Of a DNA stretch of 64,000 bases, positions 1 through 64,000 are shown piece by piece. Every line of letters starts with the position of its first letter. Within the stretch, counting starts at the first letter, position 1. The stretch is from Fodinicola feengrottensis (GTDB lineage Bacteria > Actinomycetota > Actinomycetes > Mycobacteriales > HKI-0501). The stretch lies in contig NZ_WOTO01000006.1 in the NCBI RefSeq assembly GCF_010993775.1, forward strand, positions 79,273 to 143,272. Direction: 5' to 3'. The position numbers and the translations under genes were made by a program. Under the pieces are notes generated by a model, which saw nothing but the letters and a program-made list of their open reading frames with translations, searched no databases and was not told the DNA's origin.

Positions 1-1
1 G

Positions 2-226
2 ATCGACAAAATCATCGCCGGCCACAACAGATCCCAGAATCTGGTGGTCCTGGACGATCTCTGCGATTTGATGACCGACGGTTCGCTGTGTGCGATGGGT
101 GGCCTGACACCCATGCCGGTGCGCAGTGCGATGAAACACTTCCCCGAGGATTTCCAGAAGTTGCCGACCGAGAACTTCTCGATTCTGGATGCCACCGAAA
201 GTTTGGCGACGGAGGCAGGACGATGA
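2..226 (+). CDS. fdsB: NAD-dependent formate dehydrogenase beta subunit (NuoF-like), C-terminal fragment; 5' end lies outside the window
   Basis: Frame is open from position 2. The tail ...DDLCDLMTDGSLCAMGGLTPMPVRSAMKHFPEDF resembles the C-terminal 4Fe-4S region of NuoF/FdsB. The stop overlaps the next start (ATGA at 223-226). Confidence 0.6.
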   Translation: MDKIIAGHNRSQNLVVLDDLCDLMTDGSLCAMGGLTPMPVRSAMKHFPEDFQKLPTENFSILDATESLATEAGR

Positions 227-3049
227 CGCTGATCAAGGAACCGGACTACGGCACGCCGGCAGCTGACTCGGAGCAGATCGTCGAGTTGCAGATCGACGGC
301 CAGCCGGTCAAGGTGCCGGCGGGTACGTCGGTGATGCGGGCGGCCGCGTTGGCCGGCTTCAGCATTCCGAAACTCTGCGCCACCGACAGCCTCGAGGCTT
401 TTGGGTCTTGCCGGCTCTGTCTGGTGGAAATCGAGGGCGGCAGGGGCACCCCGGCCTCATGTACGACACCGGTCGCGGCCGGCATGAAGGTGAAGACGCA
501 GACCCCGAAGCTGGAGAAGCTCCGCCGTGGGGTCATGGAGCTCTACATTTCCGATCACCCGCTGGACTGCCTCACCTGCCCGGCCAACGGCGACTGTGAA
601 CTGCAGGACATGGCCGGTGTGGTGGGTTTGCGGGAAGTGCGGTACGGCTTTGATGGCGAGAACCATCTGGACGCGCCGACCGACAGTTCCAATCCGTATT
701 TCGACTTTGACGAAAGCAAGTGCATCGCCTGCTCGCGGTGCGTACGGGCGTGTTCTGAGGTCCAGGGCACCTTTGCGCTGACCATCGCCGGCCGCGGTTT
801 CGATTCCAAGGTCTCGGCCAGCGCCGGCGAGCTTTTTTTCTCAATTCCGAGTGTGTTTCCTGCGGTGCCTGCGTCCAGGCCTGCCCGACCTCGACGCTGC
901 AGGAAAAATCGGTCGTCGACCTCGGTATGCCGACTCGTTCGGTCATCACCACTTGCGCGTACTGTGGCGTCGGCTGTTCCTTCAAGGCCGAAATGCGCGG
1001 CGACGAGTTGGTGCGCATGGTGCCGTACAAGGACGGCGGGGCGAACGAAGGCCATTCCTGCGTGAAGGGTCGTTTCGCGTTTGGCTATGCCAGCCATCCC
1101 GATCGGGTGATGAAGCCACTGATGCGGGAGAAGATCACTGACCAGTGGCGCGAAGTGGAGTGGGAAGAAGCGATCGGGTTCGTCGGTCGCCGGATGCGGG
1201 AAATCCAGGATCAGTACGGCGTCGGCGCGATCGGCGGCATCAACCTCGTCCCGTTGTACGGACGAAGAGGTCTATGTCGTCAGAAAAAATGGTCCGGGCC
1301 GCGTTTGGCAACAACAATGTGGACACCTGCGCCAGGGTCTGCCACTCGCCGACCGGTTACGGCCTGAGCCAGACTTTTGGTACGTCCGCCGGCACCCAGG
1401 ATTTCAAGTCGGTCGCGAAGTCCGACGTGATCGTGGTCATCGGCGCCAATCCGACCGACGGTCACCCGGTGTTCGCCTCCCGAATGAAACGCCGGCTGCG
1501 CGAGGGCGCGAAGCTGGTCGTCATCGACCCGCGCCGGATCGACCTGGTCCGCTCGCCACATGTCGAGGCGTCGTACCATCTTCAGCTCGCGCCCGGCACG
1601 AATGTGGCCGTGGTCAACGCTTTCGCGCATGTCGTGGTCACTGAAGGTTTGGTGGACAGCGATTTTGTGGCTGAACGCTGCGAAGGGTACGAGCAGTGGG
1701 CGGAGTTCATCGCGCGGCCCGAGCACAGTCCGGAGGCCGTTGAGGAGATCACCGGCGTACCAGCAAGCGAGCTGCGGGAGGCCGCCCGGCTCTACGCCAC
1801 CGGCGGGAATGGCGCGATTTATTACGGCCTCGGGGTGACCGAGCACAGTCAGGGTTCAACCATGGTGATGGGCATGGCAAACCTGGCGATGGCCACTGGC
1901 AACATCGGCCGTGACGGTGTTGGCATCAACCCGTTGCGGGGCCAGAACAATGTGCAGGGCTCCTGCGACATGGGCTCCTTCCCGCACGAGTTTCCCGGCT
2001 ATCGGCACGTGTCTGACGACACCGTCCGTGGAGTGTATGAGACGCTGTGGGGTCGTGCGCTGGAGGCTGAGCCGGGGGGGCTGCGCATTCCGAACATGTT
2101 CGACGCCGCCGTCGACGGCTCCTTCAAGGCGCTTTTCGTGCAGGGCGAGGACATCGCGCAGTCCGACCCGAACACCAAGCACGTGACCGCCGCGCTGAAG
2201 TCGCTGGACCTGCTGGTCGTGCAGGACCTTTTCATCAACGAGACGGCGAAACTGGCGCACGTTCTGTTGCCTGGCACGTCCTTCCTGGAGAAGGACGGCA
2301 CGTTCATCAATGCCGAGCGGCGGATCAACCGAGTCCGGCCGATCATGGCGCCGCGGACCGGAAAACACGAATGGGAAATCGTCTGCGAGATCGCCCAGGC
2401 GATGGGCTATCCGATGACGTACGACCATTCCAGCGAGATCATGGACGAGATCGCGATCACCACACCCACCTTTTCCGGAGTGTCGTTCAAGATGCTCGAC
2501 GAAAAGGGCAGTGTGCAGTGGCCTTGTAACGCCAACGCGCCGCAGGGTACCCCGATCATGCACGTCGACGGTTTCGTACGTGGCAAGGGAAGGTTCGTCG
2601 AGACCGACTACATTCCGACCAGTGAGCGCAGCACTCGACGGTTCCCGTTGATCCTGACCACCGGCCGTATTCTTTCGCAGTACAACGTCGGCGCGCAGAC
2701 TCGCCGTACGGCGAATGTGGCCTGGCATCCGGAAGATCTGCTGGAACTGCATCCGCACGACGCTGAGGTGCGAGGCATCAAGGACGGCGACGAGGTGGCG
2801 CTGGCCAGTCGAGTCGGGGAAACCCATCTGCACGCCAGGATCGATGACCGGATGCCGGTTGGGGTCGTCTACACGACGTTCCATCATCCAGTCACCGGTG
2901 CGAACGTGGTGACCACCGACAATTCCGACTGGGCCACGAACTGCCCGGAATACAAGGTGACGGCCGTGCAGGTACGGCTGAAGAAGGCGGCCGAGCGACA
3001 CGAGTCGAGCGTGGCCTCAGAGCGGCTGCCCGCGTTGGCGCAGGACTGA
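223..3049 (+). CDS. fdsA: formate dehydrogenase alpha subunit (molybdopterin oxidoreductase with N-terminal 2Fe-2S/4Fe-4S ferredoxin-like domains); frame broken three times (ORFs 88..1065, 927..1367, 1145..3049)
   Basis: N-terminus MTLIKEPDYG...IDGQPVKVPAGTSVMRAAALAGFSIPKLCATDSLEAFGSCRLCLVEIEG is typical of NAD-FDH alpha. Cys clusters (CIACSRCVRAC) and the molybdopterin domain continue in the other two frames. The breaks fall in a T7 run (about 833-839) and at two single-A insertions around 1245 and 1284-1289. Confidence 0.85.
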
Positions 3050-3054
3050 TCGCC

Positions 3055-3276
3055 GTGGAAAATCCTCCGTATTTAAGGTTGGTCAACGAAATCGCCGTAC
3101 AGTTCACCCATCGGCCGTTTGAGGAGTCGGCTGAGGTGGTGGCCGCGCATGTCCGCAAGTTCTGGGATCCACGAATGCGCGGTCAGCTGATGGCCCACGC
3201 GGTGGCCGGCGGTGAGGGCCTGCACCCGATAGCCGTACGGGCCGCGGAGCTCTTACAACAACAGACAGTTCGCTGA
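3055..3276 (+). CDS. fdsD: formate dehydrogenase delta subunit-like small protein
   Basis: A 73-aa ORF directly downstream of fdsA with a GTG start. Size and position match FdsD. Confidence 0.5.
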   Translation: MENPPYLRLVNEIAVQFTHRPFEESAEVVAAHVRKFWDPRMRGQLMAHAVAGGEGLHPIAVRAAELLQQQTVR

Positions 3277-3277
3277 C

Positions 3278-4404
3278 ATGCGGTGGGCCGAGGCGAGACA
3301 GGTCGCGTACTCGGCGGCTTGCGCAGTCCTGCCGAGCCCGCTGCCAGTTTCTGATTCTTTGGGTACCGTGCTGGCGAAACCCTTGACGGCGCTGATCTCT
3401 TTGCCTTCTTTCGACCGATCGGCCATGGACGGTTATGCGGTTTGCGGCCCAGCGCCCTGGTTCGTACGCGGGCAGCTGTTGGCCGGTCAACCCGCACCAC
3501 CGCCGCTGGAATCGGGACAGGCGTACGAAATCGCCACCGGAGCGGTCATCCCGGCTGATACGACCGCGGTGCTCCCGTACGAATATGCCCAGCTTTGCGG
3601 CCGATCGCTGACCGGTCCGGTCGCGGCCGGCGAGAACATCCGCCGGGCCGGCGAGGAATGCCAGCGTGGCGAACACCTTCTGCCGGCCGGCACTGTCGTT
3701 TCCGCGCAGGTGCAGGGATTGGCGGCCGCGGTCGGATACGATCGGCTGTGGGTGCGCGCCAAGCCCACGGTCGGTGTGGTCATCAGCGGCGACGAGGTGC
3801 GTACGCACGGCATTCCGGAGGACGGCTGCGTGCGTGACGCGATTGGTCCGTTGCTGCCCGGATTCGTGGCCTCGTGCGGCGGCGAACTGGTGGCGACCGA
3901 ATATGCCGCCGACACCGAGAAAGATCTCGTACGAGCGGTGGAATCGTCGCCAGGGCAGCTGTTGTTGGTGTCCGGCTCGTCGTCAGTCGGACCCGCCGAC
4001 CAGCTGCGACGATCGCTGCGCAGCCTGGGCGGCACGATGCTCATTGAGCGCGTCGACTGCCGGCCGGGGCATCCGCAGAGCCTCGCGCGGCTCGGTGATG
4101 GGCGGCTGCTGGTGGGCCTTCCCGGCAACCCGCTGGCAGCGGTGGTCGCCTTCCTGACGCTCGCGGTGCCGATTTGCGCGGCGCTGCGCGGACTGCCTTT
4201 GCCTTCGCTGTCAACGGTTTCCGCCCCCGGATTGGGGCCGCATGGGCACCAGTACGCGACTTGTTCCCGTCGTCGTACGGGGACGGCGTCGCGCGAGGAC
4301 TGGAACACGGCGGAAGCGCGATGCTCCGAGGCTTGGCGCTCGCCGACGCCGTCGCGGTCGTGCCGCCCGATGGCGGCGAAGTTTTGCTGCTCCCGCTTCC
4401 CTGA
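3278..4404 (+). CDS. moeA: molybdopterin molybdotransferase MoeA (frameshift near 4180-4250; C-terminus in ORF 4174..4404)
   Basis: Hallmark PSFDRSAMDGYAV motif. Domain order typical of MoeA/gephyrin E. The C-terminal domain ...VRDLFPSSYGDGVARGLEHGG... is recovered in a second frame. Confidence 0.8.
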
Positions 4405-5040
4405 ATGCGCAAGCTGCATAACGTGCGTAGACTGCAACCTGTGGACAAGGCCAGCGAACGGCGGGAACGGCGAAAGGTCGCCCGGCGGGCGGAGATCAGG
4501 GCGGCGGCCGTGCGGCTGGCTCTGGCCAACGGCCCCGACGCGGTTACCATCGAGGAGATCAGCGAGGCCGCGGATATCGCGCCGAGGACGTTTTTCAACT
4601 ACTTCGCCACAAAAGACGATGTCTACTCACTCGAACCAATGCAGTGGACGGAGGCCGAAATCCTCGCCGAGCTGCGTTCCCGGCCGGCCCACGAAAAGCC
4701 GCTGGAGTCGATGCGCTCAGTGATCAAGGCGATGGCGGTGGCGGCCATTTTTGGCTCCATGCATGACCAGATGGCGCTGCTCCAGGAGCTCTACGAGCGC
4801 TATCCGCAGCTTTTCGCCAAGATGCGACTCGGCGACCAGATCGACGCCACCATGCTCGCGCTCGCCACCGAGCTGGCGGCGCGTACGGGCGCGGATGCGG
4901 ACACCGACCAGTATCCGCATCTCCTGGTCGGCGCGTCTTTCGCCGCCATGCAGACGGCCGAACAACGCGCGCGTACCGGCGAAAAGGACATCGAGACACT
5001 CATCGATGACGCATTCGACCTGCTCGCTCGCGGTCTCTAA
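4405..5040 (+). CDS. TetR/AcrR family transcriptional regulator
   Basis: N-terminal HTH (GPDAVTIEEISEAADIAPRTFFNYFATKDDV) and an alpha-helical C-terminal domain; 211 aa. Confidence 0.7.
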   Translation: MRKLHNVRRLQPVDKASERRERRKVARRAEIRAAAVRLALANGPDAVTIEEISEAADIAPRTFFNYFATKDDVYSLEPMQWTEAEILAELRSRPAHEKPLESMRSVIKAMAVAAIFGSMHDQMALLQELYERYPQLFAKMRLGDQIDATMLALATELAARTGADADTDQYPHLLVGASFAAMQTAEQRARTGEKDIETLIDDAFDLLARGL

Positions 5041-5102
5041 CTCCAGGGACGACAAATAGCGCGCCGCGGCTCACAGTGCGGGATCACTCCGCGGCGCAGA
5101 CC

Positions 5103-5978
5103 TCAGTTCTGCGCCCGCGCCCAGCTCGGGAGTTCTTCGCATTGCGCGGCCCAGGCGGCGGGGACGCCCGATCGTACGGCGACGACGCCTCCGACGATGG
5201 CGCAGGTGGTGTCGACGTCACCGCCGGTTTGTGCGGTGACCCAAGGGCCTCTTCGAAGTCATCGAGATTCCGGGCTGCCGCCCACAATGCGAAGGGCACG
5301 GTGTCCCAGCCGGCGGTCAGACGGCCATTGCCGAGTTCGTGTACGGCGATTTTGGCGGACGAGACGTGCGCGAGGCCCCTCGCGGCCCGCATTCCCTGGT
5401 GGACCCGGCCAGGCGGCGTCCATTGCAGCACGGTGTCGAGAAAATCGCGTGGTGGCAGGGATTCGGGGGCGACTGCGGTGGCCACCGCGACCGCGATCGC
5501 GGCGGCTATGCCGTCCGGGTGAGTGTGGGTGACGGCCGCGGACAGGGCGGCCTGCTCGGCGACTTTCGAGAGGTCGTCGGCAAACCACGCGCCCAGTGGC
5601 GCGACCCGCATCGCGGCGCCGTTTCCCCAGGATCCCTGGCCTTCGAACAATTCGGCAGCGAGCGTCCGCCAGTCCTGTCCGGCCCGTACCAACCGGAGCA
5701 TCCGGTTCATCGCGGGGCCGTATCCACGGTCGAAATCGTGGTGCGAGGCGAAAACTCTCCGCGAGGGAGTCCTGATTGATGTGACCATTCTGTTGCAGAG
5801 CGGCGAAAACCGAGCAGGCCATTTCGGTGTCGTCGGTCCACTGCCAGGGACCTGCCGGCAGCTGACGCTGTTCGAGGTTGGTGCGGTTGCTGGGGACGAA
5901 AAACTGTGATCCGAAAGCGTCGCCAACGGTGAGACCGTGTAGGCAGGCAAGTGCCCGCTCCCGGCGGTTGGTTTTCAT
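5103..5978 (-). CDS. ADP-ribosylglycohydrolase family protein (frameshifted; ORFs 5259..5987 and 5084..5950, true C-terminus in a third frame)
   Basis: MKTNRRERALACLHGLTVGDAFGSQFF... and WQWTDDTEM are typical of ADP-ribosyl-(dinitrogen reductase) hydrolase-like proteins. The C-terminal ...GGDVDTTCAIVGGVVAV... was found by manual translation of the third frame. Confidence 0.7.
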
Positions 5979-6040
5979 TGGCACCAATTATCGCAGGTAG
6001 GTGGGCTTGACTTCAGGTCGGGGTTAAGTGTGATGCTGGG

Positions 6041-6649
6041 GTGATGGATGGTGTGGGGAACTCGTGGGCCACCGGGCGAGCGCCGAATTCGACGGCGGCG
6101 GTGCCGCGTGGGGTGGGCGGGTGGATCGTTGGGCGCTCGATGCTGTGGTTCAACAAACAGGATGATGTGCTGGAGAAGCTGGACATCCGGCCCGGTGAGG
6201 ATGTGTTGGAGATCGGGTACGGGCCCGGTGGCCTGATCCGGCTGCTGGCGGGTCATACCCAAGCGCGGACCATTTACGGCGTTGACCCGTCCGAATCGAT
6301 GCACAAGGCGGCCGTATGGCTGAATCGAAAGGCGGAGCGGGTCCGGCTGGCCATCGGTACGGCGGAGAAAACCGGGCTCGACGAAGCATGTGTCGACTGC
6401 GTGGTGTCGATCAACAATGTCGCGATCTGGCCGGATCTCGCGGCTGGCGTCGGCGAGATCCAGAGGGTGCTGAGGCCCGGTGGGCGGGTCGCGATCGGAT
6501 GGCATGGCGGGCGCAAGACCGGGCCGATAGCGGACGGGCTGCGGCTGCCGCCGGACAAGCTGGCCCGGATCGAGTCCGCACTGACCGACCGTTTTGCCGC
6601 TGTGCAAAGGGAATCGATGGCCGAGCTGGAGATGTTCCGGGCGGTATGA
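6041..6649 (+). CDS. class I SAM-dependent methyltransferase
   Basis: Motif I VLEIGYGPGG is present. 202 aa, but the true start may be an internal Met near 6143. Confidence 0.7.
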   Translation: MMDGVGNSWATGRAPNSTAAVPRGVGGWIVGRSMLWFNKQDDVLEKLDIRPGEDVLEIGYGPGGLIRLLAGHTQARTIYGVDPSESMHKAAVWLNRKAERVRLAIGTAEKTGLDEACVDCVVSINNVAIWPDLAAGVGEIQRVLRPGGRVAIGWHGGRKTGPIADGLRLPPDKLARIESALTDRFAAVQRESMAELEMFRAV

Positions 6650-6779
6650 TAAGGCCGCTCCGGGAAATACCTGAGCCCACCCCTACGGGTAGTGACGCAC
6701 AGGCGTACGCACGGAGGCCTACCCGCTCTCGCTCCATCGGCCGACGCGGTGAGCCAGTGATCGGCGCTACGTTCGTTCG

Positions 6780-7698
6780 GTGAGCATGATTGAAGTCAGA
6801 AACCTCACCAAGAGGTTCCCGCGGGTCACCGCCCTAGACCAGCTGACGCTGGACGTGGGCGGCGGGGTGACCGGCCTGGTCGGTGCCAACGGTGCCGGCA
6901 AGTCCACTCTCATCAAGATTCTGCTCGGGCTGCAGCCGGCCACCGTGGGCACGGCCAAGGTGCTGGGCCGTGACGTGGTCGACGACGGCGAGGCGATCCG
7001 GGCGCGAGTGGGATATATGCCCGAGCATGACTGCCTGCCGCCGGATGTGTCAGCGACCGAGTTTGTCGTGCATATGGCCCGAATGTCGGGCCTGCCGCCG
7101 GTGGCGGCCCGAGAGCGCGCGGCGGACACGCTGCGTCATGTCGGGTTGCAGGAGGAGCGATATCGGCAGATTGGTGGGTATTCCACCGGAATGCGGCAGC
7201 GGGTGAAACTCGCGCAGGCTCTCGTCCATGACCCAGAACTGGTTTCCTGGACCTGGACGAGCCGACAAACGGCCTCGATCCGCGCGGTCGCGACGACATG
7301 CTGGAGCTGATCCGCAGGATTGGCACCGATTTTGGCATCACCGTGCTGGTCACCTCGCATCTGCTGGGGGGGAGTTGGAGCGGGTCTGCGACCACGTTGT
7401 GGTTTTGGACGGCGGAAAACTCCTGCGATCCTCAGCCGTCGGAGACCTCACCCGGGCGACCCGTACGGTCGTCGTCGAGCTGGTCGAGGGTGCGGATCTG
7501 TTGGCTCGCGCACTGGATTCCGCCGGGTTGCGAACCCAGCTGGACGGGCACTTGGTGGCCGTCGATGTCGAGGACGACAGCGCGTACGACACGGTCCGGG
7601 ACACGGTGGTCGAGCTGGATCTCGCGTTGGTACGCCTGCAGCAGCGGCGCCACCGCATCGAGGAAGTCTTTCGGGCGGAGGAGGCCAGCGTTGTCTGA
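6780..7698 (+). CDS. ABC transporter ATP-binding protein (two frameshifts)
   Basis: Walker A GANGAGKST, signature YSTGMRQRV and a Walker B/D-loop (LVFLDEPTNGLD) that is only restored by joining ORFs 6780..7310, 7298.. and 7228..7698. Confidence 0.85.
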
Positions 7699-8587
7699 CA
7701 TTGTCGCAACGGACCGAGATGTCATTCACGACATCGGCTACCGGCATTACGAGGGCAGCCGGCTCGGTCGCGGCTACATCTTCCGGTCCCTTTTCCTCCA
7801 GAGTCTGCGATCCGCGTACGGCCTCGGCCGGTCGGCGAAGGCGAAGATCCTGCCGATCGGGATTTTCGCGGTCATGGTGCTGCCGGCGTTTATCGTGGTA
7901 GCCATCGTGAGTTTCGCCCACATGACCGCGATCCCGCTCGCTTACACCAGTTATGCGATCACATTCCAGGTGATCGTCTCGATTTTCGTGGCCTCGCAGG
8001 CGCCTCAGCTGGTCTCCCGAGATCTCCGGTTCCGCCTCACCACACTTTACTTTTCCCGGCCGCTCAGTCGATTCGACTATGTCACCGCCAAGTTCGCCGC
8101 GCTGGCCAGCGCGCTTTTCGTGCTGACAGCGGCGCCGCTGGTGGTGCTTTATGTCGGAATGTTGCTTGCCAAGCTGCCGATCCTTGAGCAGACCACGCAA
8201 TTCTTGTCGGCGATCGTCGGCGCGGCTGTCCTGTCGGTGCTGTTGGCTGGTTGTTGGCCTGTTGCTGGCCTCGTTGACCATTCGCCGCGGGATTGGTGTC
8301 GCGACGGTTATCGCTTTGCTGCTGGTGAGTTCCACCGGTGCGCTGATGGTGCAGGGGCTGGCTCATCAGCTGGGCCTTGGTTTCCTCGCCACGTACGCCG
8401 GCCTTTTTTCTCGCCGTACGGCTTGGTGGACGGTCTGCAGGTCGCCTTGTTGGGAGCGACGCCGGCCGGGCCCGCCGGGCCGTTGGACCTCGTCAGCGGC
8501 GGCGTCTTCACGGTCGCGCCGCTCGTCGTGATCACCGCGAGCTTTTACCTGCTGCTGGCCCGTTACCGGAAGGTGGTCGCGGCATGA
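7691..8587 (+). CDS. ABC-2 family transporter permease (frameshifted)
   Basis: Multi-TM hydrophobic protein in ORF 7298..8587 continuing in 8151..8531. Start overlaps the ATPase stop. Confidence 0.6.
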   Translation: MSDIVATDRDVIHDIGYRHYEGSRLGRGYIFRSLFLQSLRSAYGLGRSAKAKILPIGIFAVMVLPAFIVVAIVSFAHMTAIPLAYTSYAITFQVIVSIFVASQAPQLVSRDLRFRLTTLYFSRPLSRFDYVTAKFAALASALFVLTAAPLVVLYVGMLLAKLPILEQTTQFLSAIVGAAVLSVLLAGCWPVAGLVDHSPRDWCRDGYRFAAGEFHRCADGAGAGSSAGPWFPRHVRRPFFSPYGLVDGLQVALLGATPAGPAGPLDLVSGGVFTVAPLVVITASFYLLLARYRKVVAA

Positions 8588-9497
8588 GCGAGCTGCGGAT
8601 CGACGGTGTTTCCCGCTGGTACGGGAATGTGGTGGCGGTCAACAATATTACGATGACGATCGGTCCCGGGGTGACCGGCCTGCTGGGTCCGAACGGCGCT
8701 GGCAAGTCGACGCTTATCCACCTCATGTCTGGTTTCTTGGCTCCCTCGACCGGATCCGTGACACTCGATGGCGCGAAGATCTGGCACAATCCCGAGGTTT
8801 ACCGCAAGATCGGCTTGGTGCCCGAGCGCGAGGCGCTTTACGATGCCATGTCCGGCTGGAAATTCATCGAGGCCAACGCGGCTCTGCATGGCCTGCCGGA
8901 ACCGCGGGAGGCGGCCCGCCGGGCGCTGGAGACGGTCGAGATGACCGAGGCGGCGAGCCGGCCGGTGGGCACGTACTCCAAGGGCATGAAGCAGCGCATC
9001 AAAATGGCGTCGGCGCTGGTGCATGACCCGTCGGTTTTGTTGCTGGACGAGCCTTTCAACGGGATGGATCCGCGGCAGCGGCTGCAGTTGATGGACCTGA
9101 TCCGCAAAATCGGCGCCGAGGGGCGTACGGTCCTGTTCAGCTCGCACATCCTGGAGGAGGTCGAGCAGGTCGCCTCGCATATCGAGGTGGTCGTTTCCGG
9201 GCGGCACGCGGCTTCCGGCGACTTCCGCAAGATCCGCCGGCTGATGACCGACCGCCGCATCGCTATGCGATCCGGTCCAGCGACGACCGTGCGCTCGCGG
9301 CCGCGTTGATCGCCGACGGCTCGTGCTCGGGCGTTCAGCTCGATCCGAAGAACGGCTTGCAGGTCCAGACCGTCCACTTCGGACAGTTCAGCCGGATGGT
9401 GCCGCGGCTGGCTGCCTCCGCCGGCATCCGGCTCTTCGAGGTCGCGCCCGCCGACGAATCGCTCGGCAGCGTCTTCGCCTATCTCATCGAATCCTGA
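8584..9497 (+). CDS. ABC transporter ATP-binding protein (second copy; frameshift near 9250-9300)
   Basis: GPNGAGKSTL, YSKGMKQRI and LLLDEPFNGMD motifs. ATG start overlaps the permease stop. The C-terminus continues in ORF 9306..9497. Confidence 0.85.
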
Positions 9498-9507
9498 AAA
9501 GCGACAG

Positions 9508-10228
9508 GTGTCCACAGTGAACATGACGGTTGTCTCGCTCACCTCAAGGGTGTTGCTCGGTCGCCGCGCGCGGGGTGTTTCTGCTGATCCTGCCGGCCAT
9601 TCTGGTGCTGTTGGCGATCGGGCTGCGGATCTACGCGGGCCAGAGCGTGGAGATCGCCAGCCAGGTGTTGTCGGTCTTCGCGGTGGGTACGGTGGTGCCG
9701 CTGCTCGGGTTGATCATCGGCACCGGCGTCATCGGCCCGGAAATCGACGACGGATCTATTGTTTACATACTCTCCAAACCGGTTTCCCGGTTGACGATCG
9801 TGCTCAGCAAACTGGCGCTGGCGATCGGCTGTGTGATTGTTTTCGCCGGCATTCCGACCCTGATAGCCGGGCTGATCATGGCCGGCCTGCAGGGTGGTTT
9901 CGCGGTGGGCTTCGCGGTCGGCGCGGTGTTGGCCGGCATCGCGTACTGCGCCATTTTCGTGCTGCTCGCGGTGATCACCAAGCACGCTGTGGTGATCGGC
10001 CTGTTTTACGCGCTGATCTGGGAAAGTCTGATCGGCAACTTCGTGCCGGGCGCCCAGGTTCTGAGCGTCCAGCGGTGGGCACAGTCTGTCACAGACTTGA
10101 TTGACAAGGTGCAGCCGACCGGCGTGGGGCCGGCTGTGGGCATCCCGCTGTTGATTGTCGCGGCGGTGGCGGCCACCTGGTACGCCGGCCGCCGGCTGCG
10201 GTCCCTGACGTTGAGCGAAGCCGAATAA
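9508..10228 (+). CDS. ABC-2 family transporter permease (second copy)
   Basis: A 232-aa hydrophobic ORF 9530..10228 with an upstream GTG start in an adjacent frame. Six TM-like segments. Confidence 0.6.
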
Positions 10229-10232
10229 CGAG

Positions 10233-10277
10233 AAGGCGGGCGACCCTCGGGGGGACGCCCCGCCTTCGCATTTTCCT
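10233..10277. terminator. putative bidirectional intrinsic terminator between the ABC operon (+) and the GH30 gene (-)
   Basis: GC-rich hairpin (ggcggg...cccgcc) followed by a T-rich tract (ttcgcattttcc) in the 50-bp convergent gap. Confidence 0.35.
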
Positions 10278-11767
10278 CTAGTGCCAGTGATAAGTGGCCA
10301 CCGCGCCCGGCGCCAGGGTGGCGTCGAAAGAGCGGCCGTCGCACATCACCGTGAAGGTTTTCGCCGTGGTGCCCGGATTTGAGGCGACCAACACGGTCGA
10401 CCGGTCCGGGTTGGTGAAGGCGACGGTGTCCACCTGGGTCGCGCCGGTGGTGTCCCTTACCGTGCTGGCGATCCGGACCGCACCCTTGGGCACGAACTTC
10501 GAGAAGTGTGCGATGTCGCGGTATTGGTCATTGTACGTGACCTGTTTGGTGTCCGAGTTCACCGTGATCGTGCCGTTGCAGGTGCCGCAGCCACCGACAT
10601 GCGGGCCGTGGTTCTGGTCGAGCGCGATGTTCCAGTCGATCGAGGCCGAACCCCAGTTCTGCATCACCGCGGTGATGGTGGAGTTGTCGCCACCTTCGCA
10701 TTCGGTCATCAGGATGGGCTTGTCCGGGAAGGACGCCTTGAGCGCTTCTGTGCGCTGGCGTCGCCGTAATAGCAGTGATAAGCCGTGCCATAGATCCACT
10801 TGGCCGCGTTGGTGGCCAGCAGGTCGTACGGATAGCTCAGCATCGGGTCTTCGTTGACGAGCTGGTACGACTTGACATCACCTGGGTGCAGGCCCCAGTT
10901 GTGGTCGAAGCCAAGGACTTTGGTGTCCAGCCCGGCTGCTCGCAGCGCCGGTCCGAGTTGCTCGATGACCTTGGCCTCCTGCTGCCAGGACAGGTCGGTG
11001 CCCGGATAGTTGTTGCGCCGCAAGGCCTGCGGCTCGTTCTGTACGGTCAGGTAGTCGACCCGCACGCCGGCTTTGCGGTACGCCTGCACGAACTTGACGA
11101 GATACTGCGCGTACGCCCGGTAAATCGCCGGCGAGTCGATGAGCTTGCCGTCGATCATCGAGTCGCCGGTTTTCATCCACGCCGGCGGGGCTCCACGGGC
11201 TGCCGACGATCTGGATCGCCGGGTTGAGTTTCTTCGCCTGCCGCAGCAAACGGCAGGATCTTCGCCTCGTCATGAGCGATCGAGAAATGGCTGAGGGAAT
11301 AGTCGGTCTGCCCGGCCGGCACGTCGTCGAAGCTGTAGTCCTTGTCCGCGACGAAATCCGAGGCACCGATCGGCTGCCGGAGGAAACTGATGCCGGCGCC
11401 GGTGGCGGGATCGAAGAGGTTGTTCATCACCGTGGCGCGGTCGGCGTCGGACAGCCAGTAGAGCACGTTCGCCGAGGAGTCGGTGATCGCCGCTCCGAAA
11501 CCCGCGACCGTCTGGTATCTGACCCGCGGCTCGACCCCGACAATGGCGGCGCCGAACTTGGCCGGCTGCTGGATCGGCAGCTGGGTCACCGTGGGTGTGT
11601 CGACGCCCGGCAGGGTGAGCCACTGCTCGACCGTGGTGGACGGCCGCTGCGCGGGCGCGACGGGGGGCTGCGGCGGTGGTCGCGGCCGCGCTGGTGCTGG
11701 CCGCCGCGACGGCCGCGATCACCGCGGTGACAGCCAGAAGTGTTCGGACACGTACGTGTGGGGACAT
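10278..11767 (-). CDS. secreted glycoside hydrolase family 30 protein (glucosylceramidase/GH30-type beta-glycosidase; at least 3 frameshifts)
   Basis: Signal peptide MSPHVRVRTLLAVTAVIAAVAAAS. GFGAAITDSSA and SPWSPPAWMK motifs are typical of GH30. The protein is spread over ORFs 11270..11794, 11173..11589, 10709..11176 and 10278..10799. Confidence 0.7.
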
Positions 11768-11879
11768 GCGGGCATCCTTTGCTAACCGGTTCACTCCACT
11801 TTCAGCGAACCAAAATTTAAGACTTAAAGCAAGGAGGTGACCCGGTCAGGCCGAACAGAAGCACCGCGTGCAGGACTCC

Positions 11880-12387
11880 ACGAACACCTGGACGGCCGGG
11901 CGGTCGTCGTCGGCCGTTCGCCGTCCAACTCGCGGCCAAAGCCGGTGCGTACGTCATCGCCGCCGTGGGTAGCCGCACCCGCGGCGAGGGCCTGGCAGCC
12001 CTCGGAGCGGCCGAAATCGTGACCTCCCTTGAGAACGTCGAGCCGGTTTTCGGCGTACTGGACAATGTTGGTGGGCCACTGCTGGCGGCGGCGTTCGGGC
12101 TCGTGGTCAGCGGCGGATCGGCGCGGTCGATCGGGCAGGCGTCCGGGCAGCCGACCACGATCGCCTTCGAGGCCGAGCGGCTGCGTGGCCGCGACCGGCG
12201 GATCCAGCCGTTCGTCATCCAGACACCGTTGGGCGAAGACCTCCAGGACCTGGTCGCGTTGCTGGCACGGAAGGAGCTCGACCCGCAGGTCGGCTGGCGG
12301 GCGCCGTGGACGCGGGCGGCGGACGCCGTCGAGGCGCTGCTCGGCCGCCAGGTCCACGGCAAGGTGGTGCTCGACATCACTGCGTAA
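11880..12387 (+). pseudogene. N-terminally truncated remnant of an MDR-family zinc-binding dehydrogenase / NADPH:quinone oxidoreductase
   Basis: Only the C-terminal Rossmann half is present (...AAKAGAYVIAAVGS... to ...VHGKVVLDI*). There is no catalytic N-terminal domain, and the fragment is split over two frames. Confidence 0.45.
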
Positions 12388-12475
12388 CGGCCTCAGGCGG
12401 ATGCAACCGGCTCGACAGGTGGTGACTCATGGCCGGTGAGAGCATCCGTAGGTGGACCGCAGGAGTGGGGAACAG

Positions 12476-12976
12476 GTGGACGGACCATCTGAGCGCGAGC
12501 GGCTCGATGAGATCTTCCGGGCGTGCTACGGCCGGTTGGTGATCACCGGGTACGCGCTCACCGGAAACATCACCGAGGCGCAGGACGTGGTCGCGGAGGC
12601 GAGGCGTTCATGCGCGGGGTCGCGCATCGGTCGACGCTGCTCGCGGCCGACAGCCCGGAGGCATGGCTGCGGACCGTTTTACGGAACGTTGTTCGCAGGC
12701 GATGGCGAAGGTCCAGGCAGCTGGTCGCCCTGCTGCGCCAGTCCGGCCGGAGCGCCGGTGGCCGAGCCGGAGCTGTCGCCGGACCGGGTCGCGGTGATGG
12801 CGGCGATCGGCCGACTGCCGGCCGCGCAGCGGGACACCGTGGCGCTCTTCTACATCGCCGACCTGCCGGTGAACGAGATTGCCGCCACCCTCGGCGTACC
12901 GGTCGGCACGGTGAAAGCTCGACTTTCCCGAGCCCGTGCCGCGCTTTCCCTTGACCTGAAAGACACAGTGTCATGA
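12476..12976 (+). CDS. ECF-type RNA polymerase sigma-70 factor (frameshifted)
   Basis: Region 2 (FRACYGRLVITGYALTGNITEAQDVVAEAF) and region 4 HTH (DTVALFYIADLPVNEIAATLGVPVGTVKARLSRAR). GTG start with an upstream GGAG-like SD. Confidence 0.75.
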   Translation: MDGPSERERLDEIFRACYGRLVITGYALTGNITEAQDVVAEARRSCAGSRIGRRCSRPTARRHGCGPFYGTLFAGDGEGPGSWSPCCASPAGAPVAEPELSPDRVAVMAAIGRLPAAQRDTVALFYIADLPVNEIAATLGVPVGTVKARLSRARAALSLDLKDTVS

Positions 12977-14345
12977 ACCCGACTGATTTTCGAGACGTAC
13001 GAGAGCAGATCAGTGGCACTGTTGAGGTGCCGGACCTGGACGTCATCTACCGCTTCGGCGATCGGCGGCGGACCGTGCGACGCGGTGGAGTGGCCGCCGC
13101 GGCCGTCGCCATCTTGGTTGTTTTGGCGCTGGTGGGGGTAAATCTGCTGATCGGTGGTCAACGCGGACCGGTGCCGAGCGGACCGCCGCCGACGCTGCCG
13201 CCGCCGGTTCACAGCGCACTGAAAGGCGCGGCGGTGGATCTCGGTCGGAAAACCACGCTGATGCAGGTGGTGACGGTGAACAGCTGGCAGTCGTACGCGC
13301 TGCTCAAGATCGACAACAACCGGTGGGCGGTGGCGCGTACGCTCGACGGCGGTCGGGGCTGGCAGGCATGGTTCCTGCCCAAGCCCATCGGTGAACCAGA
13401 CCACCTCACCGTGCATTCGGGCCAGACCCTCTTTGCCACCACCCGCGGGAACCAGGCGTTCGTGGACTATTTCAGCAGGGATGGCGGACAAACCTGGGCG
13501 CCGGTGCCGGCGCAGGGCGCGCCGGTCAAGACGATCCCGCAGGGCTGGGATCTGGTGCGCTATGGCACGCCGTCGTCCGCGCCGATTGGCAAAGACGAGG
13601 CGCTAACAGCATTTGATCCGGTCACCGGAGTCAGCCACCGGCTGATATCGCAGCCCGACCTGAACAATAGTTCAGTCGCGTCACCAGCGGTCGTCACCGC
13701 GAAGGACGGATCTTTGTGGGCGAATCCGGCGTGTACGAGCGCGGGGCAGCTGGTCTTTCCCATCATCAGCCGCGATCAGGGAGCCAGCTGGTCGGGTGCC
13801 AAGATAGCGACACCGAAACCCGACGCGTCGCTGGACACTCGTACACCACAGAAATCACCTCTTCCGGCCAGCGATCACGTGGGCGCGCCGCAGGCGTGTG
13901 TCGTCGGTTTTGACAGTGTCGACGGGCAAATCGGCTACGCGACGGTCGACGTGCAATCCAACGGACGTACGACCACCGCGTCCAGGATCTACGTGACCCG
14001 GGACGGTGGCAGGTCATGGACCTTCGTTCCGCAGGACCGGCCGAGGCACCTGAGCACCGTGGTGATCAGCCCGGACGGATCGCTGCTTGCCGTCGACCGG
14101 GGGACCTACAAATTCGAGTCGTTCACAGACTCAGTCGGATCGCTGGTGATCAGCTCCGATGGTGGCCGGAGTTTCGCGCCGGTCTCAGCGGTGGGCAACG
14201 TGCGGAGCCTGGCGCACGCAACGCCGGGGCAGCTGGTGGCGGGGAATATCAGGACGATCCGAACTTCTATCAGCGGATGGTCTCCGTCGACGGGCGGCGC
14301 TGGGTGCAGACCCAAGGGGTGCCCAACGCTTCCTGGCCGGGATAA
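12973..14345 (+). CDS. membrane-anchored anti-sigma-factor-like protein with an extracytoplasmic BNR/Asp-box repeat domain
   Basis: Start overlaps the sigma gene stop. Short cytoplasmic N-terminus plus a single TM (VAAAAVAILVVLALVGVNLLI). Four Asp-box motifs: SRDGGQTW, SRDQGASW, TRDGGRSW, SSDGGRSF. The end is recovered in ORF 14016..14345. Confidence 0.55.
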
Positions 14346-14415
14346 AAACTTCGCTGTCGCAGGCAACCTCGCGGCCGGATACTCCGTTTCCTAGGCGACG
14401 GAGAATGGAGGCAGC

Positions 14416-14923
14416 GTGCGGGATGCGGATATGGAGGCGTACCACGAGTACGTCACCGCGCGGATGCATCGGTTGAGACGGTTCGGCTATCTGATCTGCG
14501 GGAGTTGGCACACCGCAGACGACCTGGTATCTACCGTGCTTTACAAACTTTATCGGCAGTGGGGCAAAGTGAGCGCGCTGGAGAACGTCGACGCGTACGT
14601 ACGACGGATGCTGGTTCGTACGTGGGCTCGACGAGTTGCGCCGGCCGTGGCGGCGGGAGTTCAGCACGAAGGACATGCCCGAGGTCTCGATCGACGACAC
14701 GTACGAGTTTGACTCGGTGCCCGATCGGGAAGCGTTGATGGCCGCTTTGGCCGGGCTGCCGCCAGGACGACGGGCAGTGTTGGTGTTGCGTTATTTCGAC
14801 GAGCTTTCGGTGGAGGAAACCGCGGCCACGCTGGAGATCAGCGCCGGCACGGTGAAAAGCCAGACGGCCCGTGCCCTGCGCACGCTACGCATGCGGCTGG
14901 GCGAGTCCGCCGCCGTTTCTTAG
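14416..14923 (+). CDS. ECF/SigE-type sigma-70 factor (frameshift near 14640)
   Basis: Region 2 FGYLICGSWHTADDLVSTVLYKLYRQW and region 4 LVLRYFDELSVEETAATLEISAGTVKSQTARALRTLR. Confidence 0.75.
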
Positions 14924-14935
14924 GAGTGAGAAAGA

Positions 14936-15790
14936 ATGGGAAACCTGAGCCAACTGCTGGACGCGGTGTCCGGCGATCCACCACCGCCAGTCTTTGACCT
15001 GAACGCGGTGATCGCACGTGGGAACCGGCAACGCCGGGTTCGGATCGCCGGTACGGCGGCGTTGTCCACCGCCGTCGTGATCGCCGGCTCGACCGGCGTT
15101 TTCGCGCTGGCCGACCACAATGCGGTGGTGTGTGGTGCAGCCGTCTGTCGGTCGTACGCCGACGACCGTCCCCGCGTCGGCGACCGTCGCGTTGCGGCCT
15201 GGGCGGGAAATGACCGAGCCTGCGCCGAAAGCCACCGCCCGGCTGCGGGCTGCTTCGGTCGCGAGCCTGCAGCGGTCCGTGCCAGGCAGCACTTTCGAGT
15301 GGACGCTGATCTCTGGAGGCAAACATGACGCGCCTTTCACTTATTACTCCAGCCAAGGCGACTACAAAGCCGCCGGGCTGGTGCGGGACAGTCGCGGGGA
15401 GTCGTACGTTTTCATAGACGTGGAGCCAAGACTTCCCGATTCGATGTTTGATGCGTGCAACCCGCCCACCGGTGCGAAACCGAGCCCGTGCCGTCAGTAC
15501 GTGGCGCCTGACGGTTCGGTGGTCAGCGAGTCGACCTTCAAAACCAGTGGTGGCAACATCCAGTACGTCGTCACCGTGGAGCGGCCAGACGGGACGTCGG
15601 TCGGGGCCATGGAGACGAACAGCCTGCCCGGCGCTGACCCGGTGACTCGCTCGGAGCCGAATGTGACCGCCGCGCAGTTGGCTGCGCTGGGGCTCGAGCT
15701 GACGGCCTACCCGCCGGGTTATCCCAGGGGGGAAACCGGTGACGTCCACGCAGCCCAAGCCGGGCAAGCCACCGACAGGTGGCACCCCGT
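14936..15790 (+). CDS. putative membrane anti-sigma factor partner (frameshifted; C-terminal end uncertain)
   Basis: Begins 13 bp after the sigma gene. Cytoplasmic N-terminus, a TM segment AGTAALSTAVVIAGSTGVFALA, and an extracytoplasmic domain continuing in ORF 15120..15908. Confidence 0.4.
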
Positions 15791-15929
15791 AACAGCTGGT
15801 ATTCGACCCCGCCCAAAGCGACAAAACCGGGGTCGTACGGGCGTGCGCGGTGGCCAGTCGCGGTCATGCGAGTGGGCGTGGGTCGCAAACCTTGGAGTGG
15901 TCCCGTAGGACGTATACGGTATCCACAAG

Positions 15930-17572
15930 ATGCGTTTCCAGGTGCTGCGCCCCTCCAGTGCCGGCCGCCGGCTGGCGGTCGCGCTCTGCCTTTTGGCAGC
16001 GCTGTCAGCGTGCGCTGGCACCACTGGGGGCCGCGGTCGGCATTCCCGCGGTGGCGCCGTTCGACGCGCGGGCGGTCGCGGCCGGCGGGACGCTGACAGT
16101 CGCGCTCAGCTCGGACGCGGACGCGCTTGACCCGACCACCAGCACGACCTTCGTTGGCCGGGAAATCTTCATCAATATGTGCGAAAAGCTCTACGACATC
16201 AGCAGTACGCTCGCGGTCGTACCACAGTTGGCGGCCGGGTTGCCGGATATCTCGACCGACCAGAAGACCGCGACGATCCGGTTACGGCCGGGGTTGGTGT
16301 TCAACGATGGCACGCCTTTGACAGCCGGCGCCGTGAAGGAGTCACTCGACCGGGACCGGACGAAGAAAGATTCGGCCCGGAGCAAGGAAATCGGCGCGGT
16401 CGCCTCGGTCGACGTGGTGGATTCGCTGACCGTACGGCTGAACCTGTCGCGGCCGTTCGCGCCGCTGACCTCGCAGCTGGCCGACCGGGCCGGGATGATC
16501 ATGTCACCGGCCGCGTTGGCCCGCTACGGCGACGACTTCGGCGCGCACCCGGTGTGCGTCGGGCCGTTCGCCTTCGCCAGTCGGGTCTCGGGCAGCCAGA
16601 TCGTGCTGACAAAGTCGGGATATTACTACGATCGGGCCAAGGTCAAGCTGGCCCGAATCGTCTACACGATCATCACCGACAGCAATGTCCGGTCCGCCAA
16701 CCTCAAGTCCGGTGACATCCAGGTGGCCGAGCGGGTCGCCTCCTCCAGCGATGTGCCGTTGCTGGCCGCGGACGGAAAAGTGCGAGTGCTGTCCGGCGGC
16801 ACTATCGGCTATCAGGGCATCACCATCAACCTCGCGAATGTGGCTGGTTCGACCGGAAAACCCGGCACGGTCAACACGCCACTGGCTAGGAGTCAGCAGC
16901 TCCGGCAGGCCTTCGAGCTGTCGCTGGACCGCGATGTCATCAACCGGGTGGTCTTCAACGGCCTGTACGACCCGGACTGCTCGCCGTTGCCGCGGCTGAG
17001 TGTTTTTTCGCGATCCAGCGCTGAAATGTTCGACTCGCGAGGTGGCCAAGGCGAGAGCGCTTATCACCGCTAGCGGGGTGAAGACGCCGATTCCGGTGCA
17101 GCTGATCGTGACCGCCGCGGCGCAGAGCGAGCGGCTCGGCGCGGTCATCCAGGGGATGGCCAAGGACGCCGGTTTCGCGGTCAGCATCGTGCCGGAGGAG
17201 TTCGTCACGTCACTTGCCCAGGCGAAATCAGGGAAGTTCGACGCCATTCAGGTCGGCTGGTCGGGCCGGGTCGACCCGGACGGCAACCTGAATGGCCTGG
17301 TGAACACCGGTGGGTCGAGCAACTACGGACTGATCCATGACCTGGGCATCGACAGCGACCTGAAGGCCGCCGCGGCCACCGCTGACGTGCCGGCCCGGCG
17401 AGTGCTCTACAGCAGGATCATCGATCGGCTGGATGCCTTGCAAGGCAACATCTATCTTTACCACGAGCGCTACTTTCTGGGCGTATCAGACAAGATCGCC
17501 GGCATCCGCTACTACGCCGACGGGCTGCCGCGGCTGACCACCGCCGGCTATGCGGCACAGGCGGGTGCCTGA
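15930..17572 (+). CDS. ABC transporter substrate-binding lipoprotein, family 5 (peptide/nickel; DppA/OppA-like)
   Basis: Lipoprotein signal with lipobox LLAALSAC. The family-5 SBP body spans ORFs 15850..17073 and 17000..17572, with frameshifts near 16020 and 17000. Confidence 0.8.
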
Positions 17573-18538
17573 TGGGCTGGTATTTGTTGCGTCGGGCCGG
17601 TGCGGCCCTGGTGGTCATCTTCCTGGCCAGCGTGCTGGTCTTTCTGGGCGTACGAGCGCTGCCTGGCGATCCGGCGCTGGTGCTGGCCGGTGAGGACGCC
17701 TCCCCGTCGGTGATCGCCGCCATTCGCACCGAATACGGCCTGGACAAGCCGCAAGCCGCTGCCCGTTCAGTATGTGGACTATCTTTCCCAACTGGCACAC
17801 GGAAACATGGGAGTGTCCACTCAGGACAAGCTGCCGGTGACGCAGATCCTGGCCGAGCGGCTGCCGATCACGGTGGAGTTGGCCGCCTTGGCGATCGTGA
17901 TCGCAGTGCTGGTCGGCGTCGGCGCCGGTACGATCGCGGCCGTACGGCGGGGAAAACTGGCCGACTACGCGGCGACCGGGTTCGGGCTGGTGGGCCTGTC
18001 CGTCCCGCATTTCTGGTTGGCGCTGCTGGCGATCCTGGTGTTCGCGGTGGGTTGGGGCGTGCTGCCCGCGTCCGGTTTCGTGTCGTTTACCGTGGATCCG
18101 CTGGACAACCTGCGCCGGATGGTGTTGCCGGCGCTGGTACTCGGGACCGGTTTCGCCGCTGTGCTGATGAGACAGACGCGGTCGGCGATGCTCAGCTCAC
18201 TGTCGGCGGACTACATTCGTACGGCCAGGGCCAAAGGGCTGTCGGAAGCAAGAGTCGTCGGCCTGCACGCGTTGCGCAACAGCCTGACGACGGTGGTCAC
18301 CGTGTTGGGCCTGCAGTTGGGCGCGCTGATCAGCGGCGCGGTGGTCACCGAGCAGATCTTTGTCATCCCAGGCTTCGGAAAGCTGACGATCGACGCGGTG
18401 CTGACCCGCAACTACCCGGTGATCCAGGGAGTCGTCCTGGTGACCGTCGTCGGGTACGTGGTGATCAACCTTCTGGTCGATGTGGCTTATGCGGCCCTGA
18501 ATCCGAGAACCCGGTTGGTGGCGGCCGCCGATGGCTGA
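17572..18538 (+). CDS. peptide ABC transporter permease (DppB/OppB-like)
   Basis: N-terminal MGWYLLRRAGAALVVIFLASVLVFLGVRALPGDPA is typical of DppB. The body is in ORF 17774..18538, with a frameshift near 17760. Confidence 0.8.
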
Positions 18539-19412
18539 GCAGGTGATCGCGACGCTGCCGGCCGCGCGAGAGCGGCAGGGCGTCCGGATGTGGCGAAGGT
18601 TTCGCCGCCAGCCGCTGCCGATGACCGGCCTGGTGTTGGTTGGTCTTTTCTTACTGTTGGCCATTTTCGGTCCGCTGGTGACCACGGACCCGGCGGCCAC
18701 CAACTTCGACAACGTGCTGGCGCCACCATCGCTGGCGCATGGTTCGGTTCGGCACCGACGACCTGGGCCGAGACGCGCTCGCCCGGCTTGCCACCGGCGC
18801 CCGGATTTCGTTGACGGCGGGCGTGCTGTCCACCTTGCTGGCGATGCTGGTCGGGATTCCGATCGGTCTGGTGGCTGGCTATTACCGGCGCTGGGTCGAC
18901 CCGATCCTGATGCGGGGCGTCGACGTGGTGTTGGCGTTTCCGTTCCTGATCTTCGCGGTCGGACTGGCCGCGATCCTCGGGCCGTCGCTGCGTAATGTGG
19001 TGCTGGCGCTGGGAATCTCGCAGATTCCAGGGGTCGTACGCATCGCCCGTGGCGAGACCCTGGCGCTGCGTCAGGAAGACTTTGTGGCCGGCGCGATCGC
19101 CGACGGCGCCGGCGACGGGGTGATCCTTTTCCGCTATATCCTGCCGAACGCGGCGAACGCGCTGATCGTGCAGGCCACGGTGGCCATTCCGGTGGCGATT
19201 ATCGGCGAGGCCACGTTGTCCTTTCTCGGCCTTGGCGTGCAGCGCCCCACTCCGTCATGGGGTGTGTGATGCTTACCGACGCGCAGCAGTTTCTCAGCCA
19301 GGCACCGTGGCTCGCGGTCTGGCCGGGCGTGCTGATCGCGCTCGCCACTCTCGGATTCAACCTGCTCGGCGACGGGCTCAGAGACGTCCTCGACCCGCGG
19401 GGTGCGCGATGA
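18531..19412 (+). CDS. peptide ABC transporter permease (DppC/OppC-like)
   Basis: N-terminal TM followed by the BPD_transp_1 core (GYYRRWVDPILMRGVDVVLAFPFLIFAVGLAA). Frameshift near 18750. Confidence 0.8.
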
Positions 19413-20410
19413 CAGCGTTGGAGATTTCCGAGCTGGCCGTACGATTCGCGACCGAAGATGGCGACGTGCTGGCCGTCAAGGACGTGTCTTTGAGCGTACG
19501 ACCGGGGGAGATTCTGGCGCTCTGCGGGGAATCCGGTTGCGGGAAGTCGGTCACCGCGATGGCGGTGAGTCGGCTGTTGCCACCGAACGCCCGAATTTCC
19601 GGGTCCGTACGCCTGGATGGCCGGGAGCTGACCGGTCTTTCCGAGCGGGAGCTGCGGCAGGTCCGCGGCAAGGACGTGTCGATGGTGTTCCAGGAGCCGA
19701 TGACCTCGCTGAACCCTTCGTTCACTGTCGGCTTCCAAATCGACGATGTGCTCCGTCAGCATGAAAAACTATCCCGCCGGGCGGCTCGCGTCCGGACGGT
19801 CGAATTGCTGGAACTGGTCGGGATCGCCGACCCGGCCCGGCGGTGCCGGGAATATCCGCATCAGCTTTCCGGCGGCATGCGGCAGCGGGTGATGATCGCG
19901 ATGGCGGTGGCCTGTTCGCCGCGGGTGTTGATCGCGGACGAGCCGACCACCGCCCTGGACGTGACGATCCAGGCCGGCGTACTGGACATTTTTCGGGATT
20001 TGGCGGACCGGTTGGGCACCGCGATCGTGCTCATCACTCACGATCTCGGCGTGGTCGCCGCGGTCGCCGACCAGGTGGCGATCATGTACGCCGGCCGACT
20101 GGTCGAGCGGGCCGGTGTCACCGAACTGTTCGCGGCGCCCCGCCATCCGTACACCGTCGGGTTGCTCGGCGCGTTACCAGCGGCGGTCAGCCGCATCAGC
20201 GACGGCACTCGTGGCCGATTGGTGGAAATTCCCGGCATGCTGCCCGATCCCCCCCGCCGGGATGGGGATGACTGTGCTTTCGCGCCGCGCTGTCGGCGTG
20301 CCGAACCGGACTGCGCCGCGGCCCGCCCGGCGCTGGCCGGCACTGGACGGTCCACAGTGGACAAATACAGCCATCAGTTGGCGTGTTTCCATCCGGAGGC
20401 GGTCCGATGA
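19409..20410 (+). CDS. peptide ABC transporter ATP-binding protein (DppD/OppD-like)
   Basis: Walker A GESGCGKS, signature LSGGMRQRV, Walker B LIADEPTTALD, plus the oligopeptide C-terminal extension. Apparently intact. Confidence 0.9.
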   Translation: MTALEISELAVRFATEDGDVLAVKDVSLSVRPGEILALCGESGCGKSVTAMAVSRLLPPNARISGSVRLDGRELTGLSERELRQVRGKDVSMVFQEPMTSLNPSFTVGFQIDDVLRQHEKLSRRAARVRTVELLELVGIADPARRCREYPHQLSGGMRQRVMIAMAVACSPRVLIADEPTTALDVTIQAGVLDIFRDLADRLGTAIVLITHDLGVVAAVADQVAIMYAGRLVERAGVTELFAAPRHPYTVGLLGALPAAVSRISDGTRGRLVEIPGMLPDPPRRDGDDCAFAPRCRRAEPDCAAARPALAGTGRSTVDKYSHQLACFHPEAVR

Positions 20411-21391
20411 CCGGGCAGGTGCTGGAAGTCCGCGATCTGGTGAAGCACTACCGGGTCGGCGGCGGTCGGTCGGTACGGGCAGTGGATGGCATTTCCTTCG
20501 ACATCGCGCCCGGCGAGGTGCTGGGGCTGGTAGGCGAGTCAGGCAGCGGAAAGTCGACGGTCGGCCGCTGCCTGGTCCGGCTCATCGACCCGACCGCCGG
20601 CACGATTTCGTTGAATGGCCGGGACATCACCCACCTGTCCCGACGCCAGCTGCGACCGGTCCGGCGGGACATCCACATCGTTTTCCAGGATCCTTTCTCG
20701 TCGCTGAACCCGCGGTTCACCGTTGGCCAGATCGTCGCCGAACCGCTACGCCGGCATCGACTGGCGGCCGGCGCCCAGCTGGCGTCGAAGGTGACTCGGA
20801 TGCTCGACCGGGTGGGTTTGCCAGCGACCACCGCGCATCGCTATCCACATGAGCTGTCCGGCGGTCAGCGGCAACGGGTCGGGCTGGCCCGTGCGCTGGT
20901 CTTGGAGCCGGCGCTGGTGGTGGCCGACGAGCCGGTGTCCGCATTGGACGTGTCGGTGCGGGCGGCGGTGCTGAACCTGATCACCGATTTGCAGGCGGAG
21001 ATGGGATTTTCCTGCCTTTTCATCACCCATGACCTGTCCGTGGTCGAGTTCCTCGCCGACCGGATCGCGGTGATGTATGTGGGCCAGATTGTGGAACACG
21101 GCCCGCGGGAGCAGATTTTCGGTCAGCCGCAGCATCCTTACACGCAGGCGCTGTTGTCCGCCGCGCCGGTGCCCGACCCGGTCCGGCAGCGCCAGCGTCG
21201 CCGGGTGGTGCTCGGCTCGGACGTGCCCTCACCGGTCGCGCCGCCGCCCGGGCTGCCGATTCCACACCCGCTGCCCGGTCGCGGTGGATCGCTGTCGGGA
21301 GGACGAACCAAAACTGGTGGACGCTCGTACGAGCGGGCAGTTGGTCGCCTGCCACCTGGTGACCGCGACGAGCGTGCCAGATGTCCTCTGA
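20407..21391 (+). CDS. peptide ABC transporter ATP-binding protein (DppF/OppF-like; frameshift near 21240)
   Basis: GESGSGKST, LSGGQRQRV, VVADEPVSALD. The C-terminal CRFHTRCP motif is recovered in ORF 21077..21391. Confidence 0.85.
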
Positions 21392-21401
21392 CGCCGGCGA
21401 T

Positions 21402-22871
21402 TCAGCGCAGAACGTTGTCGATTTCGAACGTCTGAACGGTGTTTGTGCCAAACCAGCAGCGGAAACCCTTGCCGGACAACGATGTGTCGGAATAGGCCTG
21501 ATACGCGTCGCCGCCGTCGGTCTGGGTGACCCAGCGGCGGACCTGGCCGAGATCGCCCACCACCGTCCCGAAAGCGGACAGGTCATAGGAAACCCACTGC
21601 GCGGTGCCCAAGTTCGCGGTAACCAGGACCAGCTTCCGGGTGGCCTGATCGTACGCAGCGACGGTGTTCGGGTCCGCGCTGCGGATCACCTGCATGCCCG
21701 GCCGGATGTGCCGGCTGTAATGGGCCAGCACATAGAACTTGCGGCGCACCGTGCCGACGGTGCCGGCGGTTTCGTCGGCGTCCAGCAGGCCCCAGTCCGA
21801 GCCGTCCAGCACCTGCCAGTAAACCCAGGCGCTGGGATGCAGCCAATACATGTCCAGGTTGATATTGCTGGCCATGCTCAGACCGGTCGCGTCGTTTTCG
21901 CCGTACTCGGAATTCCAGAGTTTCTTGCCGGCCGCGACGACGACGTCGTTGTAGAGCAGGTCACGGCGGCCGCCGCCCTGCTGATAGCCGTGCACGTTGA
22001 CCCGGCCGACGCTGCCTTTGGCCTGGCTGCTGAAACCTCCCCAGGTGGCGCGGGCCTGGTCGTACGTGTTTTCGTCGGAGGCGGCCACCATCGTGCTGGT
22101 CAGGCCGCGGCTGTCCAGCTCTCGGCGGAGGCCTCCGACCACGGTTTGTTGAGTGGAGGCGCCGAAATGGCAGCCCTCCTGGGTGCCGAAGGCGGTCCAC
22201 CAAGGCGCGGCCGGCTCGTTGAAAGGCTCCACCGACGCGAAGTCGATGCCCCAGTGGTCGTGCGCGTATTTCGCGACGGTGGCGAGATAGACCGCGTGCT
22301 GCTGGTAGTTCCAGGACTGCAGGTTGTCGGTGATCCCGATCGGGGAGCCGGACGGATTGTGGTTGTAGCACATCCACCACATCGGCGAATTCGAAAACAG
22401 CTCGAAGGTGGTCGCGCCACGGTCGCGGGCCTTGCCCATGATCGCCCGCTGGCCGGCATCGGCCAGCCAGTTCCAGCTCGCCGAACTCGGGTCCGCACTC
22501 GTCCAGTCCAGCCAGTAACCCTCCATTTGCCGGCTCGCTGGGATATTGGACGACGGCACCATCGTGGACCCGTCGCTGGTTTTCGCCGCCGTACAAGCGC
22601 CAGCGTTGTAGCGCACGACAGTCAGCCCCAAACCGGGGAACAGATTGCCCTCGTACGACACTTGGTTGGTGGTGAACAGCAGGTCAGCGAGGTCGTCCCG
22701 GGTGCCGTACGCCTTGCCCCACCAGCACAGCGAAGTGCCCCAGCCTTCCCAGACACACCATGTCGTCTTCGGGTCGATCGCGACCGACATGTCGGCCTCG
22801 GTGGACACCGGCGGCACCAGCACACTCAGGGCTGCGGCGCTGGACGAAGCGAGGAAGGTCCGGCGGTCCAT
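21402..22871 (-). CDS. Tat-secreted glycoside hydrolase, GH30-like (endo-beta-1,6-galactanase-like)
   Basis: Twin-arginine signal MDRRTFLASSSAAALS. A 489-aa Trp/Tyr-rich (beta/alpha)8-type glycosidase whose length and architecture match bacterial GH30_5 galactanases. The family call is by recollection, not by alignment. Confidence 0.5.
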   Translation of the reverse strand: MDRRTFLASSSAAALSVLVPPVSTEADMSVAIDPKTTWCVWEGWGTSLCWWGKAYGTRDDLADLLFTTNQVSYEGNLFPGLGLTVVRYNAGACTAAKTSDGSTMVPSSNIPASRQMEGYWLDWTSADPSSASWNWLADAGQRAIMGKARDRGATTFELFSNSPMWWMCYNHNPSGSPIGITDNLQSWNYQQHAVYLATVAKYAHDHWGIDFASVEPFNEPAAPWWTAFGTQEGCHFGASTQQTVVGGLRRELDSRGLTSTMVAASDENTYDQARATWGGFSSQAKGSVGRVNVHGYQQGGGRRDLLYNDVVVAAGKKLWNSEYGENDATGLSMASNINLDMYWLHPSAWVYWQVLDGSDWGLLDADETAGTVGTVRRKFYVLAHYSRHIRPGMQVIRSADPNTVAAYDQATRKLVLVTANLGTAQWVSYDLSAFGTVVGDLGQVRRWVTQTDGGDAYQAYSDTSLSGKGFRCWFGTNTVQTFEIDNVLR

Positions 22872-22972
22872 GTGGGCTCCCGTCGGTCGGATTTCAACTT
22901 CCTACACGTACCAGAATTGGCCGACTTGTTCCATAGTCCGACGGGTTCGCACACAGAAAAACTACGTGAGGA

Positions 22973-24799
22973 GTGTTTGCGGTGTTCACCACTCGACCCG
23001 AGCTGACTGGCGACCATGGAATGGTGGCCAGTACGCACTGGCTTGCCTCCGCTGTGGGCATGAGTGTGCTCGAACGCGGCGGAAATGCTTTTGACGCGGC
23101 GGCCGCGGCCGGTTTTGTCTTGCAGGTGGTCGAACCACACCTGAACGGGCCAGGCGGCGAGGTGCCGATCCTGCTGTGGAGCGAGGCCGCGCGGCGAGTT
23201 TCGGTGATCTGCGGACAAGGGGTGGCGCCGGCCGCCGCGACGATCGAGCGGATGACCGCGCTCGGGCTGGACATCATGCCGGGCACCGGCCTGCTGGCCG
23301 CGACCGTGCCGGGCGCCTTCGGTGGCTGGCTGCGAATGTTACGTGAGCACGGCACATGGTCGCTTCGGGACGTGCTGGAGCCGGCGATTTCGTACGCTGA
23401 CAAGGGTTTCCCCGCCGTCGCCGGCATTGTGAACACGATCGGGGTGGTCGAGCGGCTGTTGCGTACGGACTGGCCGACGTCCGCGCAGATCTGGCTGCCC
23501 GGCGGTGCGGTGCCAGCTGAAGGCGACCGGCTGCGCAATCCGACGCTTGCCCGTACGTACGAACGAGTTCTGGAGCAAGCCGAGTCGGTCACCGCCGACC
23601 GGGACGGCCAGCTGGCCGCCGCTGTGCAGGCTTGGTACGGCGGGTTCGTCGCGGACGAGATTGCTCGATTCTGCGCGGAAACTCAGTGGCCGGACACCTC
23701 CGGTGAGTCGCATGGTGGGCTGCTCACCGGCGACGATCTGGCCGGCTGGGAGGCGACCGTCGAGGAACCGGTCACGCTGGATTACCACGGTTACACGGTT
23801 TGCAAGACCGGACCCTGGGGACAGGGGCCGGTTTTCCTGCAGCAGCTGGGATTGCTTCGCAGCTTCGATCTCGCCGCGATGGATCTGCGCAGCGCCGACT
23901 ACGTCCACACCGTGATCGAGTGCGCCAAACTTGCCTTCGCCGACCGGGAGGCCTTCTACGGCGACCCGAACTTTGTTGACGTACCGCTGAAGGCGCTGCT
24001 GTCCGAGGCGTATTCGCGCACCAGGGCCGCTTTGGTGAGTGAAACGGCGAATACCGAGCTGCGGCCCGGGCGGCCGGATGGGCGACAGCCGGTGCTGCCC
24101 TCGGTGCGTACCGACCTGACCGCTGACCCGAGCCAGGGTGTCAGCGACGCGCCGATGCCGGACGGGGTGGGGGAGCCCACCCTGGGATCCGACGGCCGAG
24201 TCCGCGGCGACACCTGCCACCTGGATGTGGCCGACCGGTTCGGCAACATGGTGTCCGCCACGCCCAGCGGCGGCTGGCTGCAGAGCTCGCCGGTGATCCC
24301 GGCGCTCGGCTTCTGCCTGGGCACCCGCGGCCAGATGTTCCGGCTCCAGGAAGGCCTCCCATCGACGCTGCGGCCGGGATCGCGGCCGCGTACGACCCTG
24401 ACGCCGTCCTTCGCGCTGCGGGAGGGGCGGCCGTGGCTGGCCTTTGGTACGCCCGGCGGCGACCAGCAGGACCAATGGAGCCTGCAGCTCTTCCTCTCTC
24501 TCGTACACGGCGGGATGAACCTCCAGGAGGCCATCGACGCGCCGGCGTTCCACAGCGTGCACTTCCCGAGCTCGTTCTATCCGCGGCTGGCCCAGCCGGG
24601 CCAGATGGTGGTCGAGGACCGGATCGGCGAGCCGGTGATCGCCGAGCTGCGCCGCCGCGGTCACGCGGTCACCGTCGAGGGGCCGTGGACGCTGGGCCGG
24701 CTGTCCGCGGTCGCGCGGGACGCGGACTTCCCTGGCAGAGGTTTCCTGCGTGCGGCCGCCAATCCGCGAGGTGCGCAGGGGTACGCCGCCGGGCGATGA
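22973..24799 (+). CDS. ggt: gamma-glutamyltransferase family protein
   Basis: 608 aa, apparently intact. N-terminal ...GMVASTHWLASAVG... and the autoprocessing region ...DTCHLDVADRFGNMVSATPSGG... with a GGT-like layout. Confidence 0.85.
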   Translation: MFAVFTTRPELTGDHGMVASTHWLASAVGMSVLERGGNAFDAAAAAGFVLQVVEPHLNGPGGEVPILLWSEAARRVSVICGQGVAPAAATIERMTALGLDIMPGTGLLAATVPGAFGGWLRMLREHGTWSLRDVLEPAISYADKGFPAVAGIVNTIGVVERLLRTDWPTSAQIWLPGGAVPAEGDRLRNPTLARTYERVLEQAESVTADRDGQLAAAVQAWYGGFVADEIARFCAETQWPDTSGESHGGLLTGDDLAGWEATVEEPVTLDYHGYTVCKTGPWGQGPVFLQQLGLLRSFDLAAMDLRSADYVHTVIECAKLAFADREAFYGDPNFVDVPLKALLSEAYSRTRAALVSETANTELRPGRPDGRQPVLPSVRTDLTADPSQGVSDAPMPDGVGEPTLGSDGRVRGDTCHLDVADRFGNMVSATPSGGWLQSSPVIPALGFCLGTRGQMFRLQEGLPSTLRPGSRPRTTLTPSFALREGRPWLAFGTPGGDQQDQWSLQLFLSLVHGGMNLQEAIDAPAFHSVHFPSSFYPRLAQPGQMVVEDRIGEPVIAELRRRGHAVTVEGPWTLGRLSAVARDADFPGRGFLRAAANPRGAQGYAAGR

Positions 24800-24984
24800 G
24801 TTTTCCGGCGTACCGGAGTCTGTATTGATGTGACGGAACAAGTGTTAGCTGGCTCACTTTTCGCCAGTGAAATATTCCGTCGCGCCACGTCGATTAACCA
24901 GAAAAGATCTAGCTAGGGCTTTCTTGTCGTACCCCCGTGCGACGGTGTGTTGTCGAGAAATTTTCACTGGAAAGGGCGGCCACG

Positions 24985-26298
24985 GTGACCAGCGTCAAGA
25001 CATCCCAGCCGACAGTCACGGCGACCGGCCGACCACGCGTCGGGGTTGGTGCTGCTGCTGGGGGCGATCACCATCTTGGGGCCGCTGTCCATCGATCTCT
25101 ACCTGCCGGCGTTCCCGACCATTCAGCACGAGCTGGGCGCGAGCGAGGCGTCGGTGCAGCTGACGCTGACCGGATTCCTGGTCGGGCTGGCGCTCGGTCA
25201 GCCGATTTCCGGCCCGCTCTCGGACGCGATCGGACGGCGCCGGCATGATGCTGATCGGGCTCACCATCTACCTGGCGATGTCGGTGCTGTTGGCCGTCTC
25301 GCCGAGCATCGAGATCCTGATCGGCGCCCGGTTCCTGCAGGGTGTGGCCGGCGCGTTCGGCGTCGCGGTCGCGATGGGCATGGTCCGCGACCTGGCCGCC
25401 GGGGCCGCCGCGGCCCGGCTGCTGTCCACCATGATGCTGGTGACCGGCCTCGGCCCGATCCTCGCGCCGATGATCGGCGGCCAGTTGCTGAGGCTGGTCG
25501 ACTGGCGCGGCGTGTTCTGGTTCCTGGCCGTGGTCGCGTTGGGGCTGTTGGCCACCGCGTATTTCGCGATTCCGGAGACCCTGCCCGCGGACCGCCGGAC
25601 GACCGGCGGCGTTCGTACGGCCCTGCGCAGCTACCGGGTGCTGATCACCGACCGCATCTACGTCGGCTACGCGCTGACCAACGGCCTGATGTTCGGCGCT
25701 GTCTTCGGCTACATAGCCGCCGCGTCCTTCGTCTACCAGGGCATTTACCACCTGACCCCGCAGGCGTACGGCGTCGCGGCTGGCATCAACGCGCTCGGAA
25801 TGGTCGCGATGACCCAGGTCAACGGCCGGCTGGTCAGCTACTTCGCCCCCCCGCCGGCTGCTGATCGTCGGCGTGGTCATCGCCACCCTCTCCGGCGCGG
25901 TGCTGCTCGGCATCGCCACCACTCGTCCCAGCAGCGTGTGGTGGATCGCGGTGCCGCTGTTCGTGATGGTCGCGAGCATCGGCCTGGTGATGCCCAACGG
26001 GATGGCGATGGCCCTGAACGACTACCCGAAATCCGCCGGCACCGGCGCCGCTCTGATGGGCGCCAGCCAGTTCGTGCTCGGTGGCGCTGTGACCGCTCTT
26101 ATGGGCTTGGGTGGCAGCTCTACGGCGATCCCGATGGCTGGATTCATCGCCGGCCTGACGCTGTTGTCGTTGACCGCCCAACTCGTCCTGGCCCGACCCC
26201 GGTCCGGCCGTGCGGCGGCGGCTGCTCGACAGCGAGTATTGCTGCGATACGAGCCCGCGACTCATGAGTCTGAAGTGGCTGCCGAGGCGCGAGCTTAG
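24985..26298 (+). CDS. MFS transporter, Bcr/CflA drug-resistance subfamily (three frameshifts)
   Basis: Twelve-TM MFS pieced together from ORFs 24937.., 25046.., 25245.. and 25873..26298. Contains ...LGAITILGPLSIDLYLPAFPTIQHELG... typical of Bcr/CflA. Confidence 0.7.
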
Positions 26299-26312
26299 GC
26301 CTCCGGTCCGCA

Positions 26313-26915
26313 CTAGGCAGTCGGCCCGGTGAGGCATTGCTGCAAGGTCGGTCCGATCCTCGCGACCAGTTCGTCGACGGACGCGCTGGCAACGGGCTCC
26401 ATGCGTACGACGTAGCGCGCCACGGCGACGCCCAGGATGAAGGCATTGACAGTCCCGACCCGCATCGCCGCATCTGGAGCGTCGAGCATCGCCATCAATC
26501 GGTCGGTAAGTTCCCGGTCGATGAATTCGCGCAGCAATACCTCGGACTCGTCATGATGCGGAGCCGTCCGCGTCAGGATCGCCAACGGCACGTGGTCGGA
26601 CGCGTCCATGGCTTCCAAGAGGGTCCGAATGATCCGTACCCCCATGCTGTCCAAGCTGCCGGCGAAGACCGCGTGTAGCGCCGGCGCGACCTGCGGAGAC
26701 ATCTCAAGCGCGGCGCTGAAAAGGCCCTGTTTGGTGCCGAAGAAGTAATACACCATCGCCGGGTCCACGCCAGCGTTGGCGGCGACCGCGCGCACGGTGG
26801 TGCCGCTGTATCCGCGCGCGGCGAACAGGGTGCGAGCGGCGTCGAGAACTCGCTGCCTGCTCTGCGCACCGGAGCGCCAGCGTCCAGGTCGCGTCGCGGG
26901 TAGGTCGTCTGTCAT
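26313..26915 (-). CDS. TetR family transcriptional regulator
   Basis: HTH ...SGTTVRAVAANAGVDPAMVYYFFGTKQGLF. 200 aa, intact. Divergent from the monooxygenase gene. Confidence 0.8.
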   Translation of the reverse strand: MTDDLPATRPGRWRSGAQSRQRVLDAARTLFAARGYSGTTVRAVAANAGVDPAMVYYFFGTKQGLFSAALEMSPQVAPALHAVFAGSLDSMGVRIIRTLLEAMDASDHVPLAILTRTAPHHDESEVLLREFIDRELTDRLMAMLDAPDAAMRVGTVNAFILGVAVARYVVRMEPVASASVDELVARIGPTLQQCLTGPTA

Positions 26916-26982
26916 CGGTCGGAGTCTACCCGCCTTTCTTCATCATTCGGTGGTGTTTTGACCGCGGCCGCGCTAGCGTGAA

Positions 26983-27000
26983 CTTCACCAACTGGTGAAG
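26983..27000. promoter_or_regulatory. candidate TetR operator: perfect inverted repeat CTTCACCA-AC-TGGTGAAG in the TetR/monooxygenase divergent intergenic region
   Basis: An 8-bp perfect palindrome with a 2-bp spacer, read directly from the 100-bp gap 26916-27014. Confidence 0.45.
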
Positions 27001-27014
27001 AAACGAGGCCGTAC

Positions 27015-28191
27015 ATGAAAGTGATCGTGGTAGGGGCGGGCGTCGGTGGCTTGACGCTGGCCCAGGGACTCCGTCGGGAGGGAATCGAGGTCCGGGTGTA
27101 CGAACGCGACGGGCCGCAGCGGCGCCGGCAGGGTGTCAGCCTGCATCTGGATGATCGCGGGATGACAGCACTGAGTGCATGTCTTCCTCCGGCGCACCTG
27201 AAGATGGCGCAAGCCGCGATGGGCCGACAGCGGGACCGGACCCAGGGTGTTGTCCGAGGTGGCCGGCGAACTGACCGTCGTACGCAGCGAGCCACTGAAC
27301 GGCGGAGCTGGTGGGGTGCGCGCCGGCCGGCAGGTGGACCGGCCGCTGCTACGCGCGGTCTTGTTGCATGGGCTGGAGGACGCCGTACGGTTCGGCGCAC
27401 CGTTCACCCGATTCGAAACTCGTGCCAATGGCACTGTTCGGGTGTACTTCGGCGATGGAAGCGTGGACACCGCGGACGCCCTGATCGGTGCCGATGGTGT
27501 TGGATCGGCGGTCCGCCGCCAGCTCCTCCCGCAGGTGCGGGTAATCGATACGGGTAAGCGCATGCTGATGGGTGCGGCACCCTTGGCGACCGTGGCCGAC
27601 ACCGTACTTCTCACGCGGATTGGTGACAACGCCACCAGTGCGCAGGTGCGCGGCAGGATCGTGGTCCTGGGTGTTCTGCGGTTCACCGAGCCGCCAGTGA
27701 CCGCGCGGGACCGGTGGCTGCCTGACCTGCACGCCGCCGCCGTGACCGGCGCCGAGGACTACGTGATGTGGGCGATGCCCGTTACACCCGATCAGCTGGG
27801 CTCCGCCGACTCGCCGCACTCTGTGTGGCATCGAGCCCGGAGCCTGGCAAGGGGGCTTCCCGCGCCGCTGCTGGACGTCATCGACGGCGCCTGGCCGCAT
27901 GCGACGGTCGCGCTCCGGATCGGAATGATCCCTCCCACACCGGCGTGGCCGGCGGGTCCGGTGACGGTCATCGGTGACGCCATCCACGCGGCCCCCGGTT
28001 TCGGTGGCAACCTGGCGATGCGCGACGCGTACCGCCTCCGCGACGCGCTCGCCAGGACCGCCAGAGGACAAGAAGACCTGGTGGCCGCGATCGGCGCCGT
28101 CGAGCACGACATGCGTAGCGACAACCACGCCGTGAAACCAGTGTCGGCAGCGCAACACCGGAGCGCATCCCATAGCCGGTGGCATGAATGA
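27015..28191 (+). CDS. FAD-dependent monooxygenase (class A flavoprotein hydroxylase; frameshift near 27240)
   Basis: N-terminal dinucleotide fold MKVIVVGAGVGGLTLAQ...VYERD. DG fingerprint (GADGVGSAVR). The C-terminal GDAIHAAPGFGGNLAMRDA FAD-contact motif. Confidence 0.8.
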
Positions 28192-28850
28192 CTGGAATGA
28201 GTTTCCTGACCCGCAAGTCGCTGTCCCTGCTCGACACTGTCGGCGGCTGGCGCACTATCGCTGAAGCCGTCACCATCCGCGCACTGTTCCTGCTTGTTTA
28301 CCTGCGGACCGGGCAGGTGCTGCCGTCAGCACTGATCGCCGTGGGGTGTGTACTCATCATCGCGCTGATCCGGGTGATCAGGCAGCCGGAAAAGTGGTGG
28401 CGGGCAGGCATCCCGCTGGCCATCGTCGGCCTGTCCACGATCCTGGCCGGCGGCACCGGACACGCCGTCGACTTCTACCTTCCGGAAATGCTACCCGACC
28501 TGGTCCTTGGCCCTATCGTGCTGATTTCCATGCTGATCCAACTGCCGATCGTCGGTCTCATCGTCGAAACAGCGCGCGGTGACCAGCTTGGCCGGTTCAA
28601 CTGGCGGCGCGACCTCGTACGTCGACGACGCTACCAGCGGTGCACCGCGGTCTTCCTGACCAAATTCGCTCTGGCTGCCGGCGTAATGATTCCGCTGTAT
28701 GTCAGCGAAAACGTGATCGCACTGGGAATCGCGACCACCGCTGACAACCCCGGCGCTGGCCGTGTGCCTATATCTGTGCTGGCGAATCCTACGTACCCAA
28801 CAATCGACGGGGACGATCCCCGCCAGTTAGGTAGCTACCGACCACCTCGT
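28188..28850 (+). CDS. integral membrane protein of unknown function (end uncertain; ORF reads through into the convergent gene)
   Basis: Several hydrophobic helices (ALIAVGCVLIIALIRVI, PLAIVGLSTILAGG, LGPIVLISMLIQLPIVGLIV). The distal part of ORF 28188..29192 overlaps the minus-strand GT1 gene and looks like read-through. Confidence 0.3.
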
Positions 28851-29946
28851 CCGCTGGCGGAAGCGAAGCGATCTCGCGGGCCACCACCTGGGCTGCTGAA
28901 CGAAAAGACGGGTCGGCGAGCACTCGCACCACAGCCGCTCGTACGGCGTCGGGATCGGCTGGGGCGGTGCTGCCGTCGACGCCTACCCGCAGGCCTGCGC
29001 CAAGAGCCTCGACGCGGGCAGCGTTGTCGGGGTGGTCGGCGAACTGGGGGACGACGACCAGCGGGACGCCGGCTCGCAGCGCGCCCAGGACCGTACCCAT
29101 CCCGCCGTGGCACACCATCACGGCGGCCGCTCGGAGAATGTCGTCTTGGGGGACCCATTTCTCGACACGTACGTTGGCCGGTAGGTCCGTGAAGTCGGCC
29201 GCGTCGGCGCCGGTGGCGAGGACGCGGACGGGGAGGTCGGCGCGGGGCGTCGACGGTCGCGCGGAACGCCCTCTCCGCAAAGGGAATCGCGCCGGCGACC
29301 GTACCGAAGGTCACGTAGACCAACGGTTCGTCGCTCGGAGAGGCACCGGCCGGGGAGAAGACGTCGTCACGGAAGCGATGGATGGATGGGGCCGGCGACT
29401 CCTCGAAGGACGGCGGCAACAGGCTCACCGACCGCAGTGAGCGGAGGCGGTCGCCGGCCTCATCCGGCGGCAGCCCGACGGACTCTCGTACGCGCGCGAG
29501 CAGCGGTGCGCCGACCGGAATGGTGATCCTGCTGAACTTCTCCAACCCGACCAGCACCTGCAGTTGGGGCACCCCGCGCAGCTCGGCGGCCAGCGCCGAG
29601 CCGAGCTCGGCGACTTCGCGAAAGACCAGGTCAGGCCGCCACTGGTCGACGGCGGCGAGCATCCGGGGCAGGATGGCCCGCGGCGCGAGGTCGGCGCCGA
29701 TGCCAACAGTCAGCAGGTTGCCCTCGCCGGGCGGCGCTTCTTGATCTTGGCGTGCACCACCGCCAAGTCCTCGTCGGCGATGTCGTCACACGGCCAGTAC
29801 GGGTAGCCGGCCCGCTCGACCTGGCCGGCGAACGACCGCGGCGCGGCCACCAGCACCTCGTGCCCGGCTCGCCGGAACGCCGCCCCGAAGGGCAGCATCG
29901 GCTGGAAATGCCCGCTGCCGGACGTGGTCGCCATCAGGATCCGCAT
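28789..29946 (-). CDS. glycosyltransferase family 1, UDP-glycosyltransferase (macrolide-glycosyltransferase-like; two frameshifts)
   Basis: N-terminal MRILMATTSGSGHFQPMLPFGAAFRRAGHEV and C-terminal ...MVCHGGMGTVLGALRAGVPLVVVPQFADHPDNAARV are signatures of GT1 MGT/UGT enzymes. Spread over ORFs 29710..29946, 28835..29662 and 28789..29280. Confidence 0.7.
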
Positions 29947-29998
29947 GTCCCCCCATCATGCATCGCGCCTTGCCGTCAGTAGGCTTTCGGTCTACCTG

Positions 29999-30012
29999 TT
30001 GACAAATGTCAA
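29999..30012. promoter_or_regulatory. perfect palindrome TTGACA-AA-TGTCAA about 50 bp upstream of the GT1 start
   Basis: A 6-2-6 perfect inverted repeat. It also contains a consensus -35 hexamer TTGACA. Confidence 0.3.
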
Positions 30013-30200
30013 CGCGGTCCGGCGTCGACGGTTTCGACGGCCGCTTGGACGGTGGCGGCCAGGCCAGGTGGGCGCCGGCGATATGTACGGGTGTGGTCGA
30101 GCGAAGGCGGGCTGGTTTTGATCTAGGTATTACTACGGATGCTCTCGGGCCGTTCTCGAGTCATGGTTGATTCGGAAACAATGGCAAGGAGAGCGAGCAG

Positions 30201-30436
30201 ATGACTACAACCGCTAAACAATGTGACGTGGCCGACATTTGGTGGGGGCCATGACCGAGCCGCATAACCACAATCAGGCCGACACCGCTGTCAGCGACTG
30301 GGCGTGGATTCTCACCAATCCCGATGTCAATCACAGCCAGGCTGAGGTTCCCGCGGCCATCGAGTGGGAATGGTTGCTGCGGCAGGAGCCGAACAATCAC
30401 AGCCAGGCTGGTGTGGCGAAAAGCTCCGGGCGATAA
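30201..30436 (+). CDS. small ORF(s): a 17-aa ORF with a strong SD, possibly fused by a G-run indel to a Trp-rich tandem-repeat ORF (30239..30436)
   Basis: AAGGAGA sits 7 nt upstream of ATG 30201. The ORF MTTTAKQCDVADIWWGP* stops right after a G5 run. The adjacent frame encodes two copies of a W-x-W...NHSQA motif, with a DNA repeat caatcacagccaggctg occurring twice. Confidence 0.25.
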
Positions 30437-30444
30437 AACCCGCC

Positions 30445-31368
30445 ATGATCACGAATGACGAGTTGGGTGCGGCGAAAGAGGCAAACGCGCGGGCTCGGGA
30501 GTTTTACGTGCAGGGGCGGCCGGCGCTAGCTTTCGCGCCGGCCAAGGCCGCGCTAGCGGCATGGGAAAATGTACGTGGCGCGGAACACGCCGAGGTTGCC
30601 CATATGTGCATCGGGTTGAGCGCTATCTGCGAACAGCTGTCGCGATATGACGACGCAGAGTCGTACGCTCAACGGGCTGCTGCGATCACTGAATCGCTCG
30701 GCACCACGTGTGATACGCGGCTGCGGGTTCACGCGCTGGCCAGGCTGGCCGTGATGGAAAGAATTGGCAACCGACTGGACTCGGCGGCGGCGCTTTACCA
30801 GTCGGCCCTTTCGCAAGTCGAGATGAGCCAGGACCGGGTCACCCTACTGTGCGGTTTAGGTGTCGTCTACAAATACGCCAAACGTTTCGACGAAGCCGAG
30901 ACTGTTTATTGGCAGGCACTGGAAATGGCGGAGCCGGACAGCTTGGCCGCCGCGTCGCTCTGGCACAACCTCGGTGGCTTGGAGCATTCTCGCGGCCGGT
31001 ACGCGGCCGGCGAGCCGGCGGCCCGCAGGTCGGTCAGGATTCGCGCCAAACTGCTTGGTCTGGACCATCCGATCGTGGCCGCTGACCAGGCCGCATTGGC
31101 GTCGTTGTTGGCGGGACAGAAAAAGTACGACGAAGCTGAGCGGCTTTACCTGCGGGCATTGGCCACCTTCCAGCGCGTGTACGACGCGGACAACTACGAG
31201 CTGGCCGTGACATTCAACGATCTCGGCGTACTCAAAGCAGCACAGGGTCGTCCCGAGCAGGCTCGGCGGTATTACCAGAAAGCCATCAGGATCAAGCGGA
31301 AAATCCTGGGTCCAGAGCACCCAGATCTCGCGCTGACCGAGCGAAACCTGCGCTGCCTCGCGGCTTGA
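30445..31368 (+). CDS. tetratricopeptide repeat protein (TPR_10/TPR_12-like)
   Basis: Repeated 34-aa TPR units (...AESYAQRAAAITESLG..., ...AETVYWQALEMAEPDS..., ...AERLYLRALATFQRVY..., ...ARRYYQKAIRIKRKILG...). Confidence 0.7.
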   Translation: MITNDELGAAKEANARAREFYVQGRPALAFAPAKAALAAWENVRGAEHAEVAHMCIGLSAICEQLSRYDDAESYAQRAAAITESLGTTCDTRLRVHALARLAVMERIGNRLDSAAALYQSALSQVEMSQDRVTLLCGLGVVYKYAKRFDEAETVYWQALEMAEPDSLAAASLWHNLGGLEHSRGRYAAGEPAARRSVRIRAKLLGLDHPIVAADQAALASLLAGQKKYDEAERLYLRALATFQRVYDADNYELAVTFNDLGVLKAAQGRPEQARRYYQKAIRIKRKILGPEHPDLALTERNLRCLAA

Positions 31369-31371
31369 GGC

Positions 31372-31404
31372 AAAAAAGAAAGACCCGGCGCCACCGGCGC
31401 CGGG
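31372..31404 (-). terminator. intrinsic terminator downstream of the flotillin-like gene
   Basis: Perfect 9-bp stem cccggcgcc/ggcgccggg with a 3-nt loop, followed on the minus strand by TCTTTCTTTTTT. Confidence 0.5.
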
Positions 31405-31420
31405 CCCTCCTGGAGAGAAA

Positions 31421-32579
31421 CTACTGCTGTTTCTTGGCGGCTGGCACGGCTTCCAGGCCGCGCGGGGTCGCGTCCGAAGACGAGGACGCCTCCGGAGCGG
31501 CATTCGACGACGGCAGGCCTTTCTTCACCGAGTCCAGGATCGCCAGACCCTGACCCACCAGGCCGGCGGCGATTTCACCGAGGCCGTCGGCGCCGTTGAG
31601 GATGTTCACGTTGGCGCCGGAAAGGCCCTGAGCGGCCTCCCGTACGAGCAGGGGAAGCTGATCAATGAGCATCCGGTCCAGCGCGACCCGGTTGTGCGAG
31701 GCCGCCGCCTCGGCCTGGATGCGGATGCGCTCGGCGTCCGCCTGAGCCAGAATGCGGACCCGTTCGGCTTCGGCCTCAGCCGGTTTGACGACCTCGGAAA
31801 TGAGCTGTTGCTGGCGCAGCTCGGCGGCGCGCTGGGCCAACTCGGTCTGTGCCTGCAGGACCTGGCGCTGTGCCTGTGCCTGCGCCAACGGGCCGGCCTG
31901 GGCCGACTCGGCCTGTGCCTTGTCCACCTCGGCCTTGTACTGCGCCTGGACGACCGCGGTCTGCCGCGAGTATTCGGCCTGGTTGCGCTGCGCCTGCTGC
32001 TCGGCCTCGACGGAGAGCTGGTTGGCCTGCGCTTGCGCGACCTTTGCCCGCTGCTGGATCGCCGCGTTGTGCGGTGCCGCCATCGCGGCGATGTATCCCA
32101 GCTTCATGTCGTCGATCGACTGAATCTGCAGTGAGTCGACCGAAAGACCGATCTTCGCCATTTCCGCCTTGGAGCCGTCCAGCACCTCGGTGGCGAGTTT
32201 CTGCCGCTCGGTGACGATTTCCTCGACGGTCATCGAGCCGACGATCGAGCGCAGGTGACCGGAGAAGATCCGGCCCGTCAGCACCGACATCTGGTCCTGG
32301 TCGGAGAGGAACCGCTGCGCGGCATTGACGATGCTTTCGTCGTCGTTTCCGACTTTGAAGGCGATAACGGCCCGCACCTGCAGCGCGATGCCCTGTTTCG
32401 TGACGCAGTTTTCGGCGACCTCGGCCTCGTTCATGGACAGCGTGAGGTAGCGAACTTTACGAAAAACTGGCATGGCGAAGGTGCCGTGCCCGGTGACCAC
32501 CCGGAACGGTGTGCCGGCCCGGCCGCGTGCGCCGGAGATCAGCATCGCCTGGTCAGGCCTTGGAACGTGATAGCCGAAC
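31421..32579 (-). CDS. SPFH/band-7 family protein (flotillin-like)
   Basis: N-terminal SPFH domain (MMFGYHVPRPDQAMLISG...), then a long Ala/Gln/Glu-rich coiled coil typical of bacterial flotillins. SD aggaga precedes tandem ATGs. Confidence 0.85.
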
Positions 32580-32589
32580 ATCATCTCTC

Positions 32590-32823
32590 CTAATCCACCA
32601 CGCTCGGATCGTGTGGGGACCACTCCACCACGTGAACCGTCCGGGCGCCCCGTGATTCGACAACTAACACTCTTGCACCTTTTGGCAAGGGCGCGTCGGT
32701 CCAAGCGATGAAAGTCTCTGTCCCGCCGCGAATTCTAATGAGCACTTCACCGGCTCCCTCGGCGCCACGGCTGGCCAGGATCAACCTTCCCGTCCGTCCC
32801 ACGGGCGAGTCGCCACTGCTCAT
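32590..32823 (-). CDS. NfeD-like C-terminal OB-fold domain protein
   Basis: A 78-aa product ...GRLILASRGAEGAGEVLIRIRGGTETFIAWTDAPLPKGARVLVVESRGARTVHVVEW sitting immediately upstream of the flotillin gene, as in nfeD-flotillin pairs. Confidence 0.45.
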   Translation of the reverse strand: MSSGDSPVGRTGRLILASRGAEGAGEVLIRIRGGTETFIAWTDAPLPKGARVLVVESRGARTVHVVEWSPHDPSVVD

Positions 32824-32828
32824 GTTTC

Positions 32829-35044
32829 TCAGTCTGCCTCGGCGACCGGCCGATGGCGCAGCCAGACGGTGCCCAAAGGCGGCAGCTGTACGGCCGCCGA
32901 AGCCGGCATCGCGTGCCATGGCTCGGCTTGGGCCAGCACACCGCCGAGATTTCCCACCCCGGAACCGCAGTAGTGGCCGGCGTCGGTGTTCAGCACCTCG
33001 TCCCAGCGGCCGGTCAGCGGCAACCCGAGGCGGTAGTCATTGTGCGGCACACCGGCGAAGTTCGCCACGCACACCAACGTCGAATCGGCCGCATATCGTA
33101 CGAACGAGAGCACATTGCCGAGCGAGTCATTCGCGTCGATCCAGGCAAAACCGGAGGGGTCGGTGTCTCGCTCCCACAGCGCGGAGGTTTCCTTGTAGAC
33201 ACCGTTGAGATCCCGTACGAGATGCTGGACGCCGGCGTGGTCCGCGTTCTCCAGCAGCCACCAGTCCAGCGACCGGCCTTCGGCCCATTCCGATTCCTGA
33301 GCGAACTCGCTGCCCATGAAGAGCAGCTGTTTGCCGGGATGCGCCCACATGTACGCGAGCAGCGCCCGCACGTTCGCCAGTTGCTGCCAGCGGTCGCCGG
33401 GCATTTTCCGCAGCAGTGAACCTTTTCCGTGCACGACCTCGTCGTGGCTGATCGGCAGCACGAAGTTCTCGCTGTACGCGTACATCATCGAGAAGGTCAT
33501 CTCGTGATGGTGATACTGCCTGTACACCGGTTCGTGCGACAAATACGACAGGGTGTCGTGCATCCAGCCCATGTTCCATTTGAAGCCGAATCCGAGGCCG
33601 CCGAGGTGGGTGGGCCGGGTGACGCCCGGCCAGGCGGTGGATTCCTCCGCGATCATCACCGCACCGGGATGCTCGCGGTAAAGAGTCGCATTGACTTCCT
33701 TGAGGAATTCCACGGATTCCAGGTTCTCCCGGCCGCCTATTTGTTCGGCACCCACTCGCCGTCCTGCCGGGAGTAGTCCAGGTAGAGCATCGAGGCCACC
33801 GCGTCGACTCGGAGGCCGTCGATGTGGAACTCACTCATCCAGTAAAGCGCGTTGGCGACCAGGAAGTTGCGCACCTCGTGCCGGCCGACGTCGAAGACGT
33901 ACGTGCCCCAGTCCGGCTGTTCGCCGCGCCGCGGGTCGGCATGCTCGTACAACGCCGTGCCATCGAAGCGGGCCAGCGACCACTCGTCCTTGGGAAAGTG
34001 CGCGGGCACCCAGTCCACGATCACGCCGATGCCGGCCTCGTGCAGTTGGTCGACGAGATAGCGAAAGTCGTCGGGCGAGCCGAAACGCGAGGTCGGCGCA
34101 TAGTACGAGGAAACCTGATATCCCCACGAGCCGCCGAAAGGATGCTCGGCGACCGGCAGGAGCTCCACGTGCGTGAAGCCGGTTTCGGTGACGTACGAGA
34201 CAAGTTCGGTGGCCAGCTCGCGATAACTGAGGCCCTGTCGCCAAGATCCGAGATGCACTTCGTAGATGCTCATCGGGCTGGCGTGCCAGGCCGTCTCGGC
34301 GCGTTTGGCGACCCAGTCGGCGTCGGTCCACACATAGTCCGACTCATTGACCTTGGACGCGGTGCTGGGTGGGATCTCGGTGGCGAAGGCGAGCGGGTCG
34401 GCTTTTTCCCGCCAGACACCGTCACGGCCCAGAATCTGGTATTTGTACAGCGCGCCAGCTCGCACCGCGGGCAGGAAAAGCTCCCAGACTCCGGAGGAGC
34501 CGAGCACTCGCATGGGCAGCGCTTTGCCGTCCCAGAAAGAGAAGTCGCCGGTTATCCGGACGCCCTGCGCGTTGGGCGCCCACACCGCGAAAGACGTGCC
34601 GGTGACCGGCCCGGAGGCGGTTTCGTACGTCCGCACATGGGCGCCGAGCACGGTCCACAGTTTTTCGTGCCGACCCTCACCGATCAGGTGCAGGTCGAGC
34701 TCGCCGAGGGTGGGCAGCCAGCGGTACGGGTCGTCCTCGATATAAACCTCGTCGGCCGTGCTGACCGACAGCCGGTAGTCGCCGAGCGCACCGTCCACTG
34801 TGGTCTGGAAAATCCCGCCACCGTGCACCCGATGCATCGGCACCCGCGATCCGGCCGCGACCAGCACGACTTGTTCCGCGTACGGCCGCAAAGCCCGTAC
34901 CACGGTCCGGCCGTTCTCCAGGGGGTGCGCGCCCAGCACCGCATGCGGGTCGTGGTGTGCGCCGCCGATCAACCGGTCCAGCTCCACCCGGTCCGGGATC
35001 GGCCCAGTCTCTGCTGTTTTCGCCTCTAGATCCGCGTCGCTCAT
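32829..35044 (-). CDS. glgB: 1,4-alpha-glucan branching enzyme (frameshift near 33745)
   Basis: Full-length GlgB across ORFs 33737..35044 and 32829..33755. N-terminal CBM48 and a GH13 catalytic core (...[21 protein letters not shown]..., ...[17 protein letters not shown]...). Confidence 0.9.
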
Positions 35045-36487
35045 CGCTGCGAGTCCGCTCCGTCGCTGGCCAGCCGGGCCACCGACCCGAGCGGGATCGG
35101 CAGCCAGGTCGGCCGGTTGTTGTGTTCGTACGCGACCTCGTAAACGGCCTTGTCCAGCTCCAGCGCCCGAAGCAGCGCCGGCTGCTCACGCGGATCCAGG
35201 CCCACACTCGCATATCCGTCGCAAAAAGCGCCGCGGTTGCGCTCGGCCCATTCGTTCGCGCGGTAGTCCAGTTGCGGGTCCGGCGCCAGGCCGACCAGCA
35301 AATGCCTTGCCGCGTAGTCAAAAGAACGCAACATGCCGGCCACGTCCTGCAGCGGCGACATGTACGCGCTGCGTTCGGGCAGCGGCCGGGCCGGCTCGCC
35401 CTCGAAGTCGATCAGGACCCAGCCGTTCAGCGTTCGCAACACCTGGCCCAGGTGCAGGTCGCCGTGAATGCGTTGCACCGCAATGGGATAGCCCACCGTG
35501 AGCAGCGCGTCGTACGCGGAATGCAGCGGCCCGGCGTAGTCCGCGAGCTCGGCGATGGTGGCGACCATCTTGTCCAGCCGCCGATGCATGGTGGCGACCG
35601 TACGCTCCAGGCCGGCCCGGTCCAGCTGTGCGGTTCCCAACGACAGAGCCAAATCGTGGTGCACGTTCGCGACCGCCTCGCCGAGCCGATACGCCTCTGA
35701 CGCGAAGTCGCCGCCGACCTCGCTGGCGTGCAAATCGGCCTCGCCAATCAGGTCGCGAACGCTGCCCTCGGCCATCGCCCAGCCGTCCGCGGTGTTGTCC
35801 AGGAAGTCCTGCAGCATCCCGTACGTGACCGGTTTTCCGTCCAGGTCACCGGAAATGCTGCCCAGCGGGTTCGCGATGTGGGTGCTGCCCACGTCCCGCA
35901 GCGCCCGGTGCAGTTCGACGTCGGCGGACAGTCCGGGGCTGATTCGCCGGAACAGCTTCAGAATGTAGAGGTTGCCGAAAATCAGCGAGGTGTTGCTTTG
36001 CTCGGTGGTCACCGGCCGGCTGGACAGCCCGGTTTCCAGCTCAACCCCAGGCTCCGCCGCGAAAGTCAGCTCGTCGGTGTGCGCGCCAGCGGCGATCAGC
36101 TCGACCAGCCGACCGGCCAGGTCCGGGTCGAGCACCGCGTCGTACGCGACCGCCTTGCCGTGCGGTCCTTGCACGGTCCCGATCCTGCCGTGTTCCAGGT
36201 ATTCCGGCAGGCTCCGGCGCACCCCCACCAACAACTGGTAGAGAGGTGCTCGCCATCGGCCTGGTCGACGGCCACCAGCAGGTGTTCCAGCTGCGGCTCG
36301 CCGTCCTGCAGGGTGTACGTCCGAATGGGCCGTACGCCCGCGATTTCCTGGCCCTTGCTGCCGAACCAGCGCTGGGCTGGCAGCCAGTCGGCCAGTGGGC
36401 CGACCAGTTGCGCGCCCAGGTCGTCGACCAGCCGGGCCGAGCTCGCGCTCGGGGTGGCTGGCGATTTCTTCGCTGGTTCGGGGGAAG

Positions 36488-36490
<3 letters not shown>
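35041..36490 (-). CDS. pep2: maltokinase (maltose-1-phosphate-forming; frameshift near 36235)
   Basis: N-terminal cap domain (...[20 protein letters not shown]...) in the 36096..38120 frame. The aminoglycoside-phosphotransferase-like kinase domain is in ORF 35041..36234. Start overlaps the treS stop. Confidence 0.8.
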
Positions 36491-38356
<1,866 letters not shown>

Positions 38357-38388
38357 TACCTCTGGAATAGGGGCTGGGCGGGGAGACT

Positions 38389-40393
<2,005 letters not shown>

Positions 40394-40655
40394 CGCCCGT
40401 CACCGTAGCCGTATGTCTTTATCGGCTTGAAGGCAACACCGCCTGTTCGACCTGTGCTTGGCGGGCCGCCTCGACACCGGATTTCTTGGTCGATCAAGAA
40501 CATCTTCGATCCTAACCCCGCCGTCGTACGGTCGCACGACGTGCGGTCGCGCCGGCCAGATCGCCGAACCGGACGGGATGATCCCGTACCGACATTTTGG
40601 ACAGGTGGGCGGTCCCTGATCGGTGCAGTGGCAGCTCTCGGTATCTTCGCCCAGG

Positions 40656-43189
40656 TGAAAGCACTTCGCCGATTCACTGTCCGTGCCGCCCTGCCAGCGC
40701 CGCTCGCGCCGCTCTCCGAGCTGGTGATGAACCTGCGCTGGGCGTGGCACACCGAGACGACCGACCTGTTCGCCGCCGTCGACCCGCAGCTGTGGCAGAC
40801 GGTGGCCGGGGACCCGGTCCGGCTGCTCGGGGAGGTCAGCGCCGAGCGGCTGGGACGCGCTCGCCCGCGACGGCGCCTTCATCGCGCAGCTGAACGCCGT
40901 CCACGCCGACTTACAGGGCTACCTCAGCGAGCCGCGCTGGTATCAGTCGATGGCCGGGGTGCCCGGCTCGATCGCCTACTTCTCGCCGGAATTCGGCATC
41001 ACCGAGGTGCTGCCGCAGTATTCCGGTGGCCTCGGGATCCTCGCCGGTGACCACCTGAAGGCGGCCAGTGACCTGGGCGTACCGATCCTCGGGGTGGGTC
41101 TGCTCTATCACGCGGGCTACTTCACCCAGTCCCTGTCACCGGACGGCTGGCAGGAGGAGCACTACCCGTCGCTGGACCCCAACGGCCTGCCGCTGGCGCT
41201 GCTGCGCAACCCCGACGGCACGCCGTTGGAGATCTCGGTCGGGCTGCCGGACGGGCAGACCCTCGGCGCGCAGATCTGGCAGGCCCAGGTCGGCCGCGTG
41301 CCCCTGCTCCTTATGGACGCCGACATCGAGTCCAACGACCCGTCCATCCGGGCCATCACCGACCGCTTGTACGGCGGCGGCGCGGAGCACCGGCTGCGGC
41401 AGGAGCTGCTGCTGGGCATCGGTGGTGTACGGGCCGTACGCGCCTATTGCCACCTGACCGGCGCGGTCGAGCCGGAGGTTTACCACACCAACGAGGGCCA
41501 CGCCGGCTTCCAGGGCCTGGAGCGGATCCGCGAGCTGGTCGCCGGTGCCGGCCTGTCCTTCGACGACGCCCTGCAGGCCGTACGCGCCGGCACGGTGTTC
41601 ACCACACACACGCCCGTACCAGCCGGCATCGACCGCTTCCCGCGTACGCTCATCGAGCACACCTTCGGCGGCGACAACGCGTCGCCGGGCGTACCAGTGG
41701 ACCGGATCCTGGCGCTGGGCGCCGAGGACGACCCGGGTGTGTTCAACATGGCGCACATGGGGCTGCGGCTCGGCCAGCGCGCGAACGGCGTTTCCAAACT
41801 CCACGGGCACGTCAGCCGGGAGATGTTCTCCGCACTGTGGCCCGGTTTCGGCTCGGTGGACGTACCGATCAGCTCGGTTACCAACGGCGTACACGCGCCG
41901 TCGTGGGTGGCCCGTGAGATCACCGAACTGCTCGGCGTCGGCCCCCAGTCCACCTGGGAGATCGTCGGTGAGCTGCCGGCGGACCGGCTCTGGGCGATCC
42001 GCCGGGAGCTGCGCGGCCGCCTCGTCGACGAGGTCCGTCGCCGGGTGCACCACTCGATGGTGCACCGCGGACACACCGAGGCCGAGCTCGGCTGGGTGCA
42101 GAACGTCTTCGACCCGGACGTGCTGACCATTGGGTTCGCCCGCCGGGTGCCGTCGTACAAGCGGCTGACCATGATGCTGCGCGACCCGGCCCGGCTGCGG
42201 GCCATGCTGACCGACCCCGAGCGGCCGATCCAGATCGTCATCGCCGGCAAGTCGCACCCGGCCGACGAGGGTGGCAAGCACCTGATCCAGCAGATGGTGC
42301 AGTTCGCCGACGACCCGGCCGTCCGCAACCGGATCGTCTTCCTGCCCGACTACGACATCGGCATGGCGCAGTTCCTCTACGCCGGTTGCGATGTGTGGCT
42401 GAACAACCCGCTGCGGCCGCTGGAGGCGTGCGGCACGTCCGGCATGAAGTCGGCGCTCAACGGTGGCCTGAACCTGTCCATCCGGGACGGCTGGTGGGGA
42501 CGAGATGTACGACGGCGGCAACGGGTGGGCCATCCCGACCGCCGACGGCATCGCCGACCCGGACCGCCGCGACGACCTGGAGGCCGCCGCCTTCTATGAC
42601 CTGGTCGAGCAGCACGTACGGGCGCGTTTCTACGACCGCGGCGCCGACGGCGTGCCCAAGAGCTGGATCGACATGGTCCGGCACACCCTGAAGTCGCTCG
42701 GCCCGCTGGTCCAGGCGACCCGGATGGTGCGTGACTACGTCGAGGAGCTCTACACCCCCGGCGGGTGCGGCGGCCGGACGGCTCGCTGCTTCTTCTTATG
42801 AAGGTGCTCGCGAGCTGGCCGGCTGGTACGGCCGAATCCGGGCCGGCTGGGACTCCGTACGCGTCGCGCACGTGGACGCCAGTGGCACCGGCGACACCCC
42901 GCAGCTGGGCGCGAGCATGCACCTGCGTGCCGAGGTGGTGCTCGGGCCGTTGTCGCCGTCGGACGTGACCGTGCAGGCCTGCTACGGCCGGGTCGATGCG
43001 ACTGAGGAACTGCACGACGTGACCTGTGTGGAGATGAGCCACACCGGCGATGGCGACGAGTTCACCATCTTCGACGGTGACGTGCCGCTGCAGCGAGCCG
43101 GCGCTTTCGGCTACACCGTACGAGTGCTCCCGCGGCACGAGTTGCTGTCGTCGTCCGCCGAGCCAGGCCTGGTCGTACTCGCCTCATAG
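40656..43189 (+). CDS. glgP: alpha-glucan (glycogen) phosphorylase, actinobacterial long form (several frameshifts)
   Basis: Pieced together from ORFs 40427.., 40950..42599, 42505.. and 42731..43189. Contains ...AYFSPEFGITEVLPQYSGGLGILAGDHLKAASDLGVP... and ...ACGTSGMKSALNGGLNLSIRDGWW... (PLP-site region). Confidence 0.85.
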
Positions 43190-43195
43190 CCGCAC

Positions 43196-43232
43196 TGGCG
43201 GGGTGGCCGAGGTGGTCGCCCCCGCTAGTTTT
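43196..43232. terminator. putative bidirectional terminator between convergent glgP (+) and a hypothetical gene (-)
   Basis: Hairpin gcgggg...ccccgc followed by tagttttcc, in the 35-bp gap after the glgP stop. Confidence 0.35.
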
Positions 43233-44155
43233 CCTTCTTGGAACGGCCGGGGCCGAAGATGCGGTCGATGTCGTCGAGCGCGGCCTGCAGGCCCGGCGGG
43301 GTGATGAACCGAAAGTAGATCGTCTTGGACCGGAGAATCCGCTCGGGATCGGCGTCGAACGGCCCCTCATGGCCGACCGTACTGATCTCGACGCCCCAAT
43401 GCTCCACGTCGCCGTAGTAGTCGCCGCGGCAAACCAGCCCGAGCATCTGCCGGACTGACTCGGGGTCGTGCTCGGTCGACTTCGCGATCTTGCTGATGCT
43501 CGTCCGCCACGGCTGGTGGGCGGCGCTGCGCCGGCGGTCCTGTAGCTCCCAGAAGGCGGAGGTCACGTCGGCGAGGGCGAGGGCCCAGCGGGTCTTCGCG
43601 TCGTCCTGGAGCCAGTCGTCGGACAGCGTGAGGACTTCGTCGGGATGCGGCAGGAACTTCTCCGTACGCCATTTCTCGGACGGTTTGCCGCGGTTGGTCA
43701 CCGTCAGCAGGCCGAGCATCTCCATGGTGTCGGCGAGGTCTCACCGTGACCGGGACCGGGTATCCGCTGGTCTCCAGGGCGGCGATGCAGACGTCCCGGC
43801 GCCAGGCGCGCTCCTTGGCGGTGGCCCCGACGATGTGGCCCGGTCTGGCCTCATAGGGCTCGCCCCAGGTCACCTCGGCGTCCATCCCACCGGTCCGCCG
43901 GTCGAAAGTGCCCTGGTCAAGGGTGAGCACGAGGTAGTCCAGCGAGCCGGTCAGGTCGCGGCGGCCGGCGTTCAGCGCGATCATCCGCAGCTGGTCGCCC
44001 TGGGTGGGCAGCAGCCGGAACCACCCCGAGTCGAACCACTCGTCGTCGTGCCACACCATGTCGTACTCGGCCACCGTCGCCTCCCCTCGCCTGCCCCCAT
44101 TGTTCCAGTCCGAGCCGACATCGGCTCGATCCAGCGCAGGTGATCCTGGCGCCAA
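43225..44155 (-). CDS. hypothetical protein(s): either one roughly 290-aa gene with a frameshift near 43740, or two overlapping genes (ORFs 43367..44155 and 43225..43725)
   Basis: The upstream part (...VAEYDMVWHDDEWFDSGWFRLLPTQGDQ...) and the downstream part (MEMLGLLTVTNRGKPSEKWRTEKFLPHPDE...IFGPGRSKKEN*) both have protein-like composition. Only the continuation of the first frame is junk. No family recognised. Confidence 0.35.
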
Positions 44156-44200
44156 TTTCCGCCGCCCGTACTCCGGCGGAGAGTTGTGGCGTGCGCGGAG

Positions 44201-44712
44201 TTAAGGGGCGGCGGCGCCGGTGGCGCGTTTGATGGTGGACGGCGCTTGGCGACGTCGGCGGCGAGGCCGGAGAAGGTGGTGATGCCGCGAGTGCGCTCGG
44301 CCACCGGGAACCGGGAGATCCGCTCGCGGGCGAACCGGTCGCGTACGGCACTCCAGGCCTCGCGCTCGGCCACGTGCGGGTGCAGCTCCCGCAGCACGGT
44401 GATGATCTCGACCATCGCCCGCTCGTCCCGCAGCACCCGGGCGCCCAGCGGTACGACCAGCAGGATGTGGCCGGCCAGCAGGCCGAGGATCGCGGCCACC
44501 ACCGCGATGATGGCGACCGTGGGAGAGGACAGGACGGCTGCCGCGACCGCGATCACCGCGCCGGCCAGCAACACCAGGATCTGCAGCATCCGCGCCTCGC
44601 CGACCCGGTGCCGGCCGCGGTCCACTCCGGACAGCAGTTGTTCGGCGACCCGCAGTGCCTGGTCGAAGTCGTCGCCGGTGGCCGGGCCCCGATTGGGCGC
44701 GTCCGGTTTCAC
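44201..44712 (-). CDS. small membrane protein of unknown function
   Basis: GTG start overlaps the upstream GTPase stop (GTGA). Central hydrophobic hairpin ILVLLAGAVIAVAAAVLSSPTVAIIAVVAAILGLLAGHILLVV. Stop assigned manually at about 44201. Confidence 0.4.
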
Positions 44713-45578
44713 AGGAACCTCCCCAAGACGGTGAAGAACTGGTTGCGTACGGCCGCGGCCTGGGCGGCGTCGAACTGGTGCCGCTGTTTGGCAAGGCCCA
44801 CCCCGAAATCGTGGTCCTTGGAATAGGAGCTGATCGGTACGACGGCGAGCCGCACACGTCGTTTTTTCCCGTCCGCGGTCAGCCCACGCAGCACCTCACC
44901 GAAAGGTGAATCCGCGGTCGGGTGGCCGGGCACCGGAATGTAGTACTCCCTCGCGGCCGCGATCTCCGACCAGAAAAGGTCGCATTTGCCGACCGCGACA
45001 ATCAGCCAGCGAAGCCGCTCCAGCGCTCCGGAGATGGCGAGTTTCTCTGCCAGCACACGGAAGTCGGCCAGCTCGCCGGCCAGATGCCAGGCTCGTACGG
45101 ACGCGTCGTCCAGCGGCTCGCCGCTGGCTGTGATCTCGTCCAGCATGGTGGCCCGGTTGCCGGCGTTCCACGGGGTGTTGTAACCCCAGCACACGGTGTG
45201 GATGATGCCGACCGGCCCGCTGCCGGTGGCGAGCAGCTCGTCGAAAGCCGCCGCCTGGTTGTTGGATCGCTGGCCGGGCACCACAATCACCGAGGACCGC
45301 TGCGAAGTGGCCCCCGTGCGTACCAGCGTGCGATGTTTTTCCCTGTTATGGCTCTGACCCGGCGGCCGGTAGTCCGGTCCGATCCGGTTCACGATCGAGT
45401 CGTAGAGAACGGTCTTGCCGGCCCCGGGTTGGCCGGTGATAGCGATGGGATTGTCGGTACGGCCGAACCGCACCTTCCTGAGCTCGACACTCGCGTTCGC
45501 CGAGGGGTCAGGCTGGTCGCCGAGTTGCTCGGCTTCCGCCCATGTTGTGCTTACGTCTTCCCAGAAATCAGCGGTCAC
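44709..45578 (-). CDS. P-loop GTPase-like protein of unknown function (Ras-like G-motifs)
   Basis: G1 ITGQPGAGKTVLYDSI and a G4-like LIVAVGKCDLF (NKxD variant). 289 aa. GTG start with GGAGG 4 nt upstream. First gene of a 3-gene minus-strand operon. Confidence 0.5.
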   Translation of the reverse strand: MTADFWEDVSTTWAEAEQLGDQPDPSANASVELRKVRFGRTDNPIAITGQPGAGKTVLYDSIVNRIGPDYRPPGQSHNREKHRTLVRTGATSQRSSVIVVPGQRSNNQAAAFDELLATGSGPVGIIHTVCWGYNTPWNAGNRATMLDEITASGEPLDDASVRAWHLAGELADFRVLAEKLAISGALERLRWLIVAVGKCDLFWSEIAAAREYYIPVPGHPTADSPFGEVLRGLTADGKKRRVRLAVVPISSYSKDHDFGVGLAKQRHQFDAAQAAAVRNQFFTVLGRFL

Positions 45579-45720
45579 GCCACCTCCGCCGTGTCAGTAG
45601 CTGCGTACCGGGCGACACGATACGGCATCGCCGCGTGCGGGCCGCCGGGAGAGCACCCATTGCCCACATTCATGAACACGAGGCGAGCACTGGGTTTGCG
45701 GTGGCGCTACTGTCGCGACC

Positions 45721-46245
45721 ATGGTGTTTCCAGCCGTACGTCTAACCGGGTGCTTTCCTGAGCTCTTCGGTTTCGTGCTCCTTGATCCGGCCCGGCTCGA
45801 CCGGGCCTGCGGCGGCCACGCCGCCGGCCGGGACGTGTTGTCCCTGTTCGACGCGACCGACCTTGGCGAGCGGGTCGTACGGGACGGGGTGGCGTTGCCG
45901 ATGTCCGGCGTCGACACCGGCTATTACACGGTCATCGTCCGGCACGCCGACGATGCGGCGCTGCCGTACGCGCCGAGATTTTCCTCGCCCGGCTGGGTCC
46001 TGGGCACCGAGAGCGGATACCTGGTCTTTTGCGGTGCCGGTTATCTGACCCGGTGGGACCCGCGGCACCCGAAGAACCGCGCGGTGGGGGTGCCGGGCGG
46101 CTGGTACGAGGTGGAGGTCCGCGGCTACTCGTTCCGGCAGGGTTCTGATGATGCGGCGTACGAATTCATCCTTACCCCGGTGCCCACGCAGCCGGCGCTC
46201 GCGGCCCGCCGGGACCAGAACTTCGCCGTCCTCAACCCGTCCTGA
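45721..46245 (+). CDS. hypothetical protein
   Basis: A 174-aa ORF with balanced composition (...GYYTVIVRHADDAALPYAPRFSSPGWVLGTESGYLVFCGAGYLTRWDP...), divergent from the GTPase operon. No family recognised. Confidence 0.35.
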   Translation: MVFPAVRLTGCFPELFGFVLLDPARLDRACGGHAAGRDVLSLFDATDLGERVVRDGVALPMSGVDTGYYTVIVRHADDAALPYAPRFSSPGWVLGTESGYLVFCGAGYLTRWDPRHPKNRAVGVPGGWYEVEVRGYSFRQGSDDAAYEFILTPVPTQPALAARRDQNFAVLNPS

Positions 46246-47832
46246 TCGACTCGCGGCGCACTACCCGACCGTCCCGCACGTCGAGAATCTCCTGAAACAG
46301 AGCCGCATCCAGATCGTGGGTGGCCACCACCAGGGCGCGGTCGTGGGTGGCTTCGACGATGCTCGCCAGCACCTCGGCGGCGGTGGCCCGGTCCAGTCCT
46401 TCGGTGGGCTCGTCCAGGACCAGCAGCGGCGCGTCGGACAGCAGAGCCCGAGCCAGCAGCAGCCGCTGGCGCTGCCCGCCGGAGAGCCGGCCGCCGTCCT
46501 CACCCACCACGGTGTCCAGACCGGCCGGCAGGGTTTCCAGCCATGGCCCCAATCCGGCCCTGTGCAGCGCCTCGGTGACCTCGTCGTCGCCGGCCACCGG
46601 TCGGGCGATCAGCAGGTTGGCCCGAACGCTGCGATGGAAGACGTGCGAGTCGGCCAGTACGCCCCGGCAGCTGGCCGCGAGGTCCGCTGGCCCGACCGGT
46701 CGCCCGCCGGCGATCATCGTGCCAGCGGTCGGCGCGAGCTGGCCGGCGATCAGCTTCAACAGGGTGGTTTTCCCGGCACCGCTGGGCCCAACGAGGGCTA
46801 CCCGCCGCCCCGGCCACAGGTCGAGGTCGACCCCGGACAGCACATCCCCGCTCCCGTATCCACAGTGGACACTGCGCAGCCGAAGCGTACGTACCGTGCC
46901 CTGGACTGCTTTGGGCTGTTCGTCAGGAGAAACGTCGAAGAGCGAGCCGACTCGGCCGAGCGAGCGGATCGAGCGGTGCCAGTACGCGGCCGCGTCGACC
47001 AGCGGCAGCGCCGATCCGACCGCGCCGAACGCGGCCATCGCGAGGGCCGCCGCGACCGGCCCGGTGACCCGAGTGAAGGACAGGACCGCGACCGCGCCGG
47101 TCGCCGGCAGGAAAAGTCCGGCCGCGGCCGGACCGGCCGCTGACTTTTCGTTACCCGCCAGCCGGATTCCGAGCAGGTGGGTGTGCCGAAGAAGCCACGG
47201 CCAAGCACCGGCGGCGGTCAGGTCGGCGGCTCCGTGCAGCTGGTCGGCCACCGCCGCGGCCAGCTCGCCACGTAGTGGCGCGAGCCGTTTGGCCGTACGA
47301 CGGCTGACAAAGGCGGCCGACAACGGTGGGCCCAGCCAGGCCAGGAGCACCACGATCGCGGCCGCGAGGCCGGCCGCGGGGTCGACCACCGCGATGCCGG
47401 TCACCACCGCGGCACCGGTGCCCACCGCCGTGATACCCGGCAGGAGGCAGCGCACCAACAGATCCTGGCCGGCGTCCACATCGGACACCAGCCGGCTCAG
47501 CAGGTCGCCGCTGGCCAGCCGCGCGCGACCTTCGACCAGCCCGCCGAAGAGCAGTCCGCGCAGCCCGGCCACCATCCGCAGGGCCACGTCGTGTCCGCGC
47601 AGCCTTTCCACGTATCGCAGCGTTCCGCGCCCCAGAGCCAGCGCGCGTACACCCACGATGGCGACCGCGAGGACGGCGAGCGACGGGCGCCGCGCCGCCT
47701 CGCAGAGCAGCCAGGTCGCGGTGCTCAGCAACCCGATGCTGGCGAGTTCTCCAGCCACCCCGGCGATACCGGCCGGTGCCAGCGCGCGGCCAAGCCCGGG
47801 CATCGCCGATCTGATCAGCCCAGACGTACGCA
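46232..47832 (-). CDS. cydC: thiol reductant ABC exporter subunit CydC
   Basis: N-terminal TMD from MRTSGLIRSAMPG. C-terminal NBD with GPSGAGKTTL, LSGGQRQRL, LLVLDEPTEGLD. The upstream part of ORF 46232..48271 is read-through. Confidence 0.8.
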
Positions 47833-49480
47833 TTCGCCCACCTCCAAGTGGCCGTTTTCCAGCCGCAGCAAGCGATCGGCCAGCGCGGCGACCGCTGGCC
47901 GATGCGCGACGAGCAGTGCGGTACGGCCCTGGCTGATCCGCTCGATGCCGGCCAGCACGTCCGCCTCGGTGGCCCGGTCCAGCCGGGCGGTCGGCTCGTC
48001 GAGCAGCACGAGGTCGTGGTCTTGCAGGAAAGTACGCGCGAGCGCTACCCGCTGCACCTGGCCGGCGGACAGCCCGCAGCCGTTTTCGCCCAGCACAGTG
48101 GCATAACCGGCCGGTAGGGCGTCGATAAAGATGTCCGCGCCGGCCTGGCGGGCCGCGGTCGCGACGGCTTCCAGGTCGTACGAAGGCTGCCCCAGCCGGA
48201 TGTTTTCGGCCACACTGCGGGCGAAAAGCCGCGGCGGCCGCTGCGGCAGCCAGCCGATCCGCCGGCGCCACTGTTCCGGGTCGAGGTCCGCAAGGTTGGC
48301 GCCGTCCACCGTGATGCGGCCGGAAGTTGGCTCCATAAAACGAAGAAGCAGCGACAGTAGGGTGGACTTGCCGGCGCCGCTCGGACCGGCCACCGCGATT
48401 CGCTCGCCGGGCCGGATCGTCAGGGACACGTCTCGCAATGCGTACGGGCCGTCCGGCTCATAACGCACGCTGACGTTCTCGAACTCTATCCGTGCCGCGG
48501 CCGACCGTACGCTCAATGTCGGTTTTGGTGCCGCCGCCGGAAGATCCAGGACAGCGAAGACGTCTTTGGCGGCGGCCAAGCCTTCCGCGCTGGCGTGGAA
48601 CTGGCCACCGGCGGCCCGTAGCGCGAGAAACGCCTCCGGTGCGAGCAACAGCACCAATAATGCCGTCCGCAGACCCACTTGCCCGTCCAGTAGGCGGAAA
48701 ACCGAGCGGAACCGCGACCAGTGCGACCGCTAGGCTCGCCAGGATTTCCAGCACCAGCGCGGACAGGAAGGCGATCCGCAGGGTCGCCATGGTGGCCACC
48801 CGACAGCGGTCCGCCAGCTGCCGGATGACCTCGACCTGCGCTCGCGCCCGGCCGTACATTCGCAGGGTGGGCAGCCCGCGCACCACATCCAGGAAATGAC
48901 CGCCCACAGTGGACAGTCGGCGCCACTGCAAGTCCGTCTTGGTTTGGGTGTGCCAGCCAACCAGGATCCCGAAAATCGGCACCAGGGGCAGCGTCACAGC
49001 GGTGATGACCGCGGAGGTCGGGTCGGCGACGGCCAGCCGGATCAGCACTGTGACGGGGATGATCGCAGCCGTGACGGTCGCCGGCAGATAGCCGGACAGG
49101 TACGGTCGCAGGCCCGCGAGACCGCGAGTCAACAGCGTCACCAGCTCGCCAGATCGCTCGGTGGTCAACCGGGTCGGGCCGCGGCGGGCGCAGCTTTCGC
49201 TGACAGCGTCCCGAAGTTCACAGGTGATCGCGCCCGCGGACCGTTCCGCGAGGCGCACTCGTACCCACCCGACCACGGCACGGGCGCCGACCGCGGCGAG
49301 CAGCCAACTCGCGCTGTCGAGCCGGATCCGGCCGCTCATGGTTTCGGTCAGCAGCGCGGCGAACGCGTCTGCCTGCGCCAGCACGGTTCCGGCCACCACG
49401 ACCGCCAGCGCGGTGCTGACCACCAGGTGCCGCCGTACCGACGGCAGACCGCGCAGCCGGCCAGCCACCGCGTCCTTGCT
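47815..49480 (-). CDS. cydD: thiol reductant ABC exporter subunit CydD (frameshift near 48700)
   Basis: TMD in ORF 48458..49741 (from VSKDAVAGRL...). NBD in ORF 47815..48678 (GPSGAGKSTL, LSAGQVQRV, LVLLDEPTARLD). Confidence 0.75.
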
Positions 49481-50460
49481 CACTGTCCACTCCGGACTCG
49501 CGGCACCGGCGTGCGGAAAAGCCACCAGCTCACGAGCTGGCTGGCGGCCATCAGCGGAGCGGCGATGACCGCGAAAGTGGTCAGGGTCTGCAAAGTCGAC
49601 GAGCCAGAGGCCGCCGCGGCAACCGTCAGGCCGCTGGCCGGATCGACCGATGAGGCCACCAGAACTCCAGGGTGGGCGGCCACGAGCGCCACGATCGGCA
49701 CCGCCATCGCGACCATACTGGCCGCGAAAGCCGACCACCACAGTCGATTCCGGCGCAGCCAGACCCGGACCGCCACCAGGGCGGCGATTCCCACGCAGAG
49801 CAGGACGATCTCGCTGCCCGTCTGTCCCATGTGGACGAAGGCCAGACAGCCGGCACTCACCAACAAAAGGCCAATCGACAGGGGCGCGCTGCGCTGCCCG
49901 ATCCGAGCCGCCAGCTGGCGTACGTCACCGCCGGCCCGCAACGACAGGAAAGTCGCGCCGTGCGTGACCATCAGCGCGACCATGGTCAACGCACCGACGT
50001 ACGTCATCGGCTGGGTCAGCAGCGCCAGCTGGTCCGGAGCCGCACCGATCCGCCAGGGCAGGCCGACGAAGAGTGTCCCCAGCACCGCGCCCCAGCCCAG
50101 CGCCGCGGCCACCGCGCCACCGGCCGCGATCGTGCCGGCGACTCGTTGCCCGCGACCTCGGGCCACCCAGAAAAGCGGAACCCCTGCGGTGACCGCGACA
50201 ACGCCAGCCAAGGCCACGACCACCAGCGGATATAACCCGGACAACAACAGTTCTTCGGCGTGCGTGAACGCCCCGGCGACCACCCCAACAGTGGCGACCA
50301 ACCAGACTTCGTTGCGGAGCAACACCGGTCGCAGCGTGTCCAGCGTCTCGGCCCGGGCCCGTCCAGAAAGAACGGACAGCATGCCGACGCCGTAGTCATA
50401 GCCGGCCAACAGCAGGTAGCCGGCAAAGAGCACGCCCAGCGCGAGCGCCCAGCCGATCAC
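49480..50460 (-). CDS. cydB: cytochrome bd ubiquinol oxidase subunit II
   Basis: A 326-aa polytopic membrane protein MIGWALALGVLFAGYLLLAGYDYGVGML... typical of CydB. Intact. Confidence 0.85.
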   Translation of the reverse strand: MIGWALALGVLFAGYLLLAGYDYGVGMLSVLSGRARAETLDTLRPVLLRNEVWLVATVGVVAGAFTHAEELLLSGLYPLVVVALAGVVAVTAGVPLFWVARGRGQRVAGTIAAGGAVAAALGWGAVLGTLFVGLPWRIGAAPDQLALLTQPMTYVGALTMVALMVTHGATFLSLRAGGDVRQLAARIGQRSAPLSIGLLLVSAGCLAFVHMGQTGSEIVLLCVGIAALVAVRVWLRRNRLWWSAFAASMVAMAVPIVALVAAHPGVLVASSVDPASGLTVAAAASGSSTLQTLTTFAVIAAPLMAASQLVSWWLFRTPVPRVRSGQ

Positions 50461-51729
50461 AGGGTCACCATCTCAAGGTCGTCTCGTACGGGTTCGATGC
50501 CGCTGTCATCGGAAGGAACGGACCAGAAAGTCCAGCCTGGACCACGTTTTGCCAGCCGGGTCAGCAAGATCCAGTCAAGGCCGCCGAGAAATGCGAACAG
50601 CACAGCGAAAATCGCGAAGCTCACTCCCACGGTGGTCGCCCCGACGCCGGAGATGGCCTGGTCAGTTTTCAGTACGCCGTAGACGACCCACGGTTGCCGG
50701 CCGACTTCTCGCCACACCCAACCGGCGATGGCGGCGAGGAACGGCAGGAACATCAGGTACGTCAGCAGCCGCAGCGGCCACGACCAGCGCAACAAACGGT
50801 CCCGGAAAGAAAGGAAGAGCGAGGCGACCAGGCCGACCGCCGCAAGAACAATGCCGATGTAGAGCATGGTGTCGCCGGCCCAGTGAATCCAGTCCGGCGG
50901 CAGGTAGTTGCCCGGGCCGTACTGAGCGCTCAGGTCGGCCTGCACCTTCGCCATCTCGACCGGACTTTCGTGCCACATGGCGGCTTTTGCTGGTATCAAT
51001 GTGAAAACGTGGAACTGTCGGACACCGGTATAGATCTGGGCGCCGGCGGCCAGAGTGGCGATCGGCAGCGCGAACCGCAGCGTGGGCAGGAAGAATTCGC
51101 GGTCCCGGCCGCGCCGCAGGTGCCATGTGCTGACCCCGATCATGAACCAGGCGCCGACCATAATGCCGGCCGACGCGACGTGCGGGAAGGCCAGCCAGAG
51201 GTTCGGGTTTGTCAGCAGCGCCCCGAAATCGGTCAGTATGCCCACGTCACCTTGGATCGCGTACCCGACCGGGTGGTGCAGGAAGGAATTCGCCACCAGC
51301 ACCCAGAAAGCGGACAGGTACGCGGTCACGCAAAACCAGCCAGATCACCACCGTGTGCGCGACCCGGCCGATCCGGTCCCAGCCGAAGATCCAGATCCCC
51401 AGCAGCGTGGATTCTATGAAGAACGCCACCAGCGTCTCCATGGTCAGCGGGGCACCGAAAACCCCACCGACCAGCTTGTTCAGCCCGGCCCAGTTCAGCC
51501 CCAGCTGGAATTCCATCAGCACCCCGCTGGCGATGCCGACCAGGTAGTTGACCACGTACAGCTGGCCCCAGAACCGGACCTGCCGCAGGTGCTCGGGGTT
51601 TTTCGTGAACGCGTATCGGGTCTGCAGGATCGCGACCAGCGTCACGAGCCCGAGAGTGAGAAGGACAAAGAGAAAATGAAACGAGGTGGTGGCGGCGAAC
51701 TCCCACCGCGCCACAGTCAGTTCGCTCAT
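50457..51729 (-). CDS. cydA: cytochrome bd ubiquinol oxidase subunit I (frameshift near 51330)
   Basis: N-terminus MSELTVARWEFAATTSFHFLFVLLTLGL... and the Q-loop region are typical of CydA. Spread over ORFs 51247..51750 and 50457..51329. Confidence 0.85.
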
Positions 51730-51895
51730 GACACCGATGCTGCCGACCACACCCCGTCGTCCGCCTCGTCGTCATGCTGTCAGTTGCCCGTACTCCCAGG
51801 GGCGTACGCCTACCGCGCGGCGGTCTTGAGGGCAGACCGTGACCTTCGCTCTGGCCTTCGCCCCTGACCTGAGACCGGCCAGTCAGAACGGCGAG

Positions 51896-53500
51896 TCAGA
51901 ACGGCCAGTCGGCGTTCCGGCCGCCTTCCAGCAGAGGGATCATCGCGAAGCACTGGTCGGTCAGCCCACCGAAGGTGTATCGGTTGGCTCGGTCCGCGGC
52001 GTGGCCCTGTTGGTAGCCGGCCAGATTCCAGGTATACAGCGGAACAGTGTCCGGCAGCAGCGCCTGCCCGACATCGCCGCGGGCCGCTTGCTCGTCGGTG
52101 AGGATGACAACCCGGTCATGCCCCGCGAAGTGCCTCTGCACGGCGCCGACAGTGTCGGTGCCGCCGTTGAGAAAATAGCCGTCGGACTTCCACCGCTGCA
52201 CGGCCTTGAGCACCGATTCCCCCGCCTTGGCGGGAAAAAAACCAGCGACGGGGTCTGGCCCTGCCAGCCGTTCGAGAAGGACACCACGTCGGCCTTCTCA
52301 CAGCGTTGCGCCAGCGCCAGGCCGAAAAGCACCGCCGCGTCCCACCGCATCAGGCTGCCGTCCCGCGAGAAGCTCTCGTCCATCGATCCCGAGGTGTCGA
52401 CCAGCACCAGCGTACGTCCACGCAGCGCGGGAATGCGGCCGAGTGAATGCTGCAGAGCCTGCTCCAGCGGCCAGGCCCAGCGCAGGCTTGGTGCCGCGTT
52501 GTACGCCGACAGGAACCGCATCGGCAGCTGCCGCGACCGCGCGACCTGGTCCGGATCGGCGAGTCTCTCGGCGACTTTTCCGGCGCTCCGGTCGGAAAGT
52601 CCGGCCTGGTCGAAATTCCGCAGGTTGCGAAGCAGCGCCATGTAACCCATCGACGGGATGATCGCGGCCCATTTCTTGGCCGAGAGCGGAGCCTGCAGCC
52701 ATCCGGACAGCGATTCCCACGTCATGCCCGCATCGCGCAGCACGGCCGCCACTTCTTCGGGCTCGTGCCGGGTGAACAGCTCGATCCGGGCCTCGTGCGG
52801 CCAGCTCATCAGATCCGCGTGCGCGACCAGCAGCGGCAGCGAGTCCGGGATCGGGTTGTCGCGCTTGTGTCGCCGGTCGATGGCGTGCCGGAAAAGATCG
52901 CCCTGCCACGGCGAATCCGCCGCCGGCGAGGCGTGTGTCAACTCCAGTACGTCCGCGAACCGGTAGCCATGCGCGGCGGAATCCCACTTGAGCAGCGAAC
53001 GCTGGTCGTACAACCGGCGTACCCCGTCGGCGATCCCGCGCTTGACCGGTTTCGGGATGGACCGGCCATAACGTGAGGTCCAGTACGCCAGCAGCTCGCC
53101 CGGCTCGTCGGCGCGCAGCAGCACGGAATCGACCACCTGACGGGAAAGTCCGGCCTCGCCGGCGAGCAGTCGGGCGCGCGCGAACTCGGCGGCGCCGACC
53201 AGCGCAGCCGAGCGCAGGTTGGCCTCGGTCCGCAGCCAGCGCAGGAACCGGCCAGTCCAGTCCGGATCCTGCTGGGTCACCGCATGCACCAGCCCGACGA
53301 AACGGCTGTCGCGATCGCCGGCGGACACATAGAAAGTCTCCTCCCCGACCAGGTTCATCACGGCCAGCAGGAAAAGTTCCGACTTCGCGTCACGAGCGTA
53401 ACCCGCGCCACCTTGAAACGTCAGCTGGCTAGGCACCTGCTCGCTGGTCACCGGACCGAACGCGGCCGGCCTGGCCGTCGCCGCGTTGAACTTGCTCACG
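51896..53500 (-). CDS. rsr: Ro60-related protein Rsr: TROVE domain plus C-terminal vWA domain (frameshifts near 52215-52260)
   Basis: GTG start with a GGAGGGG SD. TROVE N-terminus VSKFNAATARPAAFGPVTSEQVPSQLTFQGGAGYARDAKSELFLLAVMNLVGEETFYV. vWA MIDAS-like ...LVLVDTSGSM.... The true C-terminus is in ORF 51896..52213 (...YTFGGLTDQCFAMIPLLEGGRNADWPF*). Confidence 0.8.
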
Positions 53501-53516
53501 TCTTTCCCCTCCGTGT

Positions 53517-53693
53517 GGGGAGCCGCAGCTTCAAGAATGCCCGAGACCAAAGTCGGAAACGGTACGTAATGTGCTCTCCCAGCTGAGCTACGGTCGCCCG
53601 AACGACCGGCGGGACTCGAACCCGCGACCTCACCATTAAAAGGAAGTAACCGTCGCCTGCGCACCGGGCATCCATGAAGTTGTCGCTCCCGAG
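53517..53693 (-). ncRNA. yrlA: bacterial Y RNA (YrlA-like) with a circularly permuted tRNA-like module and a terminal Rsr-binding-type stem
   Basis: On the minus strand the order is T-arm (gcggg-TTCGAGT-cccgc), then a 7-bp acceptor-like stem cggtcgt/gcgaccg capped by a UCGG loop, then U8-A9 and a D-arm (GCUCAGCUGGGAGAGC). The two termini are complementary: 5' gggagcgacaa-cttca-tgg-atgcccg against 3' cgggcat-tct-tgaag-ctgcggctccc. The 3' end is 17 nt upstream of the rsr start. Confidence 0.6.
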
Positions 53694-53842
53694 ATCAGTA
53701 ATGCCCAGCGGTGGATTCTTTAAGGAAGTAACCGCCAAGCCGCGCACCGGGAGTGCTCTGGAACAAGATCGTATCTGGGGTGGCGCTGATGGTCGATCGG
53801 TTTTCCCTTTGGGGAAGCGAGTCTGCCCCGCGCGATCAGGAA

Positions 53843-54517
53843 TCAGCGGGGCGGGGTGACCAAGCCACTGCGGTACGCCATGGCGACGAGTTGCGCACGG
53901 TCGCGCGCGTCGAGTTTGACCAGTGCCCGGCTGACGTGGTTTTTTTTTCGCGGTGGTGGGGCTGATGAACAGGCGCTCGGCGATGTCGTCGTTGTTCAGG
54001 CCTTCGGCGACCAGGGTGACCACTTCACGTTCGCGTTCGGTCAGTGCGGCCAGCGCCGCGTTGTCCACAGTGGACGGTCCAGGGCTGGCGGCGATCCGGG
54101 CGATCATCCGCCGGGTGACACCGGGGGAGAGCAGACCGTCGCCGCTGGCGACCACCCGGATCGCCCGCAGCAGCTCGACCGGATCGGTGTCCTTGACCAG
54201 AAAACCGCTCGCGCCGGCCCGTAAGGCGGCCAGCACGTGCTCGTCGTGATCGAACGTGGTGAGGATGAGGACGTGTACGCCAGCCAGATCCTCGTCGGCG
54301 GTGATCCGCTGAGAGTCGCTTCGATGCCGTCCAGCTCCGGCATCCGGATGTCCATCAGCACCACGTCCGCGCGTACTTTTCTTACTAAATCAAGGACTTC
54401 GTGACCGGTGGATGCCTCGCCGACCAGTTCCAGATCGTCCTCGGTTTCCACCAGAGTCCGGAAACCGGCTCGTACCAGCGCATGGTCGTCCGCGATCAGC
54501 ACCCGGATGCGGCTCAT
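53843..54517 (-). CDS. NarL/FixJ-family response regulator (frameshifts, including an A/T homopolymer near 53940-53948)
   Basis: Receiver MSRIRVLIADDHALVRAGFRTLVETEDDLELVGEASTGHEVLDLVRKVRADVVLMDIRMPELDGIEAT. LuxR HTH ...LTEREREVVTLVAEGLNNDDIAERLFISPTTAK..VSRALVKL... recovered across frames. Confidence 0.8.
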
Positions 54518-55681
54518 CGGGACTCCACCGGCAGCTGGCACGCGACCTGAAAACCGCCGCCGACCCGGCCGGCGTCAAAGGTGCCGCCGAGCGTACGAGC
54601 GCGCTCTCGCATGCCGGCGAGGCCGCTGCCGCTGCCGCCGAAAGAGCCCGATCCCGACCCGTCGTCCTCGACGGTGATGCCGAGCGCGTCGGATCGGTAG
54701 GTGAGCTGGATCGCCACTTTGCTCGCGTGCGCGCGTGTCGGACCACGTTGGTGAGCGCCTCCTGGACGATCCGATATGCGGCGAGTTCCACCGCGGCCGG
54801 CAGCGTCGCCGGTTCTCCCAGCACGGTAACGGTGGCGTGCAGGCCGGCCGCCTCGGCCATCCGAGTCAGCTCCGGCAGCCGGCGCAGGCTCGCCGCCGGG
54901 TGCCGTTCGTCCAGGTTGGCGTCCTGGCTGCGCAGCGCCCCAAGGACGCTACGCAGTTCACCGAGCGCCTCGGTGGACGTCTGTTTTATGGCATCCAACG
55001 ACTCTTTGGCCTTCTCCGGCCTGCGGTCGATGACGTGCGACGCGACCCCCGCCTGCACGCTGATGCTCGCAATGCTGTGCGCGATCACGTCATGCACCTC
55101 GTACGCGATCCGCAGCCGCTCCTCGTTCACCAGCCGGGCCGCCTCGGCGTCCCGCTCCCGCTCCAGCTGCGCGACCCGCTCGGTCATCACCTTGCGCCAC
55201 GCGAGGTTGTAGCGGATCGCCTCGCCGAAAGCGACGGAGAGCTCAGTGCCAGCAGGACCGCGATGACCGAGTAATCGACGAACCGGTGGTCGCTGAAGAG
55301 CAGCCGGATCGTTCCGGTGCCGAAGCCGATGGTCAGCAGGCCGGCCAAAATCCCTGACCAGCGGCCCAACACGATGGTCAGGGTGACGCAGACGATGATC
55401 GGCACGATCAGGATCACCCGGCCGTAGAAGCCGAGCAGGAACCACAGCAGCATGCAGGTCAGGTTGGTGACGGCGGTTGGTACGGGATAGCGCCGACGCA
55501 GGATCGTGGCCGCCGTGACCGCAGCGACCAGGAGCGCGCCGACCACGTCGAAGCGGCGAAGGTCGACGCCGCCGAGCCCGATGCCGGTGATGCCGTTGAA
55601 GGCGATCACCCCGCCAGTGACCAGGCCGAGTGCCAGGTCGTACCGGCTCGGCCGGCGATCCCGGAACCAGGCTGCGTTCAT
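54514..55681 (-). CDS. sensor histidine kinase (HisKA_3/NarX-DesK type; frameshifted)
   Basis: N-terminal multi-TM sensor (ORF 55187..55681). HisKA_3 dimerisation region ERLRIAYEVHDVIAHSIASISVQAGVA. HATPase_c end ...ITVEDDGSGSG...GSGLAGMRERARTLGGTFDA... (ORF 54514..54717). Stop abuts the response regulator start. Confidence 0.75.
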
Positions 55682-55736
55682 CCGCTCACGCTAACCGGCG
55701 GGCGGTGCTTAGTCGTCGTCGTACGGCGGTATGCGC

Positions 55737-56393
55737 CTACTCCAAGTGACGTAGTGCCCCCTTGAGGCCGTGGAGCAGCAGATCGGTGACCGTGTCGACC
55801 ACTTCGTCATCGGAGTAGTCGGGCCCGCCCTCCGGGAGCAGTGCGTACGCGAGGGTGGCCAGCATCCCGCCCATCGCGGCCGCGATCAGGGCCGGGTCGC
55901 CGGGCAGTTCATGCCGGCGTTCTCGCAGGTAGTCGAGGTGCTCGCGAAGCACCGCGGTGTCTTGGGAGAGCCGCTGCCAGGCCTGTCCCGACTGCGATCC
56001 GGCGGCCATCGCGGACTCCTGGAGGGCGACGATGACCGGCAGGTTGTCGCGCATCAGCCGCCAGGGCACCGCGAGGTGGGCGCGCAGTTGGGCGCGGTCG
56101 GTCAGGTCGTGGTCGGGGGGGGTGCTCGTGACTGCCCAACTCGTCGCTGGCCTGCTCGTGCATGTCCGCCAGCAGCGCCTGGAGCAGCGCTTCCTTGCTG
56201 GCGAAATGGTCGTAGAACACGCCGGTGGCCCGGCCCGCCGCCGAGGTGATGTCGGCGATTTTCGTCTTCAGGTAGCCGCGCTCGACGAACAGCCGACGGG
56301 CGGCCTCCTTGAGCGCCGCCTCGGTCTCGGCCGCTTTGGCCTTTCGTACGCCCACCCGATTGCCTCCTTGACGTTTGTCGTCGCCGCTGATCA
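55737..56393 (-). CDS. TetR family transcriptional regulator (frameshift at a G-run near 56115-56122)
   Basis: HTH ...[46 protein letters not shown]... in ORF 55909..56403. C-terminal domain in ORF 55737..56069. Confidence 0.7.
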
Positions 56394-56449
56394 TACTGAA
56401 CAAAGTTTCGGCGAATATAGGTTCGGTGAATATGATTTCAGGAGCTGTG

Positions 56450-57558
56450 ATGAAGGCTGTTATCGCTGGTGGGGGAGTGGCAGGTGCGGCCAGCGCGATC
56501 GCGTTGGCCCGGATCGGCGCGGAGGTGACGGTGGTTGAGGCGTACGAGGATCCCGCCGGTCCGGTGGGTTCGTTCCTCAGCCTGGCCGCGACGGGGGCTG
56601 CGTGGGCTGGGTGCGCTGGGCTGCCTGACGCAGGTGCAGGAGGTCGGCTTTTCGGTGCCCCTGCAGCGAATGTGGTCTGGCAACGGGAAAATGCTCGGTG
56701 AGGTGGCCCGAGGCCGTCCGGACGGCGATCCGTTGCACAGTGTCACGCTCATGCGCGGCGATCTGGTCGAGGTGCTGCGGGAGGCCGCCGTACGTGCCGA
56801 TGCGCGGATCGTCACCGGGCAGCGGCTGGCCGGCGTCGTCGACGGCGCCGATCTGGTCGTGGGCGCGGACGGGCTCTGGTCGGGATATCGCGGGGAGTTG
56901 GACGCGACCGCTGCAGAGCCCAGCTATGCCGGTCTCTACAGCGTTTTCCGGGGTGTCGCGCGGCCTTGCGCGGCCTTCCGGGACATTCAACATGGTCTAC
57001 GGCCGGCGGGCCACTTTCCTTTATCTGCCAGCCCCGGATGGCTCGATTTGGTGGCAGGCACAGGTGCCTTCGGCCCAGCCGCCGGACCTGGCAACGATCG
57101 GGATCGATGAGTTGATGACGGTTTTTGTCGCGGACACTCACGTTCTGCCGATCGTACGGGCAGCCGGCGCAGTCCTGGGCTCGACTCTGCACCATGTCGT
57201 CGGGCCGGTCAGCCGGCACCAGGACGGACGGACCGTGTTGGTCGGCGACGCCGCTCATCCAGTTGGCGCCGGCCAGGGTGCTTCGATGGCGATCGAAGAT
57301 GCCGTTGTCCTCGCCCAACAACTGCGCAAGGCTGACTCTGTCGCCGCGGGTTTGCGGGCGTACGACCACTTGCGCCGCACTCGTACCGAGAAGATGGTCA
57401 GGATGGCCGCCGCCAACACCGACGCCAAGATCGCCGGCCCCCTCGCGGCGCGAATGCGGAACCTTTTCATGCCGCTGTTTTTCGCCCGTGCTTACCCAAA
57501 AGCGACGGCTTGGCTCTACGCGTACGACCCGGGGACCCTGCCGGTCACGGTCCGCTAG
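56450..57558 (+). CDS. FAD-dependent monooxygenase (class A flavoprotein; paralogue of the gene at 27015..28191; two frameshifts)
   Basis: [35 protein letters not shown] (GxGxxG). DG motif [34 protein letters not shown]. Divergent from the TetR gene. Confidence 0.8.
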
Positions 57559-58776
57559 CGGGTCGGATGCCGGTGCGAGCTGGGTGGCTGCTGGGGCGGT
57601 GGTTGCGCCGGCGGCGACTGGTGGGGTGGCTGCGGTCGCGGCGCGGTTTCGCGGGCTTTTTTCGCGCAGCCGCTCGGCTCCGTCCCGCACGCCCATCGCT
57701 TTTGCCGCATCTTCCGGGGAAAGCACGCCAGGGGCGGGCCGGGGGAGGGGGGGTGGTGGTGCGCTCGCGGTGACTTTTGCGTCCAGCGTACGGAAGGCGT
57801 TTTCGGCCAGCCGCAGGCCGGCCGAGTGCTGAGTGAGTTTTCCGCCGTATTCCTGGAGTTTCACGCTCTGCTCGGACATCCGTTGACCGTGGACCATGGT
57901 CAGGTGCGCCTGCTCGGTGATCAGGTCGATGTGCTCGCGCAACTGGCCGTCGTGCTTACCCAGCAGCTCGGAGTTGCCGGCGGTTTCGGCCTGCGTCGCG
58001 CCGAGATCTTCCCGTACCGAAGCCAATTCCGCGCCCACGTGATTAGTGTGGGCGTTGAGAGTGCTGACCGTACGCCGCTCGGCCGCCCCAATCCGCTCCT
58101 CGGTGTGCCGGTAGACGGCTTCCAGTTTGCCGTCGGTATTGGCCTCCAGAATGGTGACCTTTTGCTGCAACGCGGCGATTTCGGTTTGATGCCGCTGTTC
58201 CTGTCCGGCGAGCGCCGCATTGACTGCGGTATTGACTGCGGTCTGGATCCGTTGGTCGAGCGCGTCGCCCATCGACACCTCAACGGCGTCGAGGCGCTCG
58301 TTGGTGTGTTTCTGTCCATCTTTGAGGCTGCGTACGACTTTTCCAAACAGCTCAAGCGTCCGCCGATAGCGGGTATTGAGCGAGGTAATGCCCTTGCCGT
58401 GCTGCTGAACCTGATCGTCAAGCGGCGTGTCTACGTCTTTGCCCGCTTTCCGATCCTTGGCCATCTCCCTGCTGCCTTCACGCCCCTCACCGATCTTGCT
58501 GAACACGGTCTGACCGAAGGTGAGTGCGGAGCTCAACGCGGTGGTGACGCCCGCTCTGATCGCGGTGTCCTGGAGAACCGCAAGGGAGTAGTTGTGGGAC
58601 AGTAGAGTTGTGGACACCGTGGTGGAAATCCACTGAATCGGCGAGAGACCAGCAATCTTCAGCCCAGTCTTGCGAGCCTCCTCAAAAACCCCATCCTGCT
58701 GTTTCTTCTCAGTCACACCGGAGGCACTGAGGCCACTTCGAACGACGCCATTCCGGTTGCGACTGAATTTAGTCAT
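57545..58776 (-). CDS. long coiled-coil protein of unknown function with a Pro/Ala-rich C-terminal tail (3' end uncertain)
   Basis: Start MTKFSRNRNG overlaps the upstream gene stop. An N-terminal roughly 100-aa domain precedes about 250 aa of heptad-like Gln/Glu/Ala/Leu-rich sequence. ORF 56812..58797 has no in-frame stop until it is deep inside the convergent monooxygenase gene, so the true end must involve a frameshift. Local GC is visibly lower than flanking DNA. Confidence 0.4.
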
Positions 58777-59415
58777 GATGGCTGCACAAACCCACAACGA
58801 TTGGTCACGATGCCGGGAACCGACTGGGCGACCATCTGCATCGTGTTCTGCTCGCTGAGCAGCGGCTCCTCATCACTATCAGCGCGGAAAGCGATCATGT
58901 TGTCCCAGATCGACTTCGCGTACGCCCCCTGTAGCCAAGCGACGTAGGGATCGATCATCAACTTCAAGAGGATGCGCCCCTCGCGTCCCACCTGGAAATA
59001 GCCTGGCGTGTCTTCGCTCTCGCCGAGTCCGTCACCGCTGGGGAACAGCCGGTGATTCTTGAGGAATTCGAGGCCGGACGGCCCATCCGGATCAAACTCG
59101 GCCAGCAACCCGTACTTGAACAGGCGGTCCACCACAGCCAACACGTCCACGGCGGGATTCCCGTCCGCTTCTTGCGCAGCCATCTCAAGGGTTGCCAGGT
59201 TCTCCAGATCCGCCCGGCTGAACTCGCAGCGGGCTCGCGGCCTCGGGATCTGCGTAGCTGAGCAGCCAGACTCGATACTCGTCCCTAGTGAGGTCGATAA
59301 TCTCGGTTGGCTTGACGATCTCGAAAGTGCCGGGACCGGTGATGGCACCGTTGCTGTCGTCCCGGTCAAACAGAGGTCCGCCGTCGAAGCCGACTGGGAC
59401 GATGACCTTGGCCAC
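58773..59415 (-). CDS. hypothetical protein (about 214 aa; frameshift near 59230), translationally coupled to the coiled-coil gene
   Basis: ORFs 59185..59430 and 58773..59369. A GTG start with a GGAGGG SD was found manually. MAKVIVPVGFDGGPLFDRDDSNGAITGPGTFEIVKPTEIIDLTRDEYRVWLL...; no recognised family. Confidence 0.4.
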
Positions 59416-59817
59416 GAAGAAACCCTCCACCCGTTGGCGTGTGTTGCTTAGGGCAGAAGCGTATCAAGGAGCCGGGCGCTCACATACCGTTACGAACAGA
59501 TACAACAAACGCCTGCCAGTCAGTAGCACTGAACGTCAAGATGGGCGACTGGGCACCAAGTTTCGAGTCGCGTACGAGCATGCAGTTACACACATTCCCC
59601 GCAACCTCAACGCACGCGCCCTGAGGTGGCTAGACCTTGAAGGATTCCGCCTGCCTGGCCGCTGGAATGGTGGAGCAGCTGGATGGTGATGATCGTCATC
59701 GGTGTCAACGACGTCAACGCCGTGTCCAACGGGCGGTCGCCGACCCTCGCTGGCCGGCTTTTCGCTACGCTGGTGGCCATCGCGGTCCGGTCCCGTTCCG
59801 CGACGGAGGTGCGAGAG

Positions 59818-59978
59818 TGACCGGAGACGACGAACATTTCAGCGCCTGGAACGAAGAGATCGCGGACGTGATCGAGACGATCGAGCTGCGCGGGGTCAAG
59901 GACTGGCTGGCTGGTCGTACGGACGGCGTCCGCGACTGGGCCAACGGCATCGACACCACCTTCGACCCCAACGCCTGA
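59818..59978 (+). CDS. small hypothetical protein (about 53 aa), divergent from the two-gene island
   Basis: GTG start preceded by GGAGGTG at 8-nt spacing. VTGDDEHFSAWNEEIADVIETIELRGVKDWLAGRTDGVRDWANGIDTTFDPNA*; acidic and Trp-containing. Confidence 0.25.
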
Positions 59979-60598
59979 CCTCATAAACTCATCCGGCGGC
60001 CCTAAAACGGTGGTTCGGCTGGCCAGGTGGTGGGTTTTTTCGGGTGGGGGGCGGCTGGACGCGTGGTTCGTCCTTGTCGTTCAGGTAGATCGATCCGCGT
60101 CGCCGGTTTCTGGTAGGTGGGCAGACGTCTTCTCCGGGCGGTGGTGGCTCGGTGACGTAGACGCGTCCGGTGGGGCTCATGACGGTGTACGTGCCGTCTG
60201 GGGCAAGTCTTACCTTCCAGTCGGTGTGTTTTCAACCGGTGGTGGAAGCGGCCCAAGCTGAGAAGATTTTCCTTGCAGGTGCACCCATCCGGAAACGGGA
60301 TGGAGTGGTCTTTGTCGTGCCGGCCCCGACCACGACTCGCAGGTCAACGCCCGGCTTGCGTGAACGAGTATGGCCGGTACCACCAGAACCCGCTGCAGTT
60401 GCTGAGGAAGTGGACGGCTCGTACCCGCAGCCGTCGGTGCCACCGCCGCTTACACCCGTGCCGTCGGCTGTGCGCTGGTTGCCTTCACTGTTGTCTGTGT
60501 CATCGTCCGGGAGTTGCGGTGCCGGAATATCACCCAAGCTGCGGCTAGTAGCCAAATCCAGCAGCGCGTCCGCGCGGCGGACGTCCATCGATCGCGGA

Positions 60599-61000
60599 TC
60601 ATCGTCTGGGCAGGAATGTGCGTACGCGTCCAGGATCGACTTTCGTTGGGTGGAATCGAGATGTGGTGGGTGCGGCCGCGACTTTCGGGGCGTCGGCAAG
60701 GACGAGGTCAAGGAGTCCGGGAAAGCGGGGGGCCTGGAGGTCTTCGGTGCGTACGCTCAGAATTCGGCGCGCGCCGTTGATGCGCTCGTGGATGACTCCA
60801 GCCTCGCGCAGGATCTTCTGGTGGTGGGAGAACGTCGAGCGGCTGATCGTCAGTCCAGCGGCATGGTGGAGATCGTTGCAGGGCGAGGAGCCCAGAGGCA
60901 GAAGCGTCTGCACCACGAGCAGGCGCACCGGGTCAGCCAGCGCGGCCAACACTGCGCACAACTCGAGATCGATCGGAGGGCGCGGGGTGTCTGTCGTCAC
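60599..61000 (-). CDS. ArsR/SmtB family transcriptional regulator
   Basis: Winged HTH ...LAALADPVRLLVVQTLLPLGSSPCNDLHHAAGLTISRSTFSHHQKILREAGVI...; 133 aa. Confidence 0.7.
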   Translation of the reverse strand: MTTDTPRPPIDLELCAVLAALADPVRLLVVQTLLPLGSSPCNDLHHAAGLTISRSTFSHHQKILREAGVIHERINGARRILSVRTEDLQAPRFPGLLDLVLADAPKVAAAPTTSRFHPTKVDPGRVRTFLPRR

Positions 61001-61026
61001 TGCTCACAGGCGAAGGCTAGCCACCG

Positions 61027-61075
61027 CATCTATCGATGTCTATCGTACTGTTCGATATCCATCGACATAAAGGGT
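61027..61075. promoter_or_regulatory. candidate ArsR operator: two 12-bp palindromes CGAT-N4-ATCG in the arsR / SGNH-hydrolase divergent region
   Basis: tCGATgtctATCG and tCGATatccATCG, read directly about 10 bp apart between arsR (minus) and the plus-strand gene. Confidence 0.35.
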
Positions 61076-61081
61076 GTTCCC

Positions 61082-62210
61082 GTGACGACAGATGTCTGGA
61101 CCACGTCGTTTCTCGCTGCTCTCGCCGGACCCGAGGTGAGTCTCCCGTTTCCGCCGCGGTCGCGAGCGTTTGCCAACCAGACGATCCGCCAGTCGGTCCG
61201 GCTGAGGCGGGCCGGGACGGCTGTACGTCGTTCTCGGCAACGAGTTCGGCCGCCAACCGCTGGTGATCGACGAGATCGTCGTCAGCGGAGCAGCAAAGCA
61301 CGACGTGCCGGCGCTGCGTCATGGCGTCGGGCGCTGGCACCTCGCGCCGGGCGTGACAGCGGCCAGCGATCCGGTCCCGCTGCCGGTCGATGCCGGTGAG
61401 GAGCTGTCGATCAGCTGCTTCGTCGCGGGCACGACCGAGCCGGCGACCTATCTGCACTCGGCCCAGCGAACCAGTGAAATCGCCGCCGGCAACCAGACGA
61501 GCGACCGGCACCTGCGAAGCGCGCAGTCGTCGCCGTCGCTGTACTGGATCGCCCGCGTGCTCGTCGACGCGCCCGCGCAAGGTCCGGTCATTGTCGCGAT
61601 CGGCGACTCCATCACCAGGGGTGACTTCACCACGCTCGACGCGGACCAGCGGTATCCCGACCACCTGCAGCGACTGCTGCCGGCTGGTGCGGTCGTACTG
61701 AACGCTGGTCTGGGCGCCAACCGGATCCTGCGTTCTGGGCTCGGTCCGCCGATGGCCGAGCGGTTCGAGCGGGACGTGCTGTCGGTCACCGAGACAACCC
61801 ACGTCATCGTCATGGGCGGAATCAACGACATCGCGCTGCCGAAACTGCTGGGGGAATCGCAGCCAACCGCCGCCGTGATCGTCGACGGACTCAATACGCT
61901 CGCGCGCCGAGCGCGGGAGCGCGGCATCTCGCCGCTGCTGGGCACCATCACCCCGGTCGGTGAAAGCCGTATCGGTGACTTCGTCGGGTCCGGGAATGAG
62001 GACATTCGCTTAGCCGTAAATCAGGCCATCAGAGCGCAGGCTGAGTGGCCTGTGGTGGATTTCGCGGCGGCTGTTGCCGAGGCTGGCGACGCGGACCGGC
62101 TGGCCAGGTCGTACGACTCCGGCGACGGGCTACACCCCAACGACGCGGGAGCGCGAGCCCTTGCCGGTGAAGTCGACCTGAATCTCCTCACAGGGTCGGC
62201 ATCCGGCTGA
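61082..62210 (+). CDS. SGNH/GDSL hydrolase family protein (frameshift near 61240)
   Basis: C-terminal SGNH domain with block I VIVAIGDSITRGD, block III MGGINDI and block V DGLHPN (ORF 61263..62210). The N-terminal domain begins at GTG 61082 in another frame. Confidence 0.7.
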
Positions 62211-62278
62211 CTTTAGGGAACCGTGGGACGGGTGCGCTGCGTCGAAGCGGGGAGGTCGACGAGAGGTGGACTGATCGT

Positions 62279-62783
62279 GCGGATCTTCCCGACGACAGCA
62301 GCGATAGCAGCGATGGTGGTCCTGGTAGCTGGGTGCGGCGGACCTCAGGAGGTGCGTACGCTGCCGATCAGCGCGCCAGCGGCCAGCGTGCCGACGACGG
62401 TTTGTACGACCGTGCCGGCCGATGCCCAGGGCGTGTCCCTTCCCGCCGGATTCCAGGTCGCGTGGGTGCTGCGGTGTTCCATCGCGTCGCGTACGTTGGC
62501 GGGCAACGGAAAGTGGCAGATGCTGGTGTCGGAGCGGGCCGACACCTCGGCGACTGATCTGGTGGCCGCGCTGGAGAAGCCGTCGCAGCCGCGGGCGACG
62601 AACGTCCACTGTCCGTACGTCCGGCCGCAGACGTCCTCTTTCGTGCTGGTCGACGGCTCTGGCCGGGGCATCACCCCGGCAGTCCCCACCCTGTCCTGCG
62701 GCCAGCCCCCAACCAGCGGTGGCGGCGCCCTGGATGCCCTCAAGTTCCACGAAATCTACGCCCGCCCCCTCGGCCGCCGCTGA
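62279..62783 (+). CDS. lipoprotein of unknown function
   Basis: Signal peptide with lipobox LVAGCGG (VRIFPTTAAIAAMVVLVAGC). Four Cys in the mature part. Confidence 0.5.
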
Positions 62784-62814
62784 AACCGCATATCCAGCGG
62801 CGGCCATAAGACGG

Positions 62815-63531
62815 TCAGTCCTCGCCGAGGTAGGCCTTGCGGACCTTGGGGTTACCGAGCAGGTTCTCGCCGGTGTCGGACAGCGCGATCCGACCGATCT
62901 CCAGCACGTGACCGTAGTCGGCGAGCTCGAGCGCGGCCTGGGCGTTCTGTTCGACCAGCAGGATCGTGGTGCCGCTTTGCCGCAGCTCAGCCAAAGTGTC
63001 CATGATCCGGGCCATCATGATCGGGGACAGGCCCATCGACGGCTCGTCCAGCATCAGCATTTTGGGCGCTGACATCAAAGCCCGGCCGATCGCCAGCATC
63101 TGCTGCTCACCGCCGGAAAACGTGCCGGCGGCCTGCTTGCGCCGTTCGGCCAGCACCGGGAAGAGGGTGTACGCCCTCTCCAGGTCGCTGGTGACGGCGC
63201 CTTTTCGAGCGTACGCACCGAGAAGCAGGTTCTCCTCGACCGTCATCCGGGGGAAGATGTGCCGACCCTCGGGGACGTGCGCGAGCCCGCGCTCGACGAT
63301 CTGGTGAGCCGGCACCTTGTCGATCCGCTCGCCGGCGAACGTGATCGACCCGCCGGCGGTCGGCAGCAGATTGGAGATGGTCCGCAGCGTGGTCGTCTTG
63401 CCGGCGCCGTTGGTGCCGATCAGGCTGACCAGTTGCCCCTCGCCGACGGTGAAGCTGATTCCCTTGACTGCCTTGATTTTGCCGTACGCCACCTGGAGGT
63501 CCTTGACCTCCAGCATCGGAGTGCTCGTCAC
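62815..63531 (-). CDS. livF: branched-chain amino acid ABC transporter ATP-binding protein LivF
   Basis: GTNGAGKTTTL, FSGGEQQMLAIGRAL, MLMLDEPSMGL. 238 aa, intact. Confidence 0.9.
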   Translation of the reverse strand: MTSTPMLEVKDLQVAYGKIKAVKGISFTVGEGQLVSLIGTNGAGKTTTLRTISNLLPTAGGSITFAGERIDKVPAHQIVERGLAHVPEGRHIFPRMTVEENLLLGAYARKGAVTSDLERAYTLFPVLAERRKQAAGTFSGGEQQMLAIGRALMSAPKMLMLDEPSMGLSPIMMARIMDTLAELRQSGTTILLVEQNAQAALELADYGHVLEIGRIALSDTGENLLGNPKVRKAYLGED

Positions 63532-64000
63532 GCGCCGGCCTCCTCGTCCAGGGACTTCTCGGTGGCCGGCTTGTTGGCGTGGGTGGGGCCGCTGCCGATG
63601 TACGCCTCGATGACCCGCTCGTCCGACTGCACCTGCGCCGGCGTGCCCTCCACCAACGTCTCGCCGCGGACCAGGCAGGTGACCCGGTCGCAGAGCCGGA
63701 AGATGAACCGCATGTCGTGCTCGATCACCACGACCGACACGCCCCGCTCGCGGATCGCGAAGATCAGGTCGGTCGCCTCGCCGGTCTCCTGCGGGTTCAT
63801 GCCGGCGGTTGGCTCGTCCAGCAGCAACAGCCCCGGCTCGGTGGCCAGCGCTCGGGCGATCTCCAGCCGGCGCTGGTCGCCGTAGTTCAGGTTCCGTGCG
63901 AGGTGGTCACCGACGTCGGTGAGACCAACGAAGCTGAGCAGCTCCTTCGATTTCTCGACGGTCTCCTTCTCCTCCCGTCGGTAGCGCGGTCCGTGCAGGA
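63528..64000 (-). CDS. livG: branched-chain amino acid ABC transporter ATP-binding protein LivG (3' part; 5' end outside the window)
   Basis: LLLDEPTAGMNPQETGEATDLIFAIRERGVSVVVIEHDMRFIF... and a C-terminal extension typical of LivG. Runs off the window end. Confidence 0.85.
   Translation of the reverse strand, partial: LHGPRYRREEKETVEKSKELLSFVGLTDVGDHLARNLNYGDQRRLEIARALATEPGLLLLDEPTAGMNPQETGEATDLIFAIRERGVSVVVIEHDMRFIFRLCDRVTCLVRGETLVEGTPAQVQSDERVIEAYIGSGPTHANKPATEKSLDEEAGA

What the first reader, a model, noticed from the sequence alone, without database searches (positions are those of the whole stretch)
53517..53693. Y RNA with a circularly permuted tRNA-like core directly upstream of the Ro60 (Rsr) gene
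The 180 nt upstream of the TROVE/vWA rsr gene is co-directional with it and visibly lower in GC than the coding DNA.

On the minus strand it encodes a canonical tRNA T-arm (GCGGG-UUCGAGU-CCCGC). That is followed immediately by a 7-bp acceptor-like helix closed by a UCGG tetraloop, where a tRNA would have its 5'/3' termini. Next come U8-A9 and a textbook D-arm (GCUCAGCUGGGAGAGC). No anticodon arm is present.

The outer 25-30 nt on each side are mutually complementary and would form a long bulged terminal stem: gggagcgacaa-cttca-tgg-atgcccg pairs with cgggcat-tct-tgaag-ctgcggctccc.

This matches bacterial YrlA-type Y RNAs, which are encoded next to rsr, whose termini form the Ro-binding stem, and whose second module mimics tRNA. 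A tRNA scanner or protein annotation would not report it, because the arm order is permuted and no protein is involved.
Basis: partly seen in the sequence, partly recalled or inferred. Interest (0 to 1): 0.8.

Follow-up and report, generated by a model that had tools for sequence, protein, structure and literature searches.

The report
YrlA-type Y RNA upstream of rsr

Summary

The window comes from Fodinicola feengrottensis. A covariance model built from 56 orthologous actinomycete rsr loci, without the window, hits 53673-53531 (-) at 132.6 bits (E 2e-28) and nowhere else in 64 kb. Across those loci, 29 of 41 base pairs show compensatory changes. The tertiary Levitt pair is G:C in 31 and A:U in 25, with no exception.

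Rfam YrlA matches at 43.6 bits, E 3.5e-8, below its gathering score of 69. That explains the missing annotation.

This is the YrlA class of Chen et al. 2014, including the 7-bp acceptor stem of Mycobacterium smegmatis YrlA, which RNase P cuts. It is a new member of a known kind, so interest is low to moderate.

New points:
- A conserved short Y RNA lies at 53759-53684, directly upstream.
- A promoter-like site precedes it, so the order is probably promoter, short Y RNA, YrlA, rsr.
- The 3' strand of YrlA's outermost stem (CUCCCC) can instead pair with the rsr ribosome-binding site. This possible translational switch is untested.
- rsr carries a frameshift at a T7 run.

The parts
53791..53796 (-). 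Promoter-like -35 hexamer TCGACC
   Evidence: Read. It lies 17 nt upstream of the -10-like hexamer. Orthologous loci show TTGAyC-like hexamers at the same distance. It is below the threshold of the consensus scan. Inferred, not shown.
53768..53773 (-). Promoter-like -10 hexamer TACGAT (TAnnnT)
   Evidence: A TAnnnT hexamer lies within 22 nt upstream of the short Y RNA in 22 of 29 loci. Inferred.
53684..53759 (-). Short upstream Y RNA (YrlB-like). It has a basal helix CUCCCGG/CUCGGGAG, the conserved loop UGCGCGG, a covarying middle helix, and a GGUUACUUC motif with a small apical hairpin. It has no T or D arm.
   Evidence: Model R2, built from 23 orthologous loci without the window, scores 68.6 bits, E 1e-11. 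In one search, 88% of cells are paired against 36-53% for slid controls, and 5 pairs show compensatory changes. The layout short Y RNA then YrlA is the commonest architecture among the loci.
53517..53690 (-). YrlA with its full outer stem (GGGAGC...GCUCCCC). This is probably the precursor form.
   Evidence: Fold. In an alignment-free test, each locus's own outer strands pair at a mean of -22.3 kcal/mol against -10.9 for partners from other species, with 41 distinct 5' strands.
53531..53673 (-). YrlA core: Ro-binding helix plus tRNA-like module. By analogy with the 147-nt M. smegmatis YrlA, this is about the size of the mature RNA.
   Evidence: R1 hit of 132.6 bits over the full model length. 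The M. smegmatis size is from PMC4201824.
53657..53673 (-). 5' strand of the Ro-binding helix, GGAUGCCCGG, plus the conserved unpaired UGCGCAG
   Evidence: CCCGGUGCGCAG is nearly invariant in 57 sequences. The outer pairs of the helix covary. The same motif occurs in the short Y RNA.
53627..53647 (-). Variable (V) arm hairpin, preceded by the conserved UUAC
   Evidence: Fold. The V stem covaries in orthologs (pairs 36:46 and 37:45). In this window the stem is 2 nt shorter than the consensus.
53609..53625 (-). T arm GCGGG-UUCGAGU-CCCGC
   Evidence: All cells of the T stem are paired, and 3 pairs covary.
53591..53608 (-). Closed acceptor-like hairpin: 7 bp with loop UCGG. U is the discriminator-equivalent base, followed by C.
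   Evidence: 49 of 63 loci have exactly 7 pairs, and all 7 pairs covary.
53573..53590 (-). U8-A9 and the D arm GCUC-AGCUGGGA-GAGC
   Evidence: UA is present in 54 of 56 sequences. The D stem is nearly invariant. G15 pairs with C48 (53626): the Levitt pair is G:C in 31 and A:U in 25 of 56 sequences, with no exception.
53535..53563 (-). 3' strand of the anticodon-stem-like helix (ACCGU), the conserved CCGACUUUGGUC, and the 3' strand of the Ro-binding helix (UCGGGCAUUC)
53506..53522 (-). rsr leader hairpin. CUCCCC (53522-53517) is also the 3' end of the YrlA outer stem. ACACG forms the loop side, and GGAGGGG (53512-53506) is the ribosome-binding site.
   Evidence: The leader alone folds this way in the window and in all 53 loci analysed. 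SD-window G residues are paired 78% of the time, against 48% for 298 control gene starts. Function is inferred.
51896..53499 (-). rsr (Ro60 ortholog, TROVE plus vWA), GTG start at 53499. The reading frame breaks at a T7 run at 52241-52235.
   Evidence: Pfam TROVE match. The product is 100% identical to the Fodinicola feengrottensis TROVE protein. The frameshift is shown.

Best explanation
Window 53690-53517 (-) encodes a YrlA-class bacterial Y RNA.

Anatomy:
- Its 5' and 3' parts pair into a long stem.
- The inner section of that stem, CCCGG/CUCGGG flanked by the conserved unpaired UGCGCAG and CCGACUUnGAUC, is the binding site for the ring-shaped Rsr (Ro60) protein encoded immediately downstream.
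- The distal end folds into a tRNA-like L-shape made of a variable arm, a T arm, a closed 7-bp acceptor-like hairpin and a D arm. This is a circularly permuted tRNA without an anticodon loop.

By analogy with characterised Y RNAs, the RNA gates access to Rsr or tethers it to an effector. In Deinococcus and Salmonella the effector is the exoribonuclease PNPase.

The acceptor-like helix has exactly 7 pairs and is followed by N-C. The RNA is therefore predicted, like M. smegmatis YrlA, to be cut by RNase P in the loop and to receive a CCA end.

It is most likely transcribed from a promoter near 53796-53768 as one precursor, short Y RNA (53759-53684) then YrlA then rsr, and then processed.

Shown here: the sequence and structure, homology to YrlA, covariation, and conserved position and strand.

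Inferred: expression, Rsr binding, RNase P/CCA processing, the effector, and the promoter.
For: - A TROVE gene lies downstream on the same strand.
- Rfam YrlA is the best family, at 43.6 bits and E 3.5e-8.
- Model R1, built without the window, hits 53673-53531 at 132.6 bits and E 2.3e-28.
- 74 of 80 actinomycete rsr loci carry an R1 match of at least 87 bits upstream of rsr. All 147 matches are on the rsr strand, and 18 of those loci were not used in training.
- 94.8% of cells are paired against 36-51% for slid controls. 29 of 41 pairs have compensatory changes, and the covariation score is 0.433 against at most 0.104.
- RNAalifold independently finds 26 of 33 pairs with compensatory changes.
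- The Levitt tertiary pair covaries perfectly, G:C in 31 and A:U in 25.
- 49 of 63 loci have a 7-bp acceptor-like stem, and the second loop base is C in 36 of 61.
- The outer stem is supported by an alignment-free test.
- The crystal structure of the tRNA-like fold is described in bioRxiv 10.1101/312249.
Against: - There is no expression or binding evidence for this organism.
- The Rfam score is below the gathering threshold of 69.
- The published 5' motif GNCGAAN0-1G is matched only loosely, by UGCGCAG or GGCGACGG.
- The V arm is 2 nt shorter than the family consensus.
- rsr is frameshifted in this assembly. If the frameshift is real, the protein partner would lack part of its vWA domain.
- The window's outer stem is weaker than typical, -12.8 against a mean of -22.3 kcal/mol.
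Confidence: 0.88

Rival explanations
1. The structure acts mainly in cis as a regulatory leader of the rsr mRNA. The 3' strand of the YrlA outer stem (CUCCCC) pairs either with the 5' strand (GGGAG) or with the rsr ribosome-binding site (GGAGGGG). GGGAG can in turn pair with CUCCC at the 5' end of the short Y RNA. Folding, processing or Rsr binding would then set rsr translation. This is compatible with the RNA also being a Y RNA.
For: - The leader hairpin sequesters the SD in the window and in all 53 loci analysed. In 48 of 53, the same nucleotides pair with the YrlA 5' strand when the SD is left out.
- rsr leaders have 78% of SD-window G residues paired, against 48% for 298 control starts in the same loci.
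- GGGAG and CUCCC are nearly invariant, while the rest of the outer stem covaries freely.
- In 38 loci folded together with the short Y RNA, GGGAG pairs upstream in 18 and downstream in 18. The SD is mostly paired in the first case and mostly free in the second.
- In L056, L070 and L079 the leader hairpin loop carries a third CCCGGUGCG motif.
Against: - Complementarity between the leader and the SD is no better than for composition-matched shuffles, mean z = -0.30.
- Minimum-free-energy predictions on GC-rich RNA are soft evidence.
- The loci are phylogenetically related, so the counts are not independent.
- In Streptomyces-type loci the hairpin is followed by a U-rich tract and could simply be a terminator or a 3'-end protecting hairpin.
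- I found nothing in the literature on rsr autoregulation.
Confidence: 0.25
2. It is a decayed or rearranged tRNA gene, or a tRNA-derived remnant such as a former integration site, with no function of its own.
For: - The T arm, D arm and acceptor helix are tRNA-like.
- The Rfam tRNA model gives a weak 18.6-bit match.
- ARAGORN calls tRNAs over the equivalent region in 17 of 56 orthologs.
Against: - The permuted order, spacing and position next to rsr are conserved in 74 of 80 loci across several actinomycete orders.
- Compensatory changes occur in every helix and at the Levitt pair. A decaying relic would not show this.
- The false tRNA calls carry varied anticodons.
- Neither ARAGORN nor Rfam at gathering thresholds reports a tRNA in the window.
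Confidence: 0.02
3. The stretch is protein-coding. ORFs 53496-54236 (-) and 51961-53664 (-) both run through it.
For: Both ORFs appear in the mechanical ORF list.
Against: - The upstream regulator gene ends at TGA 53845-53843 once its frameshifts are taken into account.
- rsr homologs start at the GTG at 53499, with an MSKFN N-terminus.
- Orthologous spacers differ by insertions and deletions that are not multiples of three, and by paired substitutions.
- Long spurious ORFs are expected at 66% G+C.
Confidence: 0.01

Closest known systems
Mycobacterium smegmatis YrlA (Chen et al. 2014, PMC4201824)
   Same: - It is an actinobacterial Y RNA encoded upstream of rsr on the same strand and co-transcribed with a second Y RNA.
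- It has V, T, AS and D arms enclosed by a stem.
- Its acceptor-like stem has exactly 7 bp, the feature that makes it an RNase P substrate.
- Its size is similar: 147 nt against a 143-nt core here.
   Different: - In M. smegmatis the order is YrlA, YrlB, rsr, and YrlB has a T arm. Here the order is short Y RNA (no T arm), YrlA, rsr. Nocardia loci follow the mycobacterial order.
- Expression, Rsr binding and processing are shown there and are untested here.
Salmonella Typhimurium YrlA (Rfam RF02553; crystal structure PDB 6CU1)
   Same: It shows the same permuted tRNA-like architecture: T loop, D loop with GG, the UA linker, the Levitt pair, the conserved UA of YUAY, and an Rsr-binding stem.
   Different: - The Salmonella RNA has a 6-bp acceptor-like stem with a 3-nt loop and is not cut by RNase P.
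- It has a short variable loop rather than a V arm.
- It lies in the RtcR-controlled rsr-yrlBA-rtcBA operon.
- The window element scores only 43.6 bits against the Rfam model, whose gathering score is 69.
Deinococcus radiodurans Yrn1 and metazoan Y RNAs
   Same: These are Ro60-bound RNAs whose 5' and 3' ends pair into a bulged helix that Ro60 binds. A distal module recruits an effector, PNPase in Deinococcus.
   Different: - Yrn1 has the T and D-like elements in a different order, with an anticodon-like arm.
- Metazoan Y RNAs have no tRNA-like module.
- The Ro-binding sequence GGUCCGA is not present here.
Class II tRNAs and circularly permuted tRNA genes (for example in Cyanidioschyzon; from my own knowledge)
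   Same: It shares a long variable arm, the T-D elbow, a 7-bp acceptor helix, and an arm order that starts in the 3' half.
   Different: - There is no anticodon stem-loop at the canonical place. That position is occupied by the long Ro-binding stem.
- The acceptor end is a closed loop.
- It is not predicted to yield a decoding tRNA.

Membership tests
YrlA (Y RNA-like A; Chen et al. 2014; Rfam RF02553) | Encoded within 4 kb of, and on the same strand as, a TROVE-domain Ro60/Rsr gene | tested here: met
   The core ends 32 nt, and the outer stem 18 nt, upstream of the rsr start at 53499, on the same strand.
YrlA (Y RNA-like A; Chen et al. 2014; Rfam RF02553) | Nearly invariant T and D stem-loops, with an acceptor-like (AS) stem-loop between them, in the order T-AS-D | tested here: met
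   T arm 53625-53609, AS 53608-53591, D arm 53588-53573. All seven AS pairs covary. The T and D sequences are conserved.
YrlA (Y RNA-like A; Chen et al. 2014; Rfam RF02553) | tRNA-type tertiary signature: UA linker (U8-A9), GG in the D loop, a UUCRA T loop, and a covarying Levitt pair 15:48 | tested here: met
   The window has UA, AGCUGGGA, UUCGAGU and G15:C48. Across 56 orthologs the Levitt pair is G:C in 31 and A:U in 25, with no exception, and UA is present in 54 of 56.
YrlA (Y RNA-like A; Chen et al. 2014; Rfam RF02553) | Conserved YUAY at the start of the variable loop or arm | tested here: met
   UUAC lies at 53649-53646. TTAC, CTAC or ATAC occurs in 48 of 56 orthologs.
YrlA (Y RNA-like A; Chen et al. 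2014; Rfam RF02553) | GNCGAAN0-1G motif near the 5' end (proposed Rsr contact) | tested here: inconclusive
   There is no exact match. The conserved 5' block reads GGUGCGCAG, and GGUGCGAAG in the short Y RNAs and 5 of 56 YrlAs. It is followed by GGCGACGG. Each differs from the motif at one or two positions.
YrlA (Y RNA-like A; Chen et al. 2014; Rfam RF02553) | 5' and 3' regions pair to form the stem that carries the Rsr-binding site | tested here: met
   Helix 1 (10 pairs, 7 with compensatory changes) and helix 2 (8 pairs, all 8 with compensatory changes). The outer stem is supported.
YrlA (Y RNA-like A; Chen et al. 2014; Rfam RF02553) | Score at or above Rfam's curated gathering threshold (69 bits) | tested here: not met
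   The score is 43.6 bits, E 3.5e-8. None of 20 orthologous actinomycete loci reaches the threshold either, and the Gordonia phage elements score 47 and 33 bits. This is an annotation cut-off, not a biological criterion. It shows that the model under-covers this clade.
YrlA (Y RNA-like A; Chen et al. 2014; Rfam RF02553) | Stable RNA bound by Rsr in vivo; pseudouridine 55 and dihydrouridine; RNase P and CCA processing in the 7-bp-stem subclass | not testable with these tools
   These require northern blot or RNA-seq, Rsr immunoprecipitation, modification mapping and RNase P assays.
tRNA (Rfam RF00005; ARAGORN) | Cloverleaf in canonical order, with an anticodon arm and free acceptor ends | tested here: not met
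   ARAGORN finds none in the window. Rfam tRNA scores 18.6 bits against a gathering score of 29 and needs the D arm deleted. The arm order is permuted and the acceptor end is a closed loop.
tmRNA (including two-piece permuted forms) | tRNA-like domain plus a tag-peptide reading frame | tested here: not met
   ARAGORN, which also searches for tmRNA, reports none. There is no Rfam tmRNA hit even at E up to 10.

The most novel reading that the evidence does not exclude
The two Y RNAs and the rsr leader may form a four-segment switch, resembling a classical attenuator.

The four segments are:
- A: CUCCC at the 5' end of the short Y RNA.
- B: GGGAG at the junction of the two RNAs.
- C: CUCCCC at the 3' end of YrlA.
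- D: GGAGGGG, the rsr ribosome-binding site.

Either B pairs with C, which completes the YrlA outer stem and leaves the ribosome-binding site free. Or A pairs with B and C pairs with D, which completes the Rsr-binding helix of the short Y RNA and hides the ribosome-binding site.

Rsr binding to the short Y RNA, or processing of the precursor, would then feed back on Rsr synthesis. That would be an autoregulatory circuit not described for any Ro60/Y RNA system.
Probability: 0.22. Interest if true: 0.6.

Novelty: new member of a known kind. Interest (0 to 1): 0.3.

Why it matters
For the finding as stated, little changes. It adds an unannotated YrlA from a poorly studied actinomycete lineage (Fodinicola) to a family described in 2014.

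The practical value is in annotation:
- The Rfam YrlA model misses this whole actinomycete clade at its gathering score.
- tRNA scanners mislabel the 5' half of many of these RNAs as tRNAs. This includes deposited phage genomes.

The comparative set assembled here also gives testable leads for the Ro60 field:
- A 7-bp acceptor stem is the rule in these actinomycetes (49 of 63 loci). The RNase P/CCA processing seen only in M. smegmatis may therefore be general in this clade.
- A conserved short Y RNA shares a strand with YrlA.
- The rsr ribosome-binding site is consistently paired with the end of the YrlA stem. This hints at coupling between Y RNA folding or processing and Rsr synthesis.

Tried and rejected
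- Rfam at gathering thresholds found nothing in the window. In 20 orthologous loci it found only two ordinary tRNAs.
- ARAGORN found nothing in the window.
- The consensus promoter and terminator scan found no sites in 53300-54300. The promoter proposal therefore rests on weaker matches and on conservation.
- I treated the weak Rfam hits to Plastid-ycf2 (plus strand), tRNA and mascRNA as by-products of the T arm.
- The supplementary tables of Chen et al. 2014 are not held as text. I could not check which actinomycetes were already listed, and I could not obtain the M. smegmatis sequence.
- A strict GNCGAAN0-1G motif was not found.
- The shuffle control for anti-SD:SD complementarity was not significant, mean z = -0.30. 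I therefore present the switch only as a hypothesis.
- I considered and rejected the idea that the upstream GCGACGG, which resembles the real acceptor 5' strand GCGACCG, forms a conserved alternative non-permuted cloverleaf. The resemblance is specific to this window and is not seen in the consensus.
- Weak R1 and R2 hits elsewhere in the window (11393, 47356, 15459 and others, E of at least 0.7) are GC-rich hairpins and are taken as chance.

Full report
**What is there**

Read on the minus strand, the 343-nt spacer lies between the stop of a LuxR/NarL-type response-regulator gene (TGA 53845-53843) and the GTG start of a TROVE-domain gene at 53499.
- T arm GCGGG-UUCGAGU-CCCGC (53625-53609).
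- A 7-bp hairpin CGGUCGU-UCGG-GCGACCG (53608-53591).
- UA (53590-53589).
- D arm GCUC-AGCUGGGA-GAGC (53588-53573).
- Outer segments that pair with each other.

RNAfold returns this topology at -79.6 kcal/mol, z = -3.1. ARAGORN finds no tRNA and Rfam at gathering thresholds finds nothing. The protein is 100% identical to the TROVE protein of Fodinicola feengrottensis.

**Is it more than chance, and what family is it?**

With a permissive threshold, the best Rfam family for 53653-53550 (-) is YrlA (RF02553) at 43.6 bits, E 3.5e-8. This is below the gathering score of 69.

I fetched 80 actinomycete rsr loci. In 66 of them a T-loop motif lies about 125 nt, and a D-arm motif about 93 nt, upstream of rsr, as in the window.

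An alignment of the window with 56 orthologs shows blocks of near-invariant sequence separated by covarying helices. RNAalifold predicts 33 pairs, 26 of them with compensatory changes.

I then wrote out a full structure on an alignment that excludes the window: Ro-binding helix, anticodon-stem-like helix, V arm, T arm, acceptor-like stem and D arm. On it:
- 94.8% of cells are paired, against 36-51% when the partners are slid by 1-3 columns.
- 29 of 41 pairs have changes on both sides.
- The covariation score is 0.433 against at most 0.104.

The covariance model built from that alignment (R1) hits the window at 53673-53531 (-) with 132.6 bits, E 2.3e-28, over its full length. There is nothing else significant in 64 kb.

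Across the 80 loci the model gives 147 matches, all on the rsr strand. 74 loci have a match of at least 87 bits upstream of rsr, including 18 loci not used to build the model.

The tertiary Levitt pair (nucleotide 15 of the D loop with the base before the T stem) is G:C in 31 and A:U in 25 of 56 sequences, without exception. That is strong evidence for a tRNA-like three-dimensional fold.

**Comparison with what is known**

Chen et al. 2014 (PMC4201824) defined YrlA RNAs as follows:
- They are encoded within 4 kb of rsr on the same strand.
- They have conserved T and D stem-loops, an acceptor-like stem-loop between them, and often a V arm that begins with YUAY.
- They carry a 5' motif proposed to contact Rsr.

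Chen et al. found such RNAs in more than 250 bacteria and phages, including actinobacteria (Gordonia, Streptosporangium, M. smegmatis). Wang et al. 2018 (bioRxiv 10.1101/312249) solved the Salmonella tRNA-like module.

The window element meets every structural criterion I could test. The exceptions are the strict GNCGAAN0-1G motif, which it matches only approximately, and the Rfam gathering score. None of 20 orthologous loci reaches that score either, so the curated model under-covers this clade.

One detail is worth noting. The acceptor-like stem has exactly 7 pairs in 49 of 63 loci, and the second loop base is C in 36 of 61. In M. smegmatis a 7-bp stem makes YrlA a substrate for RNase P, after which CA is added to give a CCA end. 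The window RNA (stem, then U, C, G, G) fits that subclass. This is an inference.

The motif CCCGGUGCGC...GGUUACUUCC occurs twice in the spacer. Mapping four motifs in all loci shows one commonest layout: a short element, with a 5' motif and a 3' motif but no T or D arm, directly upstream of YrlA. The window has this layout.

The short elements align well. They have an invariant basal helix CCCGG/CUCGGG, the same conserved unpaired GUGCGMAG, a middle helix with compensatory changes, and GGYUACUUC before a small hairpin. 88% of cells are paired against 36-53% for slid controls.

A model built without the window (R2) hits 53759-53684 (-) at 68.6 bits, E 1e-11. It also hits the 5' part of YrlA more weakly, which shows that the two RNAs share the Ro-binding module.

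This fits the published observation that each studied species has at least two Y RNAs. The order differs from M. smegmatis, however, where YrlB lies between YrlA and rsr. Nocardia loci follow the mycobacterial order and can carry five or six tandem elements.

A TAnnnT hexamer lies a few nucleotides upstream of the short RNA in 22 of 29 loci, often with a TTGAyC-like hexamer 17 nt further up. In the window these are TCGACC (53796-53791) and TACGAT (53773-53768). The likely unit is promoter, short Y RNA, YrlA, rsr. This is consistent with processing from one precursor, as in M. smegmatis.

**Shared strands and a possible switch (hypothesis)**

The 3' strand of the short RNA's basal helix (CUCGGGAG, 53693-53686) overlaps the 5' strand of YrlA's outermost stem (GGGAGC, 53690-53685). 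The 3' strand of that stem (CUCCCC, 53522-53517) can instead pair with the rsr ribosome-binding site (GGAGGGG, 53512-53506).

Evidence in favour:
- The outer stem as a whole is real. Each locus's own strands pair at a mean of -22.3 kcal/mol, against -10.9 for strands from other species, with 41 distinct sequences.
- Its ends, GGGAG and CUCCC, are nearly invariant.
- Folded alone, the leader forms the hairpin that hides the ribosome-binding site in all 53 loci analysed. In 48 of them the same nucleotides pair with the YrlA 5' strand when the ribosome-binding site is left out.
- G residues around the rsr ribosome-binding site are paired 78% of the time, against 48% for 298 other gene starts in the same loci.
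- With the short RNA included, GGGAG pairs upstream in 18 and downstream in 18 of 38 loci. The ribosome-binding site is mostly paired in the first case and mostly free in the second.

Evidence against:
- Composition-matched shuffles pair with the ribosome-binding site about as well, mean z = -0.30.
- The loci are related, so the counts are not independent.
- In Streptomyces-type loci the hairpin is followed by a U-rich tract and may be a terminator.

I rate a functional switch at about 0.2-0.25.

**Other observations**
- The rsr reading frame breaks at a T7 run (52241-52235). The conserved C-terminus continues in another frame to a stop at 51898-51896.
- The neighbouring regulator gene is broken at an A9 run. 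These are probably homopolymer sequencing errors.
- ARAGORN calls false tRNAs over the 5' half of YrlA in 17 of 56 orthologous loci.
- The deposited genomes of Streptomyces phage GiJojo and Gordonia phage VanLee annotate a 'tRNA-Arg' that overlaps an R1 hit upstream of their Ro-like genes.
- The reason is that the V-arm loop has an anticodon-loop signature: 7 nt in 50 of 56 sequences, C at position 32, U at 33, three variable bases, A at 37 and A at 38.

**Verdict**

It is a new member of a known kind. Interest is low to moderate, for three reasons: the annotation gap, the upstream second Y RNA, and the testable but unproven coupling to rsr translation.

Noticed in passing
window 52235-52241 (rsr, minus strand): The rsr reading frame breaks at a run of 7 T. 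The conserved C-terminal 110 aa (…GESVLKAVQRWKSDGYF…DWPF) continue in another frame to a stop at 51898-51896. The database protein of 512 aa therefore has a spurious Arg/Pro/Ser-rich tail. This is either a homopolymer sequencing error or a real pseudogene.
   Followed up: yes
window 53843-54560 (minus strand), A9 run at 53940-53948: The LuxR/NarL-type response-regulator gene upstream is split over two frames and switches frame twice. One frame change falls at a run of 9 A. Its real stop is TGA 53845-53843. Next to it lies a HisKA_3 histidine kinase gene (54390-55445).
   Followed up: partly
loci L003, L005, L022, L023, L033, L039, L050, L053, L059, L063, L067, L068, L073, L074, L077, L079, L080 at about 2820-2900; L081 1269-1343; L082 1204-1275: ARAGORN calls a 'tRNA' with varied anticodons over the 5' half of YrlA in 17 of 56 orthologous loci. 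The GenBank records of Streptomyces phage GiJojo (gene 29, tRNA-Arg cct) and Gordonia phage VanLee (gene 125, tRNA-Arg tct) carry such features on top of YrlA-model hits beside their Ro-like genes. These are probably mis-annotations.
   Followed up: partly
alignment A4 columns 38-44 (V-arm loop); window 53641-53635: The V-arm loop is 7 nt in 50 of 56 YrlAs. It has C (47/50), U (47/50), three variable bases, A (42/50) and A (49/50), which is the signature of an anticodon loop. I did not see this noted in the two YrlA papers I read. Its meaning is unknown. In the window the V arm is 2 nt shorter and the loop is U-rich.
   Followed up: partly
loci L009, L028, L041, L057 (Nocardia), positions about 1250-2970; L072 (Micromonospora) 111-2640: Some Nocardia loci carry five or six tandem Y-RNA-like elements upstream of rsr. 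One Micromonospora locus has 23 tRNA genes in a row directly upstream of YrlA and rsr.
   Followed up: no
loci L056, L070, L079, last 30 nt before the rsr start: In these loci the loop of the leader hairpin that hides the ribosome-binding site contains a third copy of the Ro-binding 5' motif, CCCGGUGCGG. This hints that Rsr might bind its own mRNA leader.
   Followed up: no
loci L007 5496-5643 and L021 4703-4833: Strong YrlA-model hits (119.8 and 63.2 bits) lie downstream of rsr on the same strand in two Nocardia loci. This departs from the usual upstream position.
   Followed up: no
window 50457-51329 (minus strand): An ORF of 290 aa matches only the C-terminal part (profile positions 304-418 of 418) of cytochrome bd oxidase subunit I. 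It may be another gene split by a frameshift in this assembly.
   Followed up: no
window 53823-53852 (minus strand): A G+C-rich hairpin (GCCCCGC...GCGGGGC) overlaps the stop codon of the regulator gene. It has no U tract and may be the terminator of the two-component operon, which would separate it from the Y RNA-rsr unit.
   Followed up: no
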